Positions 1-64,000 of a stretch of 64,000 bases of DNA are shown one piece after another. The notes beneath the pieces are model-generated. The model ran no database searches, had not been told where the DNA came from, and saw only the letters and a program-made list of their open reading frames with translations. Made by a program: the position numbers and the translations under genes. Position 1 is the first letter of the stretch; each line of letters begins with the position of its first letter. The stretch lies in sequence record MN871444.1; one strand, written 5' to 3'.

Positions 1-33
1 CAACATCATGGTGTTGGTAATATCTTCGGTGAG

Positions 34-498
34 GTGACCATGTACGGTGTTATAGATGGTATCTTTGAAGGGGATACACTCAAAGCGCGGCTTTATGACG
101 AAGATCATGATCATGAGTTTTTCGATGTGTGCATCGTCACTAAAACGGACTTTTCTGAAAAAGACTGGAACGAGATTATGATTGCTCCTGAAGCCGGATT
201 CATTTTTCTGATAGTTAACAATAAATGCATATTGAGGAGAAAAAACATGACTACTGAAACTAAAACCACCGAGACCAAATACATCACACTTCCATCGGGA
301 AAGACCGTATGTCTGGATAAGATTCTGGTCGTTAGTGAAGTAAAGAAAATAGAAGGCCTCTGCACTGAGTCTTATATTTTCCACATTCACTATAGCGGAC
401 AAACCTCACCGGTAGTGATGTCGTATGGCGATAATAAATACATCGCTAGTATGGACTGTGCCGCATTATCTCGTAAATTAACCGGAGAAAAAGAATAG
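34..498 (+). CDS. Hypothetical protein, first of three tandem paralogs (N-terminal M-x-YG-[VI]-I motif)
   Basis: ORF track; N-terminus aligns by eye with the next two ORFs; internal GAGGAG RBS plus in-frame ATG at 247. Confidence 0.6.
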   Translation: MTMYGVIDGIFEGDTLKARLYDEDHDHEFFDVCIVTKTDFSEKDWNEIMIAPEAGFIFLIVNNKCILRRKNMTTETKTTETKYITLPSGKTVCLDKILVVSEVKKIEGLCTESYIFHIHYSGQTSPVVMSYGDNKYIASMDCAALSRKLTGEKE

Positions 499-894
499 AT
501 GAAATACTACGGGATTGTTAACGCGATAAATGACGGCGTGGTCACGTCCACCATCTATGATGCTTATAGTAATAAACAGTATCGTTTTGAATGTCAGTTA
601 TCTCGGTTTAAAGACCCAACTCAGGTAATTCCCGGTTATTTGTTTGTGCGGAGAAGAACCGCTGAGGTAGATTATTTTGAGTGGTATTGGTCCTGGAGGG
701 CACGGGAGCTGTACGCCCCAATCAAAGCATGCGTCACAGTAAAACCGTTAGAAGACTACGTGATGACCAATGAAGTCATGGCGGAGATAGACGAATCCAT
801 CAAATCAGGGTTTGTGGAAATTCCAGAGAACATAAATACAGTGGAAGAAATGGATGCTTGGCTGACGGGACTTAATCTTGGGGACAGTAAATGA
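499..894 (+). CDS. Hypothetical protein, paralog 2
   Basis: MKYYGIVNAI..., abuts the previous stop codon. Confidence 0.65.
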   Translation: MKYYGIVNAINDGVVTSTIYDAYSNKQYRFECQLSRFKDPTQVIPGYLFVRRRTAEVDYFEWYWSWRARELYAPIKACVTVKPLEDYVMTNEVMAEIDESIKSGFVEIPENINTVEEMDAWLTGLNLGDSK

Positions 895-1211
895 GATATT
901 ACGGAATCATTGAAAGCATTCAAGGTGATGAATTCACTGCGGGTGTTTACTCCATATCTGGAGATAAGATCGGCGCATTTACAAGCAAACTGGGGGTTTT
1001 TAAAGGGGGGTTAGTTCCCAGGGTTGGTGCTGCATTTTGCCGAATAAATGGACTCACTGAAGATTATTATGAAGTCAGCCTATATTGGTCATGGTGGAAC
1101 CAAAGAAAACTTGATACTACACCCAAAACCCCACTCCCCGATTGGTTACAAAAACACATGGTCGATATGGCGTTGGACGCGTATTTAAAAGATATCCCTA
1201 AAGGTCAATAA
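891..1211 (+). CDS. Hypothetical protein, paralog 3
   Basis: MRYYGIIESI...; its ATG overlaps the upstream stop; shares a YW-W motif with paralog 2. Confidence 0.65.
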   Translation: MRYYGIIESIQGDEFTAGVYSISGDKIGAFTSKLGVFKGGLVPRVGAAFCRINGLTEDYYEVSLYWSWWNQRKLDTTPKTPLPDWLQKHMVDMALDAYLKDIPKGQ

Positions 1212-1316
1212 TTACTACCCTAAGCTATAATGCGATAAAAAGAAAAGTCGGCCCATGAGCCAGACAGCCGTACGTCTTCAGGACGCTAAACACTCAATAA
1301 TAAATAGTCTAAACCC

Positions 1317-2516
1317 ATGAGGATTACAAACATGTCATATGAAAGTTATTTTCTATCAGAAGCAAAACTGGCCGGCGTTGCCAAAGCAGACCAAGAGCTG
1401 GTCTTGAAGATGCTGAAACCCATTTCAGATGAGGGGCATTCTGGCGGCAGTATGAGCATCTTTATCCAATGGTTGGAAGACTGGGCTAATAACCCACAAC
1501 CCATCACAGATAAACGCAGTATGCTCTACCCTGTACAGGAATCGGTCAAAGGTTTGTCCTACGAGGATTTGAAACGTATTGCAGGATACGTTTATAAGAC
1601 TTGCGCCTTTGAACCACTTACTCCTCTGACTGGGGAAGATAATGAGTGGATAGATCACGGGGATGGGCATTATCAAAATTGCCGATTTTCTAAAGTATTT
1701 AAAGAAGGAAAAGATGGCACCCCATATTGCATTGACCGTGTGGTCTGGTGCTACCCTTATAGTGATTTTTATGGTTGGGGTGGATGTACCCGCGGCGGCG
1801 GTTTAAGCTCTAAACCCATCACCTTCCCTTATGATCCATCGGCTCCGGAAAACGCAACTGTATATCGATATTTTCTGGCGGATGATTGGGTCGAAGAACT
1901 CCCATCGGAAATCCCTCACGATGTTTGGATTAAGTGGCAGCGGAAACGACATTTGTGTGGTACCGATCCCAATACCGGGAAACTTCGCTTATCAGCTATA
2001 TGCTTAGATGGCCTTACGTTGATTGAGGTTATAAATGCTTATGCTGCGGCGTGTAATCATATCGATAACACCGAAGGCTTCACTGTGGAACGGGCCATTT
2101 ACCGACTCGATATGGTCTGGGAGGAAGATAATGAAACCTGGTTGTCCTGGGGTGGCATCGAAATAAAGTCGGGTGGATTGGCACAAAAAATCATTTACTT
2201 GTTAGTCTCAAAGCCGACCGACGACCATGAATATTCGGTGCAACAAATACAGATGCTCGAACCGGGTAAGTTCTATCAGCGTTGGAACCATTACCGAGAC
2301 GACCACTTTGGTTGGGTTCAAGTAGGGAGAAACCCTGAGCCAGTTTATCTCGAAGACGGAGTTAGGGTTACCGGGGACCAGGATAACTATTTATTCCAAC
2401 AACGTCGCAAATATGGCTACGCCCACCCCAAACGTAAAGAGCATACGCTTTCATCAGAGAACATAATAGCATGTTCGGCTGAACTGCCGCCACTGGACGC
2501 TGCCGATCCGGCATAA
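1317..2516 (+). CDS. Conserved phage hypothetical protein (GHSGGS / LTPLTGEDNEW / YQNxR family) with C-terminal extension
   Basis: Motifs recalled from an uncharacterised family in large phages; 399 aa ORF. Confidence 0.6.
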   Translation: MRITNMSYESYFLSEAKLAGVAKADQELVLKMLKPISDEGHSGGSMSIFIQWLEDWANNPQPITDKRSMLYPVQESVKGLSYEDLKRIAGYVYKTCAFEPLTPLTGEDNEWIDHGDGHYQNCRFSKVFKEGKDGTPYCIDRVVWCYPYSDFYGWGGCTRGGGLSSKPITFPYDPSAPENATVYRYFLADDWVEELPSEIPHDVWIKWQRKRHLCGTDPNTGKLRLSAICLDGLTLIEVINAYAAACNHIDNTEGFTVERAIYRLDMVWEEDNETWLSWGGIEIKSGGLAQKIIYLLVSKPTDDHEYSVQQIQMLEPGKFYQRWNHYRDDHFGWVQVGRNPEPVYLEDGVRVTGDQDNYLFQQRRKYGYAHPKRKEHTLSSENIIACSAELPPLDAADPA

Positions 2517-2530
2517 CAAATAACCCCACA

Positions 2531-2550
2531 GGGAGGGCAATTGCCCTCCC
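2531..2550 (+). terminator. Hairpin terminator GGGAGGGC-AATT-GCCCTCCC
   Basis: Perfect 8-bp stem just after a stop codon. Confidence 0.6.
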
Positions 2551-2573
2551 TCTATACCCTGGAGATAAATATC

Positions 2574-2837
2574 ATGAATATTCGACAACGTCGTAAACGC
2601 ATTGCCCGCTCACGTAAAATCGGTGGGTTCGTACTGGACTTTGACGATGGGACAACTCTGCAGGTTCCCATCTTTGATTCGCGTATTGCTAAAGAAGGTT
2701 GCGATACGGCAATTGCCAATGCAGTGAAATCAGCGTTATTGTTCGATGCTGTTCGCAAAGGCACGACCGATATCGTAGATGTCGAAGTGACCGTAAAAGG
2801 TCGTGACATTCAGATTGATTGGATAGGGGAAGTGTAA
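2574..2837 (+). CDS. Hypothetical basic protein
   Basis: GGAG RBS before ATG 2574, in frame with ORF 2541..2837. Confidence 0.6.
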   Translation: MNIRQRRKRIARSRKIGGFVLDFDDGTTLQVPIFDSRIAKEGCDTAIANAVKSALLFDAVRKGTTDIVDVEVTVKGRDIQIDWIGEV

Positions 2838-2839
2838 CT

Positions 2840-3619
2840 ATGCCTGATGTGATTTCCCACCCGAAGAAAGGTACAGTTGAAATATCGGCTGACGTGTACG
2901 AAGCGCTGCGGGCGTATCATCAAGGTCGGATTCTCGTACCTGAACGTCTGACGGATTATCGCAAACAAAACGGTCTTAAAGTAGGTGAATTCAGTGAGAC
3001 TATCGGCTACAGTTGCGTATCAGCCATTGAACGGCACGGTACTCAGCCTAGCGCGCCTGTTATGGACCGCCTGCAAGTAGCCTATCCCAAGGCAAAATTT
3101 GTGGTGGAACTCCCCGCACTGACCGCTGAGAAAGATCAAAATCCCTGCATCAATGTAGATAAAATCGTTCGGCACATCAAGCGCAAATACCCGGATAGCA
3201 GTAGAGCGGAACTGTGTGAGATTACGGGCCTTGCGATGACTCAGCTGTTTAAATTGCTGGCGAGGTCATATCGGGATTTCAAACCACTTACCGCTGGGCG
3301 GATGTTCCGTAGTTTGGGCATAGTGCCAGAACGTTATTTACTCGGGGTAATACTGCCTGAGAAAATGACTCAGGAATATGCTGATATTCTGGAAATGGCC
3401 GCACGGAATAAAGTCACCGTATTTAGCCAGTTTATGTCGACGGTTCCTGGAGTAATGGAAGACCTCACCCGGGAACTTAATCTGTCGAACCAAATCATCA
3501 GAATGTACCAGTCGGGTAAATCGTTCCCGTTACTTACCAACTACTTGAAAATCTGTGAATATTACGGATTACCGTTTTATTATTTCGAGCAAGATTGGTT
3601 GGCAAACGGTGAGCACTAA
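2840..3619 (+). CDS. Protein with three tandem XRE/Cro-C1-like helix-turn-helix domains
   Basis: Three HTH-like segments: YRKQNGLKVGEFSETIG, SRAELCEITGLAMTQLFKL, EDLTRELNLSNQIIRMYQSGKSFP..YLKICEYYG. Confidence 0.6.
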   Translation: MPDVISHPKKGTVEISADVYEALRAYHQGRILVPERLTDYRKQNGLKVGEFSETIGYSCVSAIERHGTQPSAPVMDRLQVAYPKAKFVVELPALTAEKDQNPCINVDKIVRHIKRKYPDSSRAELCEITGLAMTQLFKLLARSYRDFKPLTAGRMFRSLGIVPERYLLGVILPEKMTQEYADILEMAARNKVTVFSQFMSTVPGVMEDLTRELNLSNQIIRMYQSGKSFPLLTNYLKICEYYGLPFYYFEQDWLANGEH

Positions 3620-3667
3620 CGGCATAGGAGGAGGCTTGCGCCTCCTCCATTTATGTTGTCTTTTTTT
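3618..3667. terminator. Bidirectional terminator between convergent genes, with AACGGCATA / TTTATGTTGTC flanks
   Basis: GGAGGAGGC-TTGC-GCCTCCTCC stem at 3627-3648. Confidence 0.75.
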
Positions 3668-4478
3668 ATTTTGGGAAAAAGCCAATCACTTCACGGACCT
3701 TTTCCCTGGACTTGGCCCCGATACTACGTTGTACCTGGATAACTTCGAATTCCATGCCTTTATATACTTCACGGGTTCCAACGGTATCTGACCCGGATAC
3801 AATGACTTTATGACCTTCATTGGATAGTTGAAGCATACACGACATAAGTTGTTCGTGCTCTCGATAATTGAATCCCTTGGATTCATAATTCGTGAAATTC
3901 GAAGTGGGATTCCACGGAACGTACGGGGGGTCACAATAAATGGTGCTCCCCTGTGGGAATGTTTGTTCTGTCAAAATAGAATCAAACGCACCACATAAAA
4001 ACCGGGTATCTGTTCTACGTATTTTATCGTGCATTTCTAATACTGCGGCTTTGGGGTAAAGCGGTTTGGTTCTACGGCCAAACGGAACATTAATTTCATT
4101 TCGACGGTTATACCGGCATAACCCATTAAAGCCGTGTCGGTTTAAATACATGAACATGGCGGATTGAACAACCTTATCTTCGGTACGGGCATTGAACTTA
4201 TCTTTAGTTTCCAGGTAAGTGTCAAGATTATTACCGGTGGCAAATAAAGGTTCGGCGCACGCCAGTAAATCATGCGGGTTCTCGTCGACAGTTTCATAGA
4301 AAGCGATTAAATCTTTATTGATGTCGGCTAGAATATAACTTGGATAATCCGTATTAAGAAATACCGCGGCACTCCCCACGAAAGGTTCTACCAGACAGGA
4401 CACCTCACCAAAGTGGGGTTTTAATGCATGGACTATTTTGCTTTTACCGCCAGGCCATAATAACGGGGCTGTTTTCAT
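3666..4478 (-). CDS. dam: DNA adenine methyltransferase (Dam family)
   Basis: WPGGKSK, EPFVGSAAVF, ADINKDLI, YLNRHGFNGLCRYN and DPPY motifs. Confidence 0.93.
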   Translation of the reverse strand: MKTAPLLWPGGKSKIVHALKPHFGEVSCLVEPFVGSAAVFLNTDYPSYILADINKDLIAFYETVDENPHDLLACAEPLFATGNNLDTYLETKDKFNARTEDKVVQSAMFMYLNRHGFNGLCRYNRRNEINVPFGRRTKPLYPKAAVLEMHDKIRRTDTRFLCGAFDSILTEQTFPQGSTIYCDPPYVPWNPTSNFTNYESKGFNYREHEQLMSCMLQLSNEGHKVIVSGSDTVGTREVYKGMEFEVIQVQRSIGAKSREKVREVIGFFPK

Positions 4479-4504
4479 TCTATCATCCTAATATTTTTAA
4501 GGAA

Positions 4505-4512
4505 TATATTAC
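4505..4512 (+). promoter_or_regulatory. TATATTAC phiKZ-type early promoter motif
   Basis: Exact match to the phiKZ early promoter consensus, in an intergenic region before a + strand block. Confidence 0.6.
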
Positions 4513-4559
4513 TTTGGTGAATGTACTATATACGATCCATCTATTGAGGGTAAAATAAA

Positions 4560-5138
4560 ATGACTGCAACTAAAGTATTTGACGATATTTATCTGGTTCG
4601 GGACTATAATGAATTTGTGGCATTAGCTGAACAATTAAGCGTACATGTCGCATATCACCGGAATACTAATATAAGTGGGTACCCGGCGTTGGTAGATACC
4701 CGCGGTACCTGGGAAATCAAATCTCTCGGTGACGTAGTTGCAACACAAAACGTAGACGCCGAACCTGCTCCAAACAACATTCAAACCACCACCGTAGTAT
4801 TGGAGGTAGGCGGGGGCTTGTTAGAAGGGGGGCGTTTGTTAACGCAAGCACTTCCGGCCGGACACCATGTTGTTGGGGTTGACATAACCGGGGTTGCTTC
4901 CGTGGGGGTTCCAACCAAACTTCCGATCAAGTGTCTTATCACAACAGAAAACGAAGGTACTGCGGTGATGTCAGCAGTACGTGATATTCCGTGTGAAGAC
5001 GGTGATTTCATGCCATTGTGGTTTAAGGCCACTTATGCCAACGGTCGGTTCAAAGCAGCCAAACTCATGCATAGCGATTCTAATGGGCATACATTCCGTT
5101 CCGTTACGCTGGCCATCCACACCTATAAGCCGTTTTAA
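4560..5138 (+). CDS. Hypothetical protein
   Basis: ORF with GAGGG RBS after a promoter motif. Confidence 0.6.
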   Translation: MTATKVFDDIYLVRDYNEFVALAEQLSVHVAYHRNTNISGYPALVDTRGTWEIKSLGDVVATQNVDAEPAPNNIQTTTVVLEVGGGLLEGGRLLTQALPAGHHVVGVDITGVASVGVPTKLPIKCLITTENEGTAVMSAVRDIPCEDGDFMPLWFKATYANGRFKAAKLMHSDSNGHTFRSVTLAIHTYKPF

Positions 5139-5173
5139 CTGACAGCTCATCCCATAAACCTAGGACAATTATC

Positions 5174-6400
5174 ATGACCACCAAATCCAAATTCAGTCGA
5201 TTTCTGATGCGCTCTATTTCCTGCGGTATCACTAACCAGCTCGGCAATAAAGTTTTATACCGCATCAATCTCAAAATCGACCTCGCAGATTTATTTCTGG
5301 AGTCCATCCCCGACGATAATTTGCGTGAGGTATGTAAATGTACCCGCTGCTTAGATAACTTACGTCAGTGGGGTAATACGGCGTATTTTGATGAAAGCCG
5401 TGGTACGTATAACAGTGTCTTCTTCGATTACACCGGGGATTACGCTGTGTCCATGGATCTGCCCGATGATGAATTCTGGCCCTTTGTTAAAACGCTGCAC
5501 AAACTACTAAACGACGACCCTGAAGTGACTGAGGTCATAGCTGCCCAGGTCGGCAGTAAGCCCACTTTAAATAACGTTGGGTATGAGCATTTTCACATTA
5601 AACCAACGGATGGTTGGAAAGACTGCGTACGGCGCCCGGATATGCCCCGTGTATTGAACATTCAATCGCGGTGGTTTAGTAAGTGGGGTAATAATGACTC
5701 ACTCATCCGAGAAGCTTCTGATGTGGTGGTCAAGGTAACTGACGAGCTGAAAAAACGCCCGGATATGCAAACAGCCGCTGCCCGTCTTTTGCGGCAATTT
5801 ACTGGGTTTGAATCTATTTGGCGTAACCAGCAATTCGTCCGCACCAAAGCCATGTCCGATGGTTCGGATTCGATGATGCTCCCGGTCAGGTATGCATTAC
5901 ATTACACCTATACTGAACATCGTTCACCCTACATTCTCAGTATTTTGGATTCTCTTTATTCAGACCCCGAGAGTAAATATCGTGAAGGCTTGGTTGAGCG
6001 GACAGTAAACCGGATTTTAATGGATGTTGAAGCCGACAAAGCTAAAAATACCAAGGAACATATTGCCCGTCATCAGGCCATGTTTGATAAATGGGTGGCA
6101 TGGTCATTGGAGGCTAAATTGTTGACCTCATCACCGAATAGCTTCGCTAAGTTAATTACCATCATGGTCGACCTTGATTCCATAGAAGCAGAATCTTTGC
6201 TGTTGGTTCGAGAGGCGTTTGATGGTTTCGAGATCGGCGAGATTGAAACCATGCCGGATTCGCTCCGTAACTCCGTTGCAATTCGATGGATGTTGAGTGA
6301 AAACTATTTAAGTTCAACATTTAAACCTGGATTGCAGCCGGCGTTTACTTTAACTGAAACAGGGATTCTTGCAAAACACCTGCTAGCCTCTAAGAAATAA
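5174..6400 (+). CDS. Hypothetical protein with CxCxxC motif, paralog of the next gene
   Basis: CKCTRCLDNLRQWG...SVFFD resembles HTCNTCAGFFRKYG...SVLWD in the next gene. Confidence 0.6.
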   Translation: MTTKSKFSRFLMRSISCGITNQLGNKVLYRINLKIDLADLFLESIPDDNLREVCKCTRCLDNLRQWGNTAYFDESRGTYNSVFFDYTGDYAVSMDLPDDEFWPFVKTLHKLLNDDPEVTEVIAAQVGSKPTLNNVGYEHFHIKPTDGWKDCVRRPDMPRVLNIQSRWFSKWGNNDSLIREASDVVVKVTDELKKRPDMQTAAARLLRQFTGFESIWRNQQFVRTKAMSDGSDSMMLPVRYALHYTYTEHRSPYILSILDSLYSDPESKYREGLVERTVNRILMDVEADKAKNTKEHIARHQAMFDKWVAWSLEAKLLTSSPNSFAKLITIMVDLDSIEAESLLLVREAFDGFEIGEIETMPDSLRNSVAIRWMLSENYLSSTFKPGLQPAFTLTETGILAKHLLASKK

Positions 6401-6466
6401 ATTACAGTCGGTGGTCAGTTTATGACCACCGTTTTAATAAAACAACCACAAAGTAAGGATTCAACA

Positions 6467-8014
6467 ATGAATGTTACTGTAGCCTTGGATTATTCCAAAC
6501 TGTTAGAACACGTAAAAGCAACCGCCGCCAAAAATCTCACCGATCAGTCCGTGGCGTTATTCGCGACCGCTCCCGAAACCAAACTGTATCAGACCTACCT
6601 CGACGCATTTGAAGACGCTGAACGCCAATCGCACACCTGCAACACCTGCGCTGGGTTCTTTCGCAAATACGGCGGCCTGGTAGCCATCAACCCGGTTACT
6701 GGTGAACAAGCATCGGTGCTATGGGACGAAACTGATGCACCTGAAGGGTACGCCACCATCATCACGGCACTTCGTTGTGCGGTGGAAGGGGCTCCGGTGT
6801 CTTACCCGTTCTTCACTGATCGTATCGAGCCGCTGACGGTTGTCAAAGACAGCGATTTCGACGCACGGAAAGCCTTGGCTGAAGCCATTGAAAATCGTGG
6901 CCTGTTTAAGCGCAGTCTGGGTCTTTTCAAAAACAGTTCACTGCAGCAGTTACTGCATAAGTTCACCTATGACGCGGCATTACGTCACCTGGAAGCCGAG
7001 CGGGAACGCGTAGAAGCCTTCACCGAATTTCTGGCGTTCATCCGAAGCACCCCCAATCGTAAAGCTCAGGAAAACCTCATCTGGTTGAAAGCGGCGACCG
7101 ACCATGGGTACATCACCGCTTTCAAAAACGATCTTATCGGCCAGCTGGCGATAGATTTCAGTGAAGGTGACTCGAACGCGGTTTCTCAATACCTCCACCG
7201 CCGTAAGGGTGAAAACTACATGCGCCCTAAAGCGGAAGTCGACGATAACCAACTGGATGTGGCTCAGAAGCTGATCGTGGACCTAAACCTTCAGACGGCT
7301 TTGCAACGTAAAGTCGTTACCGCTGACGAAATTCCAGATACTGCCATTATCTGGACTGCATCTCCAGAAACCGAAACTCCGACGGATACCACCGATCTAT
7401 TTAGTGAGTTGCGGACCAACCAAAAGGCACCGGATACGGCACCTACGGTTATGGGACCTCAGGATTGGGGTACCGTAATGCGTGATCTGCTACCTAAAGC
7501 AACGAAAATTCGTTACTTTGTCCCTCAACAGGTAGTCCTCGGCGGGATGATAACTGCAGAAGTGGAATCTTCTGAGCCGATCATTAAATGGGATACTCCG
7601 GAACACCGTAACCCAGTGTCCCCATGGGGACACATCGATCGCAGTTTGCCGCACGTTTATGGCCTGAATAACGGGTGGACCGACGTGGCATGTATTACCC
7701 GGCAGGTAGATGCTTGGGGTACACCGGATGTTGAACCTACTTCTGTGTTCCTGCATTTACCTAAAGCACACATCACCGAAGAACAGCACGCCCCAGGCCT
7801 GGGGTTGTTCCCCGAAATTCTCCGTTCTGAACTATACCCCATTCGCGCTGTGATGGAACGTTATTCCAACTCCAAACGGGCCGCGGGTTGGGAGCACAGT
7901 GCATTATTTGCATTTTGGCATAAAGGGTTCAATCTGGCTAACGGCGCCGTAGCCCGTCTGTGGATGACACTGCCGACAGGCGATGTCGTCGTTGATATTT
8001 CTCGCTGGGAATAA
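6467..8014 (+). CDS. Conserved phage protein (LYQTYLDAF..RQSHTCNTC family)
   Basis: Widespread uncharacterised phage family motif; AAGGA RBS before ATG 6467. Confidence 0.65.
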   Translation: MNVTVALDYSKLLEHVKATAAKNLTDQSVALFATAPETKLYQTYLDAFEDAERQSHTCNTCAGFFRKYGGLVAINPVTGEQASVLWDETDAPEGYATIITALRCAVEGAPVSYPFFTDRIEPLTVVKDSDFDARKALAEAIENRGLFKRSLGLFKNSSLQQLLHKFTYDAALRHLEAERERVEAFTEFLAFIRSTPNRKAQENLIWLKAATDHGYITAFKNDLIGQLAIDFSEGDSNAVSQYLHRRKGENYMRPKAEVDDNQLDVAQKLIVDLNLQTALQRKVVTADEIPDTAIIWTASPETETPTDTTDLFSELRTNQKAPDTAPTVMGPQDWGTVMRDLLPKATKIRYFVPQQVVLGGMITAEVESSEPIIKWDTPEHRNPVSPWGHIDRSLPHVYGLNNGWTDVACITRQVDAWGTPDVEPTSVFLHLPKAHITEEQHAPGLGLFPEILRSELYPIRAVMERYSNSKRAAGWEHSALFAFWHKGFNLANGAVARLWMTLPTGDVVVDISRWE

Positions 8015-8075
8015 CCGGCATATCGGGTAGGGCTTTACCCCTACCCTTATTTATTTAAACAAAAGGTAACCCCCA

Positions 8076-8624
8076 ATGGCTACTGAGACTGAACGCGTAT
8101 ACCGCGGTATTTTTTCATCTATTCCCGAAGGGGGTAGTTACACCATCATTCAACAGTGGGAAGGGTTTGTCCATCGTGATGATGGAATGATCACGAACCG
8201 CTGTCGCGCATGTTTGGCGATTAACGACGGCGTGAAAGGCGAAAAGACATTTAGCGCCTGCACCAAGTATACCTACAGCCGGGATGACTTGGATAAATCT
8301 GCGGTCGAGCTGGAAACCGATAACCTCACTGAAAGTCAGATTGAGATCATCTCCAGTATGTTGGACGTCTCGATATTCAAAAAACGCTACGTGCTGCAAG
8401 GTAACGGCCTGACTTTGGATGTGGATGTTTTCTATGACCAAATCCATAAAGAATGGCTGAACGCGTTTAAGGTCGATATCGAGGGTGGGGAAACGCCATC
8501 TGAAGAAGATGTTAAAAACATTCTGGCCGAACATGGATTCGTGGTCGAAGCTTTCATTCCAGTGCAAGAATTTGGTAAACGGTTTAACGCCATTACCCGG
8601 ATAGAACAGTTTAAAAATAATTAA
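8076..8624 (+). CDS. CYTH-domain (triphosphate tunnel metalloenzyme-like) protein
   Basis: N-terminal ExE (ETERVY), RxR, ELET, KKRY and DIE pattern of the CYTH fold. Confidence 0.7.
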   Translation: MATETERVYRGIFSSIPEGGSYTIIQQWEGFVHRDDGMITNRCRACLAINDGVKGEKTFSACTKYTYSRDDLDKSAVELETDNLTESQIEIISSMLDVSIFKKRYVLQGNGLTLDVDVFYDQIHKEWLNAFKVDIEGGETPSEEDVKNILAEHGFVVEAFIPVQEFGKRFNAITRIEQFKNN

Positions 8625-8628
8625 TCTG

Positions 8629-8653
8629 AAGGTGGGGTAACCCCACCTTTTTT
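8629..8653 (+). terminator. Intrinsic terminator AAGGTGGGG-TAA-CCCCACCTT followed by a T-run
   Basis: GC stem followed by a T-run. Confidence 0.75.
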
Positions 8654-8672
8654 ATATCGTAGGGGTACTAAT

Positions 8673-9416
8673 ATGTTTCAATTCAATATTTGGCGTAATG
8701 CGGTAGTGGTCACCGAAGAAATGGGCAAAGCTTACGTCGGACTTTCAGACGAATTGAAGAAAGACTTTCTTACGATTCGCGAAGCCTGCGAAACTATGCT
8801 AGTTGAATGTAGTGCTTTGGAAGATGGTGCGGACAAATTGACCTCTCGAATTTGTCATTTCAAACGCATTGGGATATGGAACTTGGATATGGTCATAACC
8901 ATAGGTTCCCCCATACGGGTTTTGGGTTTAAAGCGTGTTCTTATAGACCCATCCATTGATTTTCCAGACCACTATCCGCTATTTAAAATTGATATCTCAC
9001 CAGCTGTTCGTACCTCCCCCGCGGAAACCATACTTACGGAAAGAAAGGCGACTTACATTACCTGGGATGAATTCGATTTTCTTCAGAAGAAAGCGAAAGA
9101 ATATTCAAACAGTGCCTCGGTGCTAATAGCCTATTTAAATAGTCACTTTCAATCAAAAATAAATGAATCGGTTCGACCGATTCCCTTCTACCCCGAATTG
9201 ATATCCAGATACCGCGCCATGGCTGAGTCCTGCGGCCCTAGCGAAGAAACGCTACACCTGCTGGATATGCTCAATACCCTGGATCATTCACCAGAACAGT
9301 CTTTAACCAAAAAGCATCGCTGGCTCGGATGGATTCAGGGTGAGCTGATTCATCTTGGTGCAACCACCGTTCAAGCAGAGCGTGATTTTACTCGCGATAT
9401 ATTTAAGGGGGCTTAA
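8673..9416 (+). CDS. Hypothetical protein with C-terminal KxHRWLGWIQG phage domain
   Basis: ORF track; motif recalled from uncharacterised phage proteins. Confidence 0.6.
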   Translation: MFQFNIWRNAVVVTEEMGKAYVGLSDELKKDFLTIREACETMLVECSALEDGADKLTSRICHFKRIGIWNLDMVITIGSPIRVLGLKRVLIDPSIDFPDHYPLFKIDISPAVRTSPAETILTERKATYITWDEFDFLQKKAKEYSNSASVLIAYLNSHFQSKINESVRPIPFYPELISRYRAMAESCGPSEETLHLLDMLNTLDHSPEQSLTKKHRWLGWIQGELIHLGATTVQAERDFTRDIFKGA

Positions 9417-9914
9417 ATGTTAATTAAGATTTTGGGTATCGTTATTGCAACGGGCCGAGATAAGTCATTATTGAGTGAACGGTCAGAAAGAATCGATCCG
9501 GGTATTGCCCAAACTACCTCTACCGGTTTGTGCGTTATTTCCGATATGCCGAAATCGGAGTTACTGACCCCAAAGAAAAATACAGTCATGGGGGTTAAAG
9601 TCAATCCGTTGGTGGCGGCCATCCCGTGGCCGGATGTGGGTGATGACTCGTGGGGACAGACCTATCTACTCAATGCGGTTGTTGAGTTCGACAGCCATGA
9701 GTGGTTTAGCATCTGCATAGTGGACCGACTCAAGAAAAACTTAGGCTTTATGCTAGACCTGCCTGGGCAGATAGCCTACGATAAATTGTATTCGTTACAC
9801 TGTGTCCATTATTCAAAAATGCATCCCGACGTCTTACGTGAAATTCCACAACTCATGGGACATATTCTGAATTGCTACAATAATGGCCCATTTAGTCGTC
9901 GAGGGAGGGCATAA
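9417..9914 (+). CDS. Hypothetical phage protein (LHCVHYSKM motif)
   Basis: ORF abuts both neighbours. Confidence 0.55.
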   Translation: MLIKILGIVIATGRDKSLLSERSERIDPGIAQTTSTGLCVISDMPKSELLTPKKNTVMGVKVNPLVAAIPWPDVGDDSWGQTYLLNAVVEFDSHEWFSICIVDRLKKNLGFMLDLPGQIAYDKLYSLHCVHYSKMHPDVLREIPQLMGHILNCYNNGPFSRRGRA

Positions 9915-10282
9915 TGCAAACCGAAACCGAAAAGCAAGAAATAATTGCGGGTTTAAATAAAACCATGATCGCCATGGGGTTGGACCCCAATAAAGTAAAT
10001 GAATGGAATTATGGCTTGACAATAATTCGTCTAGCCCGCAGCTGGCTGCAACCGGGGAACGCTCAGCTCCGGGATACTTTAATTGCTATAGCCGAAACCG
10101 CTCCCATCGTAGAGGCGGACCTATTGGCTACTTTTAAAGATCTGCAAGTTGAGAATGTGTATCATTTAAAAGAACGGGGATTAACTGCACGTGTGGTTAT
10201 TGGTTATCAACACCACTATTGGGCATGCACCCCAGAAGGGTTCGACGTTTATCGCGCAATGAAAATAGAAGGGAAGGAGTAA
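9914..10282 (+). CDS. Hypothetical protein
   Basis: TAATG coupling with the upstream gene. Confidence 0.55.
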   Translation: MQTETEKQEIIAGLNKTMIAMGLDPNKVNEWNYGLTIIRLARSWLQPGNAQLRDTLIAIAETAPIVEADLLATFKDLQVENVYHLKERGLTARVVIGYQHHYWACTPEGFDVYRAMKIEGKE

Positions 10283-10285
10283 GTT

Positions 10286-10738
10286 ATGAAATTATCAGAT
10301 TGGTTGCCTGGGGTTCTGGTAGAATCTAACGTGATGGAACCTTGCCCTTGTTGTGGTTCGGAAAAAACCACAATCAGACAGAGGCCTGATGGGCAAGCGG
10401 AAGGCGGTTGTCTGGAATGCGGTTTGGCAATGTTCTCCTCCACAGTTAGTGGGGTATTACTCAAATGGAATAAACGGCACGTTCCATGGGTCGACCCGAA
10501 AGTCAGGCTGCCAGAAAAACCCAGGCTGGGCAACCCTTACGTTCCAGTGTTGGTTTTACTCGACGGCGAATTAAGTAGCGACTTTGCTTTCTACTCAACG
10601 TCCGAGGCCTTTTTCTCATGGGAACGCGGAGGGGAAGCGATAACAGATACTATCGTCGGATGGATGTACCTCCCATTAATCAATAACGTTCAAGAGTACT
10701 ACGAACGTTCGAAAAAGGATGCGGATGATGCAGAATAA
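10286..10738 (+). CDS. Lar-like zinc ribbon fused to a DUF551-like domain
   Basis: PCPCCG...CLECG...KWNKR (Lar-like), then WVDPKVRLPE...GWMYLP (DUF551-like). Confidence 0.6.
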   Translation: MKLSDWLPGVLVESNVMEPCPCCGSEKTTIRQRPDGQAEGGCLECGLAMFSSTVSGVLLKWNKRHVPWVDPKVRLPEKPRLGNPYVPVLVLLDGELSSDFAFYSTSEAFFSWERGGEAITDTIVGWMYLPLINNVQEYYERSKKDADDAE

Positions 10739-10841
10739 AGATACGTCATTAATATCGTGCTTTGTGGGCGGTACGCTGTTCGGTGTTGTGGTAACCGTGC
10801 TGATTGCGGTGTTGAGTCAATTACTTATCGCCTCACTGTAA
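10725..10841 (+). CDS. Small membrane peptide (38 aa, not in ORF track)
   Basis: MMQNKDTSLISCFVGGTLFGVVVTVLIAVLSQLLIASL; AAGGA RBS; fills the gap between ORFs. Confidence 0.45.
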   Translation: MMQNKDTSLISCFVGGTLFGVVVTVLIAVLSQLLIASL

Positions 10842-10845
10842 TCGG

Positions 10846-11118
10846 GTGGTCGGTATGTGTGACTACCTCACCGATAGACAAAATGCCCGTGAGGTTATGC
10901 GGAAAATTGCACGGGCTGTAGACCGAAGTGACGTTAATCAACTTCTTGCGGAACTTCGGACAGAGCCTACAACAACTATCCGGGTATTGACTGCGGCATT
11001 ACGGTGTACCTATATGGGTAGACACAGGCTATCCGAATGGGCTTTGTTATTTGAACACATCAAAGCTAAATTTCCGCATCTGGCTGATGACTACCTCATT
11101 GGCCTATCAGTAGATTAA
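10846..11118 (+). CDS. Hypothetical protein
   Basis: ORF track. Confidence 0.5.
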   Translation: MVGMCDYLTDRQNAREVMRKIARAVDRSDVNQLLAELRTEPTTTIRVLTAALRCTYMGRHRLSEWALLFEHIKAKFPHLADDYLIGLSVD

Positions 11119-11257
11119 AAAACAACTCGCTTTAAATTGTATGAATAAACAGGAAATCCCAAATGGTGAGAGGCCCCAGAACCCCTCAATATCCATCCTG
11201 TTTATTCCGCACTGGATGATATCATCCAGGACATAAACTAACCATAAGGTATTTACT

Positions 11258-12019
11258 ATGGGTCGTCAAAAAGCTAAGGCTAATGCTCGTCGTCGCGACA
11301 ACAATGTGGTACATCTTGGGGCACCATTCAATCACCCCGGAGATGCGCTGTTGGAACAAACTCTGGGTACGAAAGAACGACGTAATGATAGCCCTCTGGA
11401 AGCGCGTAATGAGAACCAGCAACTCTTTCTGGATCTCCTGGCTGAAAAAGACCTCGTATTTGCATCGGGCAGCGCTGGCTGCGGTAAAACATATCTGTCG
11501 GCGTCCTGGGCTGCTGAGCGCCTGAAAGCAAAAGAAATCGACCGTATCATCGTAACGCGCCCGGTATTACAGTCTGGCGAAGACCTGGGTTTCTTACCGG
11601 GAACTATTCACGAAAAATTCCTGCCGTTCTTCCGGCCAGTCTACGACGTACTGCGGGAACGTTTGGGTGCTTCTTTCCTGGAATACTGTCTGAAGCCTGA
11701 AGTGGGTAAAGTTGAGATTGCGCCATTCGCGTATATGCGCGGGCGCAACTTCGATCGTGCCGTCGTGCTGTTGGATGAAGCACAAAACGCCACTGCCTCC
11801 CACATGAAGATGTTTCTCACCCGCATCGGTGAAGATACTCAGGTTATTGTCTCTGGTGACCATAACCAAATTGATTTGCCTAGCCACGTAAAATCTGGTC
11901 TGGTCGATGCACTGAGTCGTTTCAAAGACGGCCCACTGGTGGGCCGGGTCTCTTTCCTGGATACGGACTGTGTGCGTTCTGTACTGTGTTCTGAAGCACT
12001 ACTGGCGTACAAAGACTAA
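11258..12019 (+). CDS. phoH: PhoH-family ATPase
   Basis: GSAGCGKT Walker A, RIIVTRP, LGFLPG, AYMRGR, LDEAQN, FLTRIG, GDHNQID. Confidence 0.95.
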   Translation: MGRQKAKANARRRDNNVVHLGAPFNHPGDALLEQTLGTKERRNDSPLEARNENQQLFLDLLAEKDLVFASGSAGCGKTYLSASWAAERLKAKEIDRIIVTRPVLQSGEDLGFLPGTIHEKFLPFFRPVYDVLRERLGASFLEYCLKPEVGKVEIAPFAYMRGRNFDRAVVLLDEAQNATASHMKMFLTRIGEDTQVIVSGDHNQIDLPSHVKSGLVDALSRFKDGPLVGRVSFLDTDCVRSVLCSEALLAYKD

Positions 12020-12035
12020 ATACCTTATGGTTCTG

Positions 12036-12069
12036 AGGGAGGCTTCGGCCTCCCTTTTTTATGTTGTTG
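12036..12069 (+). terminator. Intrinsic terminator (C-TTCG-G loop) with TATGTTG flank
   Basis: AGGGAGGC-TTCG-GCCTCCCT followed by a T-run. Confidence 0.8.
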
Positions 12070-12078
12070 GGGAATCTA

Positions 12079-12507
12079 ATGATACCATTAAGTAAAAGTA
12101 TTACGGAACTTACTGAAATATTTGAGATTCACGGAATGGAAGTAATGGCGTATACTCACGGTAATATTAACACCGCTTCGATGCCAATTGCCTGCGCAAT
12201 CAATTCTGGATTATGTCATGTGTTTGCTAAACTCGCGTCATTGCGGCACCCCGAGGCATGTTTGGTCGGAAGCCCCACTCATGTTTTCTTAAAACTGGAC
12301 GGGCTCTGCTATGACGCGTCACACCCCAGAGGGGTAGATAACCTAACTAAATATCCTCCACCGTTGTTGGATTATTCTTCCACACAAAAATTAATACATG
12401 AGTTCCCCACGTATATAGATGCCTTAATTGCAGTTTCATGGTTGCGACGTACTACTTGGGAAGAACAATATCAATTATTACTCCGTGAAATCCACTTGAC
12501 TAATTAA
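12079..12507 (+). CDS. Hypothetical protein (INSGLC..FA / HVFL..DGLCYDA motif)
   Basis: ORF track; start adjusted to the ATG after a GGGGA RBS. Confidence 0.55.
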   Translation: MIPLSKSITELTEIFEIHGMEVMAYTHGNINTASMPIACAINSGLCHVFAKLASLRHPEACLVGSPTHVFLKLDGLCYDASHPRGVDNLTKYPPPLLDYSSTQKLIHEFPTYIDALIAVSWLRRTTWEEQYQLLLREIHLTN

Positions 12508-12597
12508 TATAAACTCTATTGGGATGGGGGGACCCCTCCCTTTTTATGCCGTCTTTTTTTATTTTGTCATAAACCACATACTAAAAACCCACACACC

Positions 12598-12605
12598 TAT
12601 ATTAC
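12598..12605 (+). promoter_or_regulatory. TATATTAC early promoter motif
   Basis: Exact match, intergenic, follows a terminator. Confidence 0.6.
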
Positions 12606-12648
12606 TTTGGTGGTTAATGTGACCATCATCTTTCGTGAGGATTTTACC

Positions 12649-13365
12649 ATGGAACATTATATTTTTGATGCAGACGACTATATTGAAATGTATAGCCATT
12701 ATGGTATTTCAGTATATCGGTTTGACTACCCCGCTCTTTTGGAGCGTTACAATGATATCCCTGCGGTCGTGGTGACCTACAACAACGAGTACTTCGGTGA
12801 GCTGAGTAACGTACCTACGTTCATGCGTAACGTGCGTGATATCTTATTGCATTTCTATAAGGGATTTGCATATGAGTATTTTCAGAAAGGCGATACTTGG
12901 CGAGGGTCCACGTTGGAGTTGGCTGTCCGGGAGGCCTACGCTACTCTGGTAGGCAATGATATTTGGCATATCGCTGCAGGAGGAAACTGGTATAGTCGCT
13001 GGAACAGCATTCCTCTGGACCAACTTGATGCGTTATCCCAAAGTGAGCTTGAACACGCCATGCGGCTATGTACCGATAATGGTGACATCGTGGAAGTGAA
13101 ACCATCGGTGACTGCTATGGGTACGTTACAATTCATGGGGGGTACGGGGGCCGGTATGTCAAATTCTAGTTTGATGATGACTATGACCATCTCAACCAAC
13201 CTCACAGAAATTCCTTCTATGGGTGGTCCTCGCGAATACAGCAAACATCGGTTGGTGTTGTCTGATGCTGTCGCGATGGGCCATCGCCTACCTACCTGGA
13301 AAGAACTGTATCTGCGTAATCGCAATCTGATCGATGCATTTTTATCTGCGACAAATAAAGGATAG
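12649..13365 (+). CDS. Hypothetical protein
   Basis: GAGGA RBS before ATG 12649. Confidence 0.6.
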   Translation: MEHYIFDADDYIEMYSHYGISVYRFDYPALLERYNDIPAVVVTYNNEYFGELSNVPTFMRNVRDILLHFYKGFAYEYFQKGDTWRGSTLELAVREAYATLVGNDIWHIAAGGNWYSRWNSIPLDQLDALSQSELEHAMRLCTDNGDIVEVKPSVTAMGTLQFMGGTGAGMSNSSLMMTMTISTNLTEIPSMGGPREYSKHRLVLSDAVAMGHRLPTWKELYLRNRNLIDAFLSATNKG

Positions 13366-13369
13366 TAAA

Positions 13370-14074
13370 ATGAAACCATTTGTATTTCCAACCGAAGAAC
13401 CTACGGTAGATGTTGTTGCCTACCCTTTCTTGAAAACAATCGTCAATCAGTTGGAGACGGCTGTGGGTGCACACTCTCCGTACGCCCGCGATATGCTGTT
13501 TCATAGCGGTAACTGCGATAGCAACATCGATACTGAAGTATTCAAACTGCACGCTCACGATTACTCCGCGGAAGGTGACAATAACACCTGGAACTTCATC
13601 TGGGGTGATTTCGCTATTCAGTGGTACAAACACAGCGGCCGTTGCTTGGTCTGCACCCGTAAGCTGTCACACGCTGAATTTGTGCAGATGTTAGCTGAGG
13701 TGCGTGCAACCCTCGAAACCTTGACATTCACCCAATATTCACGGCGTGATTCTCAGGGTGAGGAACTGCCGTTAACGCCGCGGGACGTTCAACAAAGACT
13801 GCTATCGTTGCAACTCAACAGTCAGTATGGTGCGTATGGTAATGCATACCCAGGTAGCACCCCAACGCTAACCTCGGCACTCAAACGGGCTGAAGGTGAT
13901 GGTGCTTTGCCTGCTGACGTGAATCCGTTCTTAATCGATGGGGATCTTAATGTCCTGTATCCTCCCAGGGCTATAGACCACCTGATTTCAACCCCTACGT
14001 CAGCAGAAGACCCGACCCCTAACCTGATGATGCGTTTACTCAAACGTAGAAAAGAGCTGAAACAACAACGATGA
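13370..14074 (+). CDS. Hypothetical phage protein (FAIQWYKHSGR motif)
   Basis: AAGGA RBS; ORF track. Confidence 0.6.
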   Translation: MKPFVFPTEEPTVDVVAYPFLKTIVNQLETAVGAHSPYARDMLFHSGNCDSNIDTEVFKLHAHDYSAEGDNNTWNFIWGDFAIQWYKHSGRCLVCTRKLSHAEFVQMLAEVRATLETLTFTQYSRRDSQGEELPLTPRDVQQRLLSLQLNSQYGAYGNAYPGSTPTLTSALKRAEGDGALPADVNPFLIDGDLNVLYPPRAIDHLISTPTSAEDPTPNLMMRLLKRRKELKQQR

Positions 14075-14613
14075 CTGACACTCACATCCCGCAAGTATAC
14101 TTCGTCGGTGACAACCATATCGGCGATAAAATCATGCTGAAATATCGACCTTATTTCAAAACCATGAAAGACCACAACAATGCCACCTGGGGGTTATTGG
14201 ACCAGGTTACCGCTGAAGATGTTGTTTGTTTCATGGGTGATAATTTCTTAACACCTGAATCCCTAGAACGGTTGGCAACTTACCCGTTCAAGAAAATTCA
14301 ATTGTTGGGGAACCACGAATTTGAAAAAGGCGTGACTATCCACCAGTTGGCTAAAGTCATGGATGAGGTCCACGGTTGTTTAAAATGGGAAGAGTTTTGG
14401 TTATCTCATCTTCCTGTACACAAGCGCGTGTTGGGTCCCGGGATGTTTAACATCCACGGACACTTCCATGAAAATGCCATCTCCATGGATAAGCGATATA
14501 TCAACGTTTCTATGGAAGCCACCTATTTCCGACTGATCTCCCTGGAAGATATCCGGACTGGCGTTTATATCCCATTCCAAAACCCCTATGAGGAAAGACA
14601 TCATGGCAGTTAA
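14071..14613 (+). CDS. Calcineurin-like metallophosphoesterase
   Basis: GDNHIG, MGD, LGNHE, LSH and NIHGHFH motifs. Confidence 0.85.
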   Translation: MTDTHIPQVYFVGDNHIGDKIMLKYRPYFKTMKDHNNATWGLLDQVTAEDVVCFMGDNFLTPESLERLATYPFKKIQLLGNHEFEKGVTIHQLAKVMDEVHGCLKWEEFWLSHLPVHKRVLGPGMFNIHGHFHENAISMDKRYINVSMEATYFRLISLEDIRTGVYIPFQNPYEERHHGS

Positions 14614-15250
14614 CACATTTAACTACGCTCCTAAGTTTTATATGCCGTACCCCGAGTCAAAAAAGACTCGGATTAGCGCTCGTTCAATTGGCGATTGTTT
14701 AATCGCCACCACCTTTAAATTCGATGAAGAGTCGGATAGCTACATGACTGTTCTGGAAGTGCTCGGTATTCCGGGACATGATAATGGCGTTGAACTCTTC
14801 CGACAATACCATCAAGAACCAGAACTGGACAAAGTTATTGGTGTGCTGTTAACTCACGTCTATCACGGCCTGCTGGATGCCATTAATTTTGGCATCAGGC
14901 GCGCCGATAAAAATCACATGCGTATTGCGCAACGGTGCGTTTTAGATAATTTCAACGCGCTATCATCCCGGTATGGTATTGAGTTCCGGGTAGAGCGTCA
15001 GGACAGTTTTGAGGGTCGCGGCGACCAGGTGGTTTGTACGCAACGGGTAGTCTCTGAACGCCGACATGGGTGTTGTGAATATACCTATCAGTTGGATGTA
15101 AAAAATAAAGAGACGGGGGTTACTCGCAGCGTACGCTGGGATGTGGTAAATACCGACTACCTTCCGATGTTTTCATGTTACGACCTTCATCGCCAGCACA
15201 CCAAAGAAATCGATCGGCTGTTCCTCGACCTGGAAAAATCCACCGACTAA
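14603..15250 (+). CDS. Hypothetical protein
   Basis: GAGG RBS before ATG 14603. Confidence 0.6.
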   Translation: MAVNTFNYAPKFYMPYPESKKTRISARSIGDCLIATTFKFDEESDSYMTVLEVLGIPGHDNGVELFRQYHQEPELDKVIGVLLTHVYHGLLDAINFGIRRADKNHMRIAQRCVLDNFNALSSRYGIEFRVERQDSFEGRGDQVVCTQRVVSERRHGCCEYTYQLDVKNKETGVTRSVRWDVVNTDYLPMFSCYDLHRQHTKEIDRLFLDLEKSTD

Positions 15251-15261
15251 AAGGTACTGCC

Positions 15262-15432
15262 ATGTTAGAAACACTCCTACCCTTCCTACCCGTGGTTTGG
15301 GTAGGAATGTTAATCTACGCCCTGGCTTCGGCCAGGGGTAATTCTGACATAATCCACCTGGTCCTATCGATGATTGGGTTGTGTTTTACCACGTACTGGA
15401 TGATTTATTATTTCAGTGCAGATAAATTATAG
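15262..15432 (+). CDS. Small two-TM membrane protein
   Basis: Two hydrophobic stretches; AAGG RBS. Confidence 0.5.
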   Translation: MLETLLPFLPVVWVGMLIYALASARGNSDIIHLVLSMIGLCFTTYWMIYYFSADKL

Positions 15433-15445
15433 CGAGGTAATTTAA

Positions 15446-16042
15446 ATGTCTATTAACCACCCCAATGGTACTTTCAGTATGGGTAAACTCGCTTATGTCG
15501 GGGTCGCCACAAACTCTACTGCCGCGGTTCAAGAAGGGGTCATTGCATGGAGTAAGGCCCTGGATATCGACCCTTCTGAAATCATTTATCTGGTTGAAGA
15601 AAATAGTTTAGGGAAAGCGCTATTAGATGCCTTCCCTAAACGCCCTCAATATATCGCATGGCGGGCAGGCCCAGAAGACATCGTGACTGAAGTAACCTCG
15701 ATCCCCGTATCCGATAAAGTTAAAGTGATCGTAGTGGCTCATCTTTACGGCGCTTTTACTACAGATGCCGATTTACGTGCATTGCGGCACTTTGCAATAA
15801 CCCACAACTTATTGTTGGTGGTGCCGGCCATGTTGCGCGAAGATGTATCGCTGGAGCATGTGGATGCCGATACTCTCGGAGAATACCTTAAATCTAACAT
15901 ACCCTTCAAATATTGGCGCGACGTACTGCAGGTAGATATCGGTATTGTTATGGTCAACTTAAGTGGTTGGATAAGTGCCATAGCAAAACATCGCGCCGTT
16001 CGATCGCCGTCAGAGTCCCAGCGAGTCGTGCAATTGTCGTAA
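15446..16042 (+). CDS. Hypothetical protein, possibly a degenerate RecA/DnaB-like fold
   Basis: GAGG RBS; alternating strand/helix pattern without a Walker A motif. Confidence 0.5.
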   Translation: MSINHPNGTFSMGKLAYVGVATNSTAAVQEGVIAWSKALDIDPSEIIYLVEENSLGKALLDAFPKRPQYIAWRAGPEDIVTEVTSIPVSDKVKVIVVAHLYGAFTTDADLRALRHFAITHNLLLVVPAMLREDVSLEHVDADTLGEYLKSNIPFKYWRDVLQVDIGIVMVNLSGWISAIAKHRAVRSPSESQRVVQLS

Positions 16043-16143
16043 GTAATTTACAGAACACCGTAAATGTATTAGGTGGGATAACTCCCACCGATTTATCACT
16101 CACTCACAATCGATGGCAATAGGTCCATTCGAAAGGAGCTAAC

Positions 16144-16827
16144 ATGTGCGAATCAGTAAACTGCAAACTTATTGATGTTACTTCAACCGGTTATTCCATG
16201 CGGTTTAACGCAGAAGAAGGCCTTACCTTCACAATAAAAGTGAACAACAACACCATTTCCAAACTTACTCACCTTTGTGCCTTATTACACAAAACGGCAA
16301 ATAGCCGCCATGAATTCTTAATCGGGTGTCAATTACCGATAGATGCATCGCAGCGGGATGACGAAGATTCCTTCGATTTAAGTTCGAAGAATTTCTGGGT
16401 GGCAAAGAAAGGGCGTGATGAGGGCCTGATTAGCATTCCTGGATTTTCTCAGTCCATTTCAGTGAATTTAGCAGATTTATTTAAATCCATCGTTTATATT
16501 TACGACCAGATGTTCGGTTCAGTACCGACGGCCGAGGTCTCTGATGCGCCTGCGATGGGTCTGGTAGATGGCTGTCCGGCCACTTTTGATGTAACGTTGT
16601 TGCGCTTTCCTAATACATACGGGATAGTCAGTTTGTGCAGTGGCAGCAAACGCATGGTTATTCAACATGTGCATCCTGCCGGATACAAAAACGAATATGC
16701 TAGGATGCTTAATTTTGGGGTAACGGAATACGAATTGGATGCCGACGATTGTTGGGTCAACTCGCCTTCTCGGTTTATCGGGGATACTAAGCTATTGAAT
16801 GGCGTCCAACACTTTAAACTGTACTAA
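16144..16827 (+). CDS. Hypothetical protein
   Basis: AAGGAG RBS. Confidence 0.6.
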   Translation: MCESVNCKLIDVTSTGYSMRFNAEEGLTFTIKVNNNTISKLTHLCALLHKTANSRHEFLIGCQLPIDASQRDDEDSFDLSSKNFWVAKKGRDEGLISIPGFSQSISVNLADLFKSIVYIYDQMFGSVPTAEVSDAPAMGLVDGCPATFDVTLLRFPNTYGIVSLCSGSKRMVIQHVHPAGYKNEYARMLNFGVTEYELDADDCWVNSPSRFIGDTKLLNGVQHFKLY

Positions 16828-16832
16828 ATAGC

Positions 16833-16860
16833 CAGGTGGATGACTTCAAGTCATCCACCT
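16833..16860 (+). terminator. Hairpin AGGTGGATGAC-TTCAA-GTCATCCACCT
   Basis: Perfect 11-bp stem after a stop codon. Confidence 0.55.
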
Positions 16861-16893
16861 GAATTATCGCGTTTTTTATTGGGGGCTACACAC

Positions 16894-17427
16894 ATGTCCG
16901 ACAACATTGTATTTCGTAATGCAGTCGAATTAAAAACAGCAATCGGCGATAAAGCACGTTTAGGTAAAGGTAATATTTTTGGTATTTCGGCTAAGCAGTC
17001 GCCGCGAAATACGGTGTTGATTGCCACCCAGCTAGTATCTAAAATTATTGACCCGACCACGCCAGCAGTTATTCTGACTGACATCCCCGAGGACGTCAAT
17101 GTCAGATTGACTATGAAAAAAGAAACGGCTATCGTGGTTACATCAATGGACGAACTAAAAGAAGAGATAACCAGATTAACCGAACAAACAAAAATAATTC
17201 CCACCGTACTGTTGGCTTGCTGCGACCGACCCAATTTTGCAGAATACCGTCAAGAGGTAGGGGATAACGTATTTACTTTTTTGGCGGCCTCAGGTTCACA
17301 ACCTAACGGGTTGGGGCTGGGCACTAGTACCTATTTAACCGATTACTTCATAGACCACATCCGCGGGGACCGTTATTTGTTATGGCGCAACAGTACGGGA
17401 AATTCCGGCGTAATTATTGATTTTTAG
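16894..17427 (+). CDS. Hypothetical protein
   Basis: GGGGG RBS before ATG 16894. Confidence 0.55.
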   Translation: MSDNIVFRNAVELKTAIGDKARLGKGNIFGISAKQSPRNTVLIATQLVSKIIDPTTPAVILTDIPEDVNVRLTMKKETAIVVTSMDELKEEITRLTEQTKIIPTVLLACCDRPNFAEYRQEVGDNVFTFLAASGSQPNGLGLGTSTYLTDYFIDHIRGDRYLLWRNSTGNSGVIIDF

Positions 17428-17437
17428 GAGAAAAACA

Positions 17438-18040
17438 ATGGGTTCCCTCTATTTCTATTATGGCGGAATGAACGCATCTAAGACCGCCCAGCTAGTTATG
17501 GCGGCGCACAACTATGAAGAGGCGGGGATGCGGCCTCTTTGTCTCAAGCCAAGACTGGATACGCGTGAGGGAGATACCCCCATGATTGTTTCCAGAATAG
17601 GTTTAAAACGAGAGGCTCTATGGATTACCCCGCTAGATGACCTGGCGTACGTTTATCGGTCTTATTGTGCTCATACCGGCCACCACCACCATTGTATCTT
17701 GGTGGACGAAGCCCAATTCCTCACAGTAGACCAAGTTAAGCAGTTGGCCTCACTCACCAACGATTTTGATGATTTGTCGATACTCTGCTACGGTCTGAGA
17801 ACGGATTTCCAGGGAAAATTATTTCCTGGTAGTGCGGAACTACTGGCTCAAGCGGAACATATTGGGGAAATCAAGGGAATGTGCGTTAACGGCTGCGGTA
17901 AGAAAAGTACGCACGTTCTGCGCTATAATAGTAGTGGGGTATTGGTTAAGGAAGGGCCTCAAGTACAGGTGGGTGGCAACGATGCTTATCGTGCTGTTTG
18001 CCGTAAATGTTTTGCAAAGGCGTGGGGTGGAAAGCCATGA
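17438..18040 (+). CDS. tdk: Thymidine kinase
   Basis: YGGMNASKT, DTR, LVDEAQFL, YGLRTDFQGKLFPGS, Zn-binding Cys pairs, VQVGGNDAYRAVCRKC. Confidence 0.95.
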   Translation: MGSLYFYYGGMNASKTAQLVMAAHNYEEAGMRPLCLKPRLDTREGDTPMIVSRIGLKREALWITPLDDLAYVYRSYCAHTGHHHHCILVDEAQFLTVDQVKQLASLTNDFDDLSILCYGLRTDFQGKLFPGSAELLAQAEHIGEIKGMCVNGCGKKSTHVLRYNSSGVLVKEGPQVQVGGNDAYRAVCRKCFAKAWGGKP

Positions 18041-18576
18041 AAAAAGATTGGTTTTATTGGGCGATGCGTATAGGCCTGTATTCCGGATACAGAAAAACCC
18101 GACGGGATATGATGTTCACGCGACTGCTTGATCTTAACATGTTTAACCGTAAGACCTGGCAGGAGCGTGGAAAAACAGAGACCCCCAAACACGTCGGTGT
18201 AAAACTCAGGCAGATGTTTCTGGATTACGAAAAGACAGATGCCTGGAAATTACATCGTGTCGACCTAACGGTAACCCAGACTCACCGGCGGGTTGTCAGC
18301 CTGAGATTGAAATCACCGGACAGCGCCGAAATAAGCTTTACGATGTATTACTGGGATATCGGTTTATTTTTGCGTATCTGTGACGGCTTCATCGGGGTAG
18401 ATAACGATGAACTAAATTGGATGCTGAAAAAAATAAATAGGGAATCCGCTTTATCGAGCCACCAACAAATCTACCATGCAATAAAAGGCCGGAGTAAACC
18501 CAGCCCTCGTGACTACACCCCTAAACCCGGCATGTCGGTCGATGAAATGTTGGCGGAAATTAACCAGCGGCATTGA
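18037..18576 (+). CDS. Hypothetical protein
   Basis: ATGA overlap with the tdk stop. Confidence 0.55.
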   Translation: MKKDWFYWAMRIGLYSGYRKTRRDMMFTRLLDLNMFNRKTWQERGKTETPKHVGVKLRQMFLDYEKTDAWKLHRVDLTVTQTHRRVVSLRLKSPDSAEISFTMYYWDIGLFLRICDGFIGVDNDELNWMLKKINRESALSSHQQIYHAIKGRSKPSPRDYTPKPGMSVDEMLAEINQRH

Positions 18577-18693
18577 ATCAAAAATACTATAAATACATAT
18601 TACTGTATTGAATCCAGGGAGGTAAAATACCTCCCTTTTATGACCTAACCATAATTTACTACGGGATAAAAATCATGACTACTAAATTACTGA

Positions 18694-20013
18694 ATGACGT
18701 TTTTTTCTTCTTTCGCTGAGGCCATTGGTGCGTTCCAATCTATCACTGGAAAGTTTGACATCCACTATGGCGAACTCATCAAATCCTTTTGTGCAGCCAA
18801 TTCAACTCCAATGACCACCATTGCGTCAACGCAGTTCCTTAACGTCAATGAATATTTCGACTCTACACTGTGGTTGAAATCATTTATTGATCGTCACGGT
18901 TTTCGTCACATCGGCATTGGGAATTACATCTGGTGCGACAGCTACAATCGTCCGCTGGCGTTTATTAACCTAAATATCGACAGCCGTGAGAACTTCAAGT
19001 TCGAAGCATTCGGCGCCGAAAGAATTATTATTGGGCTGATTGATGAAATTAAAGCTAACACAAAAACAGTGGATGAAGAAAGGGACCTACCCACTTACAT
19101 TGAAATGGTGGACATTGATGAAGATGGTGATGTTGAACTTGAGCAACGTACCCTCTACAGTGACCGAGTATGCCGCCAGGAATACTACCCGTATCTAGAA
19201 GGCGGGGTCGAGTCACTATTGGCTGATTTTTTGCAAAGTGATGAAACAGTACTGATTCTGATGGGTCCTCCGGGTACAGGTAAATCCAGCGCGATTTTCT
19301 CCTCGGCCGAGGTATTCAATCTGGAACTTATCTACGCCAACAGCGTGATGGTAACGCAACATCCAAAATTTGTTTCTGAGCTGTTTAAGCTAAGTGATGC
19401 TCGCATGGCCGAAGCCAGTAAGGACCTGCGCATAAATCGGTCATCGTTATTTATCGACCGCAGTCTTTTGTCCGACGTAAATCCCCGAACAAACTATCAA
19501 TCGGTCGATAAGGATACGATCGATTCTTCGATTAATGCAAGCGTGACTAGTCACCGACAACTCGGTGGGTTGTTCAACTACTATAGTGAAAGTAGTTTTT
19601 CTCCAAGTATGGCTTCTTTAGCTAGCTCAGGTAAACGCATTCCACTGGCCGTTGTAGAAGACGCAGACCTCCTGTTGCGTCCCCGTTCTGCCGGTAACGC
19701 GTACATGCAACAGCTGCTGAACGAAACTGATGGCGCCAATTCCAATGAATTGCGCAAAGTCGTATTTACCACCAACCAAGCATCGCTCGACGATATCGAT
19801 CCAGCCCTGTATCGTGACGGGCGCTGCTTTGGCGTTATTGATTTCAGGAACTTGACCCCAGAAGAAGCGGTGATTGCTCGTAAAGTGGCTGGTCTCCCGG
19901 ACTTTGAAAAGGTGCCTACCAACTCAGTGCCCCTGGCTACCGCATTGAAAAAGCCACGTAAACGCCTCTACCTGAATAAAACCAAATCAGGTGTAGGTTA
20001 CGTTACACACTAA
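18694..20013 (+). CDS. AAA+ ATPase (core AAA domain)
   Basis: GPPGTGKS Walker A, AVVEDAD Walker B, LLNETDG, FTTN, IDPALYRDGR; start uncertain (see findings). Confidence 0.85.
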   Translation: MTFFSSFAEAIGAFQSITGKFDIHYGELIKSFCAANSTPMTTIASTQFLNVNEYFDSTLWLKSFIDRHGFRHIGIGNYIWCDSYNRPLAFINLNIDSRENFKFEAFGAERIIIGLIDEIKANTKTVDEERDLPTYIEMVDIDEDGDVELEQRTLYSDRVCRQEYYPYLEGGVESLLADFLQSDETVLILMGPPGTGKSSAIFSSAEVFNLELIYANSVMVTQHPKFVSELFKLSDARMAEASKDLRINRSSLFIDRSLLSDVNPRTNYQSVDKDTIDSSINASVTSHRQLGGLFNYYSESSFSPSMASLASSGKRIPLAVVEDADLLLRPRSAGNAYMQQLLNETDGANSNELRKVVFTTNQASLDDIDPALYRDGRCFGVIDFRNLTPEEAVIARKVAGLPDFEKVPTNSVPLATALKKPRKRLYLNKTKSGVGYVTH

Positions 20014-20069
20014 CTATCGGGGGGGGGGATAATACCCCCCTCATTCGATAATAATTCAGGAAAAAGCAA

Positions 20070-20558
20070 ATGTCGCTAATCATAAAAAGAACCGAACATG
20101 GTGGGCTGATAGATAATTTAAGAGGCCACCACATCGGGGCTAAACTGACATTAAACTCAGTACGCCATCACAACTGGGAGGCTCGACGACTTAACCTAAG
20201 AGACCTCATCACAATCTGTTTTCAAGCAGGTGATAGAACCGTGCGTATCGTCGACACCACTTTATCGATTGATACTCTAACTCCCTGGCCAGGGTTTTAT
20301 GAACTGCCGGCCCTCTATCTGGGAGTGGTCAGGGATGAAGAGTATTACAATGGCTGGAACATAGCTGGGCGTTTAAGTATATTGTTGAACGTTCCACTTC
20401 CCGGTCCAAGCGGCGGCGAATATGCCTTCAATGATACCCAATACCCCTATCTGGTAACCCCGCGGGGCGACTATACTGAACTCTGCATAACCGGTGCAAT
20501 CGAATGCGACAATGGGGACATCGGTCTGTATTTGCGGGATTTTCCATATTCACCGTAA
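20070..20558 (+). CDS. Hypothetical protein
   Basis: AGGA RBS; ORF track. Confidence 0.55.
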   Translation: MSLIIKRTEHGGLIDNLRGHHIGAKLTLNSVRHHNWEARRLNLRDLITICFQAGDRTVRIVDTTLSIDTLTPWPGFYELPALYLGVVRDEEYYNGWNIAGRLSILLNVPLPGPSGGEYAFNDTQYPYLVTPRGDYTELCITGAIECDNGDIGLYLRDFPYSP

Positions 20559-20600
20559 CGGCATAGGAGGAGGCGCAAGCCTCCTCCTTTTATGTTGTCC
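20557..20600. terminator. Bidirectional terminator with AACGGCATA / TTTATGTTGTC flanks
   Basis: GGAGGAGGC-GCAA-GCCTCCTCC stem between convergent genes. Confidence 0.75.
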
Positions 20601-20607
20601 TTTTATT

Positions 20608-20940
20608 TTATTTCGCCTCGGGCAAATCTAAAGTCTGCCCAGCAAATTGATGAGTACAATCACTGAGATATTGAATTTTACCATCGGTAATAAAACTATG
20701 GCATACTTTATTAATATCTTTCGTCGTATCATCAAATTCATCGGGATTATCTGATGGTTCTGTCCAGGTCACTAATACTGACGGCTGGAATGTCGGTTTA
20801 TCCACATCTCCATTAAACAGCCATTGTGGTTGGGTCGTACCACCGGCACGCACCTGGTGGCGATGACCACAACCAACGCACATAAATGTGTATCCCAACA
20901 TCTTACCTGTTGCATCATGGAAAGCTTTTACTCTAGCCAT
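20608..20940 (-). CDS. DUF6527-like Zn-binding protein
   Basis: CVGCGHRH, WLFNGDVDKPTFQPSVL, CHSFITDGKIQYLSDCTH. Confidence 0.75.
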   Translation of the reverse strand: MARVKAFHDATGKMLGYTFMCVGCGHRHQVRAGGTTQPQWLFNGDVDKPTFQPSVLVTWTEPSDNPDEFDDTTKDINKVCHSFITDGKIQYLSDCTHQFAGQTLDLPEAK

Positions 20941-20958
20941 AAAACCTCCGGGAGATTA

Positions 20959-21240
20959 ATGATGTTAGAAAAATTAAAGACAATGCTATTCGGCCATAAA
21001 CTTGTCACGTATTCTCCGCCAAAGTCCATTAGAATTATTACAGTAAATGAGACCCAATTGATTGTATCCTTAGTTAGGATGCGACATATTCGTTCTAAGA
21101 GGCCTGGGGTCTATCATAATGGGGATTGGTGGCTACGAGTCCATCCTGCCAATAATTGCGGACCTAAGATAAATTACCCCGGTTACTGGTCATCTATTCA
21201 GGCTGCTTCCCAATACTATTCAGATTATCTGGCGGAGTAA
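20959..21240 (+). CDS. Hypothetical protein
   Basis: GGAG RBS before ATG 20959. Confidence 0.55.
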   Translation: MMLEKLKTMLFGHKLVTYSPPKSIRIITVNETQLIVSLVRMRHIRSKRPGVYHNGDWWLRVHPANNCGPKINYPGYWSSIQAASQYYSDYLAE

Positions 21241-21245
21241 TTACC

Positions 21246-21560
21246 ATGAGTCAGCGCACTAAAGACACTATCATTAATTTATTCTGTTTGATTTGGTTAT
21301 TTTCGCTGATGTTTGTGGTGTGCGTTATGCAAAATAAATGGGGTATCGGTGTATTTCTGGTGGGTTACCTAACCCCTTCTTTATTTTTAGCTGTAGCGGG
21401 TTGGGTTGGTGGCAATAATCGGATAGATAAAATCGTGGGGTTTGGATACGGTCTCATCTATATTGGCGATTCCGCAATTATCGCGTTAGAATCTATTCGA
21501 TACGATATTGCGGATTGGCGCAACACACCGAAACCCAAACACAAAAATTTTAGGTATTAG
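21246..21560 (+). CDS. Membrane protein
   Basis: Two to three hydrophobic segments. Confidence 0.55.
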   Translation: MSQRTKDTIINLFCLIWLFSLMFVVCVMQNKWGIGVFLVGYLTPSLFLAVAGWVGGNNRIDKIVGFGYGLIYIGDSAIIALESIRYDIADWRNTPKPKHKNFRY

Positions 21561-21563
21561 CAA

Positions 21564-22139
21564 ATGAACTATGTCACCGTCGTAGGTAGTCGTGATGTAA
21601 CCGTGGACGAATATCTTCTAATGGTAGAATTAGGGATGTGGCTGGCCTACTATTATGGGTTGTATGCACGTTCCGGTAAGGCTACTGGTTCAGACCAAGC
21701 TTGGCAGCGCGGATTTGAAATCGGAGATGCTCTTCGTGGACGGAAAGGTCGACACCAAATATTTTTGGGGTGGGCTTCTTTTGAACGAAAAAATGGCAAG
21801 ACCAGTGACCGGTACGACATCGTACCGGAAAAAGGTGCTCTTTGGGATAGGGCAACAGAAATAGCATCGCGCATACATCCTGCCTGGGATAAAGTTAAAC
21901 CGGGAGGCAGGTTGCAACACACTCGCAACGTGTATCAACTCTTAGGACCCGATTTAAGCGAACCGTCAAAATTTTGTTTGTATTGTGCCGATGGCGATAA
22001 ACATGGGGTACCTAAAGGGGGTACTCGAACCGCGGTAATGTTAGCTCGAGAGAATAACATACCTCAATTTAATGTCAGAGGTAAAACGCTCGATGAAGCA
22101 AAACAATGGGTGCGCAAACAACTCCCTCTAAATGCGTGA
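21564..22139 (+). CDS. SLOG-superfamily (DprA/Smf-like) nucleotide-binding protein
   Basis: VVGSRD, RSGKATGSD, RNVYQLLG and GGTRTAV motifs. Confidence 0.75.
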   Translation: MNYVTVVGSRDVTVDEYLLMVELGMWLAYYYGLYARSGKATGSDQAWQRGFEIGDALRGRKGRHQIFLGWASFERKNGKTSDRYDIVPEKGALWDRATEIASRIHPAWDKVKPGGRLQHTRNVYQLLGPDLSEPSKFCLYCADGDKHGVPKGGTRTAVMLARENNIPQFNVRGKTLDEAKQWVRKQLPLNA

Positions 22140-22187
22140 AAATCATCAAATAAAATAATTATAAACCTATATCACTTCGATGAATAG
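22137..22187 (+). repeat. About 50-bp promoter-like repeat, copy 1 (copy 2 at 28828)
   Basis: TGAAAATCATCAAATAAAATAATTATAAaCCTATATcACTTcGaTGAATA. Confidence 0.7.
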
Positions 22188-22219
22188 GTACCTTACTTTA
22201 CTTTTTTGAGGAGAGCATT

Positions 22220-22633
22220 ATGTTTTATATTTTAGGTTTATTATCAATATTTGGTCTCGGTGCTATCAGCGCATATCCGTCTGGCAGTATTGTTGTGTGG
22301 GCCGTCATCGCCATGGCTGCATTGGTTTGTATCCTTTCTTTTATCCACGAAAGAAAAGAAACCGTGGCTGCAGTATGGGCGGTGCTTGACGTAGCGGTAG
22401 AGAATGAAGAACACTACTGGGAGTTCACGGAGTTTAATTTGGCTCCTTACGTCATCAATAAATTATCGGATTCTGATGCGGGGGCTAATTTCTGGTTAAT
22501 GGATTATTCTTTTAAATTGAAGCCCGGGATTAATGGTGATACCACCATTGTGGAACTCACCTTAGGGCGTAAAAAATATCGTCGGGAATATCCGAGCAAT
22601 TTCTTCTTACCTACTGACCTGAAACAAGCATAA
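22220..22633 (+). CDS. Membrane-anchored hypothetical protein
   Basis: Two N-terminal TM segments; GAGGAG RBS. Confidence 0.6.
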   Translation: MFYILGLLSIFGLGAISAYPSGSIVVWAVIAMAALVCILSFIHERKETVAAVWAVLDVAVENEEHYWEFTEFNLAPYVINKLSDSDAGANFWLMDYSFKLKPGINGDTTIVELTLGRKKYRREYPSNFFLPTDLKQA

Positions 22634-22708
22634 CTCTCAGCAAAGTAAAGTAAGAAATCAGAGGGTGGGTAAAACCACCCTCATTTATAACGTTATAGGA
22701 GTTTTGTT

Positions 22709-23095
22709 ATGTTAGACGAACTGGTTATTGCGGGCGCATTATCTCGATTAGGGATTACTGGCTTTATTTCTAATTTGGGGGTCATGGCAGTACATCACAA
22801 CGGGCCGACCGTTACGATTTCTCTGCCCGGTGAACAGACCGACGTTTTGTCTGGTCGGCAATTCGAAGCCAGCGTCAATGAAACCCATCTGAAAGAAACG
22901 GGGAAGCCTATTATCTTTAAAGGTCCTTTATCTTATCGTGATGGTTCCGATGACCTAAAAGTTGTATTGTTTGAGAATACTTACGGCCATGCCCTGTTGA
23001 ACGAAACACTGGGCGTGTGTACCGTATACATCCACAATACGTTGGCCCTGTCCCTCCATCGCGATAGTGATGGGTTCTGGGTTACCGTTGATTAA
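22709..23095 (+). CDS. Hypothetical protein
   Basis: AGGAG RBS. Confidence 0.6.
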   Translation: MLDELVIAGALSRLGITGFISNLGVMAVHHNGPTVTISLPGEQTDVLSGRQFEASVNETHLKETGKPIIFKGPLSYRDGSDDLKVVLFENTYGHALLNETLGVCTVYIHNTLALSLHRDSDGFWVTVD

Positions 23096-23111
23096 ACTGA
23101 AGGGGAACACC

Positions 23112-23459
23112 ATGGCAGAAGTAACTATAAAAGATCTGAATAATGAAACGCTGGATATGTTGCGGGCCGTGACCGTGTGGTTACAACGTTCGCCTTACGA
23201 CCCGGCTGCACTGCATAATGCGGTCGCATTATTGTCCACATCCGTCACTAACCTGTTTCAGTTGATCAACAAACAAACTGAGCAACATGATATCGTGGTC
23301 GAGAATATCCGGGCTCTCACCAAGAACAATCAATTGATTATAGATAGCCTGCAGTTACTGGCCGGTAACTTCGTCAATCTGGCATCCATCACAATACCGA
23401 AACCGGACGAAGAGGCGTCGGATGAAAAGCCGACATCAAATTTCGAAACCAAATACTGA
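23112..23459 (+). CDS. Coiled-coil hypothetical protein
   Basis: AGGGG RBS before ATG 23112; heptad pattern. Confidence 0.55.
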   Translation: MAEVTIKDLNNETLDMLRAVTVWLQRSPYDPAALHNAVALLSTSVTNLFQLINKQTEQHDIVVENIRALTKNNQLIIDSLQLLAGNFVNLASITIPKPDEEASDEKPTSNFETKY

Positions 23460-23477
23460 GTATAGGAGCGACGGACC

Positions 23478-24056
23478 ATGGCTATTAGCGCAACAGCAGT
23501 TGTAAACCACAATGATAAAGAATATCACTTGGATGTGCTTCCTTTTCTTTATGCCGATGGATTAGAAACGGCTGAATTTCGTCGGGTTATTCGACCAGAA
23601 CCGGAGGGCTGCCGGTTGGGGGTTATAAGGACCTACATCAAAGGCATTACCGGTGTCGATGACGATGATGAATTCTCCATCGACATGGGGATGGTTCATC
23701 AGGATGACATTGATGCGATGATGGTCACTCACCTACCTCCGGATAAAGATAAGTATCCCTTCCAATCCAATCCGCGTATCAAAAAGCTTATTCTAAAAGA
23801 ATTGGCGTATACTGGGCGTGCCGACCCAATCGGTCTAAAGCGCGAACTCGCCACTGACGGGAAACGAGTATTCACCTACGACCAAGATTTTACCGGACTG
23901 GAGCATGTCGTCTCTGCCGAAGTAAACATCTGGTATAAAGACGGGCGTCGGCCACAGGTCCACGTCATTCTAGCTAAAAGCGGCCTGCAGGCAACTCAAC
24001 TGGTTGCTGCGCATCTCTATCTGGCTTACGGCACCTATCGTGCCTACCCGTATTAA
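23478..24056 (+). CDS. Hypothetical protein
   Basis: AGGAG RBS. Confidence 0.6.
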   Translation: MAISATAVVNHNDKEYHLDVLPFLYADGLETAEFRRVIRPEPEGCRLGVIRTYIKGITGVDDDDEFSIDMGMVHQDDIDAMMVTHLPPDKDKYPFQSNPRIKKLILKELAYTGRADPIGLKRELATDGKRVFTYDQDFTGLEHVVSAEVNIWYKDGRRPQVHVILAKSGLQATQLVAAHLYLAYGTYRAYPY

Positions 24057-24068
24057 TTGGAGCGTATC

Positions 24069-24320
24069 ATGTTTAATTGGTTCACTGCTTGGAAAGATGG
24101 TCAGCTGCAGCGGTATATTTGTAAAAATAAAGCGCTTGACGGGTTAGACTATACCGGGGTAAAAAAACCTCTTCGCATACATACCACGTCTGCCTTAGTT
24201 GATGGTATAGTAGCAGTGTGGCTAATGCGGCAATCTGTGTTTACGCGACGCTTCTACACCCCGCCCAAATTTAAGTATGTTACATCGGGCGATAAAGTCA
24301 GAATTTGCATGTATCGCTAA
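24069..24320 (+). CDS. Hypothetical protein
   Basis: GGAG RBS before ATG 24069. Confidence 0.5.
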   Translation: MFNWFTAWKDGQLQRYICKNKALDGLDYTGVKKPLRIHTTSALVDGIVAVWLMRQSVFTRRFYTPPKFKYVTSGDKVRICMYR

Positions 24321-24411
24321 AGCGTACATCGGGGAGGAGCCTAGGCTCCTCCCCATACGCTGCTCATTGATTTTATTTTTTGCCATAATAAGCAACGTAG
24401 GGGGGCATACC

Positions 24412-24930
24412 GTGAGAGATAAGTTCTGGGTACCGGAAATCACCCGGGTAGTCACCCTGGGCATTAACACTCCTACTCCGCAAATAAATAATGATGGTTC
24501 TTACGATGTCGTATTAGCTAACCTGAATGCGCAGTCTATAGATGGTCAGCTTGTTATTATTGACGACGCACTGCTTAGAAATCAGATGGACTTTTTAACG
24601 GGACAACAATTAGGACAGTATAATTTTTCAGGAACGATTAACAATATCCCGTATGGGCCTACTGTAAAGAAGATGGAAGCACGCATTCCCAACCCGATGT
24701 ATACCTTAAATGGCTATTCGTTACAATATCACGACGATGGTCATGTTACGGTTATGGGTAATGTCACTCCGACAAACCAAACTTTATGGGATAAACTTGC
24801 AATAAATAATCGCGGACTTTTCTTTTCTATGCGTTCGCTGATTACTATTCATGGAGAAACCCGTGAAGTCCTAAGCATCATTTCTTTCGATATGGAAAGG
24901 CGTGTGGTGCTAAGGCGGTTCAAAGGATGA
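24412..24930 (+). CDS. Prohead-protease-like protein (phiKZ gp175/T4 gp21 fold), probably degenerate
   Basis: DGSYDVVLANLN, MGNVTP, FFSMRSL and SIISFD resemble gp175-type motifs; GTG start after a G-rich RBS. Confidence 0.45.
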   Translation: MRDKFWVPEITRVVTLGINTPTPQINNDGSYDVVLANLNAQSIDGQLVIIDDALLRNQMDFLTGQQLGQYNFSGTINNIPYGPTVKKMEARIPNPMYTLNGYSLQYHDDGHVTVMGNVTPTNQTLWDKLAINNRGLFFSMRSLITIHGETREVLSIISFDMERRVVLRRFKG

Positions 24931-25223
24931 TGAGCAAACAAGAATATTGGATAACATGGTTTGTGTTGGGTCTAGTGTTATTGTTTCTTGTCGGAGGGAT
25001 GTGTTTGGTGGGTTATGCTGTTTATAACCGGTACGTTTCAGCGGGGTTAGCTTATTTAATTCTGGGTTTAATGGTCTACACAGTGGATCCAGGTAAATAT
25101 CTTTCTCTAGATGGGCGTATTGGTACTCAACCTAGTTTATGGCCTTTATTGGGTTGGGTGGTTTATTTGCCTTGGATAATTGTACTTTGGTTTTGTTCGC
25201 CATGGTACGTATTTAGGCGTTAG
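24927..25223 (+). CDS. Multi-pass membrane protein
   Basis: Three hydrophobic segments. Confidence 0.55.
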   Translation: MMSKQEYWITWFVLGLVLLFLVGGMCLVGYAVYNRYVSAGLAYLILGLMVYTVDPGKYLSLDGRIGTQPSLWPLLGWVVYLPWIIVLWFCSPWYVFRR

Positions 25224-25283
25224 GTATGATACGGTGCCAAATAGCATCTTTTTTTCTGAAGATTGAGGCAAGAGGCTAACTCA

Positions 25284-25592
25284 ATGAAAATTACTTTCTC
25301 GGAACTGTTAATGAATTGGGCACTTACCCTGGTTATTTTACTCACCCTTCCTTTGAATGCCTATATGGCTTCTCGAGGATTGGGAGCAACCAGTCAAGTG
25401 TTTATCGTGTTGTTTTATTTGTGTGGGGTGTTGTTTTCGTTTACGTTGTGCCGAAACAAATACCGCCAAGAAACCTCATTCAGCTCAGCTGTCTGGTTAT
25501 CAATATTTTGGTTTGTCGTTACGGTAATCACCACCATCAGCGCAACCCGTTTCTATTTGTATCCGGTATCAACAACACAACAAATTCAGTAG
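25284..25592 (+). CDS. Multi-pass membrane protein
   Basis: Three hydrophobic segments; GAGG RBS. Confidence 0.55.
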   Translation: MKITFSELLMNWALTLVILLTLPLNAYMASRGLGATSQVFIVLFYLCGVLFSFTLCRNKYRQETSFSSAVWLSIFWFVVTVITTISATRFYLYPVSTTQQIQ

Positions 25593-25601
25593 TGACGAGT
25601 G

Positions 25602-25678
25602 GCTAGGTATTGGGGATAAATCTCCGATACCTAGCTATTTATGCCGTCGACGGCATAAAAGGGAGGCCGAAGCCTCCC
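25602..25678. terminator. Back-to-back terminators joined by the 22-bp palindrome TTTATGCCGTCGACGGCATAAA
   Basis: Stem 25602-25635, palindrome 25638-25659, stem 25661-25678, between convergent genes. Confidence 0.75.
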
Positions 25679-25683
25679 AGATA

Positions 25684-26202
25684 TTACAGTGAGCCCAGAT
25701 CGGTTTCCGGAGCTACCGAGGCAACAGTAACCGCCTGAGTTACGGTGATTACCACAGTGCCGCTGAAGGCGTAGTTGGTTTCCGTTGCGGCTACGGTGAG
25801 GGCATACGCTTCACCTGAGGTTACCACTGCGGAAGTAATAACAACATCATCCGCGGCCAGGCCCAGACCCAGAACGGAATTAACGACCGCCAGAAGATCT
25901 TCAGCGCTGGAGGTATCGGTCAGTACCGGAGTTCCGGCCCACGCAAACGTAGCGTTAGCTACCGCCAGTACGTCGCTAACATAGGCGGCCAGACCCTTAC
26001 GCACGTAGTTATACGTGGTCGGGTCTTTATACTTGGTGGTGTCCACCGGCGACAGCACAACCGCCGCGTCGTGATTTTCGAGCGCAGATGCTTGGACCGC
26101 AGACAGAGTGAACTGGTCGCGCAGCGCATCGTAGTTCGGGTTTTTGGTCGCGATGAGGTCTTTGACGACTTCAACAGGAGATTTGGACCAGGTAATAGCC
26201 AT
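25684..26202 (-). CDS. Probable virion structural protein (phiKZ-like family)
   Basis: Strong optimal-codon bias; Ala/Thr/Val-rich beta-type sequence; Y-x-Y-x-R motif. Confidence 0.55.
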   Translation of the reverse strand: MAITWSKSPVEVVKDLIATKNPNYDALRDQFTLSAVQASALENHDAAVVLSPVDTTKYKDPTTYNYVRKGLAAYVSDVLAVANATFAWAGTPVLTDTSSAEDLLAVVNSVLGLGLAADDVVITSAVVTSGEAYALTVAATETNYAFSGTVVITVTQAVTVASVAPETDLGSL

Positions 26203-26247
26203 GATAATCCTCTTAGGGTTTATTGGTGTTACGTAAATTTATTTCCA

Positions 26248-26700
26248 CTATTCTATTTTGCCCAGGTCGGTATTTGGGAACAGAATTGAAATGGATTGTG
26301 GGTGAATATAGTTGATGTGTAAAATGCCCGTTCCATAAAAGACCGGGTGTTTCGAACCCAGAGAATATTTTAGATCAAAACCATCATCAGTTACGACCAA
26401 TTGTCCAGATACAAAATTATCTGGAATGAAAGCCACCCGCAGGTGGGAACTTAATATCTGCGATATATCTTGCAGCGTGCTTGATGCACTTAATTGGGTA
26501 ACATCACCGTTAACAGTCATGGTGGTGTTGTCCCATACTTTTAGGAAACGGGATAATTTTAGTTTACCTCTGGATTTATCAATGAGGTCTCCTACTGATA
26601 TATTGACCCCGAAGAAAATGACCAGAAGCGTTAATACAATCACGGCGATAGACAGCGCCGTCACTGCAAGGCTTACATCAATCATTGCATCACCATTCAA
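26248..26700 (-). CDS. Hypothetical protein with N-terminal TM; C-terminus resembles the neighbouring virion protein
   Basis: ORF track; HPVFYGT versus NYAFSGT. Confidence 0.5.
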   Translation of the reverse strand: MNGDAMIDVSLAVTALSIAVIVLTLLVIFFGVNISVGDLIDKSRGKLKLSRFLKVWDNTTMTVNGDVTQLSASSTLQDISQILSSHLRVAFIPDNFVSGQLVVTDDGFDLKYSLGSKHPVFYGTGILHINYIHPQSISILFPNTDLGKIE

Positions 26701-28771
26701 TTGAACGTGGAGTTGGACGAGTTACAATCCCAGAGTACTCAGGTCCATCAATGAAATTATTAAAAGTATTCAATACGATTTGCCAGTCGTCGCTGCGGGC
26801 CATTTCGCATAATTCTTCCACGGATGTATTTTCAATGTCCGGTAAATCATACCCCATGATAGATGCGACTTGTTCTTTGGACCATTGAACAATTTCTGCG
26901 GCGCGTGTTGAAATATTGGGTTTATTACCCGTATCCAACAATACATTCCATACTTCAACCTGGGTATCTTGACCAATCCGGTCTGCTCGACTGATAGCTT
27001 GTAGTCTATCATGTTCGCGGAAAGGCTGGTTCAGCAGGATAACTGTATTTGCTACCGTTAATGGGACTGCGGTTGATAAGGAAGGGAAGGTAGCGACCAG
27101 AGGGTTGGCTCTAGGGTTACTTTCGAACGTATCAACCAACTTCGGCAAATCTTTATTTGTTTCTCCATAAACCAATACCGGTTGGAATCCGTTCTTTTTA
27201 AGATAGGTATTAGTTTGTTGTAGCACTTCCACATAACTGGTGAAGATGAGTGTTTTTTTCTCCGAATTAGCAATGATCTTCGGGAGTCCAGCATATTCCA
27301 CCAATGCCGCATTACACTCCGCACGCCGTTTACCCAACACCCTACCCAGTGCTTCTCCCGCCACTTTCAAATTCAAATACTTCAATACCGACCGACAATC
27401 TTTGAATTGGTTACGTAACGGCTGTTGCAATACCGGCATGATAACTTGACGCTCAAACTTATTGCAAAGTATGGCTTCTTGCTGCATCTGTTGTGGGTCG
27501 TACCCTTTACGGATGGTGGCAAATGCTCGCTGGTATTCTTTAAAGTTTTTCTTTTGGTCTGGCGTTGTGATGTGTTTTCTATACTCATCTAATCCTTGTT
27601 CGTATATCTTTTCATACATCTTCATATTCTTTTTGTAGTAAGCCAGTCGTTCATCAATGAATTTAGTCATATCCATGCGGACATAATCCAGGGTATATTT
27701 ATTACCCGTTGGAATTTTGACTTTAACCTCGTGTTCTTCTGGCACCATGTCCGTAAATTGCGATTTGGGAATGCGCATTGAAACCAATCCGATTCGATTA
27801 CGCAAGATGTCGATAGCCTTGGTGCTAGATTTCCCAAATATCTTCTTAAATCGGGTTTCCACATCTGCGGTAAAGAATGGGTCTATTGTGCTGATAAGCG
27901 GAATGGTTTCATACCCCATGGCTTTTATTGGCGTCCCTGATGCCCAAATAACGTGTTCGGCTTTTACGTTGCGACAAAACTCAACGGTGAGTTGTGTGCG
28001 CTTGGCCGAAGTTTCATTAAGGTTGTGGGATTCGTCAATAATAACCACGATTTTACGTCCACCCATCTTAGACGCCAGTTGTCTTAGTGGCTCTAGATTT
28101 TCGTGGTGGAAAATGTAATACTTGTAGTCATTGATATTGGCTGGGAGTTTTTGTTGTGCATCCCAAACAAATGCCTTTTGAGGTTCTTTGTACTCTTCAA
28201 GTAATGTTTTTTCCCACACTTTATATATTGCCTTCTTGGGCGGGAGCATCACTACAAAATCGGGTTCTACACATTCGGCGACATAAAGACTATTTAGTGT
28301 TTTTCCTGCCCCGGGCTCAGCAGCCAGCAAATATCCCCGAAGATGGTACTTCGGCACCATTTCGTTATACCGGTGTAAAAACTTGGTCTGGTGTTCCAGA
28401 GGGGGTTTCTTGAATAGGTTGAGTTTACTATAATTGAGGATGTCCGGGTGTTCTAGTGTGATATCTTTTAACCAGGATTCTTCCAACAACGCATCTATTG
28501 CTTTTTGCAAAGCCCGTTTGTTGACTCCGTGCTTAACCGGGGCATCCATAAGTTGCTGGAGCATATACAGCACTTCTACCGCAAAGAAGCTATCGAAACT
28601 TGCTTTCATTGTGGTGAGCTGGGTGAACATGTAACTAGCTAGTTTATTCGTCCCCCACGTTTTGGTGATGTCTTTACCGAACGTATTCCCAGGCAACCCC
28701 TCAAGGCTGATTGTTGTGGGCGTTTCCCGGACGGTAATATTACCCAGTAAACGGTTGAATGCAGAAAACAT
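26690..28771 (-). CDS. SF2 (SNF2/DEAD-like) helicase
   Basis: AEPGAGKT, DESH, SGTP, STAVPLT and QAISRADRIGQ motifs. Confidence 0.88.
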   Translation of the reverse strand: MFSAFNRLLGNITVRETPTTISLEGLPGNTFGKDITKTWGTNKLASYMFTQLTTMKASFDSFFAVEVLYMLQQLMDAPVKHGVNKRALQKAIDALLEESWLKDITLEHPDILNYSKLNLFKKPPLEHQTKFLHRYNEMVPKYHLRGYLLAAEPGAGKTLNSLYVAECVEPDFVVMLPPKKAIYKVWEKTLLEEYKEPQKAFVWDAQQKLPANINDYKYYIFHHENLEPLRQLASKMGGRKIVVIIDESHNLNETSAKRTQLTVEFCRNVKAEHVIWASGTPIKAMGYETIPLISTIDPFFTADVETRFKKIFGKSSTKAIDILRNRIGLVSMRIPKSQFTDMVPEEHEVKVKIPTGNKYTLDYVRMDMTKFIDERLAYYKKNMKMYEKIYEQGLDEYRKHITTPDQKKNFKEYQRAFATIRKGYDPQQMQQEAILCNKFERQVIMPVLQQPLRNQFKDCRSVLKYLNLKVAGEALGRVLGKRRAECNAALVEYAGLPKIIANSEKKTLIFTSYVEVLQQTNTYLKKNGFQPVLVYGETNKDLPKLVDTFESNPRANPLVATFPSLSTAVPLTVANTVILLNQPFREHDRLQAISRADRIGQDTQVEVWNVLLDTGNKPNISTRAAEIVQWSKEQVASIMGYDLPDIENTSVEELCEMARSDDWQIVLNTFNNFIDGPEYSGIVTRPTPRSIEW

Positions 28772-28827
28772 CAGATGCTCCTTTTATCCGCAATAAATTA
28801 AAATAGATTCAAATCATAATCGTTTTA

Positions 28828-28878
28828 TGAAAATCATCAAATAAAATAATTATAAGCCTATATAACTTAGGTGAATAA
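28828..28878 (+). repeat. About 50-bp promoter-like repeat, copy 2
   Basis: TGAAAATCATCAAATAAAATAATTATAAgCCTATATaACTTaGgTGAATA. Confidence 0.7.
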
Positions 28879-28915
28879 GGACCACTAGACCATCTGACAT
28901 TACGGAGTAATTGAC

Positions 28916-29401
28916 ATGAGCATGATCGATTTTTTACTTGAGCAAAATTATCAAGTTACAGTTACTAAAGACCGCGTGGTATTAAAAACACCCGATGGCA
29001 AAAATAAAACCATCAATCATAACGGGGACTACGATTCAGCTATTCGTGAATGGCTATCTACCCAAGAAGTCATGGGTCCGGAAATCGCAGCAATCGTCGA
29101 CCATGTAAAGCACATGTTAGAAGATGGAGGACATTCCTCGAGCGCCACATTCGAATATAAAGAGGCATTATGCCTAGTCAACATACCGACTACCCATAAA
29201 CCGCGAGCTGTGGAAGACGGTATTAAAATTACCGTACAAACAAACATGCGGGTGTTAGACGACACCACGTATGAACCACGTCTTGAGGAAATTATCTCGG
29301 CGATAAGTAACACGGCCTGCGATTATACCTGCGTGATTAACAAATTGCCTACCGTCGTAGGTGGTACGTATCGTTTCGAATGCATTTTTAAGAAAAACTA
29401 A
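28916..29401 (+). CDS. Hypothetical protein, shared N-terminal module family member 1
   Basis: FLLEQNYQVTV..TPDG..GDYDSAI. Confidence 0.6.
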   Translation: MSMIDFLLEQNYQVTVTKDRVVLKTPDGKNKTINHNGDYDSAIREWLSTQEVMGPEIAAIVDHVKHMLEDGGHSSSATFEYKEALCLVNIPTTHKPRAVEDGIKITVQTNMRVLDDTTYEPRLEEIISAISNTACDYTCVINKLPTVVGGTYRFECIFKKN

Positions 29402-29407
29402 CTAGTT

Positions 29408-29860
29408 ATGAGGATTAAAGAAATGACACTGCAAGATAAAATGAACAAACTGTTTGCTGCCGGTTTTACTATCACCACTGATGGGAAGAAAACAACGTTT
29501 ACCAAAACGGTGGAAGGTGACTTAAATGATGCGATCGACAATCTTCTGAATACGGGTTTCGTACAAACGAATTCTCCAATCTATGAGGTGCTTTGGGATA
29601 ATTATTGTTCAGCATTAGTACCTTGCATAAAACAGTTGTTTGGTAGCAAACACGAGACAGCGCCAACGTTCGAGTTTACTTGTAAGTTTGGGTGTTACGA
29701 GGCCCTCCGTAGAGGTGATTTGGTTTACCTAATAAATAAATTTCCTACCGCTTACGACAGTGAAAAGCAATTTGCCGAGGAACTACACAGAGTGTTACCG
29801 TCAGAGTACTATATTGCTGATATTATCAATAACACCATCCGTATTGCGCAGGCGGCATAA
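29408..29860 (+). CDS. Hypothetical protein, family member 2 (start may be 29423)
   Basis: KLFAAGFTIT..EGDLNDAI. Confidence 0.6.
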   Translation: MRIKEMTLQDKMNKLFAAGFTITTDGKKTTFTKTVEGDLNDAIDNLLNTGFVQTNSPIYEVLWDNYCSALVPCIKQLFGSKHETAPTFEFTCKFGCYEALRRGDLVYLINKFPTAYDSEKQFAEELHRVLPSEYYIADIINNTIRIAQAA

Positions 29861-30077
29861 AAGGGAGGGGCTAACCACCCCTCCCGGTTTTACGAACGTT
29901 TCGCATCCCGACACATTAGTCGGCACCGCAGTTCCAGTTTCACGACAACCACGTACATTACGCCAGAACAACAGCAATCTCGGTGAAAGCTAGGTTCGGC
30001 TAACTCACACCTCAGCATACTACTGCTGATTAGTGTAATTTTTAACAGATAATCTCAACAATAGAGAGACATCAAAA

Positions 30078-30575
30078 ATGAACAATCAATTATTTAATCA
30101 GCTTCTTAATCGCGGATACCGCATTACTTTTACGAGCAGTCAGGTCATGTACACGACCCCCGAAGGAGTTTCCAAAACACTCCAATATGCTGGGGACCCG
30201 GATGACACGCTACAGGCAATCTCTAACGGGTTGGAAAATAAAATCCCCGATGAGGCAACACTGGGGCTTTGGAATCAGATTGTGGGTAACTTTAAAAACC
30301 CGTGGGCGGCGGTTCTTCAACTTACCTGTCCATTGGATGGTGGTCTGGTCAAAGTAGGTCCGATTCAGCCGCTATCACAAATAAAAGATTTGAGTATTGT
30401 TTTTGAAAATGTCAGTAACGTTCGAACTCATGGCGACGCACTGATTCAACAGTTACAATTAAATGGCATTCAAACCGCCTGGGTATTGCATGCCCAATAC
30501 CCGACACTGTTAGCAATGACTAGTGGGTTTTGCCCAACCGGTAATTCATCCGGCATGCCGTTTGGCGTATATTAA
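30078..30575 (+). CDS. Hypothetical protein, family member 3
   Basis: QLLNRGYRIT..TPEG..GDPDDTL. Confidence 0.6.
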   Translation: MNNQLFNQLLNRGYRITFTSSQVMYTTPEGVSKTLQYAGDPDDTLQAISNGLENKIPDEATLGLWNQIVGNFKNPWAAVLQLTCPLDGGLVKVGPIQPLSQIKDLSIVFENVSNVRTHGDALIQQLQLNGIQTAWVLHAQYPTLLAMTSGFCPTGNSSGMPFGVY

Positions 30576-30589
30576 AACAGGATTAACAA

Positions 30590-31399
30590 ATGACTACTGA
30601 ATTCATCAACAAACTTATTGCGGCCGGTTTTGATGTACAAACACAAAACCACGGCACTACGGTAACAGTTAGTTATACCCAGACTGGTTCGTCTCTCGAT
30701 TCTAATCTAAAAGAAATCGAAGAAAAATTCAAGTTGGTCAATGGTGACAATACCCCTGTCGATTTTTATTCAGGTGTAACCACTCTGATTAAAGAGGCGC
30801 AGACTAATCCCAATGTAGCAAAAATTATTCGTGACCACACCCACGGGGAATCCAATGACGCGGTTATTGCCGGTGACTGTGACTACATAGCCACATCACT
30901 ACGTTCAGGGGCGGACGCCAACAATGTTATCACCATTGGTTCCCGGGAATGGTTTATAGCTGGTAGGAATAATGAGTATCGACTGACTATAAATCCCGAC
31001 AGCACAATATCGATTGATGAAATGCTGCTGGTTCGGGATGCCCTGAACGCCCATCTAGGTGAACCGTGGATAGTTGTCTTCGTCAATCGCGTACATGGCA
31101 TCGAAATCATCAAACCCGACTATCATGCCATGTTCTTTACCAATCTAATCAATGCGCTACCGCATTATGAATCGCTGTCTTTTACTATCTTTGGAACGAA
31201 ATGGACATTATGCCAAAGGGATGAAAAATATCTTTTCCAGCCCAGCCAACTCTCCACATTGGAGCCCGGAGGGGTGGTTGATGCAGTACATACTGCCATC
31301 CAGCGCGAATTAGAGTCAAGTGGGCTATACGAGGTTGGCCTCATTTGTACTCCGCTCGGGCCGTGCATTGATGTAGTCAAAAAAGAGAGCACTAAATGA
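30590..31399 (+). CDS. Hypothetical protein, family member 4
   Basis: KLIAAGFDVQ..GSSLDSNL. Confidence 0.6.
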   Translation: MTTEFINKLIAAGFDVQTQNHGTTVTVSYTQTGSSLDSNLKEIEEKFKLVNGDNTPVDFYSGVTTLIKEAQTNPNVAKIIRDHTHGESNDAVIAGDCDYIATSLRSGADANNVITIGSREWFIAGRNNEYRLTINPDSTISIDEMLLVRDALNAHLGEPWIVVFVNRVHGIEIIKPDYHAMFFTNLINALPHYESLSFTIFGTKWTLCQRDEKYLFQPSQLSTLEPGGVVDAVHTAIQRELESSGLYEVGLICTPLGPCIDVVKKESTK

Positions 31400-31671
31400 A
31401 ATCGATTAAAGTTACTCGTGGTGAATACCACAACGAAGGAAAGAATGCTGCGGCCATCGCCGAAATGTTTGGCGTAACGCCAGATCGCTTTGAGGCCTTT
31501 TGTCGTCGGGGTCATTTCATTAAACCCTTCGGCGTATTACCTAATACCGACATGCCGGGTTGGCGTACCCTCGATGTACTGAAATGGGCGGCCAATCAAG
31601 CTGGCGTTAATCTCGGTACCGCAATCAAAAAATATGAGGCAGGTAAACTGCGTCAACTCATCACTCTTTAA
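31396..31671 (+). CDS. AlpA/excisionase-like winged-HTH protein
   Basis: AAAIAEMFGVTPDRFEAFCRRG..P.GWRTLDVLKW. Confidence 0.55.
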   Translation: MKSIKVTRGEYHNEGKNAAAIAEMFGVTPDRFEAFCRRGHFIKPFGVLPNTDMPGWRTLDVLKWAANQAGVNLGTAIKKYEAGKLRQLITL

Positions 31672-31686
31672 CTCAAAAGGTACGCT

Positions 31687-31863
31687 ATGGAATCTTTGGA
31701 TAAAATCACCATTAAGCAGTTAGCGACTCATCTGGGCATCAGCGTTTCCACCGTGCGTAATCGACTGTCGAAGGGAAAACTCCCTAACCCAACTGAACGA
31801 CGCGGTGATCAGTTGTTCTGGAATAAGTATGATTTACTGGGTTGGGGGATTGATATCCAATGA
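31687..31863 (+). CDS. AlpA/excisionase-like HTH protein (58 aa, not in ORF track)
   Basis: MESLDKITIKQLATHLGISVSTVRNRLSKGKLPNPTERRGDQLFWNKYDL; AAGG RBS. Confidence 0.65.
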   Translation: MESLDKITIKQLATHLGISVSTVRNRLSKGKLPNPTERRGDQLFWNKYDLLGWGIDIQ

Positions 31864-32291
31864 CGCTTTTAATTAGGCACGGCGCTGGCACTGATGTTGT
31901 ATTAAATTACAACACGCCGGACCGCATGTTTCAAGTAATCATGGAAGAGTCTGATGCGGGCGATGTGGTTTTCAAAACCGACAATCGGTTGCGGTGCTAT
32001 AATTACCCGTCAACCGTGTCCTTCGGCGAGAAGGCACTTATTCAACAAGCACTGGATGAATGCGTTCATTATGAAGGGTTAGGTGTCCCGCAATTCATCT
32101 GCCACTCTCTCGATGCGGGTGGCATAAAGCTTGAACGATTCCCTTCAAGTCTTTTGACTGCGTATTGGTCGGTATTTGACGTCAACCTTGTGGTTATCGT
32201 CAATTACAGTCATTACGATGCTGATGGTATTGTTGAGCCGTCATTGGCGGGTCGACTAAATACTTTACTGAAACCCCACTTTATTATGTAA
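31860..32291 (+). CDS. Hypothetical protein
   Basis: ATGA coupling with the upstream gene. Confidence 0.55.
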   Translation: MTLLIRHGAGTDVVLNYNTPDRMFQVIMEESDAGDVVFKTDNRLRCYNYPSTVSFGEKALIQQALDECVHYEGLGVPQFICHSLDAGGIKLERFPSSLLTAYWSVFDVNLVVIVNYSHYDADGIVEPSLAGRLNTLLKPHFIM

Positions 32292-32346
32292 TTTGTAAGG
32301 GTAGGGATGTCCCTACCCTTCTATGCTGTTAAAAGGAAATCTTACT

Positions 32347-32793
32347 ATGCACGTGAAACTTGTTGAAAAACCAGTAAGCGTTAAGAAAGCCTATTACGCA
32401 CTGATGGTGCGCAGCGCCAATAACCGGGTCGCCAAACACCAGTATGTGATTGTCCAAATCACAGACGTCCCTAAAGATGCTAATTTGGCATCTATTTATC
32501 TGGAGTTTAACCAACATCCGGATAAACCAAAAGGCTATACGACCGACGCCACTAAATTCGGGTTGGCTACCATCTTGCCAGTACCGGGGTTATCGTGCGC
32601 TGCACTGTATATCGGCATGACCGAGGTCGCTCGCATTTATAGTCAGCCCACCATCGGTTCTACTGCAGTGGACTTGGCAATCAAAACCCTCTATATGACC
32701 CCAGCACCAAATATGGCGCTGAGACCAAATGCCATTGAACAACTAGCCGCATTGGGTGCTTTAGTTGCTCCAGGTGCCGTGTGGCGTTTTTAA
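32347..32793 (+). CDS. Hypothetical protein
   Basis: AAGGA RBS before ATG 32347. Confidence 0.55.
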   Translation: MHVKLVEKPVSVKKAYYALMVRSANNRVAKHQYVIVQITDVPKDANLASIYLEFNQHPDKPKGYTTDATKFGLATILPVPGLSCAALYIGMTEVARIYSQPTIGSTAVDLAIKTLYMTPAPNMALRPNAIEQLAALGALVAPGAVWRF

Positions 32794-32819
32794 TATCTTA
32801 CCTTACTGAGGATAGTACC

Positions 32820-32942
32820 ATGACTAAAGTACAGCATCTTGCGATTTGGAATACTGTGGCCTGGATTGTTTTAGCCGCCCTGGTGACAGGGGTGTGGCAT
32901 GCATACCCCTACGTCGTCGCTGCATTAAAATACTTGTTCTAA
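32820..32942 (+). CDS. Small membrane peptide (40 aa, not in ORF track)
   Basis: MTKVQHLAIWNTVAWIVLAALVTGVWHAYPYVVAALKYLF; GAGGA RBS; followed by a terminator-like hairpin. Confidence 0.5.
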   Translation: MTKVQHLAIWNTVAWIVLAALVTGVWHAYPYVVAALKYLF

Positions 32943-33023
32943 TAATACGAGATCCGTAAGGGGGTAGGCATTAGCCTACCCCCTCGACCAGCTCTTTAAT
33001 TTTTTATTTTTTTGGAGCCTAAC

Positions 33024-33539
33024 ATGCACCAATTCGTATTAGTGGGTGGGCAGTGGGTGCCCGTCAGGTCAGACGCCATGCAAGCTATGAATGATGCCTG
33101 TTCGACAGCGGGGCAAGTACTCAGAACGGATACGTCAGCGACGCCAGTTAAATTTTCCGGTGGGTTCATCGTCAACGAACTAAGTATCGTGGTTAATTCG
33201 ACAGAATTGGCGGCACAGCAGACGGTTAACGCAGCGTCAGATTTAATTTCTCCGGTCATTAACATTCAAACGAACAGTGTTTATAAGTATAACACTACCA
33301 CCTCAACCTGGGCCATCGACGCCACTGACTCTATCGCCAATTACCTGTCCCCAGGACTACACTACCATAATGACACCACAGGTCGGTTGTTTTTTGCTTT
33401 GGATAATACTTCCCTGGTGTATATTGGTAACCGGGGCGTCGCAGCTGCGACGGATGCTGAAGCCATCGCCGGTACCCGAACGGATGTCGCCATCACTTCC
33501 ACCCAAGCAAAACTGGCTTGGACTACCTGGGGGGTATAA
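33024..33539 (+). CDS. Tail-fibre-repeat-like protein, paralog A
   Basis: C-terminal AATDAEAIAGTRTDVAITS. Confidence 0.55.
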   Translation: MHQFVLVGGQWVPVRSDAMQAMNDACSTAGQVLRTDTSATPVKFSGGFIVNELSIVVNSTELAAQQTVNAASDLISPVINIQTNSVYKYNTTTSTWAIDATDSIANYLSPGLHYHNDTTGRLFFALDNTSLVYIGNRGVAAATDAEAIAGTRTDVAITSTQAKLAWTTWGV

Positions 33540-33544
33540 TACTC

Positions 33545-34048
33545 ATGCCTGTTTATAAATCGATTAAATATGGCTCTTCGTTTATTTCGGTCAGTTCGGA
33601 TACGCTCGCGCCACTAAATGCGTTGTATGCGACCAGAACATACGGGCTATTGTTTAAAGATAATAGTTTGTCTTTTCTGCAATATACCCCAGAACGGTTG
33701 TACAATACCGCACCCTACGTGGTTGATACGGCATCTGAATTGAGTGCGGTCCAAGCTGCGGCAACCACAGGTTATATTGTCAACATGAACACCGCAGAAG
33801 TATACACCTATAGTGGTGGGAGTTGGACAATATCGACCGATAACACGTTGTATTTGTCTCTGATTAAGCCTGGGCGGTTATATCGCAATACCGTGACTAA
33901 ATTCACGTTCTATGCGAATGCTAACCAAACTCTGTTTAAAATGTTGGGCGTCGATCGAGGGATGGCGTCACAGACAGACGTAACTAACGGTACTGGCACC
34001 CAATGGGTATCACCACTAACATTGGCCAACGCACACAGGAGCTGGTAA
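33545..34048 (+). CDS. Tail-fibre-repeat-like protein, paralog B
   Basis: C-terminal ASQTDVTNGTGTQWVSPLTL. Confidence 0.55.
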   Translation: MPVYKSIKYGSSFISVSSDTLAPLNALYATRTYGLLFKDNSLSFLQYTPERLYNTAPYVVDTASELSAVQAAATTGYIVNMNTAEVYTYSGGSWTISTDNTLYLSLIKPGRLYRNTVTKFTFYANANQTLFKMLGVDRGMASQTDVTNGTGTQWVSPLTLANAHRSW

Positions 34049-34051
34049 GTC

Positions 34052-34537
34052 ATGGCTGAGATTAATGAATTCGTTAAGTATGGTAGTGGTCGCCAGCAAG
34101 TTATTTCTCCGGATACTTCGGGTCTGAATGCTTTGGCCACGACCAATCATTCTGCGGTTATCACGGGAACCAGTTCTGTTACCCCAATAGCGCTCACCGA
34201 TATTGCTGACGACCTGCTTATTGTCCCCGCTTCTGGGGTTACAGCAGCTCAATCTGGAAATGAAGACTTCGTGGATGCCGACAACCTTTTACTCTACGTT
34301 TATGCCAGTTCTGGTTGGAGTACGGTTGCATTGCCTACGGCGTCCATTCGTCCGGGGAAACATTTCTATAGCACCACATCGAAAAATATCTACTACTATG
34401 ACCCTGCAACTGCTGGCATGGTTTTGATTGCCTCTATGACTCCGGAGTTTGCGACAACTACGGATATCACTGCAGGCAGCGCAGGTAATTTACTCATTTC
34501 CCCTTACCTGTTGCGTTATGCGTACGACCATCGTTAA
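34052..34537 (+). CDS. Tail-fibre-repeat-like protein, paralog C
   Basis: C-terminal ATTTDITAGSAGNLLISPYLL. Confidence 0.55.
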   Translation: MAEINEFVKYGSGRQQVISPDTSGLNALATTNHSAVITGTSSVTPIALTDIADDLLIVPASGVTAAQSGNEDFVDADNLLLYVYASSGWSTVALPTASIRPGKHFYSTTSKNIYYYDPATAGMVLIASMTPEFATTTDITAGSAGNLLISPYLLRYAYDHR

Positions 34538-34557
34538 TCCCGCGTAGGAGTTATCCC

Positions 34558-35166
34558 ATGACTGACATCAGTAATCAATACAGACCTATGGGCATTACCG
34601 TAATCAACCCACATACCGAATATCGATATTTTGAGGTGGGTGGGTATCCACTAATGTTAGTTATGCGTGATGGGATTGCCGTAGGGCAATTAGAGTTTGA
34701 TGTGCTGCCTCCGTTTGGTGAATATACCCGCGTAGTATTAGATCCTAGCGGTGAAGGAAACTTCACAATCATGTTTATGTCATGGATGCACTTGGACGAA
34801 GGGGCTTTAGACGAAGATGAGTTGTGTGCCGCCGAACTTCATTTCATGGACCTGCTGGGATACCCTGAAGATGCTCCGACCTATGCAGGGCATTTGGACT
34901 GGGCCTTTGCCTCACCCAGTGAAGCCATCATCTATGTTATCGAAAACCCCGACGACCCAGAGTGTATCGGTTCGCTGATTATGAAGTATGAAGTTCAAAA
35001 CACAGACGTCCACATGTTTTATCAGCCTGCTAAGAAATGGATACCCTCGTTCATGATGGAGGTTAATTCTACCAACACATTGCGCGGCTGGTGTGTCAAC
35101 ACGGCCAGCCAAATTCAAGATTTAGCCGTAATGCATTTTCCCGGTAGTGGGGAAACCATTCACTAA
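34558..35166 (+). CDS. Acidic hypothetical protein
   Basis: AGGAG RBS. Confidence 0.6.
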   Translation: MTDISNQYRPMGITVINPHTEYRYFEVGGYPLMLVMRDGIAVGQLEFDVLPPFGEYTRVVLDPSGEGNFTIMFMSWMHLDEGALDEDELCAAELHFMDLLGYPEDAPTYAGHLDWAFASPSEAIIYVIENPDDPECIGSLIMKYEVQNTDVHMFYQPAKKWIPSFMMEVNSTNTLRGWCVNTASQIQDLAVMHFPGSGETIH

Positions 35167-35513
35167 ATCCGGCGGGGTGCAGGGTATAATTTCGTATAAC
35201 AGATCTAAAAGGGTAAACCTATAACGTGGTTATTTTTATAAAAATAAAACGTTATGGCTTTTTCAATCCTGGGAGAGCTTTTGCTCTCCCATTTATTTTG
35301 TCTTCCCTAAGTCATAAAAAAATACTTCGCTTATATATAGAGTGAGCCGCTATGCGAGCGAACGATAAAGACCCTTAGAAATAAGGCCGTTATCCGAAAA
35401 CACCCAAAGGGTTTTCGGGGGAAAGGGGGTTTAAGAAATTGGGAAGGGAAAGGATTGTTAAGGAAAGGGGAACCTTTTTGATCGTATTTATTCATTGAGG
35501 GGGGTAATACGCC

Positions 35514-35861
35514 ATGTATTCTAGATTTATTGAAGCGGATAACAAATGGGATTTTCTTAAATCCATGCCTGAGGTGGTAGAGATCTTACCAACAGACTCC
35601 CAAACTAGGGCCCGATGGTATACTGACGTTAAATTGTTTACGACAGACCTTATTGGTGGATATACCCAAAACCCATGCCTGGTCATTCCTGCGATGAAGT
35701 ATCCAGTTTTTGAAGCGAAACGAGGGAAATTTTTAAGAGAATACTTTAACCTTCGTTTTGTTCAAGTAGGGAACTTATGCGTTATTACTACCTGCGCCAG
35801 TGATTATCCGCCCACTTACTTTTGCGATGTCAGTGAGCGTTGGAAACAATTACATCACTAA
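35514..35861 (+). CDS. Hypothetical protein
   Basis: GAGGGGG RBS; ends at a bidirectional terminator. Confidence 0.55.
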   Translation: MYSRFIEADNKWDFLKSMPEVVEILPTDSQTRARWYTDVKLFTTDLIGGYTQNPCLVIPAMKYPVFEAKRGKFLREYFNLRFVQVGNLCVITTCASDYPPTYFCDVSERWKQLHH

Positions 35862-35901
35862 CAGCATAAAAGAGAGGCCGTCGAGCCTCTCCCTATGCCG
35901 T
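35859..35901. terminator. Bidirectional terminator with AACAGCATA / CTATGCCGTC flanks
   Basis: GAGAGGC..GCCTCTC stem between convergent stops. Confidence 0.7.
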
Positions 35902-36744
35902 CTATCGTTGGGTACCCATGAAATTACGAATGTGTTTGACATGTGCAGACTGGGATTGCATCATGGCAACTTTGTACCAGGTATTTTTCAGGTAATCTTT
36001 GTAATTTTGGTTAGCGTCACTATAACCTTCAATAACGCTTTTAAAGATACCAAAATCAAAACCACCGACGATTTCACCTTCGTTAAGTTTAACGATAAGG
36101 TGTTTATAGATAAACGCTTTAGTCGCATATTCGACCAGTTGCGCAAACTCGCCATACACCGCAGGTCGAAGGGTGGACAATTCGTCATCGTAAGACAACC
36201 AGCAGAATAGCCAACACCGGTCAGGGATACGTACCTGGTCTTCTACCAGCACGGTATTCACGTTTACCAGAGATACGCGCGCAGTCCCGACAATCGGCAT
36301 GTTTGCATAAGCGTTCCACAATGCAGCACCGGTCACCAACACCCCGGCATTACCGGACCCTTTCTGTTGCATTTGGTCAAACCACGGGTTATAGTTAGAA
36401 TACGCGATGGAATAACCATAGCCGTAGGATACCGATTCTGGAGAAATGATTTGGCGCCCTTGGAGGTATTCTGACGGGATGATGTACAAACTGCTACGCT
36501 CGTCAGGGATTTCTCGCGGAATGTTTGTAAGGTTGATTAAGGCCCTTTCAGAGTACTTTAAGTTAATGTCTCGCATCACCCTGGAGCGAATCACTTTAGT
36601 CTCAATGAAGTGATCGATGTCTGGGACGACGTGAGAAAACAATCGGACATTATCCAGGAAAGCACGCTCCAGGATTTCCTCGGGGATGTCTGAATTATGT
36701 AAGCTATTTAAGGCGTAGCTAATCGCCGACGAAGTGGCTGGCAT
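35902..36744 (-). CDS. Conserved phiKZ-like core protein, probably virion structural
   Basis: Divergent from phuZ, the usual position in this family; 280 aa. Confidence 0.6.
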   Translation of the reverse strand: MPATSSAISYALNSLHNSDIPEEILERAFLDNVRLFSHVVPDIDHFIETKVIRSRVMRDINLKYSERALINLTNIPREIPDERSSLYIIPSEYLQGRQIISPESVSYGYGYSIAYSNYNPWFDQMQQKGSGNAGVLVTGAALWNAYANMPIVGTARVSLVNVNTVLVEDQVRIPDRCWLFCWLSYDDELSTLRPAVYGEFAQLVEYATKAFIYKHLIVKLNEGEIVGGFDFGIFKSVIEGYSDANQNYKDYLKNTWYKVAMMQSQSAHVKHIRNFMGTQR

Positions 36745-36837
36745 AGAAGCCTCCTGGCGTTGGTAAAAAAATTACGTGATGGGATGACAGTATGTCGTTG
36801 CACCACATTTTAACTAGACTATTAGGGACCACTACAA

Positions 36838-37809
36838 ATGACTGAACGCACTCTTTCCTTGTATGGCGCCGGCGGCGCTGGTAGTAACCAGGTAAAACCG
36901 TTTATTGGTGTAAGCACCCTACCGGGTTACGCCAAAATGGCCTGTACTCTTATCGACACCAGTGATAGCAATATCACCGATGGCGTACCGGAAGAAAACG
37001 TATTTATCCTGGACGGCGTGGATGGCTCCGGTAAAGTTCGCGCCCAGAACTACGAAGTTATTCTCAACACCACGCGGCAGATTCTCCTGCAACATCCTTT
37101 TGGTGACGTTGCAGTTATCGTATTCTCCGCAAGCGGCGGCTCCGGCTCAGTATTCGCGCCAATCATCATGCAGGAAGCAATTGCTAAGGGCATTCCTATC
37201 ATCGGTATTGTTATTGGCACTCACGGTACCGCTAAAGAAGCAGAGAACACGGTTAATACGCTGAAATCCATGGACAACATGGCGCGTAAAAACGGCGTAC
37301 CTTTCGTAATCATTTACGAACGCAATCGCCGCGATTACGGTCGCAAAAAAGTAGATGAAGCAATCCGTGCGGCCATCCTGCAAATTTCATTGCTGGTTGG
37401 CACCATGAACAATAACTCCGGCCTGGATAGCGCCGATATTAAAAACTGGGTTTATTTCCAGTCGGTGACTGATGTTCCGGCACAGCTTGCCTTGCTGGAC
37501 ATTATCCTTAACGAAGACAGTGCCAAAGATATCAGCGATCCTATTTCGGTAGCCAGCATCTACGATGAAGGTCACGATGCTGAATTCCCGTTTGCCTCGG
37601 ATTACGGCTGCGAAGGCTTTAAAGCCAGCGGGATTGCCCCGGAACACAAAGAAGTTCATTTCGTGATTTCTATCAGCGACGTCCCTCAACTGTTCGGTAT
37701 GGAAAAAGAACAAGTTGACCGCTACCGTGAAGTTAAAAACTCCAGGGTGGTTCAATCATCGCTCACGGATAAGAACGATAAAACCACCGATGACGGCATG
37801 GTTCTTTAA
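36838..37809 (+). CDS. phuZ: Phage tubulin PhuZ
   Basis: GAGGAGSN, IDTSDSN, GSGKVR, SASGGSGS tubulin signature, C-terminal DDGMVL. Confidence 0.93.
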   Translation: MTERTLSLYGAGGAGSNQVKPFIGVSTLPGYAKMACTLIDTSDSNITDGVPEENVFILDGVDGSGKVRAQNYEVILNTTRQILLQHPFGDVAVIVFSASGGSGSVFAPIIMQEAIAKGIPIIGIVIGTHGTAKEAENTVNTLKSMDNMARKNGVPFVIIYERNRRDYGRKKVDEAIRAAILQISLLVGTMNNNSGLDSADIKNWVYFQSVTDVPAQLALLDIILNEDSAKDISDPISVASIYDEGHDAEFPFASDYGCEGFKASGIAPEHKEVHFVISISDVPQLFGMEKEQVDRYREVKNSRVVQSSLTDKNDKTTDDGMVL

Positions 37810-37827
37810 AACGCAATATAAACCACA

Positions 37828-37862
37828 GGGAGAGGCGTTTAGCCTCTCCCTTTTATGTTGTC
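37828..37862 (+). terminator. Terminator with TTTTATGTTGTC flank
   Basis: AGGGAGAGGC..GCCTCTCCCT stem. Confidence 0.7.
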
Positions 37863-37958
37863 TTACCAACCACTAATAATTAATCAGAAAGCGTTTTAGA
37901 GTAGTTAAAAAAGACATATCCGATTAATTGTAGGACGGATACAAAAACTCTTTACATT

Positions 37959-37966
37959 TATATTAC
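37959..37966 (+). promoter_or_regulatory. TATATTAC early promoter motif
   Basis: Exact match upstream of the small-gene array. Confidence 0.6.
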
Positions 37967-38003
37967 TACAATGATTACCAGTCATAAATTCCTGGAGTAC
38001 GTA

Positions 38004-38399
38004 ATGTACATAAATGATAACAGAAGTTATCGGGCAGTTTATTTGTTTGACGTTAGCGAATCATTGCGGGACTTGGATGATATCATCGCCACCAACTTTC
38101 AAATGCCTGATGACAGGATGCGCGGACAAATCATAATTTTGGGTATTGTCCAAGCAATGAAGCAATGGGGTTTGCCTGGTCTGAAAATAAATCCATCAAC
38201 CTATATTCAAGGAGAGGAATGGTTCCATTGGGAAGCCCTTGGCGAATCCATCATTGATTTACTAAACGACATGTCTCTTTATTTTCGAACTCGACATGGC
38301 CAGACACTGTATCGGTATTGTTCTTCCATCCCGACTTTAGAAATCGATGATATTATTCTGGATGAAGGAAACATCTTCTTCTGCTTTGAGGCAATATAA
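38004..38399 (+). CDS. Small acidic hypothetical protein (array member 1)
   Basis: GGAG RBS before ATG 38004. Confidence 0.6.
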   Translation: MYINDNRSYRAVYLFDVSESLRDLDDIIATNFQMPDDRMRGQIIILGIVQAMKQWGLPGLKINPSTYIQGEEWFHWEALGESIIDLLNDMSLYFRTRHGQTLYRYCSSIPTLEIDDIILDEGNIFFCFEAI

Positions 38400-38962
38400 T
38401 GGAAAACACCAACGTATTACTCGCAACAGGCGTGGTTGCCGATAACATCCGATATCAATCAGAGCTTTTATTCCAACCAGTAGGGCTGGCACCGCTGACT
38501 CAACAAGAAGCCATCGCTATCGTGCACCGGATGATGGGTGAACTCATCGAAGTTACGCAGGCGTGGAGTCGTCGTCAGATGATATCGTGGCCCACCATTT
38601 TAGAAGTTTGTCGACCTGAGTTATTACATACGCATTTGGAAATCCTCTGGCCAACCAACTGGACGCCAACAAATGAAGACGATGAGCCTCCATACTGCCC
38701 CCTGGCCGATGTATTTGTTTCGGAGATACTGGGAAGCGCAGTGAATGTGCTGGACCATCGTATCCTGCGAGCTATTGTGCGGGACACAAAAAGCTGGGAT
38801 GTATTTACATTAATTCCGATTGGCGATACTGGTGACCTCATCTTAAAAAATGAGGGGGATTACCGCATCATGGACTGGATGCAACGATATCAAAATATTG
38901 AAGACGAAAAAGCTCGTAGAGAGGCATTGGCCTGGAGTAAACGTAATGGGTATGGACTATGA
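38399..38962 (+). CDS. Hypothetical protein (array member 2)
   Basis: TAATG coupling. Confidence 0.6.
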   Translation: MENTNVLLATGVVADNIRYQSELLFQPVGLAPLTQQEAIAIVHRMMGELIEVTQAWSRRQMISWPTILEVCRPELLHTHLEILWPTNWTPTNEDDEPPYCPLADVFVSEILGSAVNVLDHRILRAIVRDTKSWDVFTLIPIGDTGDLILKNEGDYRIMDWMQRYQNIEDEKARREALAWSKRNGYGL

Positions 38963-39407
38963 AGAGTTTGGGGAGTTACTGGATAAACTAACTGGGCCTT
39001 CCGTTGACCCAGAGCCGGAGCCACCGAAACCAGCATCAGTTTGTTTGTCATTTGAAGACGTCATTGAATATGCCAATTTAGAGTTGGAGCGCATCAATGA
39101 CGTAGCGGCCATCGCATTTAATGCTCAATCAATGTTGTTGCCCATTCTAACCGAAGTATTTTATCCGGAAAAAACACGGATGGCTGGAAGAATGCGGACG
39201 ATTACTGAACTTGAGCATTATGGTCTTCCGACTCTAGTCGCTGAATCGTTTTATAATGACTGCCGCGATCGGGTTTTAAATAAAGTATTGATGTATTACC
39301 CGGATGGAGTACATCAAGTCAATACTGGATTTTCGTTCATGTCGCCTATGGATGTTTTATTTATGCCGGTAAGATTATCGGAGGTAAAGCATGGTCGTTG
39401 GGGATAA
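38952..39407 (+). CDS. Hypothetical protein (array member 3)
   Basis: In-frame ATG overlapping the end of the previous gene. Confidence 0.55.
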   Translation: MDYEEFGELLDKLTGPSVDPEPEPPKPASVCLSFEDVIEYANLELERINDVAAIAFNAQSMLLPILTEVFYPEKTRMAGRMRTITELEHYGLPTLVAESFYNDCRDRVLNKVLMYYPDGVHQVNTGFSFMSPMDVLFMPVRLSEVKHGRWG

Positions 39408-39873
39408 ACCGCATTGTTGGATCACGACAGTACAGCCCACGGACGGGCTGTTTGACTATCACTGTTTACTCGCACTTACGGGCTTCGCCATCGGTTCTAC
39501 GGAACTCATGGCTGAAGCCCTGCGTTATGCCCTGGCCATGGTGAATCCATTGGAAGATGAGCCGGTAGACGCAGAAGCGCTTTGGGAAAATATAGTCGAG
39601 TATATTCGTGAGCTTTCGCCTGAGGTACTGGAACAATACCTCTATCTGCGTCGTTGTAGCTGGTTTGATTTTGTACAATTAGAAGCAGATGCCATTACGC
39701 GGGCAGTGGTCGCCGTCGCACAGGAGTACAGCGAAATTATTAGGCCCATGATTGACTGTGGGGTGATTCCAAGAAGCATCACTGATATCATCGTTATTGC
39801 TGATACTGCGTACATTTATTATTACCCAGAGGTAACGTCTAGGGAAACTAACCATCGGATACTTACGCCATGA
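39391..39873 (+). CDS. Hypothetical protein (array member 4)
   Basis: GGAGG RBS. Confidence 0.6.
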   Translation: MVVGDKPHCWITTVQPTDGLFDYHCLLALTGFAIGSTELMAEALRYALAMVNPLEDEPVDAEALWENIVEYIRELSPEVLEQYLYLRRCSWFDFVQLEADAITRAVVAVAQEYSEIIRPMIDCGVIPRSITDIIVIADTAYIYYYPEVTSRETNHRILTP

Positions 39874-40238
39874 GGCCAAATACTGTTATCTTAAATCCCA
39901 TTTTTATCCCAGGCGTGGTGCCCCACCTGTTACGTGATTCCAGGATTTATGTTCAGGAGCTATTCAGTGTGGTGAATATGTCCGAACAACAACATCAGTG
40001 TTGGGACCAGTGGGAATCGGTAAACCAAGCCATCGATGAACAATATCCGGATTTAGATTACGACATAATCGGAGACATCACCAATGAAGTCATTAAAGGT
40101 GCAATAAATGAATTCGACCAGCTGAAATCCATAATGCGTGATTTGGAACAAAAAGAAGGCGGGTATTGTGATTTCGTTGTTATGGTGGTCGACCCCACCT
40201 GTATTGCGGTGGAGGTAACCATGTATGCGCCGTTTTAA
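39870..40238 (+). CDS. Hypothetical protein (array member 5)
   Basis: ATGA coupling. Confidence 0.6.
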   Translation: MRPNTVILNPIFIPGVVPHLLRDSRIYVQELFSVVNMSEQQHQCWDQWESVNQAIDEQYPDLDYDIIGDITNEVIKGAINEFDQLKSIMRDLEQKEGGYCDFVVMVVDPTCIAVEVTMYAPF

Positions 40239-40584
40239 TATTGTTTATCCGTCGACATTGGGGCTTTTGGACTATTACCCCAATATCGGTTCTAAAACGG
40301 CCTTCATTAATTTGATATTTTGGATTATTCAAGACCTCACATTAGAAACTCCCGAAGCCTTGGACAAACAAGACATCGTGGATATTCTAGAGTGGGATTA
40401 CCCTGATTTACCCCCACATCAAATTGAGGTGTTGGCCCAATGTATTCAACATACTGTTTTGCTTTTTTGGAATCGTTATCGTCCTTGGTTTGTTGAAATA
40501 GGAAGGATTCATCGTGATAGCATCGTCCGACTCAATGAAGTTAATCGCCACGCCACCATTTTCTCAGTCACCCCGATACACTAG
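40225..40584 (+). CDS. Hypothetical protein (array member 6)
   Basis: GGAGG RBS region; overlaps the previous gene. Confidence 0.6.
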   Translation: MRRFNIVYPSTLGLLDYYPNIGSKTAFINLIFWIIQDLTLETPEALDKQDIVDILEWDYPDLPPHQIEVLAQCIQHTVLLFWNRYRPWFVEIGRIHRDSIVRLNEVNRHATIFSVTPIH

Positions 40585-40942
40585 AGTAATTATCGATACT
40601 CCGGCAGAAATGGTGTTTGATTGTCCAAATGGGGTTGCTTTTGACAAATTCATCGATACGGTATTGGTGATCATTCAACTCGCCAAAAGTAAGTACGTGC
40701 TGGCGGCGCATCCAGAAAAAATTACAGCGCTTATTCTTAAGATATATCCTGAATTCGGTAATCATTATTGTGAAATGATCAGTAAAAGAGTATTGGCCGC
40801 AGCCACGGTGCACTACCACACCCTTAAACCAATACTGCCCACCGATATAAATCTGGACACGATATATCGCGTCGCAGCCATGGATAAACATGCTACGGTA
40901 TTGGTGCCAAGAGGAATTCAAAATGATTACTTACGTCTTTGA
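40514..40942 (+). CDS. Hypothetical protein (array member 7; start uncertain)
   Basis: ORF track. Confidence 0.5.
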   Translation: MIASSDSMKLIATPPFSQSPRYTRVIIDTPAEMVFDCPNGVAFDKFIDTVLVIIQLAKSKYVLAAHPEKITALILKIYPEFGNHYCEMISKRVLAAATVHYHTLKPILPTDINLDTIYRVAAMDKHATVLVPRGIQNDYLRL

Positions 40943-41369
40943 ACTATATCCGTTTGTCGAGGCTAATCCCGATGTCGCCATTGGGGTATACCCTTATCAT
41001 GTTTTTCTCCGGGATGTGATCTGGCTATGTCAAGAACCAGAGATGAAAGCATCTTCGGAGCTATACCAATCTATATTCGATGTAATGGAAATCGTCGATC
41101 CCACTGTTTCAGTGTCAAAAGTAGGGGATGTCCTAAGATGCATATGTCAGACAGCAGAGAAATTAAAACCATGGCTAAGCCCCACACTAAAAACATTCGG
41201 GAGCGAACCAATTCCGCTATCGCGACTCGAGGTGGTATCGGTATCGGTAACCGGGGGGGTAATACTACAACTGCGGAATACGGATGGATCATCTTATCCG
41301 TTGGAGAAAAGATGGCCATTCTGCGAGGAATCCTCAACCTCCCGGCCTTGTATTTCGACGATGCCTTAA
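40923..41369 (+). CDS. Hypothetical protein (array member 8)
   Basis: GAGGA RBS before ATG 40923. Confidence 0.6.
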   Translation: MITYVFELYPFVEANPDVAIGVYPYHVFLRDVIWLCQEPEMKASSELYQSIFDVMEIVDPTVSVSKVGDVLRCICQTAEKLKPWLSPTLKTFGSEPIPLSRLEVVSVSVTGGVILQLRNTDGSSYPLEKRWPFCEESSTSRPCISTMP

Positions 41370-41713
41370 CCTTAACCTGTACGGGTTGGGAAAATTACTA
41401 TGTGCAACACCGCCAGGAAACAAAACAGTTTCTCTTTTATGACGTGGAAGAATTATTGTCTGCCGCGATAGAAGAGTGCTTCGTAGACCAGGCGGAATAC
41501 GACACAAGTAGTGCTGCCTTTAATACAATAAGTCAGGTGCAATTCATCACGGATCATCTGTATGATGCAATGCAGTTACTCGATGATACACTTACCACTA
41601 ATCTTAGCGATCGCCTGGATGATCAACACCAGATTGGTCTTGTGCGAACGGTTGGCGAAGATTTAGCCATAAGGATAGACCGTGTTTGCTACTTTGACAA
41701 AAACAGAAAATAA
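41312..41713 (+). CDS. Hypothetical protein (array member 9)
   Basis: GGAG RBS before in-frame ATG 41312. Confidence 0.55.
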   Translation: MAILRGILNLPALYFDDALTLTCTGWENYYVQHRQETKQFLFYDVEELLSAAIEECFVDQAEYDTSSAAFNTISQVQFITDHLYDAMQLLDDTLTTNLSDRLDDQHQIGLVRTVGEDLAIRIDRVCYFDKNRK

Positions 41714-42032
41714 ATGGTTAATCATAGACCTCTGTGGACTTATCCAGGAGGTCGCGGATAGAGTACAACGTTTTAAGATAGACCCGGATAAGCTTATATC
41801 AATCGCTGTGTTTCACCTTAACTCACGAGAAAGCCCGATTGTGGTAGACCCCGTGTTTGAAGACATGGATGATGAAGTGCTCACCAACAATGATGCATGG
41901 GATTTGGTTGAGCGGCAAATAGCATTGTTAACCCAAGAACTAGAAGTTCGGGTATCATCCGATATTTCTAATATAATGCAATATGAGTACTTGGAAGATG
42001 GCCTAGCCTTAAAGTACTGCTGCGAGAATTGA
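41682..42032 (+). CDS. Hypothetical protein (array member 10)
   Basis: ORF track; acidic. Confidence 0.55.
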   Translation: MFATLTKTENKWLIIDLCGLIQEVADRVQRFKIDPDKLISIAVFHLNSRESPIVVDPVFEDMDDEVLTNNDAWDLVERQIALLTQELEVRVSSDISNIMQYEYLEDGLALKYCCEN

Positions 42033-42406
42033 TTATGACTACATATGTCGTCGATGAAACATCTTCTCGAGATGTTATTGAGAAAACAATGGCATTGTTG
42101 TTTGACCCCGACGAATGCCTAGCGTGGGAACATATTAACTTGGCAATAAAAACAGCCAATAATGTCATCCGTGCTTTTTTTACTGACCCCGGCGACATAT
42201 TGAGCGTAGTTAAAGGGGCTGTCGGCATCTACGATGAGAGTGATGATTGGTTGACTGAAGACCATCCTCAGTTTATCGAATTGATAGAGGCCTGCGATGA
42301 ACTAGTCATGGCGGTTGATGTACTGGTGGATGACCTACAACTACCTAGCCGTATCAGCAAAGTCAAAATTGGTGATAATGAAGGCATGGTACTCATTATT
42401 GTTTGA
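42029..42406 (+). CDS. Hypothetical protein (array member 11)
   Basis: Coupled to the previous stop; acidic. Confidence 0.6.
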   Translation: MIMTTYVVDETSSRDVIEKTMALLFDPDECLAWEHINLAIKTANNVIRAFFTDPGDILSVVKGAVGIYDESDDWLTEDHPQFIELIEACDELVMAVDVLVDDLQLPSRISKVKIGDNEGMVLIIV

Positions 42407-42436
42407 TGATATAACTCTTCTCTGGAGCTGACCCCC

Positions 42437-42865
42437 ATGCCACAAATTCTTAATAAAATGGACATTGGCGATACCGTCACCTTCGACGTTTATCCCGCTG
42501 CCATTCTAGGCACGCAGTTTAAAAACTGCACTATCTTAGCAATCCTCGACTACGATACCGTTAAGTTGATGAACATCGACCCTGACGCCATGCATGCGAA
42601 AGTGGTCGGGTATCTTCCAGCGGCACAAAAACAGGGTAGCTGGGCTAAAGCTACCGGTTACCCTTGGATTCGTATTCGTTTAGCGAATGGCACGGTAACT
42701 GCTATCGGGCAAACCTGGATTAATGCCGACACTATCGTAATCAACGAATCACTAACCATCACGCTGGTCTTAACAGACGCCAATCAAACGGATATTGATA
42801 AGCTCTCGGTTATGATGTCGGCTAACGGCTACGACGCCACCAAGTATTCGATTACCAGTAGTTAA
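42437..42865 (+). CDS. Conserved phiKZ-like protein with predicted SH3-like beta barrel
   Basis: GDTVTFDVYPAAILG..F.N.TILAILDY motif, located just before the DNA polymerase. Confidence 0.6.
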   Translation: MPQILNKMDIGDTVTFDVYPAAILGTQFKNCTILAILDYDTVKLMNIDPDAMHAKVVGYLPAAQKQGSWAKATGYPWIRIRLANGTVTAIGQTWINADTIVINESLTITLVLTDANQTDIDKLSVMMSANGYDATKYSITSS

Positions 42866-42952
42866 AAAAATACTGAGCTACCCTATTGTTTAGTAGGTCC
42901 CAGGAAAACAGTACTCATGCGTAGTGCACCATTTTTATCCCCTAAACTTATT

Positions 42953-42980
42953 TGCCTCTCCTTCGGGAGAGGCTTTTTTT
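42953..42980 (+). terminator. Intrinsic terminator GCCTCTCC-TTCG-GGAGAGGC-T8
   Basis: Classic stem-loop plus U-tract. Confidence 0.85.
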
Positions 42981-43049
42981 TCGCCTTTTTATTTTTTTAC
43001 TTCACACATACATCCTGTACTAGATAACGAATAAATAGGATTGTGAAAC

Positions 43050-45284
43050 ATGCGCTCGCCATTCCTTTATCCTGAAGACGCGGATTACAAACGCGATTTT
43101 GCTATTTTTGGCAGGTATATTAAAGACGCTGCCTTTTTACTGCACAAGCAAACGGGGTACGACTTAGAGTACTGTACGGATTGGGTACGTAAATCAATCA
43201 ACAAGGGTGGGAAGCACGAAGCAAAAAACCCCAAAGCGTTCATACTCAATTCCGAAAATAATGGTAATCGCAAACGCCAGGTGACGACGGTTACCGAATA
43301 CATTGCAAATATTGTTAAGAACAATAAAATTGTTGCGCCGTCAATGACGGTGTATTCGCACCCGAAACAGAAAAAATCATTACTTGCTGAATTTATTTTG
43401 CATAAACTGGACATGCGTAAGAAAGCCAAAAAGGAAATGTTCCTGGCTGAAAAACAAATGAACGAAGCAAATAGGCTTGTAAAAGAAGCAACCGCGAACA
43501 ATGATACCACGATGGCTTCGCAACAAGCGATTGTAGCGGCAACGATGTCCACAGAAAAAGCGTATTTCAACTGTTTACAGACATCAGCAAAAATTGCAGC
43601 AAACAGTTTATCTGGAACCTTTGGTTTTGCTGGGACCGTGTTGTTTAATAAGACTGCCCACTCGTCACTAACTTCCATTTGTCGGTGTGCGGCAAGTAAT
43701 GCCAATGCGAACAATGAACGGTTCCTATCGGGTAACCGGCATTACTGGTCTCTGGAAGTCACGTTAAATAACATCGTTAATATCCTGACGACGGTAGATT
43801 GTAATCGGGTTCGCGAAATCGTAGAGCGCTATGGTTTAGTTTATCCTACAGTCGAACAAGTGGTTGAAGCTATTAGGGGATGTACTGATTATTACTGGAG
43901 TAAAAGCAGTCCTGCGTTATTTCAAAAAGTGGTGAATCTCGTACAGACGCTGACCCCAGAAGAACGCGCAGGCTACCTCTATAATCAAGACGCTTACCAC
44001 GTGATGAAATGCAACGACGGTTTCTTTAGGACGTTGGTTGCTAAGATGATTACCATCCCTGATGAATTACCTGACGATCCTAAATATTGGATGGATCTCA
44101 TGGATGAAGATATTCTTATGTTTGCATCGCGGCTGTGTAGCCCATTTATGTCGGGTAAATCAGTAAAGGATTTAGAGAACGCTTATAATGAAGGAAAAAA
44201 TAAAGATTATCTGCGCTTCGTTGCCGTCGTCAAAAATGTATTGGTGAACTTGCAGGATTACGCCGATTTCATTCAAACCTTCTGGGCCACGTCGAACCCA
44301 CCTATGAGTTTGGCTATGATTCCGACCATGATGCGGCGATGTGCGGTATTGTCGGATACAGATTCTACTATTTTCACTACTCAGGATTGGACTACCTGGT
44401 ACCAAGGCAAATTGGATTTCACGTATGAATCAGAATCCGTTTCCGCCTTGATGGTTTATTTTACTAGCTGTATGACCACTCATTTATTGGCCATGCATTC
44501 ATCCCAGATGGGTGTGGACCGTGAGCAGCTGTATACGCTGGCCATGAAATCAGAATTTGCTAACCCGTTATTAGGTCTCACCACCCGAGGCAAACACTAT
44601 TACTCTTACGTCAGTGCCAAAGAAGGTAACGTCTATAGCGAATATGTTTTGGATATCAAAGGAGTGGGGTTACGTAACTCGAAACTACCACCTAACATCC
44701 GGGAATCTAGCGATGCACTTATTCGACATGTCATGGACACCATCATGAAAGGTGAAAAACTATCTGTTCATGAAATACTTACTAGAGTAGCCGATGAAGA
44801 ACGTGAAATTATTCGTTCCATACATGCCGGTGAACCTACATACCTGTCGGTAGCAAAGATTAATACCGCCGATGCGTATAAACAAAAAGAGATGAACCCG
44901 ACCTACCAGTTATACGGATTATGGGAACAGGTATTTGCACCCAAATATGGACATGCTCCATTACCGCCATTTGATTGCGTGGCCGTGAACATTGACGCCA
45001 GCAATAAAACGGATATGGCCGCTTGGTTGAATGGTTCCGGGGATGAACAATTTGCCCAACGATTTAGAAACTGGTTAGACGCAACGGGTAAAGATAAAAT
45101 AACGCGCATTTTACTGCCTACCGAAATACTGAGAGTACATGGGTTACCTAAAGAAATTATTAATGCGTTAGATTTACGCAAAGTACTAATGAATTTAATG
45201 GATGCACACTACCTGATTTTGGAATCATTGGGTATCTTTATTCGCAACCAGCGCATTTCCCACCTCGTCTCTGATACTTATTGA
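43050..45284 (+). CDS. Family-B DNA polymerase subunit (phiKZ gp50-like)
   Basis: KIAANSLSG (motif B), LSDTDS (motif C), GKHY and KGVGL; syntenic position. Confidence 0.85.
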   Translation: MRSPFLYPEDADYKRDFAIFGRYIKDAAFLLHKQTGYDLEYCTDWVRKSINKGGKHEAKNPKAFILNSENNGNRKRQVTTVTEYIANIVKNNKIVAPSMTVYSHPKQKKSLLAEFILHKLDMRKKAKKEMFLAEKQMNEANRLVKEATANNDTTMASQQAIVAATMSTEKAYFNCLQTSAKIAANSLSGTFGFAGTVLFNKTAHSSLTSICRCAASNANANNERFLSGNRHYWSLEVTLNNIVNILTTVDCNRVREIVERYGLVYPTVEQVVEAIRGCTDYYWSKSSPALFQKVVNLVQTLTPEERAGYLYNQDAYHVMKCNDGFFRTLVAKMITIPDELPDDPKYWMDLMDEDILMFASRLCSPFMSGKSVKDLENAYNEGKNKDYLRFVAVVKNVLVNLQDYADFIQTFWATSNPPMSLAMIPTMMRRCAVLSDTDSTIFTTQDWTTWYQGKLDFTYESESVSALMVYFTSCMTTHLLAMHSSQMGVDREQLYTLAMKSEFANPLLGLTTRGKHYYSYVSAKEGNVYSEYVLDIKGVGLRNSKLPPNIRESSDALIRHVMDTIMKGEKLSVHEILTRVADEEREIIRSIHAGEPTYLSVAKINTADAYKQKEMNPTYQLYGLWEQVFAPKYGHAPLPPFDCVAVNIDASNKTDMAAWLNGSGDEQFAQRFRNWLDATGKDKITRILLPTEILRVHGLPKEIINALDLRKVLMNLMDAHYLILESLGIFIRNQRISHLVSDTY

Positions 45285-45340
45285 CGGCATAGGAGGAGAG
45301 GCTTTTGACCTCTCCTCCTAGGGGGGCTTTTATGCCGCTG
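45283..45340. terminator. Bidirectional terminator with GACGGCATA / TTTTATGCCG flanks
   Basis: AGGAGGAGAGG..CCTCTCCTCCT stem between convergent genes. Confidence 0.75.
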
Positions 45341-46415
45341 AGAAATACGGGGAAATATGTTCTAACAAATCCTGGTTGATATACCCAGAATCATCTCCGC
45401 GAATGCCAAGCAGCAATCGTTCTTGGTCGATTCGTTTGAGTGCAATCTGAATATCGACCTCAGCATGCTTGTTGGCAACATGCCCAGTACCCATATCAAG
45501 CACTAGCAGTGTTTCCAATAATGGGGTTTCTCCGAACGTGGTTATCCATTTATCCTGAGTCGTAGGGAGGACCCCAGTCAGCACTGTTTTCCTAACATCC
45601 TGAGAAAACGCCTGCGGAAAAACATCCAAAAGCCCAGAAAAACTTCTAGGTTTGACGGTGGACCATTCCACATAAGTAGAAATAACTTTGTCTACGAAGG
45701 TATACGGCGTAGCCAAATTGACAATCAGTTTCTTCTGTATGGGCAACGCATCGATCCCGACTACCTGCTTCCGCACCAAATTAATAAATGCCACATCACA
45801 TTGCGATGGAAGCATTCCTGGAAGTACATACTGATAGATAAAGTTAGCCGGGGTACCACGCATCCCTTCCGGCCGTTGGAGTTGGTCGCGTAGCCACATG
45901 CGATACATGAGTCCAAGTACTGGGACGTCAATACTAAATACGGCATACCCTGCAGAATAACCGTGATTGTCTGGAAGATGCAGATCTAAAGAAACGTAAT
46001 CATTTCTAATGACCTTTACCGGAGATTGGGATTTCCAATCCTGGCTTACTTTATTTGGGTCTATAAATGATTCCACGGCAATATAGGCTTCTTTAGATGA
46101 CCGCCCATAAAAACTTCCAGTGGAAGGAATATAACCACGGTTTGTTGGGGTAGTGATGCCCACCGCACGACAAGCGGCGTCATATCGATCCGTGATTAAA
46201 TCATAATAAACTTCCGCCGGATGATACCACCCATCGGATAAATTATCTAATAACTTAATTAGGATGTGTCTGCTATCGACCCAACCACCTGACTGTTGAT
46301 AGTACTCCCGCATGCGAATGAAGTTGTTATTCAGCCTTTCTTTTATATAGCGCAACGGGGTTAGGGTGGGTCCGCCCACCTGTGGGCCTTGTACCGCCAA
46401 GACGTCCGTAAACAT
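45330..46415 (-). CDS. Conserved phiKZ-like core protein (probably virion structural)
   Basis: Lies between the polymerase and chimallin; start set at MFTDV after a GGAG RBS. Confidence 0.6.
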   Translation of the reverse strand: MFTDVLAVQGPQVGGPTLTPLRYIKERLNNNFIRMREYYQQSGGWVDSRHILIKLLDNLSDGWYHPAEVYYDLITDRYDAACRAVGITTPTNRGYIPSTGSFYGRSSKEAYIAVESFIDPNKVSQDWKSQSPVKVIRNDYVSLDLHLPDNHGYSAGYAVFSIDVPVLGLMYRMWLRDQLQRPEGMRGTPANFIYQYVLPGMLPSQCDVAFINLVRKQVVGIDALPIQKKLIVNLATPYTFVDKVISTYVEWSTVKPRSFSGLLDVFPQAFSQDVRKTVLTGVLPTTQDKWITTFGETPLLETLLVLDMGTGHVANKHAEVDIQIALKRIDQERLLLGIRGDDSGYINQDLLEHISPYFSAA

Positions 46416-46653
46416 GGGTCGGCTCCATTTAATGTAAAAAAATACACGGTTATACATATACTGTAGAGGAAGTACCAACGACCTCTACGATTCCACTCGG
46501 AGTCGGAAAGGGTTGTGATGTCGTTTGGTTATCTTGGTATCGGTATGGGCTAAACCAATCCAAAATAATTAAACACCTATATCATTTTTACGCATATCTA
46601 TCGTGATGGCAAAACGCACTCCAAAAAATCGTGATTGTAAATTTACATAAACG

Positions 46654-46661
46654 TATATTAC
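46654..46661 (+). promoter_or_regulatory. TATATTAC early promoter upstream of chmA
   Basis: Exact motif about 130 nt upstream of the ATG. Confidence 0.65.
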
Positions 46662-46790
46662 TTAGGTGATGGGGGTGCGGTAGATTTTCTACAGCTCATC
46701 CGAACATTGTGTTCCAAACCGTCAATGGCGTCTTGGCCCGACGCAAAACAACATTGACTCTATCTACTCCTTATAAGGGAAAATTAAATT

Positions 46791-48677
46791 ATGGGTATTA
46801 ATGACGCTCGCAATACTGGTAACAACGACGCAGCTCAAGAACGTGCGCAGTCTGCAGCTCCGCAGTTCGACGAATCTCAAGTACGCCAGGCAGCTCCGCA
46901 TCGCAAAACCATTACCGGTAAAGGCGGTGTGAACGCACTCCTGTCCCGTCGCCTGAACCGCGTGGGCGGTAACGAAGACATCAGCAAAATCGCTGAAATG
47001 ATGCGCAGCTATCTGCGCAGCCAGCTGGACGAAGGTTACGTTCCGACGTTCGTTATTGTCGATGGCGTGACTTACGAACTGGCGGTATCTGCAATCGTTC
47101 CGTCCGTGATGCTGACTGCTCGCGGTGTTAAAACGGTGCTGGCCTATCCGATTCTGGTAGAGCCGCGCGACCGTTCCATGGACACTGTCCGTACCGTTCG
47201 TGAAGCTGGCCGTGAACTGTCACTGCCGGTAGTAACCTCCGATTTCTACGACGCGCGTACCGAAGAGCAGATCCGTAACGCTATCGTTCGTCAGTTCGGT
47301 CTGAACGCAGCAGATAGCGATATCAAACTGGTCGGTTACTGCACCCTGCCGGTAGAAGTATCTTCCGACGACAAAGGCGAAATCGAAGACCTGGCCGCCA
47401 ACGTATTCTCGGCGCTGGAATCCTGGGTTCGCGAACAACCGGGCTCCGAAGAGCCGCGTTTCAACCTGGCAGAAATCGACAACACCCAAACTCGCTTCAC
47501 CGGCAAACTGGACTTCTCTCCGGCGCCGATCAAAACCCTGACCGGCCTGCCGGTGCGTAACGACGTGACCATCACCACCAAAATGCGTGATATCACGGTC
47601 GACAGCCTGCACAGCCAATCCGGCGTTCTGTCCGAACTGAGCGGTTACGTGGACCTGATCTACGTTGACCCGCAGCCCGAACAAAACCCGTACACCCGTC
47701 AGATGTATCTGAACCCGGCGTGCTATCTCCCGAACTTCGTGATTTCGCATCAGGAAATTCTGGTTAACGCCGTGACCCCTGAACTGGTCCTGTTCGGCCT
47801 GGCATCTGCACGTCTGATGCAACAGCCGAACAACGCATTCTACAATGCGTTCAAACCGCGCCATGGCGTCAAAAACGATACCCGTGATATCGGGGCTATC
47901 GGTTACGAGTTCGATCCGACTGGCGAAGGCAAAGGTCCGAAAGCGCCTATCGATACCGCAGATTCCACCTTCAACCTGCAGACTCTTCTGAGCACTGCAT
48001 TCCGCCCGGGCCTGCTGTACAGCCTGGACGTGGTAGATGGCGGTGAGTATTCCTGGGTATACGAAGCGCTGCTGTACGCTGCTAACGGCGATGCCGCGGC
48101 AGAAAACGATGTGATTCAGTATGCAGATAACCTGACCAACGGTCATTTCCGTCAGCTGTGGAACCCGGTCGAAAACCGCGTTGCGGTAGACTCCGGCGAC
48201 CTGATTCCGATCGGTTACTACATCGATCCGGAAGGCCAACGTAAAGACCTGCGCGATATCGACTATCTGGCACTGCTGAACATGTTCGGTGGCAGTGATG
48301 CGGAACTGGTTTACCGCTGGTCCGAAACCTTCGGTAACCCGAACCAATCTCCGCAGCAACGTCTGGATGCACGTGTACGTATCCTGAAATCGCTGCTGAG
48401 CAACAACCTGTTCATCAAACGTATCGCACATCGCATCACCCTGACCCCGACCTTCATCGACGTGCTGGCCACTGCCATCTCCAAAGCGGGCATCACGATC
48501 GTTCCGGAAACGGTGTTCAGCGAACAGCAGACCTATACCCGTGGGTCTACCACCCTGGCTAACTACGCTCTGACCGGCGGTCAGTCTCCGCTGTTTGCAG
48601 GTATGCAGCAGCAGACCGTTGCCGGTTACAACACCGTATACCAGCCGCGTGGCGCAGGCAGCCGTTTCGGCGGCTAA
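46791..48677 (+). CDS. chmA: Chimallin, phage nuclear shell protein
   Basis: 628 aa; extreme optimal-codon bias; directly upstream of nvRNAP beta'-N as with phiKZ gp54; low-complexity termini; ELSGYVDLIY motif. Confidence 0.85.
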   Translation: MGINDARNTGNNDAAQERAQSAAPQFDESQVRQAAPHRKTITGKGGVNALLSRRLNRVGGNEDISKIAEMMRSYLRSQLDEGYVPTFVIVDGVTYELAVSAIVPSVMLTARGVKTVLAYPILVEPRDRSMDTVRTVREAGRELSLPVVTSDFYDARTEEQIRNAIVRQFGLNAADSDIKLVGYCTLPVEVSSDDKGEIEDLAANVFSALESWVREQPGSEEPRFNLAEIDNTQTRFTGKLDFSPAPIKTLTGLPVRNDVTITTKMRDITVDSLHSQSGVLSELSGYVDLIYVDPQPEQNPYTRQMYLNPACYLPNFVISHQEILVNAVTPELVLFGLASARLMQQPNNAFYNAFKPRHGVKNDTRDIGAIGYEFDPTGEGKGPKAPIDTADSTFNLQTLLSTAFRPGLLYSLDVVDGGEYSWVYEALLYAANGDAAAENDVIQYADNLTNGHFRQLWNPVENRVAVDSGDLIPIGYYIDPEGQRKDLRDIDYLALLNMFGGSDAELVYRWSETFGNPNQSPQQRLDARVRILKSLLSNNLFIKRIAHRITLTPTFIDVLATAISKAGITIVPETVFSEQQTYTRGSTTLANYALTGGQSPLFAGMQQQTVAGYNTVYQPRGAGSRFGG

Positions 48678-48697
48678 GTCTGATGTAATGCCATAAC

Positions 48698-48728
48698 AGC
48701 GGGAGGGGTAAAACCCTCCCGCTTTATT
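48698..48728 (+). terminator. Terminator AGCGGGAGGG-GTAAAA-CCCTCCCGCT
   Basis: 10-bp stem plus T-rich tail after chmA. Confidence 0.75.
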
Positions 48729-48770
48729 TCCCACAGCTTCTTTTTTTAGTTAAGCAACCAAAGGGTAATC

Positions 48771-50090
48771 ATGGAAATAAAAGAATTCATTCCTACGAAA
48801 CGTGCCCCGTATGGGTATGCGATTTCGACGGGATGTGATATCTATTATGACCCCAGGAGGAAAGGTGTTTATCCGGAAATAGCGAATCACGAAGCGACAT
48901 TAGCGCGGTTACGTGGTACCCCTATTTTCATTAACGATATCGACACCTCTACAGCCGAAGGTCAAGATAAACTTGATTCTCTTCTATACACCAAATACGA
49001 CGGCGGGAGCATCAGTATCCTCCCTAGTTGTGAATGTGGGGAAACAACTACTGTATCCAAACTGAATACCTATTGTCCTAACTGCTCCACGATCGTAGTG
49101 CCACCGTCTGAGCGCCCAATAGAATCGAATCTCTGGATTCGAGCGCCGGATGGGGTAAAGGCATTAATCAATCCCCAAATGCTTATCATTTTGTCGAAAG
49201 CATTTACCATTAATGGCTGTAACTTCCTGGAATGGTTGTTAAACCCCACGTATAAAAATGGGACTCACAACAACCTAAAGTTAGAACTCTTCAAAGCGTA
49301 TAACTTTCCGCGCGGCATCAATGCTTTCTATGATAACTTTGATGACATAGTCACTGCGTTATTGGACCGTTCCATTTTCAATGGCAACAACGCCAAGCGC
49401 TTAGAAGTGAAGCTGTTTATCGAACAAAATAGAGACAGGGTGTTTACTCGGTACATCCCAATACCGAACCGCATTTTGTTCATCACGGAAAAAGCAATCA
49501 CCGCAACATATGCCGACAAACACATGGCCTCGGCACTTGATGCAGTACGCACTATTTCCGATCTTAACCAACACATGGAACCTCCATCGATCCGTAGGCG
49601 TGAATATGCTGCAGCAAAAGCCTGTCTGCAATTAGCGTCGTATTACGTGATGCAATATAAGAAGATCATCGGCGGCAAATATGGGTTCTTGCGAAAACAC
49701 CTGTTTGGTACCAGACAGGCGTATAGCTTCCGGGCAGTTATCAGTAGTCTGCACGAAGCCCATCGCATGGATGAACTTCATATCCCGTGGGGGGTGGCGG
49801 TAGGGGTATTCAGGAAACATCTGGAGAGCAAATTGCTGAGGCGGGGGTATACTCCGAACGAGGCGGTAAAACTATTATTCGATCATACTCTGACCTATCA
49901 CCCGCTGCTGGATACGTTGTTCAAAGAAATTATTGGTGACCATCCTTCCGGGAAAGGGTTTCCATGCTATTTCTTACGAAATCCAACGCTGGATAGATTG
50001 TCGGGTCAACTATTCCACATTACGTTAGTCAAACCAGATCCAAACATCAAAACGGTGAGTCTATCACTAAACGTCATCGCGCCAATGAAT
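48771..50090 (+). CDS. nvRNAP beta' N-terminal subunit, exon 1 (440 aa, ends ...IAPMN)
   Basis: Zn-ribbon CECG..CPNC, GFLRKHLFG, FRAVIS, LRNPTL; position matches phiKZ gp55. Confidence 0.85.
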
Positions 50091-50569
50091 AAACTTGCGT
50101 GGGTTGATTCACGCATGTTCCTTCCAGTAGAAATACTGGTCGAACACTCTCCTAACTGCTGGGAACTCCTGTTAAAAATACTTCTACCAACTTAAGCTGG
50201 AAACAGACTTGAGGGCTAGGCTTGAACCCTAGGTATGGTGAAAATGAAGTAGTTGGGACGATCAAGCAACGAAGCTCCTACCGGCGCAAGCCCACGGAGT
50301 GAGTCCAACGACTATCGAAAACTACATCGGTTAACCGACTAATGACATTCGTATAAAGTCGAATGGTTGCGTAAGCAATTAAAGTGAGTAGAGTAGGGCC
50401 AAGTGGTGTGAGGCATGGCAATAAGTCCTCCCTAGCAATTGATGCTAGCCGAAACGGAGAGCACCTGACCGGGTAAAGCCGAAGGTGATGAGATAGTCTT
50501 GTATCCGACTGTAATGGTCGGGAAGTTCTAAGAGAACTGCGTAGCCTAACGACCTACGTGAAAGTAACG
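50091..50569 (+). mobile_element. Group I self-splicing intron, 479 nt, no homing endonuclease ORF
   Basis: Removal restores N-ADFDGD in frame; exon ends in T and intron ends in G; P3 CTCTCC/GGAGAG, P7 GACTA/TAGTC, P8 CACCT/AGGTG, plus P and Q core elements and P9 hairpins. Confidence 0.9.
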
Positions 50570-50809
50570 GCTGATTTTGACGGTGACGCCTTGGGTGGAT
50601 TACTCATACTCGATAAAAAGATGTATGAGCGTTTTGAACGAACTTCCCAACATACCGGGGTTCTTGATCTGCAAAAAGCCAGAACACTATCCGGTAAAAT
50701 AACTTTACCGAAGCCCGTACTGGCGATTTATGCAAGTTGGATGCATGAACCACCGGCTGATGTAGAAGAAGCTAAGCTGTTCAAGAAATTGTTAGGGCAG
50801 CATGATTAA
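50570..50809 (+). CDS. nvRNAP beta' N-terminal subunit, exon 2 (ADFDGDALGG...; spliced product 519 aa)
   Basis: Carries the catalytic DFDGD; in frame with exon 1 after splicing. Confidence 0.88.
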   Translation, partial: ADFDGDALGGLLILDKKMYERFERTSQHTGVLDLQKARTLSGKITLPKPVLAIYASWMHEPPADVEEAKLFKKLLGQHD

Positions 50810-50818
50810 GGAGACAAC

Positions 50819-51466
50819 ATGGCACAACTGATATCTGGTGGTCCGAGTACGATGGCGGCCCACCTGTTCGGTGAAAACCATCCCAACGTACAAACTTATT
50901 TAGAAACAGCGTATCAACAAGCCCAGGAATCTATTACCGATGTTGGTCGGGCAATGATTCAAGCCGGGCGGCAGTTGGCAGAACGCACAATCAATACCGG
51001 CGCTTTCCGTTTAGCCCGTGCAGCGTTACGTAAGGTGGGATCTCTCGGGGTGCAGGATACCATCCAACCACTCGAGACCATCGGTTCGTTACAACATGCT
51101 CCCACGGCGATGATTCCAATCATCATGAGCCACCCTGAAATAAAATCCCGTTATCTAATGGGCCGCTGTGAAGGGTATGGTGATGAGTGGGTTAATCCTA
51201 CTGGGTCTGCGGTTGCTGGAAGCGACCCACTTTATCGAGCAGTCATGCATGCTGCCGTGATTGAACCCGATTCTGAATACGCTAAATACGATCCGATTTT
51301 AGCAGAAGAAACCAACTGGGGCGCATGGCAGTATTGGGATGATGCTTCCGAAGAGGTAGGGTTGACCGAAAGCAACCGGTTGGATGGTCAGATTACCTAT
51401 GACGCATTGTGGTTAGCGGTAAAAGGTGTAGACGATCCAACTTCGCGGTGGAACGCTTCATTGTAA
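50819..51466 (+). CDS. Conserved Chimalliviridae core hypothetical protein (DDPTS C-terminus)
   Basis: AAGGAG RBS; synteny. Confidence 0.65.
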   Translation: MAQLISGGPSTMAAHLFGENHPNVQTYLETAYQQAQESITDVGRAMIQAGRQLAERTINTGAFRLARAALRKVGSLGVQDTIQPLETIGSLQHAPTAMIPIIMSHPEIKSRYLMGRCEGYGDEWVNPTGSAVAGSDPLYRAVMHAAVIEPDSEYAKYDPILAEETNWGAWQYWDDASEEVGLTESNRLDGQITYDALWLAVKGVDDPTSRWNASL

Positions 51467-51545
51467 TGGTGTGTCTGGGAGGAGGAGCTTAGGCTCCTCC
51501 TCTTTTTTACGGATTACCTTTATTTTTTGTCTGTGGAGCGTACTT

Positions 51546-51947
51546 ATGGCTAAAACAATACCGGTCCCTAGTTTATCTGTAGATGGTTGGATTATAACCC
51601 CGACCAAAAAAGTGGATAAATTATTGTGTTATTATTTTTTATCTGAACCTTCACAAAGTCAACTATATACCGTCATATCGCTTCCTTCGGAAATTGCGAA
51701 GAAAGGAAACTGGCCAAATCAACTTAAAGAATTGGTCAGTAATGATTTACAAACTTTCTTTAGCGCTTATTTCACGGAAGGGGTCAGCGTATATGTAGAA
51801 GTAAAAGATACCGATAGTAGCGGGGGACAAATATCGCAATACACGATATATTGTCAGGTTATTGTCACCATTGATGGTGCAAAATATTCCGTAGCCAAAA
51901 TGGCGTCCGTATTAAATTCTCAGATTGTCAAATTGGCAGATGCATAA
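51546..51947 (+). CDS. Conserved core hypothetical protein (VPSLSVDGWI motif)
   Basis: GGAG RBS before ATG 51546; synteny. Confidence 0.65.
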   Translation: MAKTIPVPSLSVDGWIITPTKKVDKLLCYYFLSEPSQSQLYTVISLPSEIAKKGNWPNQLKELVSNDLQTFFSAYFTEGVSVYVEVKDTDSSGGQISQYTIYCQVIVTIDGAKYSVAKMASVLNSQIVKLADA

Positions 51948-51961
51948 TGAGGTAACTAAAA

Positions 51962-52552
51962 ATGGCAAGTAAAGAAGATATTAGACTGGCGGTAGACCTT
52001 GGACTTAAGGCCGCCAATTCATTAATTGAATCGGCTGAAGGAATGCGTCGAGGTATTTTTATCGATGAATTCCGCCAACAGTATTTGCCTATTTTAGCTA
52101 CCCCCGGATCTGACTGGTCACCGTGGTTTCGCTTTGTTACCGACCCTCGGGCAGTCACAGATGTTTATGACCGGTCAGGTAAATTAATGTATACGGTTCC
52201 GGCGATGGCAGTACCCATCGGTACTCAGATTAGTAGCAAGCGGGGTGAATCGTATTACGATAAAATCCAAAGGGCCATGCTGGTTGCGAGAAACAACCCT
52301 AAAGCTGCTGAAGCGATGCAGCAGCAGGCAATGCATGATGCCGTCGTGGGTGGTGGGAATAAACATATTCTGGATAATAGAATTCAGCTCAATAAGATTC
52401 TGGTAGCTGAAGGGTATCCCCCACTACCCATCCCCGGAACAAATGGGTTTACTGGCGTGACTGGAAAAGAAACAATAAATGACGCTGGTGTGCCAACAAA
52501 AAACGAAAGCTTAGCTAAGGCCAAATACACCGATGAGTACGACGAACTCTGA
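51962..52552 (+). CDS. Conserved core hypothetical protein
   Basis: GAGG RBS; synteny. Confidence 0.65.
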   Translation: MASKEDIRLAVDLGLKAANSLIESAEGMRRGIFIDEFRQQYLPILATPGSDWSPWFRFVTDPRAVTDVYDRSGKLMYTVPAMAVPIGTQISSKRGESYYDKIQRAMLVARNNPKAAEAMQQQAMHDAVVGGGNKHILDNRIQLNKILVAEGYPPLPIPGTNGFTGVTGKETINDAGVPTKNESLAKAKYTDEYDEL

Positions 52553-53666
52553 TACCACCATCGCTTCATTTCACGATGTCCATTTTGGGCACCCCAATAC
52601 CCGCTATGACAACATCATTCGCGGAATGGAAAAAGATATTTGCGCCACCGACCCGTTTATTCGCAATCTAACTTATTTGTTCTATCCTGGTGATGTTTTC
52701 GATCGGTTATTGATTCTACCTGAACAAGGAATCCCGGCTATTCGCCGGGAGTTCAGACGTCAGTTGGAAATATGTCAAGCTTACGGCATCTCTGTTCGTG
52801 TATTGGAAGGTACTCCATCTCACGATTGGCACCAGTCTAAGTTGATATTGAGTGTGGCCGAAGAAATGGGGTTTACTGGGGATTTAAAATACATAGATAC
52901 TCTCTGTGTTGAAATAACCCCAAAAGGACACAGCATTTTATACATCCCCGATGAATGGCGCACTGACCTCCAACAAACTTATTTGGAAGCACTGGAGGCC
53001 ATTAAAGTCGCTGGATTGGAACAAGTGGATTATTGCTTATTTCATGGTCAATTCACGCATCAGTTTCCACCAGAATGGCAGGTGGGATGCCATGATGCTG
53101 ATGCTTGGCAGTCGTTAGTGAAGCATTATCTTTTTGCAGGGCATATCCACACCCCATCCCAAAAAGGAAAAATTCTGGTGGCTGGGTCCTATGACCGGTT
53201 GCGCCACGGTGAAGAACACCCGAAGGGCCATTATCGGGTAACGGTTAAAACTGATGGTGATGACATCATTGAGTTTGTTGAAAATAAAGAAGCTAAAATT
53301 TATTTGACCCTGGATGTCAGTGGTCAGAGCGTAGAATCTATTTACGGCTACGTTGAATCAAAGATACGTGGATTGCCGGTTAATTCATTTATTAGACTAA
53401 GTGGTAATCGAGACCAAAGCTTAAGAATGGTCAAGAAAGCCCTTAGCGATAATTATCCCGAATATAGATGGGATATTATATTTGAAAAAACAAAAAAACA
53501 GCCAAGGACAGTAAGTTTAGATTCTACACCAATACAGAAAACAACCGTAACACTCGGCGCCTTAGAAGATGCGATACTGTTGCGGCTAGAGCAGTCGGGC
53601 CTATCGCCCCAAGTGATAGACCACGCTAAACAACTTTATAAGGATAGCAAACATGAGTTTGCGTGA
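52533..53666 (+). CDS. sbcD: SbcD/Mre11-like nuclease
   Basis: DVHFGH, GDVFD, LEGTPSHD, FHG, GHIH and GSYDRL motifs. Confidence 0.85.
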   Translation: MSTTNSDTTIASFHDVHFGHPNTRYDNIIRGMEKDICATDPFIRNLTYLFYPGDVFDRLLILPEQGIPAIRREFRRQLEICQAYGISVRVLEGTPSHDWHQSKLILSVAEEMGFTGDLKYIDTLCVEITPKGHSILYIPDEWRTDLQQTYLEALEAIKVAGLEQVDYCLFHGQFTHQFPPEWQVGCHDADAWQSLVKHYLFAGHIHTPSQKGKILVAGSYDRLRHGEEHPKGHYRVTVKTDGDDIIEFVENKEAKIYLTLDVSGQSVESIYGYVESKIRGLPVNSFIRLSGNRDQSLRMVKKALSDNYPEYRWDIIFEKTKKQPRTVSLDSTPIQKTTVTLGALEDAILLRLEQSGLSPQVIDHAKQLYKDSKHEFA

Positions 53667-54471
53667 TTTTTCTTTGCGGGAGATGGGGGCGATTCCCATC
53701 TCCATTGGGACGAGTTTGGCTATAGAGGCATTACGACAACCCAATGTACCGAACTACGACGCGCTCTGGGTAAATCTAAGAACCCTGTTTCGTAATTTGA
53801 TGTCTTGCGTTCCTACCCACGTTCGTGATGATGCTAACGATCGTGAGACCGCGGAGGTACTCGAAGAAGAGATGGGGCATATTTCTGAGGCAGTATCCAT
53901 CTTAAGTAATGGTACTAAACCGGTCAAGTGGTATATTACCAAACCGGAAACCCTGAGTAAGATATTGCCCGACGCCATTATTCGAGCACCCAAGACCCCC
54001 TTGCAAAAATCTCAGGCAGCGTTATGTGACGCTGCCCTTGGTCGATTGCTGGCGAAGTACCAAAAAGAGATTCAAGTATTTTCACCGATTATGTATGGTC
54101 AGGGTAAAGCTATGGTGCTGACGCATTTCCCTGAAGATTTGCTGAGTCGCAAACATTTTGCCGAAATGTACCTGCTAGAATCCCATACCGGTAAAATAAA
54201 AGAACATGACGCGTTTAATACAAAACTAGGGGATATCGATCAATTCCCTAAACTTCCATTCAATGGATTTACTTTAACAGTATTTGGTGATAAGCAAGTA
54301 CTCATTTATCAAATGCCAAATAAAATCCGTACCATGGTATTGGAAGTTGCTAAGAAAGCAGGCTGGACGCCTATGACTACTAAGGACAGAATGTTATTAA
54401 CCCTAAACAACATAAAGAATCAATACGACCGAGAAGTTCTCAAAAGCATTCTTATGAAATGCAAGTATTGA
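53653..54471 (+). CDS. Conserved core protein (SIGTSLA / NLRTLFRN), possibly PIN/5'-nuclease-like
   Basis: Synteny after SbcD; the fold call is tentative. Confidence 0.6.
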   Translation: MSLRDFSLREMGAIPISIGTSLAIEALRQPNVPNYDALWVNLRTLFRNLMSCVPTHVRDDANDRETAEVLEEEMGHISEAVSILSNGTKPVKWYITKPETLSKILPDAIIRAPKTPLQKSQAALCDAALGRLLAKYQKEIQVFSPIMYGQGKAMVLTHFPEDLLSRKHFAEMYLLESHTGKIKEHDAFNTKLGDIDQFPKLPFNGFTLTVFGDKQVLIYQMPNKIRTMVLEVAKKAGWTPMTTKDRMLLTLNNIKNQYDREVLKSILMKCKY

Positions 54472-54533
54472 TTTTTTACTGCAGATAACCATCATTTGTA
54501 CTGTTGTCAATATAACTAAGGAACTACACTACC

Positions 54534-55220
54534 ATGGCCGACCAACCAGTTAAACGCCAAACCTACCTCGATGACTTGCGCGCTAAGCTTTTCGCTAAGC
54601 CTCTGCAGGGGGGTACTAAACGTCCTATTCTGACTTTTGGTTTTGTTACACGTAAGTACGATACCAACTGCGCAGAAATCAAAATCAAAACTAACGTCCC
54701 GAACGATGCCGACAACGGACAAATTAAAGTGGTCGTGCCGATGCCGGACTTGTTCGGGTATTTCCGAGCTATCCAGAACATGGCAACGCAGTCCGGGAAA
54801 CAGGAGCGTAGCTTCCGGGTATATGCTACTTTCGCAAAAGGTGGGAAGGTAGATCCCTATCCGGCAGCGATGATTCACCTGGGTAAAGAAGACGACGGAC
54901 GCATGTATATCGCGGTGACCAAAAAGAACCGCCCAAACATCAAATTCTACATGTGCCCAGACGAAATGTATCGCCTGGTCGTAAACGGTGAAGAACTGAC
55001 CACCGAGCAAACTTACGCTGAGTACGCTCTGGGGTACATCGACATGATTCGGGGTATTTACCAAACGATCATGGACCGTGACTTTGTACCGTGGGAAAAC
55101 CCGCATAACAACGGCGGCGGTCAGCGCGGCAACGGCGGCGGTAATTGGAACGGTGGTGGTAATTCCAATTCCGGCGGCGGTCAATCGAACAATAGTTACG
55201 ATGATGACGTGTGGGGTTGA
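54534..55220 (+). CDS. chmC: ChmC-like nucleic-acid-binding protein (phiKZ gp67-like) with Gly/Asn-rich acidic tail
   Basis: Immediately upstream of the gp68-like subunit; tail NNGGGQRGNGGGNWNGGG..DDDVWG. Confidence 0.65.
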   Translation: MADQPVKRQTYLDDLRAKLFAKPLQGGTKRPILTFGFVTRKYDTNCAEIKIKTNVPNDADNGQIKVVVPMPDLFGYFRAIQNMATQSGKQERSFRVYATFAKGGKVDPYPAAMIHLGKEDDGRMYIAVTKKNRPNIKFYMCPDEMYRLVVNGEELTTEQTYAEYALGYIDMIRGIYQTIMDRDFVPWENPHNNGGGQRGNGGGNWNGGGNSNSGGGQSNNSYDDDVWG

Positions 55221-55340
55221 CACCATAAACGGGAGGGCGAAAGCCCTCCCAATATGCCGTATTGTTGCAAAAGGTAGTTTCTTACAGATGGTCGCCATGT
55301 TATACGTAGTAAAAGAATGGATTCAAAAAACTTAAAAGCA

Positions 55341-55348
55341 TATATTAC
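55341..55348 (+). promoter_or_regulatory. TATATTAC early promoter motif
   Basis: Exact match about 30 nt before the gp68-like gene. Confidence 0.6.
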
Positions 55349-55378
55349 TACCATGACTATCTGCATAAGGGGATATCC

Positions 55379-56926
55379 ATGCAAATGACATTAGCTCCGT
55401 ATTCTAACGGAGTGTCTGAAATAACAGTCAGTCATAGGCAACAATCCATCACGTTTAAAGGTACGACCTATAATCGTACCATCTTGAAAGAAAAAGAAGC
55501 TTTCTTTCAAGACATTAATGCGTATTGGGATAGTTTGCCCATGTCGACCCAAGATGCCATATGGGCCACGTATTTGGAGCTGGACCGTGCGTTTGTTTCA
55601 GAAGAAGGTACCAACAGTGTACACAAAACACTTCATCAACTACTCCTGCAATTGTATCAATATCACAGCATGGACAGCTTTCGGTACTGGATACGTTTCA
55701 AGTCCCGCGTCAAATATCCCCCCGATTTAAAAGAAAAATACAGTCCGGAATACCCCAAAGAAATGACCTATTTGCTGGAAGACTATCGCGGTCTACTGGC
55801 GTTGACTTTGGGTCTGCGGATCGTACTGCCGATCGTATTGCGCTATACCCTGGCGGTAGAACGCGAACAAAAGGGAAAGTATAAAGAGTTCATGTGCCTC
55901 AAGTTACTTGAAGGCACCGAGTTAATGAACTCTCCGGAAATGGCCCAGATTAAAGGGTACGTTACCGCTGCAGCTAACGTTAATGAAAAGCCTCCATCAA
56001 TGTCAGCAATCCTGGGTGGTTTAGGGTCTACTCAGATCCCCATGTTCTTCCTGGCACATGCTATCATTCGGCGTGTTATCGTTAGTGAGCTGAAAACTGA
56101 AGGCGAACCAGTTAACATTGTTTCGAACGTCTGGAACTTTGTTTCTCAAATGGATTTAGACAAACGTTTCGGCGGGGCCACTAAGGATAAGAACCCAACT
56201 GGGGCAGTGGCTGAAGATGATAAACAATCGGTTGCGGAGATTTACAAAAATAAGGAACGTATTTCTGCATCTTCCCCGGTAACTGAAACTGTGTTTGTTG
56301 GCATGTATTTGAGTGCCAAGAAATACATTGACCCGACTATCGACGATGCATTAGCTGAGATGCTCTGGACGCATCACAAGCAACTCAAATCCTTCGATCC
56401 CGAGCCATGGCAGTTGGTATTGATGGGGTGGGTGTTGGCACCACATGTAACGTTTAAAACCAGGGACTATTTAGAACCTGAAGATCGCAATCGGGGGATT
56501 GCTATCGCACAAGCGTTATTGTGGCATTGGGGGTTCCCGCAACTTGCGGCCTTGCTGACAGCTACTCGGGCAGCACCAATCCATTTTGAAGGGGCGTCAC
56601 AATCCAGTACGCAGGTTTCATTGATGAAGCGTGCTTGGCGGGGGCCTACCGAAGAAATGGTGCGTGAAATTAATGAACAGTATCCCCACCACAAACTCAT
56701 TCGCGGTAAGTTCGATCCTAACCAATCGAACTTCGCAGTAGTTGCCATCAATGAATTGTTTTCCATGGTGGTGTCCGGGGACTGGGATTTAAACTGCCCA
56801 AGATCGTTGATTGATGTTTGTGGGATGTCTGAAGATTTATCGGGGTATGCGCCTCCCACTGATTTGAAATATCAGCTGTATGATTTTGTTATAAAGAACA
56901 ACCGCCGTAAAAGCGGAAAACAGTAA
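55379..56926 (+). CDS. nvRNAP fifth (promoter-specificity, sigma-like) subunit, phiKZ gp68-like
   Basis: 515 aa; syntenic order ChmC-gp68-gp69-gp70-beta. Confidence 0.7.
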   Translation: MQMTLAPYSNGVSEITVSHRQQSITFKGTTYNRTILKEKEAFFQDINAYWDSLPMSTQDAIWATYLELDRAFVSEEGTNSVHKTLHQLLLQLYQYHSMDSFRYWIRFKSRVKYPPDLKEKYSPEYPKEMTYLLEDYRGLLALTLGLRIVLPIVLRYTLAVEREQKGKYKEFMCLKLLEGTELMNSPEMAQIKGYVTAAANVNEKPPSMSAILGGLGSTQIPMFFLAHAIIRRVIVSELKTEGEPVNIVSNVWNFVSQMDLDKRFGGATKDKNPTGAVAEDDKQSVAEIYKNKERISASSPVTETVFVGMYLSAKKYIDPTIDDALAEMLWTHHKQLKSFDPEPWQLVLMGWVLAPHVTFKTRDYLEPEDRNRGIAIAQALLWHWGFPQLAALLTATRAAPIHFEGASQSSTQVSLMKRAWRGPTEEMVREINEQYPHHKLIRGKFDPNQSNFAVVAINELFSMVVSGDWDLNCPRSLIDVCGMSEDLSGYAPPTDLKYQLYDFVIKNNRRKSGKQ

Positions 56927-56952
56927 AAAATACTGATCCTGGAGCTATAAAA

Positions 56953-58473
56953 ATGAGAGTACTGAATTTCTTCCTAATGCATACTGGCACGCACTCTGAC
57001 GCAATGTTGCGTTCCTACGACATTTCGGTGACTCAACAAAACATCGATGCCGTAAGGGAAACAACTTTGCGAGGTGCCGTGACGGACATGCGGGCTATTG
57101 CAAATGGGGTGACTGAAATAGCTGCCTCAGTAATGCGCCAGAAAACAACTCCAGATGCAGTGATATCCATCCCGAACGGCATGGGTGAACAGCGGTTACG
57201 TTTCTGGCTGGAAGTAGAAACCGACAGGACCAATCTCACCACCAATCGGCAAATCATCACCGGGTTCACCGACCACCTCGGTTATAATGACCACATGGGC
57301 CGCGTGAGTATCGATCCTAACATGCAGTATTATCCCAACAGCATCGTCTGCTTGCGCGACCAAATCACGCATGACCACGTTCGCGGGGTCAACGTGACGA
57401 CCACGGTGGTAAGTGATAGCTCCCAAATCCTCCGTGGCGATTGCCTGGTAGTTAACCCAGGGGTGGTTCAAGCACCAATGCAAGACGTCTGGGGGCACCC
57501 AATGCCCATCAAACCGATCGCAGCTGGTACGGTTAATCCGAACGATGTTTATGCGGTTCGCCCGCAGGACGTATTTCGGCATAAGGCGGCCACTGAAATG
57601 GTGCGTCAGCACGGGGGCGGCAATACTACCGACAAACGGCTGAGCTTCATGGACGGGGTTCGTAAAAGTAACGTTGATAATGCTAATGGTACCCGATATC
57701 TGGCTAAGACCCTGGCGGCCATGAACCAGGCGTCCTTAATGGATGATGCCGACGCAAATTACGTTACCACGCTCTACTCCCAAGCTGGTAGCCTCATTGG
57801 CGATGCCACCATTGCCCAGGACCGGTTCTTAGGTATGTTGAATTCCGGTGGAGGTTTTACCCAGCGCGGTTTCTTCACGCATCGTGAACTGTTGGCGCAC
57901 GTTCCGGACGCGGAGAATATTGCGGTTATCATGAAGCCGACTACCCCTACCGAAATCCGGGAGCTGTGTAACCGCGGCAATACTGATGGCTGGGGCGGTG
58001 GTAACTGGGAAACTCTGATTGCCACCCGCCTGTGTGCGGCCACTCCGGGCATCATGATGGAATCCTCAATTTCCAGAATTTGGTTTGAGGGAACCAACAT
58101 GACCCATGATGGGCGTTTTCAAATCAACATCATGCCTGACCATTTCGCCATGATGACTCAGGTTGCTGACGCCGAGGCGCTCATCACTCGATTCAAAATC
58201 AACATGGTTACCCAAGTATTGCCCGGCATGATGCCGAATAACCACATGCCGGTTACGGTTACTGCGGTTATGGACTGGGCTGGTGAATCCCGCGTATGGG
58301 TTAGTGTCGATGGCAATCCTCCAGTGCCGTTCGAACATGCTAACTTCTGCGATGGCTTAAGTTCTCCGGTTCTCTGCGCGACTCCAGAAGCTGCATCACA
58401 TATCTCCACTGATTTGGTCAACCTTGCTGAATTAGCGCGCCTACCTTCTCACAACCCGATGGGGAATTACTAA
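56953..58473 (+). CDS. picA: PicA/Imp1-like nuclear import protein (phiKZ gp69-like)
   Basis: 506 aa; synteny; EQRLRFWLEVE, IITGFTDH and NFCDGLSSPV motifs. Confidence 0.7.
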   Translation: MRVLNFFLMHTGTHSDAMLRSYDISVTQQNIDAVRETTLRGAVTDMRAIANGVTEIAASVMRQKTTPDAVISIPNGMGEQRLRFWLEVETDRTNLTTNRQIITGFTDHLGYNDHMGRVSIDPNMQYYPNSIVCLRDQITHDHVRGVNVTTTVVSDSSQILRGDCLVVNPGVVQAPMQDVWGHPMPIKPIAAGTVNPNDVYAVRPQDVFRHKAATEMVRQHGGGNTTDKRLSFMDGVRKSNVDNANGTRYLAKTLAAMNQASLMDDADANYVTTLYSQAGSLIGDATIAQDRFLGMLNSGGGFTQRGFFTHRELLAHVPDAENIAVIMKPTTPTEIRELCNRGNTDGWGGGNWETLIATRLCAATPGIMMESSISRIWFEGTNMTHDGRFQINIMPDHFAMMTQVADAEALITRFKINMVTQVLPGMMPNNHMPVTVTAVMDWAGESRVWVSVDGNPPVPFEHANFCDGLSSPVLCATPEAASHISTDLVNLAELARLPSHNPMGNY

Positions 58474-59867
58474 TGAGTTTACATGATGAACTGGTCGAAA
58501 AGTATAAAGACCTACTTACCGGCATGGGTCTGATTGTCGATCTGCCCTACGTTCGTTTAGCGGAAAGCAACGGCGTTGAAACGCCGATTACGGTTCACGA
58601 CAAGCCGCTGGTATTGCCGACCCGCGACCTTCTGAAAGAAAATAACTGGGATAGCCTGCAGCCATTTCACCCGCTGGCCGAAAACCCGCTGCGCGGCGAA
58701 TCAGTTATTCTGAAGAAGCTTCGGGTATTGGTGGCGTTTCATGCCACCAGTGTTGTCCTTACGCTGGCTGAAGAACTGCTGAACATCGCGGCGGATGGTG
58801 CACTGCAAGCGAAACTGTCACCTAAAGCCAGTGAATTCCTTTCTCACGTGGGTGATGTTGATGCCAAAACCCTGAAAGCGATGGACTCAGTTCGGAAGAA
58901 AATCACCGTACTGGGTGACCATCGCCTGGTTGGGTTTTACTTCAGCCGTCCTGGTGACCAGCGTAAAGATAGCTATACTCGACTGTGTCGTGTCGATTTC
59001 CCCATCTTTGATGCGCTGGCGGATAAAGAACCTACCATCTTCGGCGTGACTATGCGTCATCGTGATAAGAAAGCAATCCTGGGTGTTTTGGATTGGCTAA
59101 TCTATCCGAAACATGATGAAGATGCCGATCTGGCTGGTTTCTATAATGCCGGTACTCGCACCTTAAGCGCGCCGTACTTCGTCACTCTGATGACGGCGTT
59201 CAAAAAGCTGATGCATGAACTGAACAGCAAGATCAAGCTGTTCAAGAAAACCATCCCGGACGTGGTAGCTGAAACACTGACCGATCTGAGCTGGTTCGAT
59301 ATCGTTGACGATATCGACCATTATCGCGACATCATTCCGGCGTTACCTGGAAATGAAGGCGTTGTATCCAGCCATCCGAAAAATGACGGTGCTGAAGTAA
59401 AAGGAACCCCGATGCTGAACATCAACACCCCGCTGGGTGGTCAGCGCGATGAACCGGCCCCCGCAGTAGCGGCACCTCCGGTTATCCGCCCGGCTCAACC
59501 AGTCCAACAAACTGCCGATGAAAATGATGATGGGTACATCGTCAATAGCCTCGGCATTCGCATGCCCAAATCACCTAACCTGACCGCAGCTCGCGTACCG
59601 ATGCCGGTTCAAGCACCGATCCCGCAGGTACCACAAGTTCCTGTGTACGTTGCACCTCCGGTAGTGCAGACCCCGCAGGTACAAACGCAAGTGCAATCCA
59701 ACGGTAAAGTGCGCATGGGTGACCTCATGCCTGGTGCCGCACAACAACCTGCAGGCGGATATCAACCACCACCGCAGCCACTGACCGGCCGACAAGCATT
59801 CCGGGCGCAACAAGCTGCACAACAAGCTATAATCACCCCCGGGTTCATCCCGCCGCGTCGTTGGTAA
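58473..59867 (+). CDS. phiKZ gp70-like core protein with Pro/Gln-rich disordered C-terminus
   Basis: FHPLAENPLRGES motif; synteny. Confidence 0.65.
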   Translation: MSLHDELVEKYKDLLTGMGLIVDLPYVRLAESNGVETPITVHDKPLVLPTRDLLKENNWDSLQPFHPLAENPLRGESVILKKLRVLVAFHATSVVLTLAEELLNIAADGALQAKLSPKASEFLSHVGDVDAKTLKAMDSVRKKITVLGDHRLVGFYFSRPGDQRKDSYTRLCRVDFPIFDALADKEPTIFGVTMRHRDKKAILGVLDWLIYPKHDEDADLAGFYNAGTRTLSAPYFVTLMTAFKKLMHELNSKIKLFKKTIPDVVAETLTDLSWFDIVDDIDHYRDIIPALPGNEGVVSSHPKNDGAEVKGTPMLNINTPLGGQRDEPAPAVAAPPVIRPAQPVQQTADENDDGYIVNSLGIRMPKSPNLTAARVPMPVQAPIPQVPQVPVYVAPPVVQTPQVQTQVQSNGKVRMGDLMPGAAQQPAGGYQPPPQPLTGRQAFRAQQAAQQAIITPGFIPPRRW

Positions 59868-59870
59868 TCT

Positions 59871-59904
59871 AACGGCATAAAGGGAGAGGCTTCGGCCTCT
59901 CCCT
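59871..59904. terminator. Terminator with AACGGCATA flank
   Basis: AGGGAGAGGC-TTCG-GCCTCTCCCT between convergent genes. Confidence 0.75.
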
Positions 59905-59928
59905 TCCACCACTTTCATTATTTCTTTT

Positions 59929-60273
59929 TTACACGCTACCGAATGTCGTGTTATAAGCGGAGGCCAACTGCTGCAACGTAGTTTGGTTGGGTACGTACAG
60001 CGTGCGCACCGATGAGTTAAAATCCCTAAAATGATACATGTAATTTAATCGCATAATGAACCAATACATGTAGGGGGAATACCCCAATGACTTCAGATAA
60101 AGTTCAGGGCGGTATTCATAGGTGTAAGCATCTTCGGGAGTGATGGAAATGATAGCAGTCGAAGATAAACCGCGAATCCATTCGATATGATCTTCAAATA
60201 ACCGTTTGTACCCCAGTAGGTAGTAAACGTCATTTCCTTGGTCAGCTGCTTTACTGATAAGGGATACGGTCAT
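59929..60273 (-). CDS. Small virion/baseplate-type (LysM/tail-X-like) protein
   Basis: YRPELYL..WFIMRLN..LYVP pattern. Confidence 0.55.
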   Translation of the reverse strand: MTVSLISKAADQGNDVYYLLGYKRLFEDHIEWIRGLSSTAIISITPEDAYTYEYRPELYLKSLGYSPYMYWFIMRLNYMYHFRDFNSSVRTLYVPNQTTLQQLASAYNTTFGSV

Positions 60274-60362
60274 GAGTGCCTCTCGATAGCCAAAATAATT
60301 ATAAACTTATATCATTTAATTGCAGTACCACAATAAAATTGATAGAGTCATAGGATAAAAAC

Positions 60363-62429
60363 ATGGTAGAGTACATCCATAATGAGTTAACCGTTGAAAA
60401 CCTAGGTGGTATATCCAGCCTTCAGGTTTTTCCGGGGAATAACTCAAGTCCGCGTGAACAAATGGCTACCAGCCAAATAGGTCAATCACTACTCCCGTAC
60501 GGTTGTGCAGAAAGGTTTCTACAAACGGGAGATGAATTTCAGTATGGGACATGTACTTTCAACGTCAACATTCCGGTGGATGCCGAAATTATCGATGTCG
60601 TACATAAGGTCAATACCGCAGTACATCACGGTAAAATCAAAGTCAACCCGGTAATGTCCGTGATTTGGCGAGATATCGATAAAGTGTCTGTATTCGGCGT
60701 AACGCACATTGAGCGATATCATGCCGCACATCAGGCTTTCGGTATCCGTTATAAAGAACACAAAACCAACATGGCCAAAATTAGGCCAGGTATGGGGGTT
60801 GAGTGCGGCACGGTACTGATGCAGTCTCCTGGCATTTCTGAAAATGGTGCTTATGCCTATAGTGTCAATGCTAACGTGGCTTTTCTATCAGTCCCTGGGG
60901 TAGATAACGATGGGATTATCATGGGTAGTCAACTCATCCGTGATTTTACCGCAACTGGGATCGTTAGCCTAAATGCAAAATGGGGTTCAGACAAATATCC
61001 GTTAAATTTGTACGGGACAAAAGATTATTATCAGCCATTTCCAAATATTGGTGATAAAATTAGGCCCGATGGTTTGGTCATGGCGTTTAGGGAATACGAC
61101 GTCTTTAGCGCTGTCGTGGATATGACACCAGAAGCGCTGATGGAAGTTGATTATACTTGGGATACCTGCTATTACGGTAAGCCCAATGGCGAGGTTCTGG
61201 ACATCACGGTATTGCATCAAAATACCCGCCCCGAAATTACCCCAACGGGAATGTCTGAACAAGCACGGATGTATTTCAACGAATCTCAGCGTTATTATGG
61301 TCAGTTAAGAAATACTTACAATGAATTACGTCGTAAGTATCGCAACCCGACACTGACCCCGGCGTTACAAAATTTGCTGGTGCGGGCGGAAGCTGAAAAT
61401 CCAGAGCAGCAAAGTAATGTCCAAAAAACAATGCATAAAGATTCACTCGATGACTGGCACGTGTATCTCACTTTCGCGTATGATGTCGTCCCCTCCATCG
61501 GTTCAAAGTTAACGGACCATCATGGTGGTAAGGGCGTCATCGTAGGTATTTGGGATGAGCAGGATATGCCCATCGATGAATGGGGTACTCGCGCAGGCCT
61601 CATCATGGACCCTGAATCTACCATCAACCGCATGAATTTGGGTCGTATCTATGAGCACGGCACAAATTGGTATTCCGCCAGAATAATCAATCGATTGATG
61701 CATCTGCGTGAAACTCGACCCACCACATTCTATCAGGATGCCTGGGCCGAATTGATGCAGTACTACAAAACAGTGTCTATCAGACATTATCGACTGATGG
61801 AATATCATTATCGCGATGATAAAGATATTATCAACCACATCAATTACGTCATGCAGTTTCGTGATGGCATTCACCTCCACATGCCGCCGGATCGTGAAGA
61901 TGCGGGATATCCATCTTATTGCAACCTCAGAGAAACCTATCCGGAATTCAAGGCCGGACCTGTCGAATATAGGACGCGTAAAGGTCGCTGGATAACCACC
62001 AAAAAGCCAGTCAAGATTGCCAGTATGGCGATTATCCTGCTAGAGAAAACCGGGGAAGATTGGTCAGCGGTATCCACGCCTAAGATGCAGCATTATGGCA
62101 TTCCCGCAATGGTTACGAACGATGACAAGTATTCCACTCCCGGTCGCGAACAGGCAGTTAAATTGCCTGGCGAAGCTGAGACTCGACTGCTTGGTTCTAC
62201 CGTTGGTGGTGATGTGACTGCTGACCTGGTCGATCTTCCGAACATTCCTGGAGGACAAAAACAAATTGCGAAGACATTGCTATTAGCGGAAAACCCATCT
62301 GACGTTGGGGATATCCTGAATAAAGAACAATTCCCTGATGGTTCCAATAGGGCGCTGCAGCTGAACAAGCATGTTCTGCTGTGTTCCGGTATCACGTTTG
62401 CTTCTGAAGGTGACTCATGCGACAAATAA
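60363..62429 (+). CDS. nvRNAP beta C-terminal subunit (phiKZ gp71-73-like), uninterrupted
   Basis: SSPREQM, GSKLTDHHGGKGVI, DPESTINRMNLGRIYEH, LPGEAETR. Confidence 0.9.
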   Translation: MVEYIHNELTVENLGGISSLQVFPGNNSSPREQMATSQIGQSLLPYGCAERFLQTGDEFQYGTCTFNVNIPVDAEIIDVVHKVNTAVHHGKIKVNPVMSVIWRDIDKVSVFGVTHIERYHAAHQAFGIRYKEHKTNMAKIRPGMGVECGTVLMQSPGISENGAYAYSVNANVAFLSVPGVDNDGIIMGSQLIRDFTATGIVSLNAKWGSDKYPLNLYGTKDYYQPFPNIGDKIRPDGLVMAFREYDVFSAVVDMTPEALMEVDYTWDTCYYGKPNGEVLDITVLHQNTRPEITPTGMSEQARMYFNESQRYYGQLRNTYNELRRKYRNPTLTPALQNLLVRAEAENPEQQSNVQKTMHKDSLDDWHVYLTFAYDVVPSIGSKLTDHHGGKGVIVGIWDEQDMPIDEWGTRAGLIMDPESTINRMNLGRIYEHGTNWYSARIINRLMHLRETRPTTFYQDAWAELMQYYKTVSIRHYRLMEYHYRDDKDIINHINYVMQFRDGIHLHMPPDREDAGYPSYCNLRETYPEFKAGPVEYRTRKGRWITTKKPVKIASMAIILLEKTGEDWSAVSTPKMQHYGIPAMVTNDDKYSTPGREQAVKLPGEAETRLLGSTVGGDVTADLVDLPNIPGGQKQIAKTLLLAENPSDVGDILNKEQFPDGSNRALQLNKHVLLCSGITFASEGDSCDK

Positions 62430-64000
62430 AAGCCAGGGACCTACTCAACCTCACCCGTGAAGAACTCAATCACGATGAGCAATTCATGTTGGAGCTTGAG
62501 TTTGATGATGGCGTGTTGGTAACTTCCTGGCGTACCACGCTCTATAGTTGGTATATTTGGGAGTTTCAACGACGGTATCCAAAAGCGCCGTTGTTAATGC
62601 ATCACCACGTGGGGAATCGTCGATTCAATAAAGGAACTACGAATAAGACGATGAACCTGTGTTTCTGGGATACGTTCAGCGCATATGGTGGTGAACTCCA
62701 TCCAGAAGATTTATCCAAAACCGTCGATGATATTCGCCAGCAGTTGTTTAATGACGTGGAATATGTTGAGGAATATGTTCCAACATTAGACATCGATGAT
62801 TTCATTGGGGTGTTGGACCACCCCAAAATTAAAGAAATCAATAATGCCGTTCAACCGAATGAAACCAGCATCCAACAAGCCTACAAAGCAATTACTGTGG
62901 TATTAAAGGATGAGGATGAATTACGGGATAATGAATTAGCTGAAGCCATTAAATCAGAGTTTCCTAAAGTGGGTCAGGCGCTTCAATGCGTTGGTCCCCG
63001 TGGTTATCTGACTGATATGGATTCTCACCGGTTCGATTTCCCGATCCTGGCGTCGTATGGTAGCGGCATATATACCCTGGCCGAATCATTGATTGAATCG
63101 CGGTCAGCAACTAAGTCCCTTATCTTTAACAAGGAGCTTATTAAAGAAACCGAATATTTCAACCGTGAGATGCAGCTTCTGTGTCACGTCATGGCTGGGC
63201 TGTCGGGTAAGGACTGCGGTACTACTCGAACATTACCGGTGCGTATACGGAACAAGGATGACCTGAAAACGTATAACGGCAAATATCGGGTTACTAGTAA
63301 TGGCTTGGCGGCCATCAAATCAACCGACACCCAACTGATTGGTGAGATTGTTCGCATCAGGGCGGTAAGTTGTTGTGAGGAAAAAGCCAGGGGATATGTG
63401 TGTCCGGTGTGTTATGGTGATTTGCATTTATCGGTCCCGTATGGTTCCAATATTGGCCATGTTGCAGCTACTGAGATTTGTCGTGAAATCACTCAGAGGG
63501 TATTGTCGAATAAACACCTCGACCAATCTTCGATGATTGAACGAATTAGTCTATCTGAATACGATGCTAAATTCCTGGCAGTCCATCCCTGCGGGTCTAA
63601 GCTGGGACTTGCTCAGGGGATTAAACCAGGAAGCGTCCGTATCCAGTTTAGCCGTAAATGTGCGCCGTATCTGGCCGACATCCGGGGCATGGATGAAATC
63701 CCAGAACACAACCTGGCCCGGTATTCCCATATCGATAGCGTGATTATGAATATCGATCGTCCTGGGGAAGTTACGCTATCGGTCCCCATCACGGTAGCCA
63801 TGGGTTCCCGTATTGGTTATTTCACCAGCTCGTTCTTGAAACATATGCGTGCAAGCGGCTGGTCTATGACTGCAAACGGGGACTATGAGGTTTCCCTGAC
63901 GGGGTGGGATAGTAAGCGACCAATCTTTGCGCTGCCGATGAAACAAATGAACATGCTTGATTTCAAGCAGGAGTTCGAAGCACTCATCAAACGCTCCAAG
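62417..64000 (+). CDS. nvRNAP beta' C-terminal subunit (phiKZ gp74-like), partial, runs off the window
   Basis: Hand translation from ATG 62417: MRQIKARDLLNL..., GPRGYLTD, DCG, CPVCYG, QRVLSNKH; no stop seen. Confidence 0.85.
   Translation, partial: MRQIKARDLLNLTREELNHDEQFMLELEFDDGVLVTSWRTTLYSWYIWEFQRRYPKAPLLMHHHVGNRRFNKGTTNKTMNLCFWDTFSAYGGELHPEDLSKTVDDIRQQLFNDVEYVEEYVPTLDIDDFIGVLDHPKIKEINNAVQPNETSIQQAYKAITVVLKDEDELRDNELAEAIKSEFPKVGQALQCVGPRGYLTDMDSHRFDFPILASYGSGIYTLAESLIESRSATKSLIFNKELIKETEYFNREMQLLCHVMAGLSGKDCGTTRTLPVRIRNKDDLKTYNGKYRVTSNGLAAIKSTDTQLIGEIVRIRAVSCCEEKARGYVCPVCYGDLHLSVPYGSNIGHVAATEICREITQRVLSNKHLDQSSMIERISLSEYDAKFLAVHPCGSKLGLAQGIKPGSVRIQFSRKCAPYLADIRGMDEIPEHNLARYSHIDSVIMNIDRPGEVTLSVPITVAMGSRIGYFTSSFLKHMRASGWSMTANGDYEVSLTGWDSKRPIFALPMKQMNMLDFKQEFEALIKRSK

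Follow-up and report, generated by a model that had tools for sequence, protein, structure and literature searches.

The segment at 50091..50569 (+ strand) of the window analysed here, a 64,000-nt stretch that corresponds to bases 186001-250000 of MN871444.1 ('Serratia phage KpGz_1', a Serratia/Klebsiella phage), is very probably a functional, endonuclease-free group I intron, orthologous to the intron in gp55 of phage phiKZ. It is 479 nt long, contains no ORF, and splits the gene for the beta′ N-terminal subunit of the phage's non-virion RNA polymerase (nvRNAP) within its catalytic-site codons. Phage KpGz_1 was isolated on Klebsiella pneumoniae, which the record gives as its host, and has a whole genome of 269 kb; the record is flagged UNVERIFIED_ORG and carries no annotation.

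The interrupted gene lies directly downstream of the gene for chimallin, the phage nuclear shell protein (46791..48677, +; Pfam PF25677, E 1.3e-41; PHROG 4795), which is the same order as gp54-gp55 in phiKZ. Exon 1 (48771..50090, +) has 440 codons, ends in ...APMN, and matches profile positions 2-416 of PHROG 2987 (RNA polymerase beta subunit) with E 7.7e-130; its identification is also supported by a PDB match and by intronless alleles. Exon 2 (50570..50809, +), with 79 codons and a stop, starts ADFDGDALGG and matches positions 417-476 of the same profile, which is therefore contiguous over the junction. Joined, the two exons encode the 519-aa N-terminal beta′ subunit of the nvRNAP, with the predicted residues ...VIAPMNADFDGDALGG... 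spanning the exon junction. The best solved relative of this protein is phiKZ gp55 (PDB 7OGP_A, PHIKZ055; E 3e-91), and it is 99.2% identical to the corresponding protein of Klebsiella phage Eowyn. In the unspliced sequence, exon 1 reads through into 34 intron-encoded codons and a stop (50091..50195, +), where translation of the P3-P5 core gives the residues PNCWELL, and the resulting ORF (48771..50195) encodes 474 aa without the catalytic aspartate triad, as the preliminary description of this locus had stated. Gene callers split the gene into this 474-aa ORF and an 83-aa ORF with a GTG start (50558..50809). The catalytic subunit is recognisable only after removal of the intron; this is an essential gene, split by gene callers, in a GenBank record that is unannotated.

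The boundaries can be placed to the base. Exon 1 has ATG-AAT as its final codons (to 50090) and exon 2 has GCT-GAT-TTT-GAC-GGT-GAC as its first (from 50570). In Eowyn and in phage KpHz_2 the gene is intronless and reads ...GCGCCAATGAAT/GCTGATTTTGACGG, the slash marking the insertion point, that is, an uninterrupted ...ATGAAT/GCTGATTTTGACGG; the insertion in KpGz_1 is therefore exactly 50091-50569. There is no ambiguous base at either intron end, and deletion of 50091-50569 restores the sequence of the intronless alleles with the frame kept. These alleles are 88.7% identical to the KpGz_1 exons; across the 7.6 kb of the locus that align, nucleotide identity is about 86%, and 26 bp at the insertion point (12 upstream, 14 downstream) are identical in Eowyn, KpHz_2, and the joined KpGz_1 exons. 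The preliminary description had proposed an ORF-less intron with these exon ends, a terminal G, and helices P3, P7, P8, and P9; every one of its coordinates holds, and the intronless alleles agree with them.

Comparison with the Rfam group I model RF00028 (Intron_gpI), which had been put forward as a check, aligns the intron over the full length of the model (1-253) with a score of 40.2 bits, E being 1.2e-8 locally and 8.5e-7 over the window as a whole. The full-length alignment supports the assignment, but the score falls short of the gathering score of 50 bits because about 240 nt of insertions lie in P5 and between P7 and P3′; at the gathering threshold neither the window nor the complete KpGz_1 genome has a match. 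The scores of relatives inserted at this site or close to it range from 44.3 to 75.7 bits, the phiKZ ribozyme core reaching 75.6. In the Rfam alignment P3-P4-P5-P6-P7-P8, the P3/P7 pseudoknot, and both J6/7 and J8/7 are all placed. The base at -1 of the 5′ splice site is a U opposite a G of the guide sequence, U being found at -1 in 14 of 14 junctions inspected, and the intron ends in G50569 with the frame restored upon excision. Judged on its sequence, the KpGz_1 insert is a genuine ORF-less group I intron, a new example alongside the known intron of phiKZ.

The P1 helix contains the 5′ splice site. In its 5′ strand (50087..50091, +) the exon bases GAAU and the first intron base, A50091, pair with UGUUC at 50116-50120, and the splice-site base U50090 forms a wobble pair with G50117. 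The internal guide sequence GUUC (50117..50120, +) is GUUCC in six relatives and GUUUC in a seventh (L109). An extension hairpin of P1 (50096..50115, +) pairs UGCGUG with CACGCA. Its loop is the variable place of the intron: it is 8 nt in KpGz_1, contains a T to C change in the near-identical L025, reaches about 100 nt in both L024 and L109, and holds an HNH ORF in phiKZ and L114. P2 (CCAGUA-GAAA-UACUGG; 50124..50139, +) has five different variants among the family members, each fully paired, with compensatory change in six of six pairs. The 5′ strand of P3 (CUCUCC; 50147..50152, +) pairs with the 3′ strand GGAGAG (50456..50461, +), which is placed by the Rfam alignment and by family covariation. 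The P4-P5-P6 domain (50157..50303, +) has a branched P5 extension (P5a, P5b with a GAAA loop, and P5c) and P6/P6a, as placed by the Rfam alignment, with covariation in P5c and P6.

In P7, the 5′ strand GACUAUC (50310..50316, +), with the J6/7 bases CCAAC before it, is placed by the Rfam alignment, and the 3′ strand GAUAGUC (50492..50498, +), with the J8/7 bases before it, is placed by the Rfam and family alignments. The pairing of GACUA (50310-14) with UAGUC (50494-98) is invariant in the family and extendable to 7 bp (50310-16 with 50492-98). Between P7 and P3′ lies a peripheral extension (50317..50455, +), described beforehand as about 140 nt and measured here as 139 nt, which resembles P7.1/P7.2 and is folded by energy minimization (MFE) into hairpins at 50327-38, 50346-65, 50366-79, 50395-429, and 50432-48. 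Pairing is kept despite sequence changes in L024 in three of these (50346-65, 50366-79, and 50432-48), and an 11-nt insertion in L025 falls in the loop of the hairpin at 50327-38. P8 (50462..50487, +; 50462-66 with 50483-87) is supported by the Rfam alignment and has compensatory changes in four of four pairs in a 25-sequence alignment. The P9 (50505-21, with strands 50505-10 and 50516-21), P9.1 (50524-38), and P9.2 (50539-59) hairpins occupy 50505..50559 (+) and have 90-100% of cells paired, with compensatory changes in 16 of 17 pairs. The 3′ splice site follows the terminal G (50569, +), within the conserved family 3′ end GUGAAAGUAACG. P10 pairing is weak (2 bp). A 10-bp long-range pairing in the MFE fold (50097-106 with 50550-59) was rejected, as its 5′ partner is unconserved and the local P9.2 hairpin covaries. 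The sense strand is more stably folded than shuffled sequences (z = -3.2), which is not clearly so for the antisense strand (z = -1.6).

Extra helices between P7 and P3′ and multiple P9 hairpins are characteristic of the subgroup IA phage introns in the Michel-Westhof classes, such as those in T4 td, nrdB, and sunY, in SPO1, and in Twort. The helices between P7 and P3′ in KpGz_1 look like those of subgroup IA, a 139-nt multi-hairpin extension being located at the P7.1/P7.2 position in the alignment to the general Intron_gpI model. The resemblance extends to the multiple P9 hairpins, the location in a gene of nucleic-acid metabolism, and the virulent phage host; the extension, with five hairpins, is however longer than is usual for P7.1/P7.2 in this subgroup. 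The features of the group I classes have been tabulated (PMC3984707).

Searches with the intron itself found little beyond KpGz_1. A blastn search in distant mode against 50,697 phage records returned KpGz_1 only, exact core patterns in IMG/VR retrieved only unrelated introns with 20-40 nt of core in common, and a 24-mer from P3′-P8 had no match in JGI metagenome contigs. A search for related loci that started from a single protein was likewise empty. The family at the AAT/GCN site was gathered via homologous proteins and their contigs. Identity to the KpGz_1 intron is 99% for L025, 72% for intron 1 of L024, 65% for L108, 58% for L109, 57% for the phiKZ core, and 53% for intron 1 of L110; L111 contributes the 5′ part only. 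Across this family, compensatory changes are present in P1, P2, P3, P5c, P6, P8, P9, and P9.2, and P9.1 is supported too. For example, P3 changes from CUCUCC/GGAGAG to CUCCUC/GGGGAG and UCUCUC/GGGAGA, and in L109 P1 pairs AAAU with GUUU, compared with GAAU and GUUC. P4 and P7 are invariant among the seven family members, while P3, P6, and P8 covary. Run on a plain alignment, RNAalifold returns P2, P9, P9.2, and a further two hairpins of the periphery; compensatory change is seen in 20 of 49 pairs.

With a covariance model built for the 3′ domain, from P3′ up to the terminal G, 25 related introns are detected among the collected loci. The two introns of L024 are alike in this domain (74 bits with the model). 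In the alignment of these 25 sequences, paired cells make up 95%, compared with 68% after shuffling, and 22 of 24 pairs change on both sides; when the partners are slid, pairing falls to 30-40%. These formal pair counts are for the 3′ domain only and come from an alignment fitted to the model, which leans towards structure. The fold of the KpGz_1 intron can be regarded as established.

That gp55 of phiKZ is split by an intron had been noted in the preliminary description, which was correct and understated the relationship, since the site is the identical AAT/GCT, the intron is of the same family, and it carries the HNH gene gp56. In phiKZ (L107) an intron of 1372 nt (1369-2740) separates exon 1, which has GCGCCTAAT at its end, from exon 2, which has GCTGATTTTGACGGCGAT at its start; the insertion point is therefore the same as in KpGz_1, between the N and A codons. 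The layout of the phiKZ intron is AAT/...ACG/GCTGATTTTGAC, with gp56, a 334-aa HNH_3/NUMOD endonuclease, in the P1-loop region, downstream of the 5′ splice site and upstream of the guide sequence. At the protein level, chain A of PDB 7OGP is a PHIKZ055+PHIKZ056.1 fusion, a single chain that reads LKAPNADFDGDQLN, and native phiKZ nvRNAP contains a 56-kDa gp55 (PMC4666361). A mass of 56 kDa would be in line with about 500 aa, the size of the joined product, and not with the annotated 420-aa ORF. gp55 is listed among the intron-containing genes of phiKZ (PMC11512511); a long-read study of the phiKZ transcriptome reported that none of the predicted introns had spliced reads under the conditions used (PMC10914365).

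Both introns are in the nvRNAP beta′-N gene downstream of chimallin, at AAT/GCT GAT TTT GAC, and both have the guide GUUCC. They can be aligned at P3-P4 (CUCUAAUUGCUGGGA), J6/7-P7, J8/7, P9.2, and the 3′ end, with about 57% identity over the aligned core columns; the hosts of the two phages are Pseudomonas (phiKZ) and Klebsiella (KpGz_1). The 3′-domain model scores the phiKZ intron at 78 bits, phiKZ being among its training sequences. They differ in that the phiKZ intron is 1372 nt with an HNH ORF, whereas the 479-nt KpGz_1 intron has a 20-nt P1 hairpin, no ORF, and larger extensions in P5 and between P7 and P3′. With the same host gene, the same insertion point, and an alignable core, the KpGz_1 intron is an endonuclease-free orthologue of the phiKZ gp55 intron.

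It is proposed that the primary transcript of the early nvRNAP beta′-N gene would fold into the P3-P9 ribozyme core, where the guide GUUC (50117-20) would pair with the exon-end GAAU, so that U50090 faces G50117. P7 would bind an external guanosine, which would then attack after U50090, and the freed 3′-OH of exon 1 would attack after G50569, joining AAU to GCU to give ...APMN-ADFDGD... in the 519-aa catalytic subunit; active nvRNAP would be made from spliced RNA only. The phage is a K. pneumoniae isolate and the catalytic aspartates are in this subunit, therefore the gene must be expressed intact, and catalysis by the intron and splicing in vivo are to be expected.

Many public runs carry the KpGz_1 gene and intron at near-identity. 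When a spliced KpGz_1 junction was sought in public RNA runs, by mapping the reads of four of them, none was recovered. In a true metatranscriptome (run X18), a 151-nt contig joins 50089 to 50570 via a C, giving AAC and not AAT, with five differences in the next 36 nt; it was rejected as a spliced KpGz_1 message, the C for U at -1 and the five differences being best explained by an intronless allele of a relative. In run X29, 50115-50580 is present at 99% identity with an 11-nt insertion. This was considered as the same intron in a different gene and rejected, as a second intron begins in the right flank, after GCTGATTTTGAT, that is, after ADFD (compare L024), and the left flank is a different P1 loop. 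In run X9, a different intron start follows 50090 and the sequence re-enters at 50551. From the reads of these three runs, close relatives are polymorphic for the presence of the intron, for the P1 loop, and for a second intron.

The two ORFs given by gene callers, together with the failure to recover a spliced junction from the public RNA runs, could be taken to mean that the segment is not spliced at all, and that the locus is a split gene (474 aa and the 83-aa GTG ORF at 50558..50809), a pseudogene, or an assembly artefact. This is extremely unlikely, as the ribozyme core is complete and covaries, N would be parted from ADFDGD inside one invariant motif, and the orthologous phiKZ product is a single chain (7OGP_A). 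The sequence also recurs in independent assemblies and runs, namely L025 and more than 20 public runs.

Dependence of the catalytic subunit on spliced RNA could also make the intron a checkpoint, as the preliminary description had suggested, with the rate of splicing timing or gating the nvRNAP and, through it, transcription in the middle and late stages. In T4, intron splicing is responsive to growth state and to translation, as cited in PMC10914365, and transcription is separated from translation in nucleus-forming phages (PMC12908238). However, close relatives have no intron and 63 of 119 homologous protein clusters are uninterrupted, so that no conserved regulatory need is apparent, and no sensor is indicated in the sequence. 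A checkpoint is very improbable; what speaks for it is the trivial dependence of the protein on splicing and nothing beyond.

The KpGz_1 intron is most likely a selfish passenger that has reached the ORF-free stage of the homing cycle, as argued from the absence of an endonuclease in searches for relatives of four HNH ORFs. The longest stop-free run on its sense strand is 34 codons, and neither a 47-aa antisense ORF nor the read-through tail has a Pfam match, in agreement with the earlier description of the intron as ORF-less; the intron-encoded endonuclease ORF of a homing intron is absent. Endonuclease remnants, sought with the four HNH proteins in the KpGz_1 intron and in the long P1 loops of its relatives, gave only noise. 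The same four intron HNH proteins have no relative among all six-frame ORFs of at least 50 aa in the 269-kb KpGz_1 genome, and an intron-family profile finds only one copy of the intron in the whole genome. The proposed reason for its retention is that only an exact deletion keeps the invariant NADFDGD motif intact.

Mobility need not require an endonuclease of the intron's own. Trans-homing of ORF-less or defunct introns has been documented in T4-like phages and cyanophages (PMC3984707, PMC2790892), and the KpGz_1 intron may likewise still be mobile via an endonuclease from a free-standing gene or a neighbouring intron, for example the second intron present in relatives. Like the KpGz_1 intron, those of T4 nrdB/mobE, cyanophage psbA, and T7-like DNA polymerase (PMC2790892, PMC3984707) have no working endonuclease, interrupt an essential phage gene at a conserved catalytic site, are polymorphic among relatives, and disrupt a potential nuclease target. 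The polymorphism of the KpGz_1 intron among its close relatives, and that of near-identical phages for a second intron at ADFD/GD (X29, L024), are in keeping with such collaborative homing. In the trans-moved introns, however, a free-standing endonuclease that has been shown to cut the empty site adjoins the gene. Gene order and sizes around the KpGz_1 locus match those of intronless Eowyn, and therefore no free-standing nuclease gene adjoins it, nor is there a relative of the four intron HNH ORFs, the type tested, in the genome. There is also no co-conversion tract compared with the intronless relatives, Eowyn included, differences amounting to 2 in 60 nt upstream, 7 in 60 nt downstream, and about 7 in 60 gene-wide. 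Trans-homing is accordingly considered improbable for KpGz_1, and the selfish passenger is preferred.

The motif that holds the intron is often interrupted in related phages, the gene itself being present in 288 phage records. Among 119 homologous protein clusters, 63 run through the motif and 56 (about 47%) are interrupted in or just before it, or at RN/P, an invariant motif 36 residues upstream of NADFDGD. The breaks in these 56 clusters fall after N (9), NA (2), NAD (20), NADFDG (15), NADFDGD (1), and RN (5), with 4 unclear; these are breaks at the protein level, some of which may be contig ends. A search for loci from an alignment, with NADFDGD as the pattern, is biased to uninterrupted genes and was excluded from the occupancy count. 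Junctions were checked at the DNA level in 12 loci; at every junction position -1 is a U and the intron ends in G. They are located between A and P (LucasX), between N and A (eight loci), after the first base of the F/Y codon (L113), between D and G (L024 intron 2), between G and D (pEa_SNUABM_54, with an HNH ORF, and L110 intron 2), between D and Q (PS119XW), and at RN/P (L114, with an HNH ORF). Introns bearing HNH genes at the AAT/GCN site occur in phiKZ and in the metagenomic locus L114. L024 and L110 carry two introns each, with mini-exons of 12 and 15 nt.

An intron that disrupts a homing site makes its own allele immune to the cognate endonuclease, which holds for every homing intron (PMC3984707). 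The claim that intron endonucleases of nucleus-forming phages cut the RNA polymerase genes of rivals is upheld in so far as they serve as weapons between PhiPA3 and phiKZ (PMC11620839), showing the relevance of such introns to competition between co-infecting chimalliviruses; it does not carry over to the KpGz_1 site, as the PhiPA3 enzyme targets the virion RNAP gene (PMC11620839, PMC12908238). The PhiPA3 gp210 intron (Birkholz et al. 2024, PMC11620839) is, like that of KpGz_1, a group I intron that a nucleus-forming phage carries in one of its RNA polymerase genes, but it is in the gene for the virion RNAP beta subunit and has an active HNH endonuclease that is the agent of the effect, whereas the KpGz_1 intron is in the nvRNAP beta′ gene and has no endonuclease.

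Immunity, the other role suggested in the preliminary description, might nevertheless have been selected, the ORF-less intron being kept for breaking an HNH recognition site and so shielding the nvRNAP gene in interference competition. HNH-bearing introns exist at the exact AAT/GCN site in phiKZ and L114, and Eowyn and KpHz_2 keep the identical 26-bp stretch and would be targets. The motif is heavily colonised, in 56 of 119 clusters and at six or more positions, some loci having two introns 12-15 nt apart. On a broader version of this argument, the 27-nt stretch encoding (A)PNADFDGD(A/Q) would be an arms-race hot spot, where repeated, independent insertions, at six or more positions, are favoured as they destroy the targets of RNAP-directed intron endonucleases, and the KpGz_1 intron would be a retained shield and not a spent parasite. 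Against selection for immunity, such immunity is the automatic consequence of any insertion, high occupancy would equally be expected if homing into conserved sites were purely selfish, and no co-conversion tract is present. No endonuclease is known to cut the AAT/GCT nvRNAP site, and none was found in KpGz_1, where relatives of four HNH ORFs were sought, or in the published Klebsiella chimalliviruses among the matches listed, in all of which the gene is uninterrupted. Selected immunity is thus unlikely, as is, to the same degree, the arms-race hot spot, and it seems most likely that immunity to endonucleases recognising the uninterrupted site is only a by-product.

Interruption in nearly half of the clusters, the presence of introns with and without HNH genes at neighbouring positions, and tandem introns point to group I introns as a major feature of the RNA polymerase genes of nucleus-forming phages. 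KpGz_1, with the intron, and KpHz_2 and Eowyn, without it, are a natural pair, KpGz_1 and KpHz_2 being recorded on the same host species. With this pair, mobility, neutrality, and protection could be told apart for an ORF-less intron, and the work on interference competition between PhiPA3 and phiKZ would be extended to an intron that lacks an endonuclease.

In two metagenomic loci homologous to the window gene, which encodes the nvRNAP beta' N-terminal subunit, the codons of the catalytic NADFDGD motif are split by two tandem group I introns. In the Logan ERR13636776 contig (L024:3173-4156), the mini-exon between them is 12 nt long (GCAGATTTTGAT) and codes for ADFD, and in the ENA ERZ15185919 contig (L110:3758-4483) it is 15 nt long (GCGGATTTCGACGGT) and codes for ADFDG. 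The same two-intron arrangement is present in public sequencing run X29, in a phage whose first intron shares 99% identity with the window intron (50091-50569). Separately, four 3'-domain matches to the covariance model of this intron family (P3' to terminal G) fall inside 1.5 kb of IMG/VR 3300028914_000218 (L023:1421-2860), and may mark a single gene in which several group I introns are clustered.

Introns with endonuclease ORFs also occupy this region of the homologous gene. In the Logan SRR30309627 contig, an upstream intron (L114:3647-5462) containing an HNH ORF interrupts the invariant motif RN|P, which precedes NADFDGD by 36 residues, and a second intron, from L114:5565 onwards, is at the N|A site and contains a further HNH/NUMOD ORF, in the same placement as in phiKZ. 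In a metagenomic chimallivirus contig (JGI 3300056809), the nvRNAP gene is split by an intron and has a Tad2-like (PF11195) gene (L113:4399-4695) close by on its downstream side.

Between near-identical phages, the intron itself varies. Compared to the window, locus L025 has an 11-nt insertion (CCCCAAAAGAG; L025:4563-4573) between 50332 and 50333, in the loop of the hairpin at 50327-50338, and this separates the intron variants of phages that are 99% identical elsewhere. Run X29 also has this insertion. In run X9, from another near-identical phage, the sequence continues after AAT (window 50090) as GCTGACTTAACGCAAAAGCGTCAAGG and rejoins the window at 50551, the final 19 nt of the intron. This is either another intron variant at the same site or an intron inserted close by.

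A contig from metatranscriptome run X18, spanning window 50089-50605, is without the intron. Its junction codon is AAC, compared to AAT in the window, and it has one difference from phage KpGz_1, the source of the window, in the 114 nt upstream of the junction and five in the 36 nt downstream. Group I splicing requires a U at position -1 of the 5' splice site. The sequence suggests that this would be a mosaic intronless allele, with the base changed where splicing needs the U.

Across the 269-kb KpGz_1 genome, no Rfam family is at or above its gathering score, therefore by this test the phage is without tRNA genes. Within the window, Ysr251 (Yersinia sRNA 251) has a full-length match (11818-12013, minus strand; 35 bits, E 1.6e-5 over the window) that is below its gathering score of 100. 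A 29-bit match to suhB/mmgR (42912-42988, plus strand; E 0.055) and a 25-bit match to a section of CrcZ (35198-35308, plus strand; E 0.013) are both weak and probably due to chance. The KpGz_1 record (MN871444.1) has Serratia phage in its title and Klebsiella pneumoniae in its host field, is flagged UNVERIFIED_ORG, and is without annotation.

At the protein level, approximately 47% of the 119 homologue clusters of the window 48771-50192 product end in or near the catalytic motif. Frequent in the read-through tails of the interrupted homologues is ...SLN.SNCWELL..., the translated P3-P5 core of the ribozyme. A tail of this type is a simple flag for such introns from protein sequence alone.
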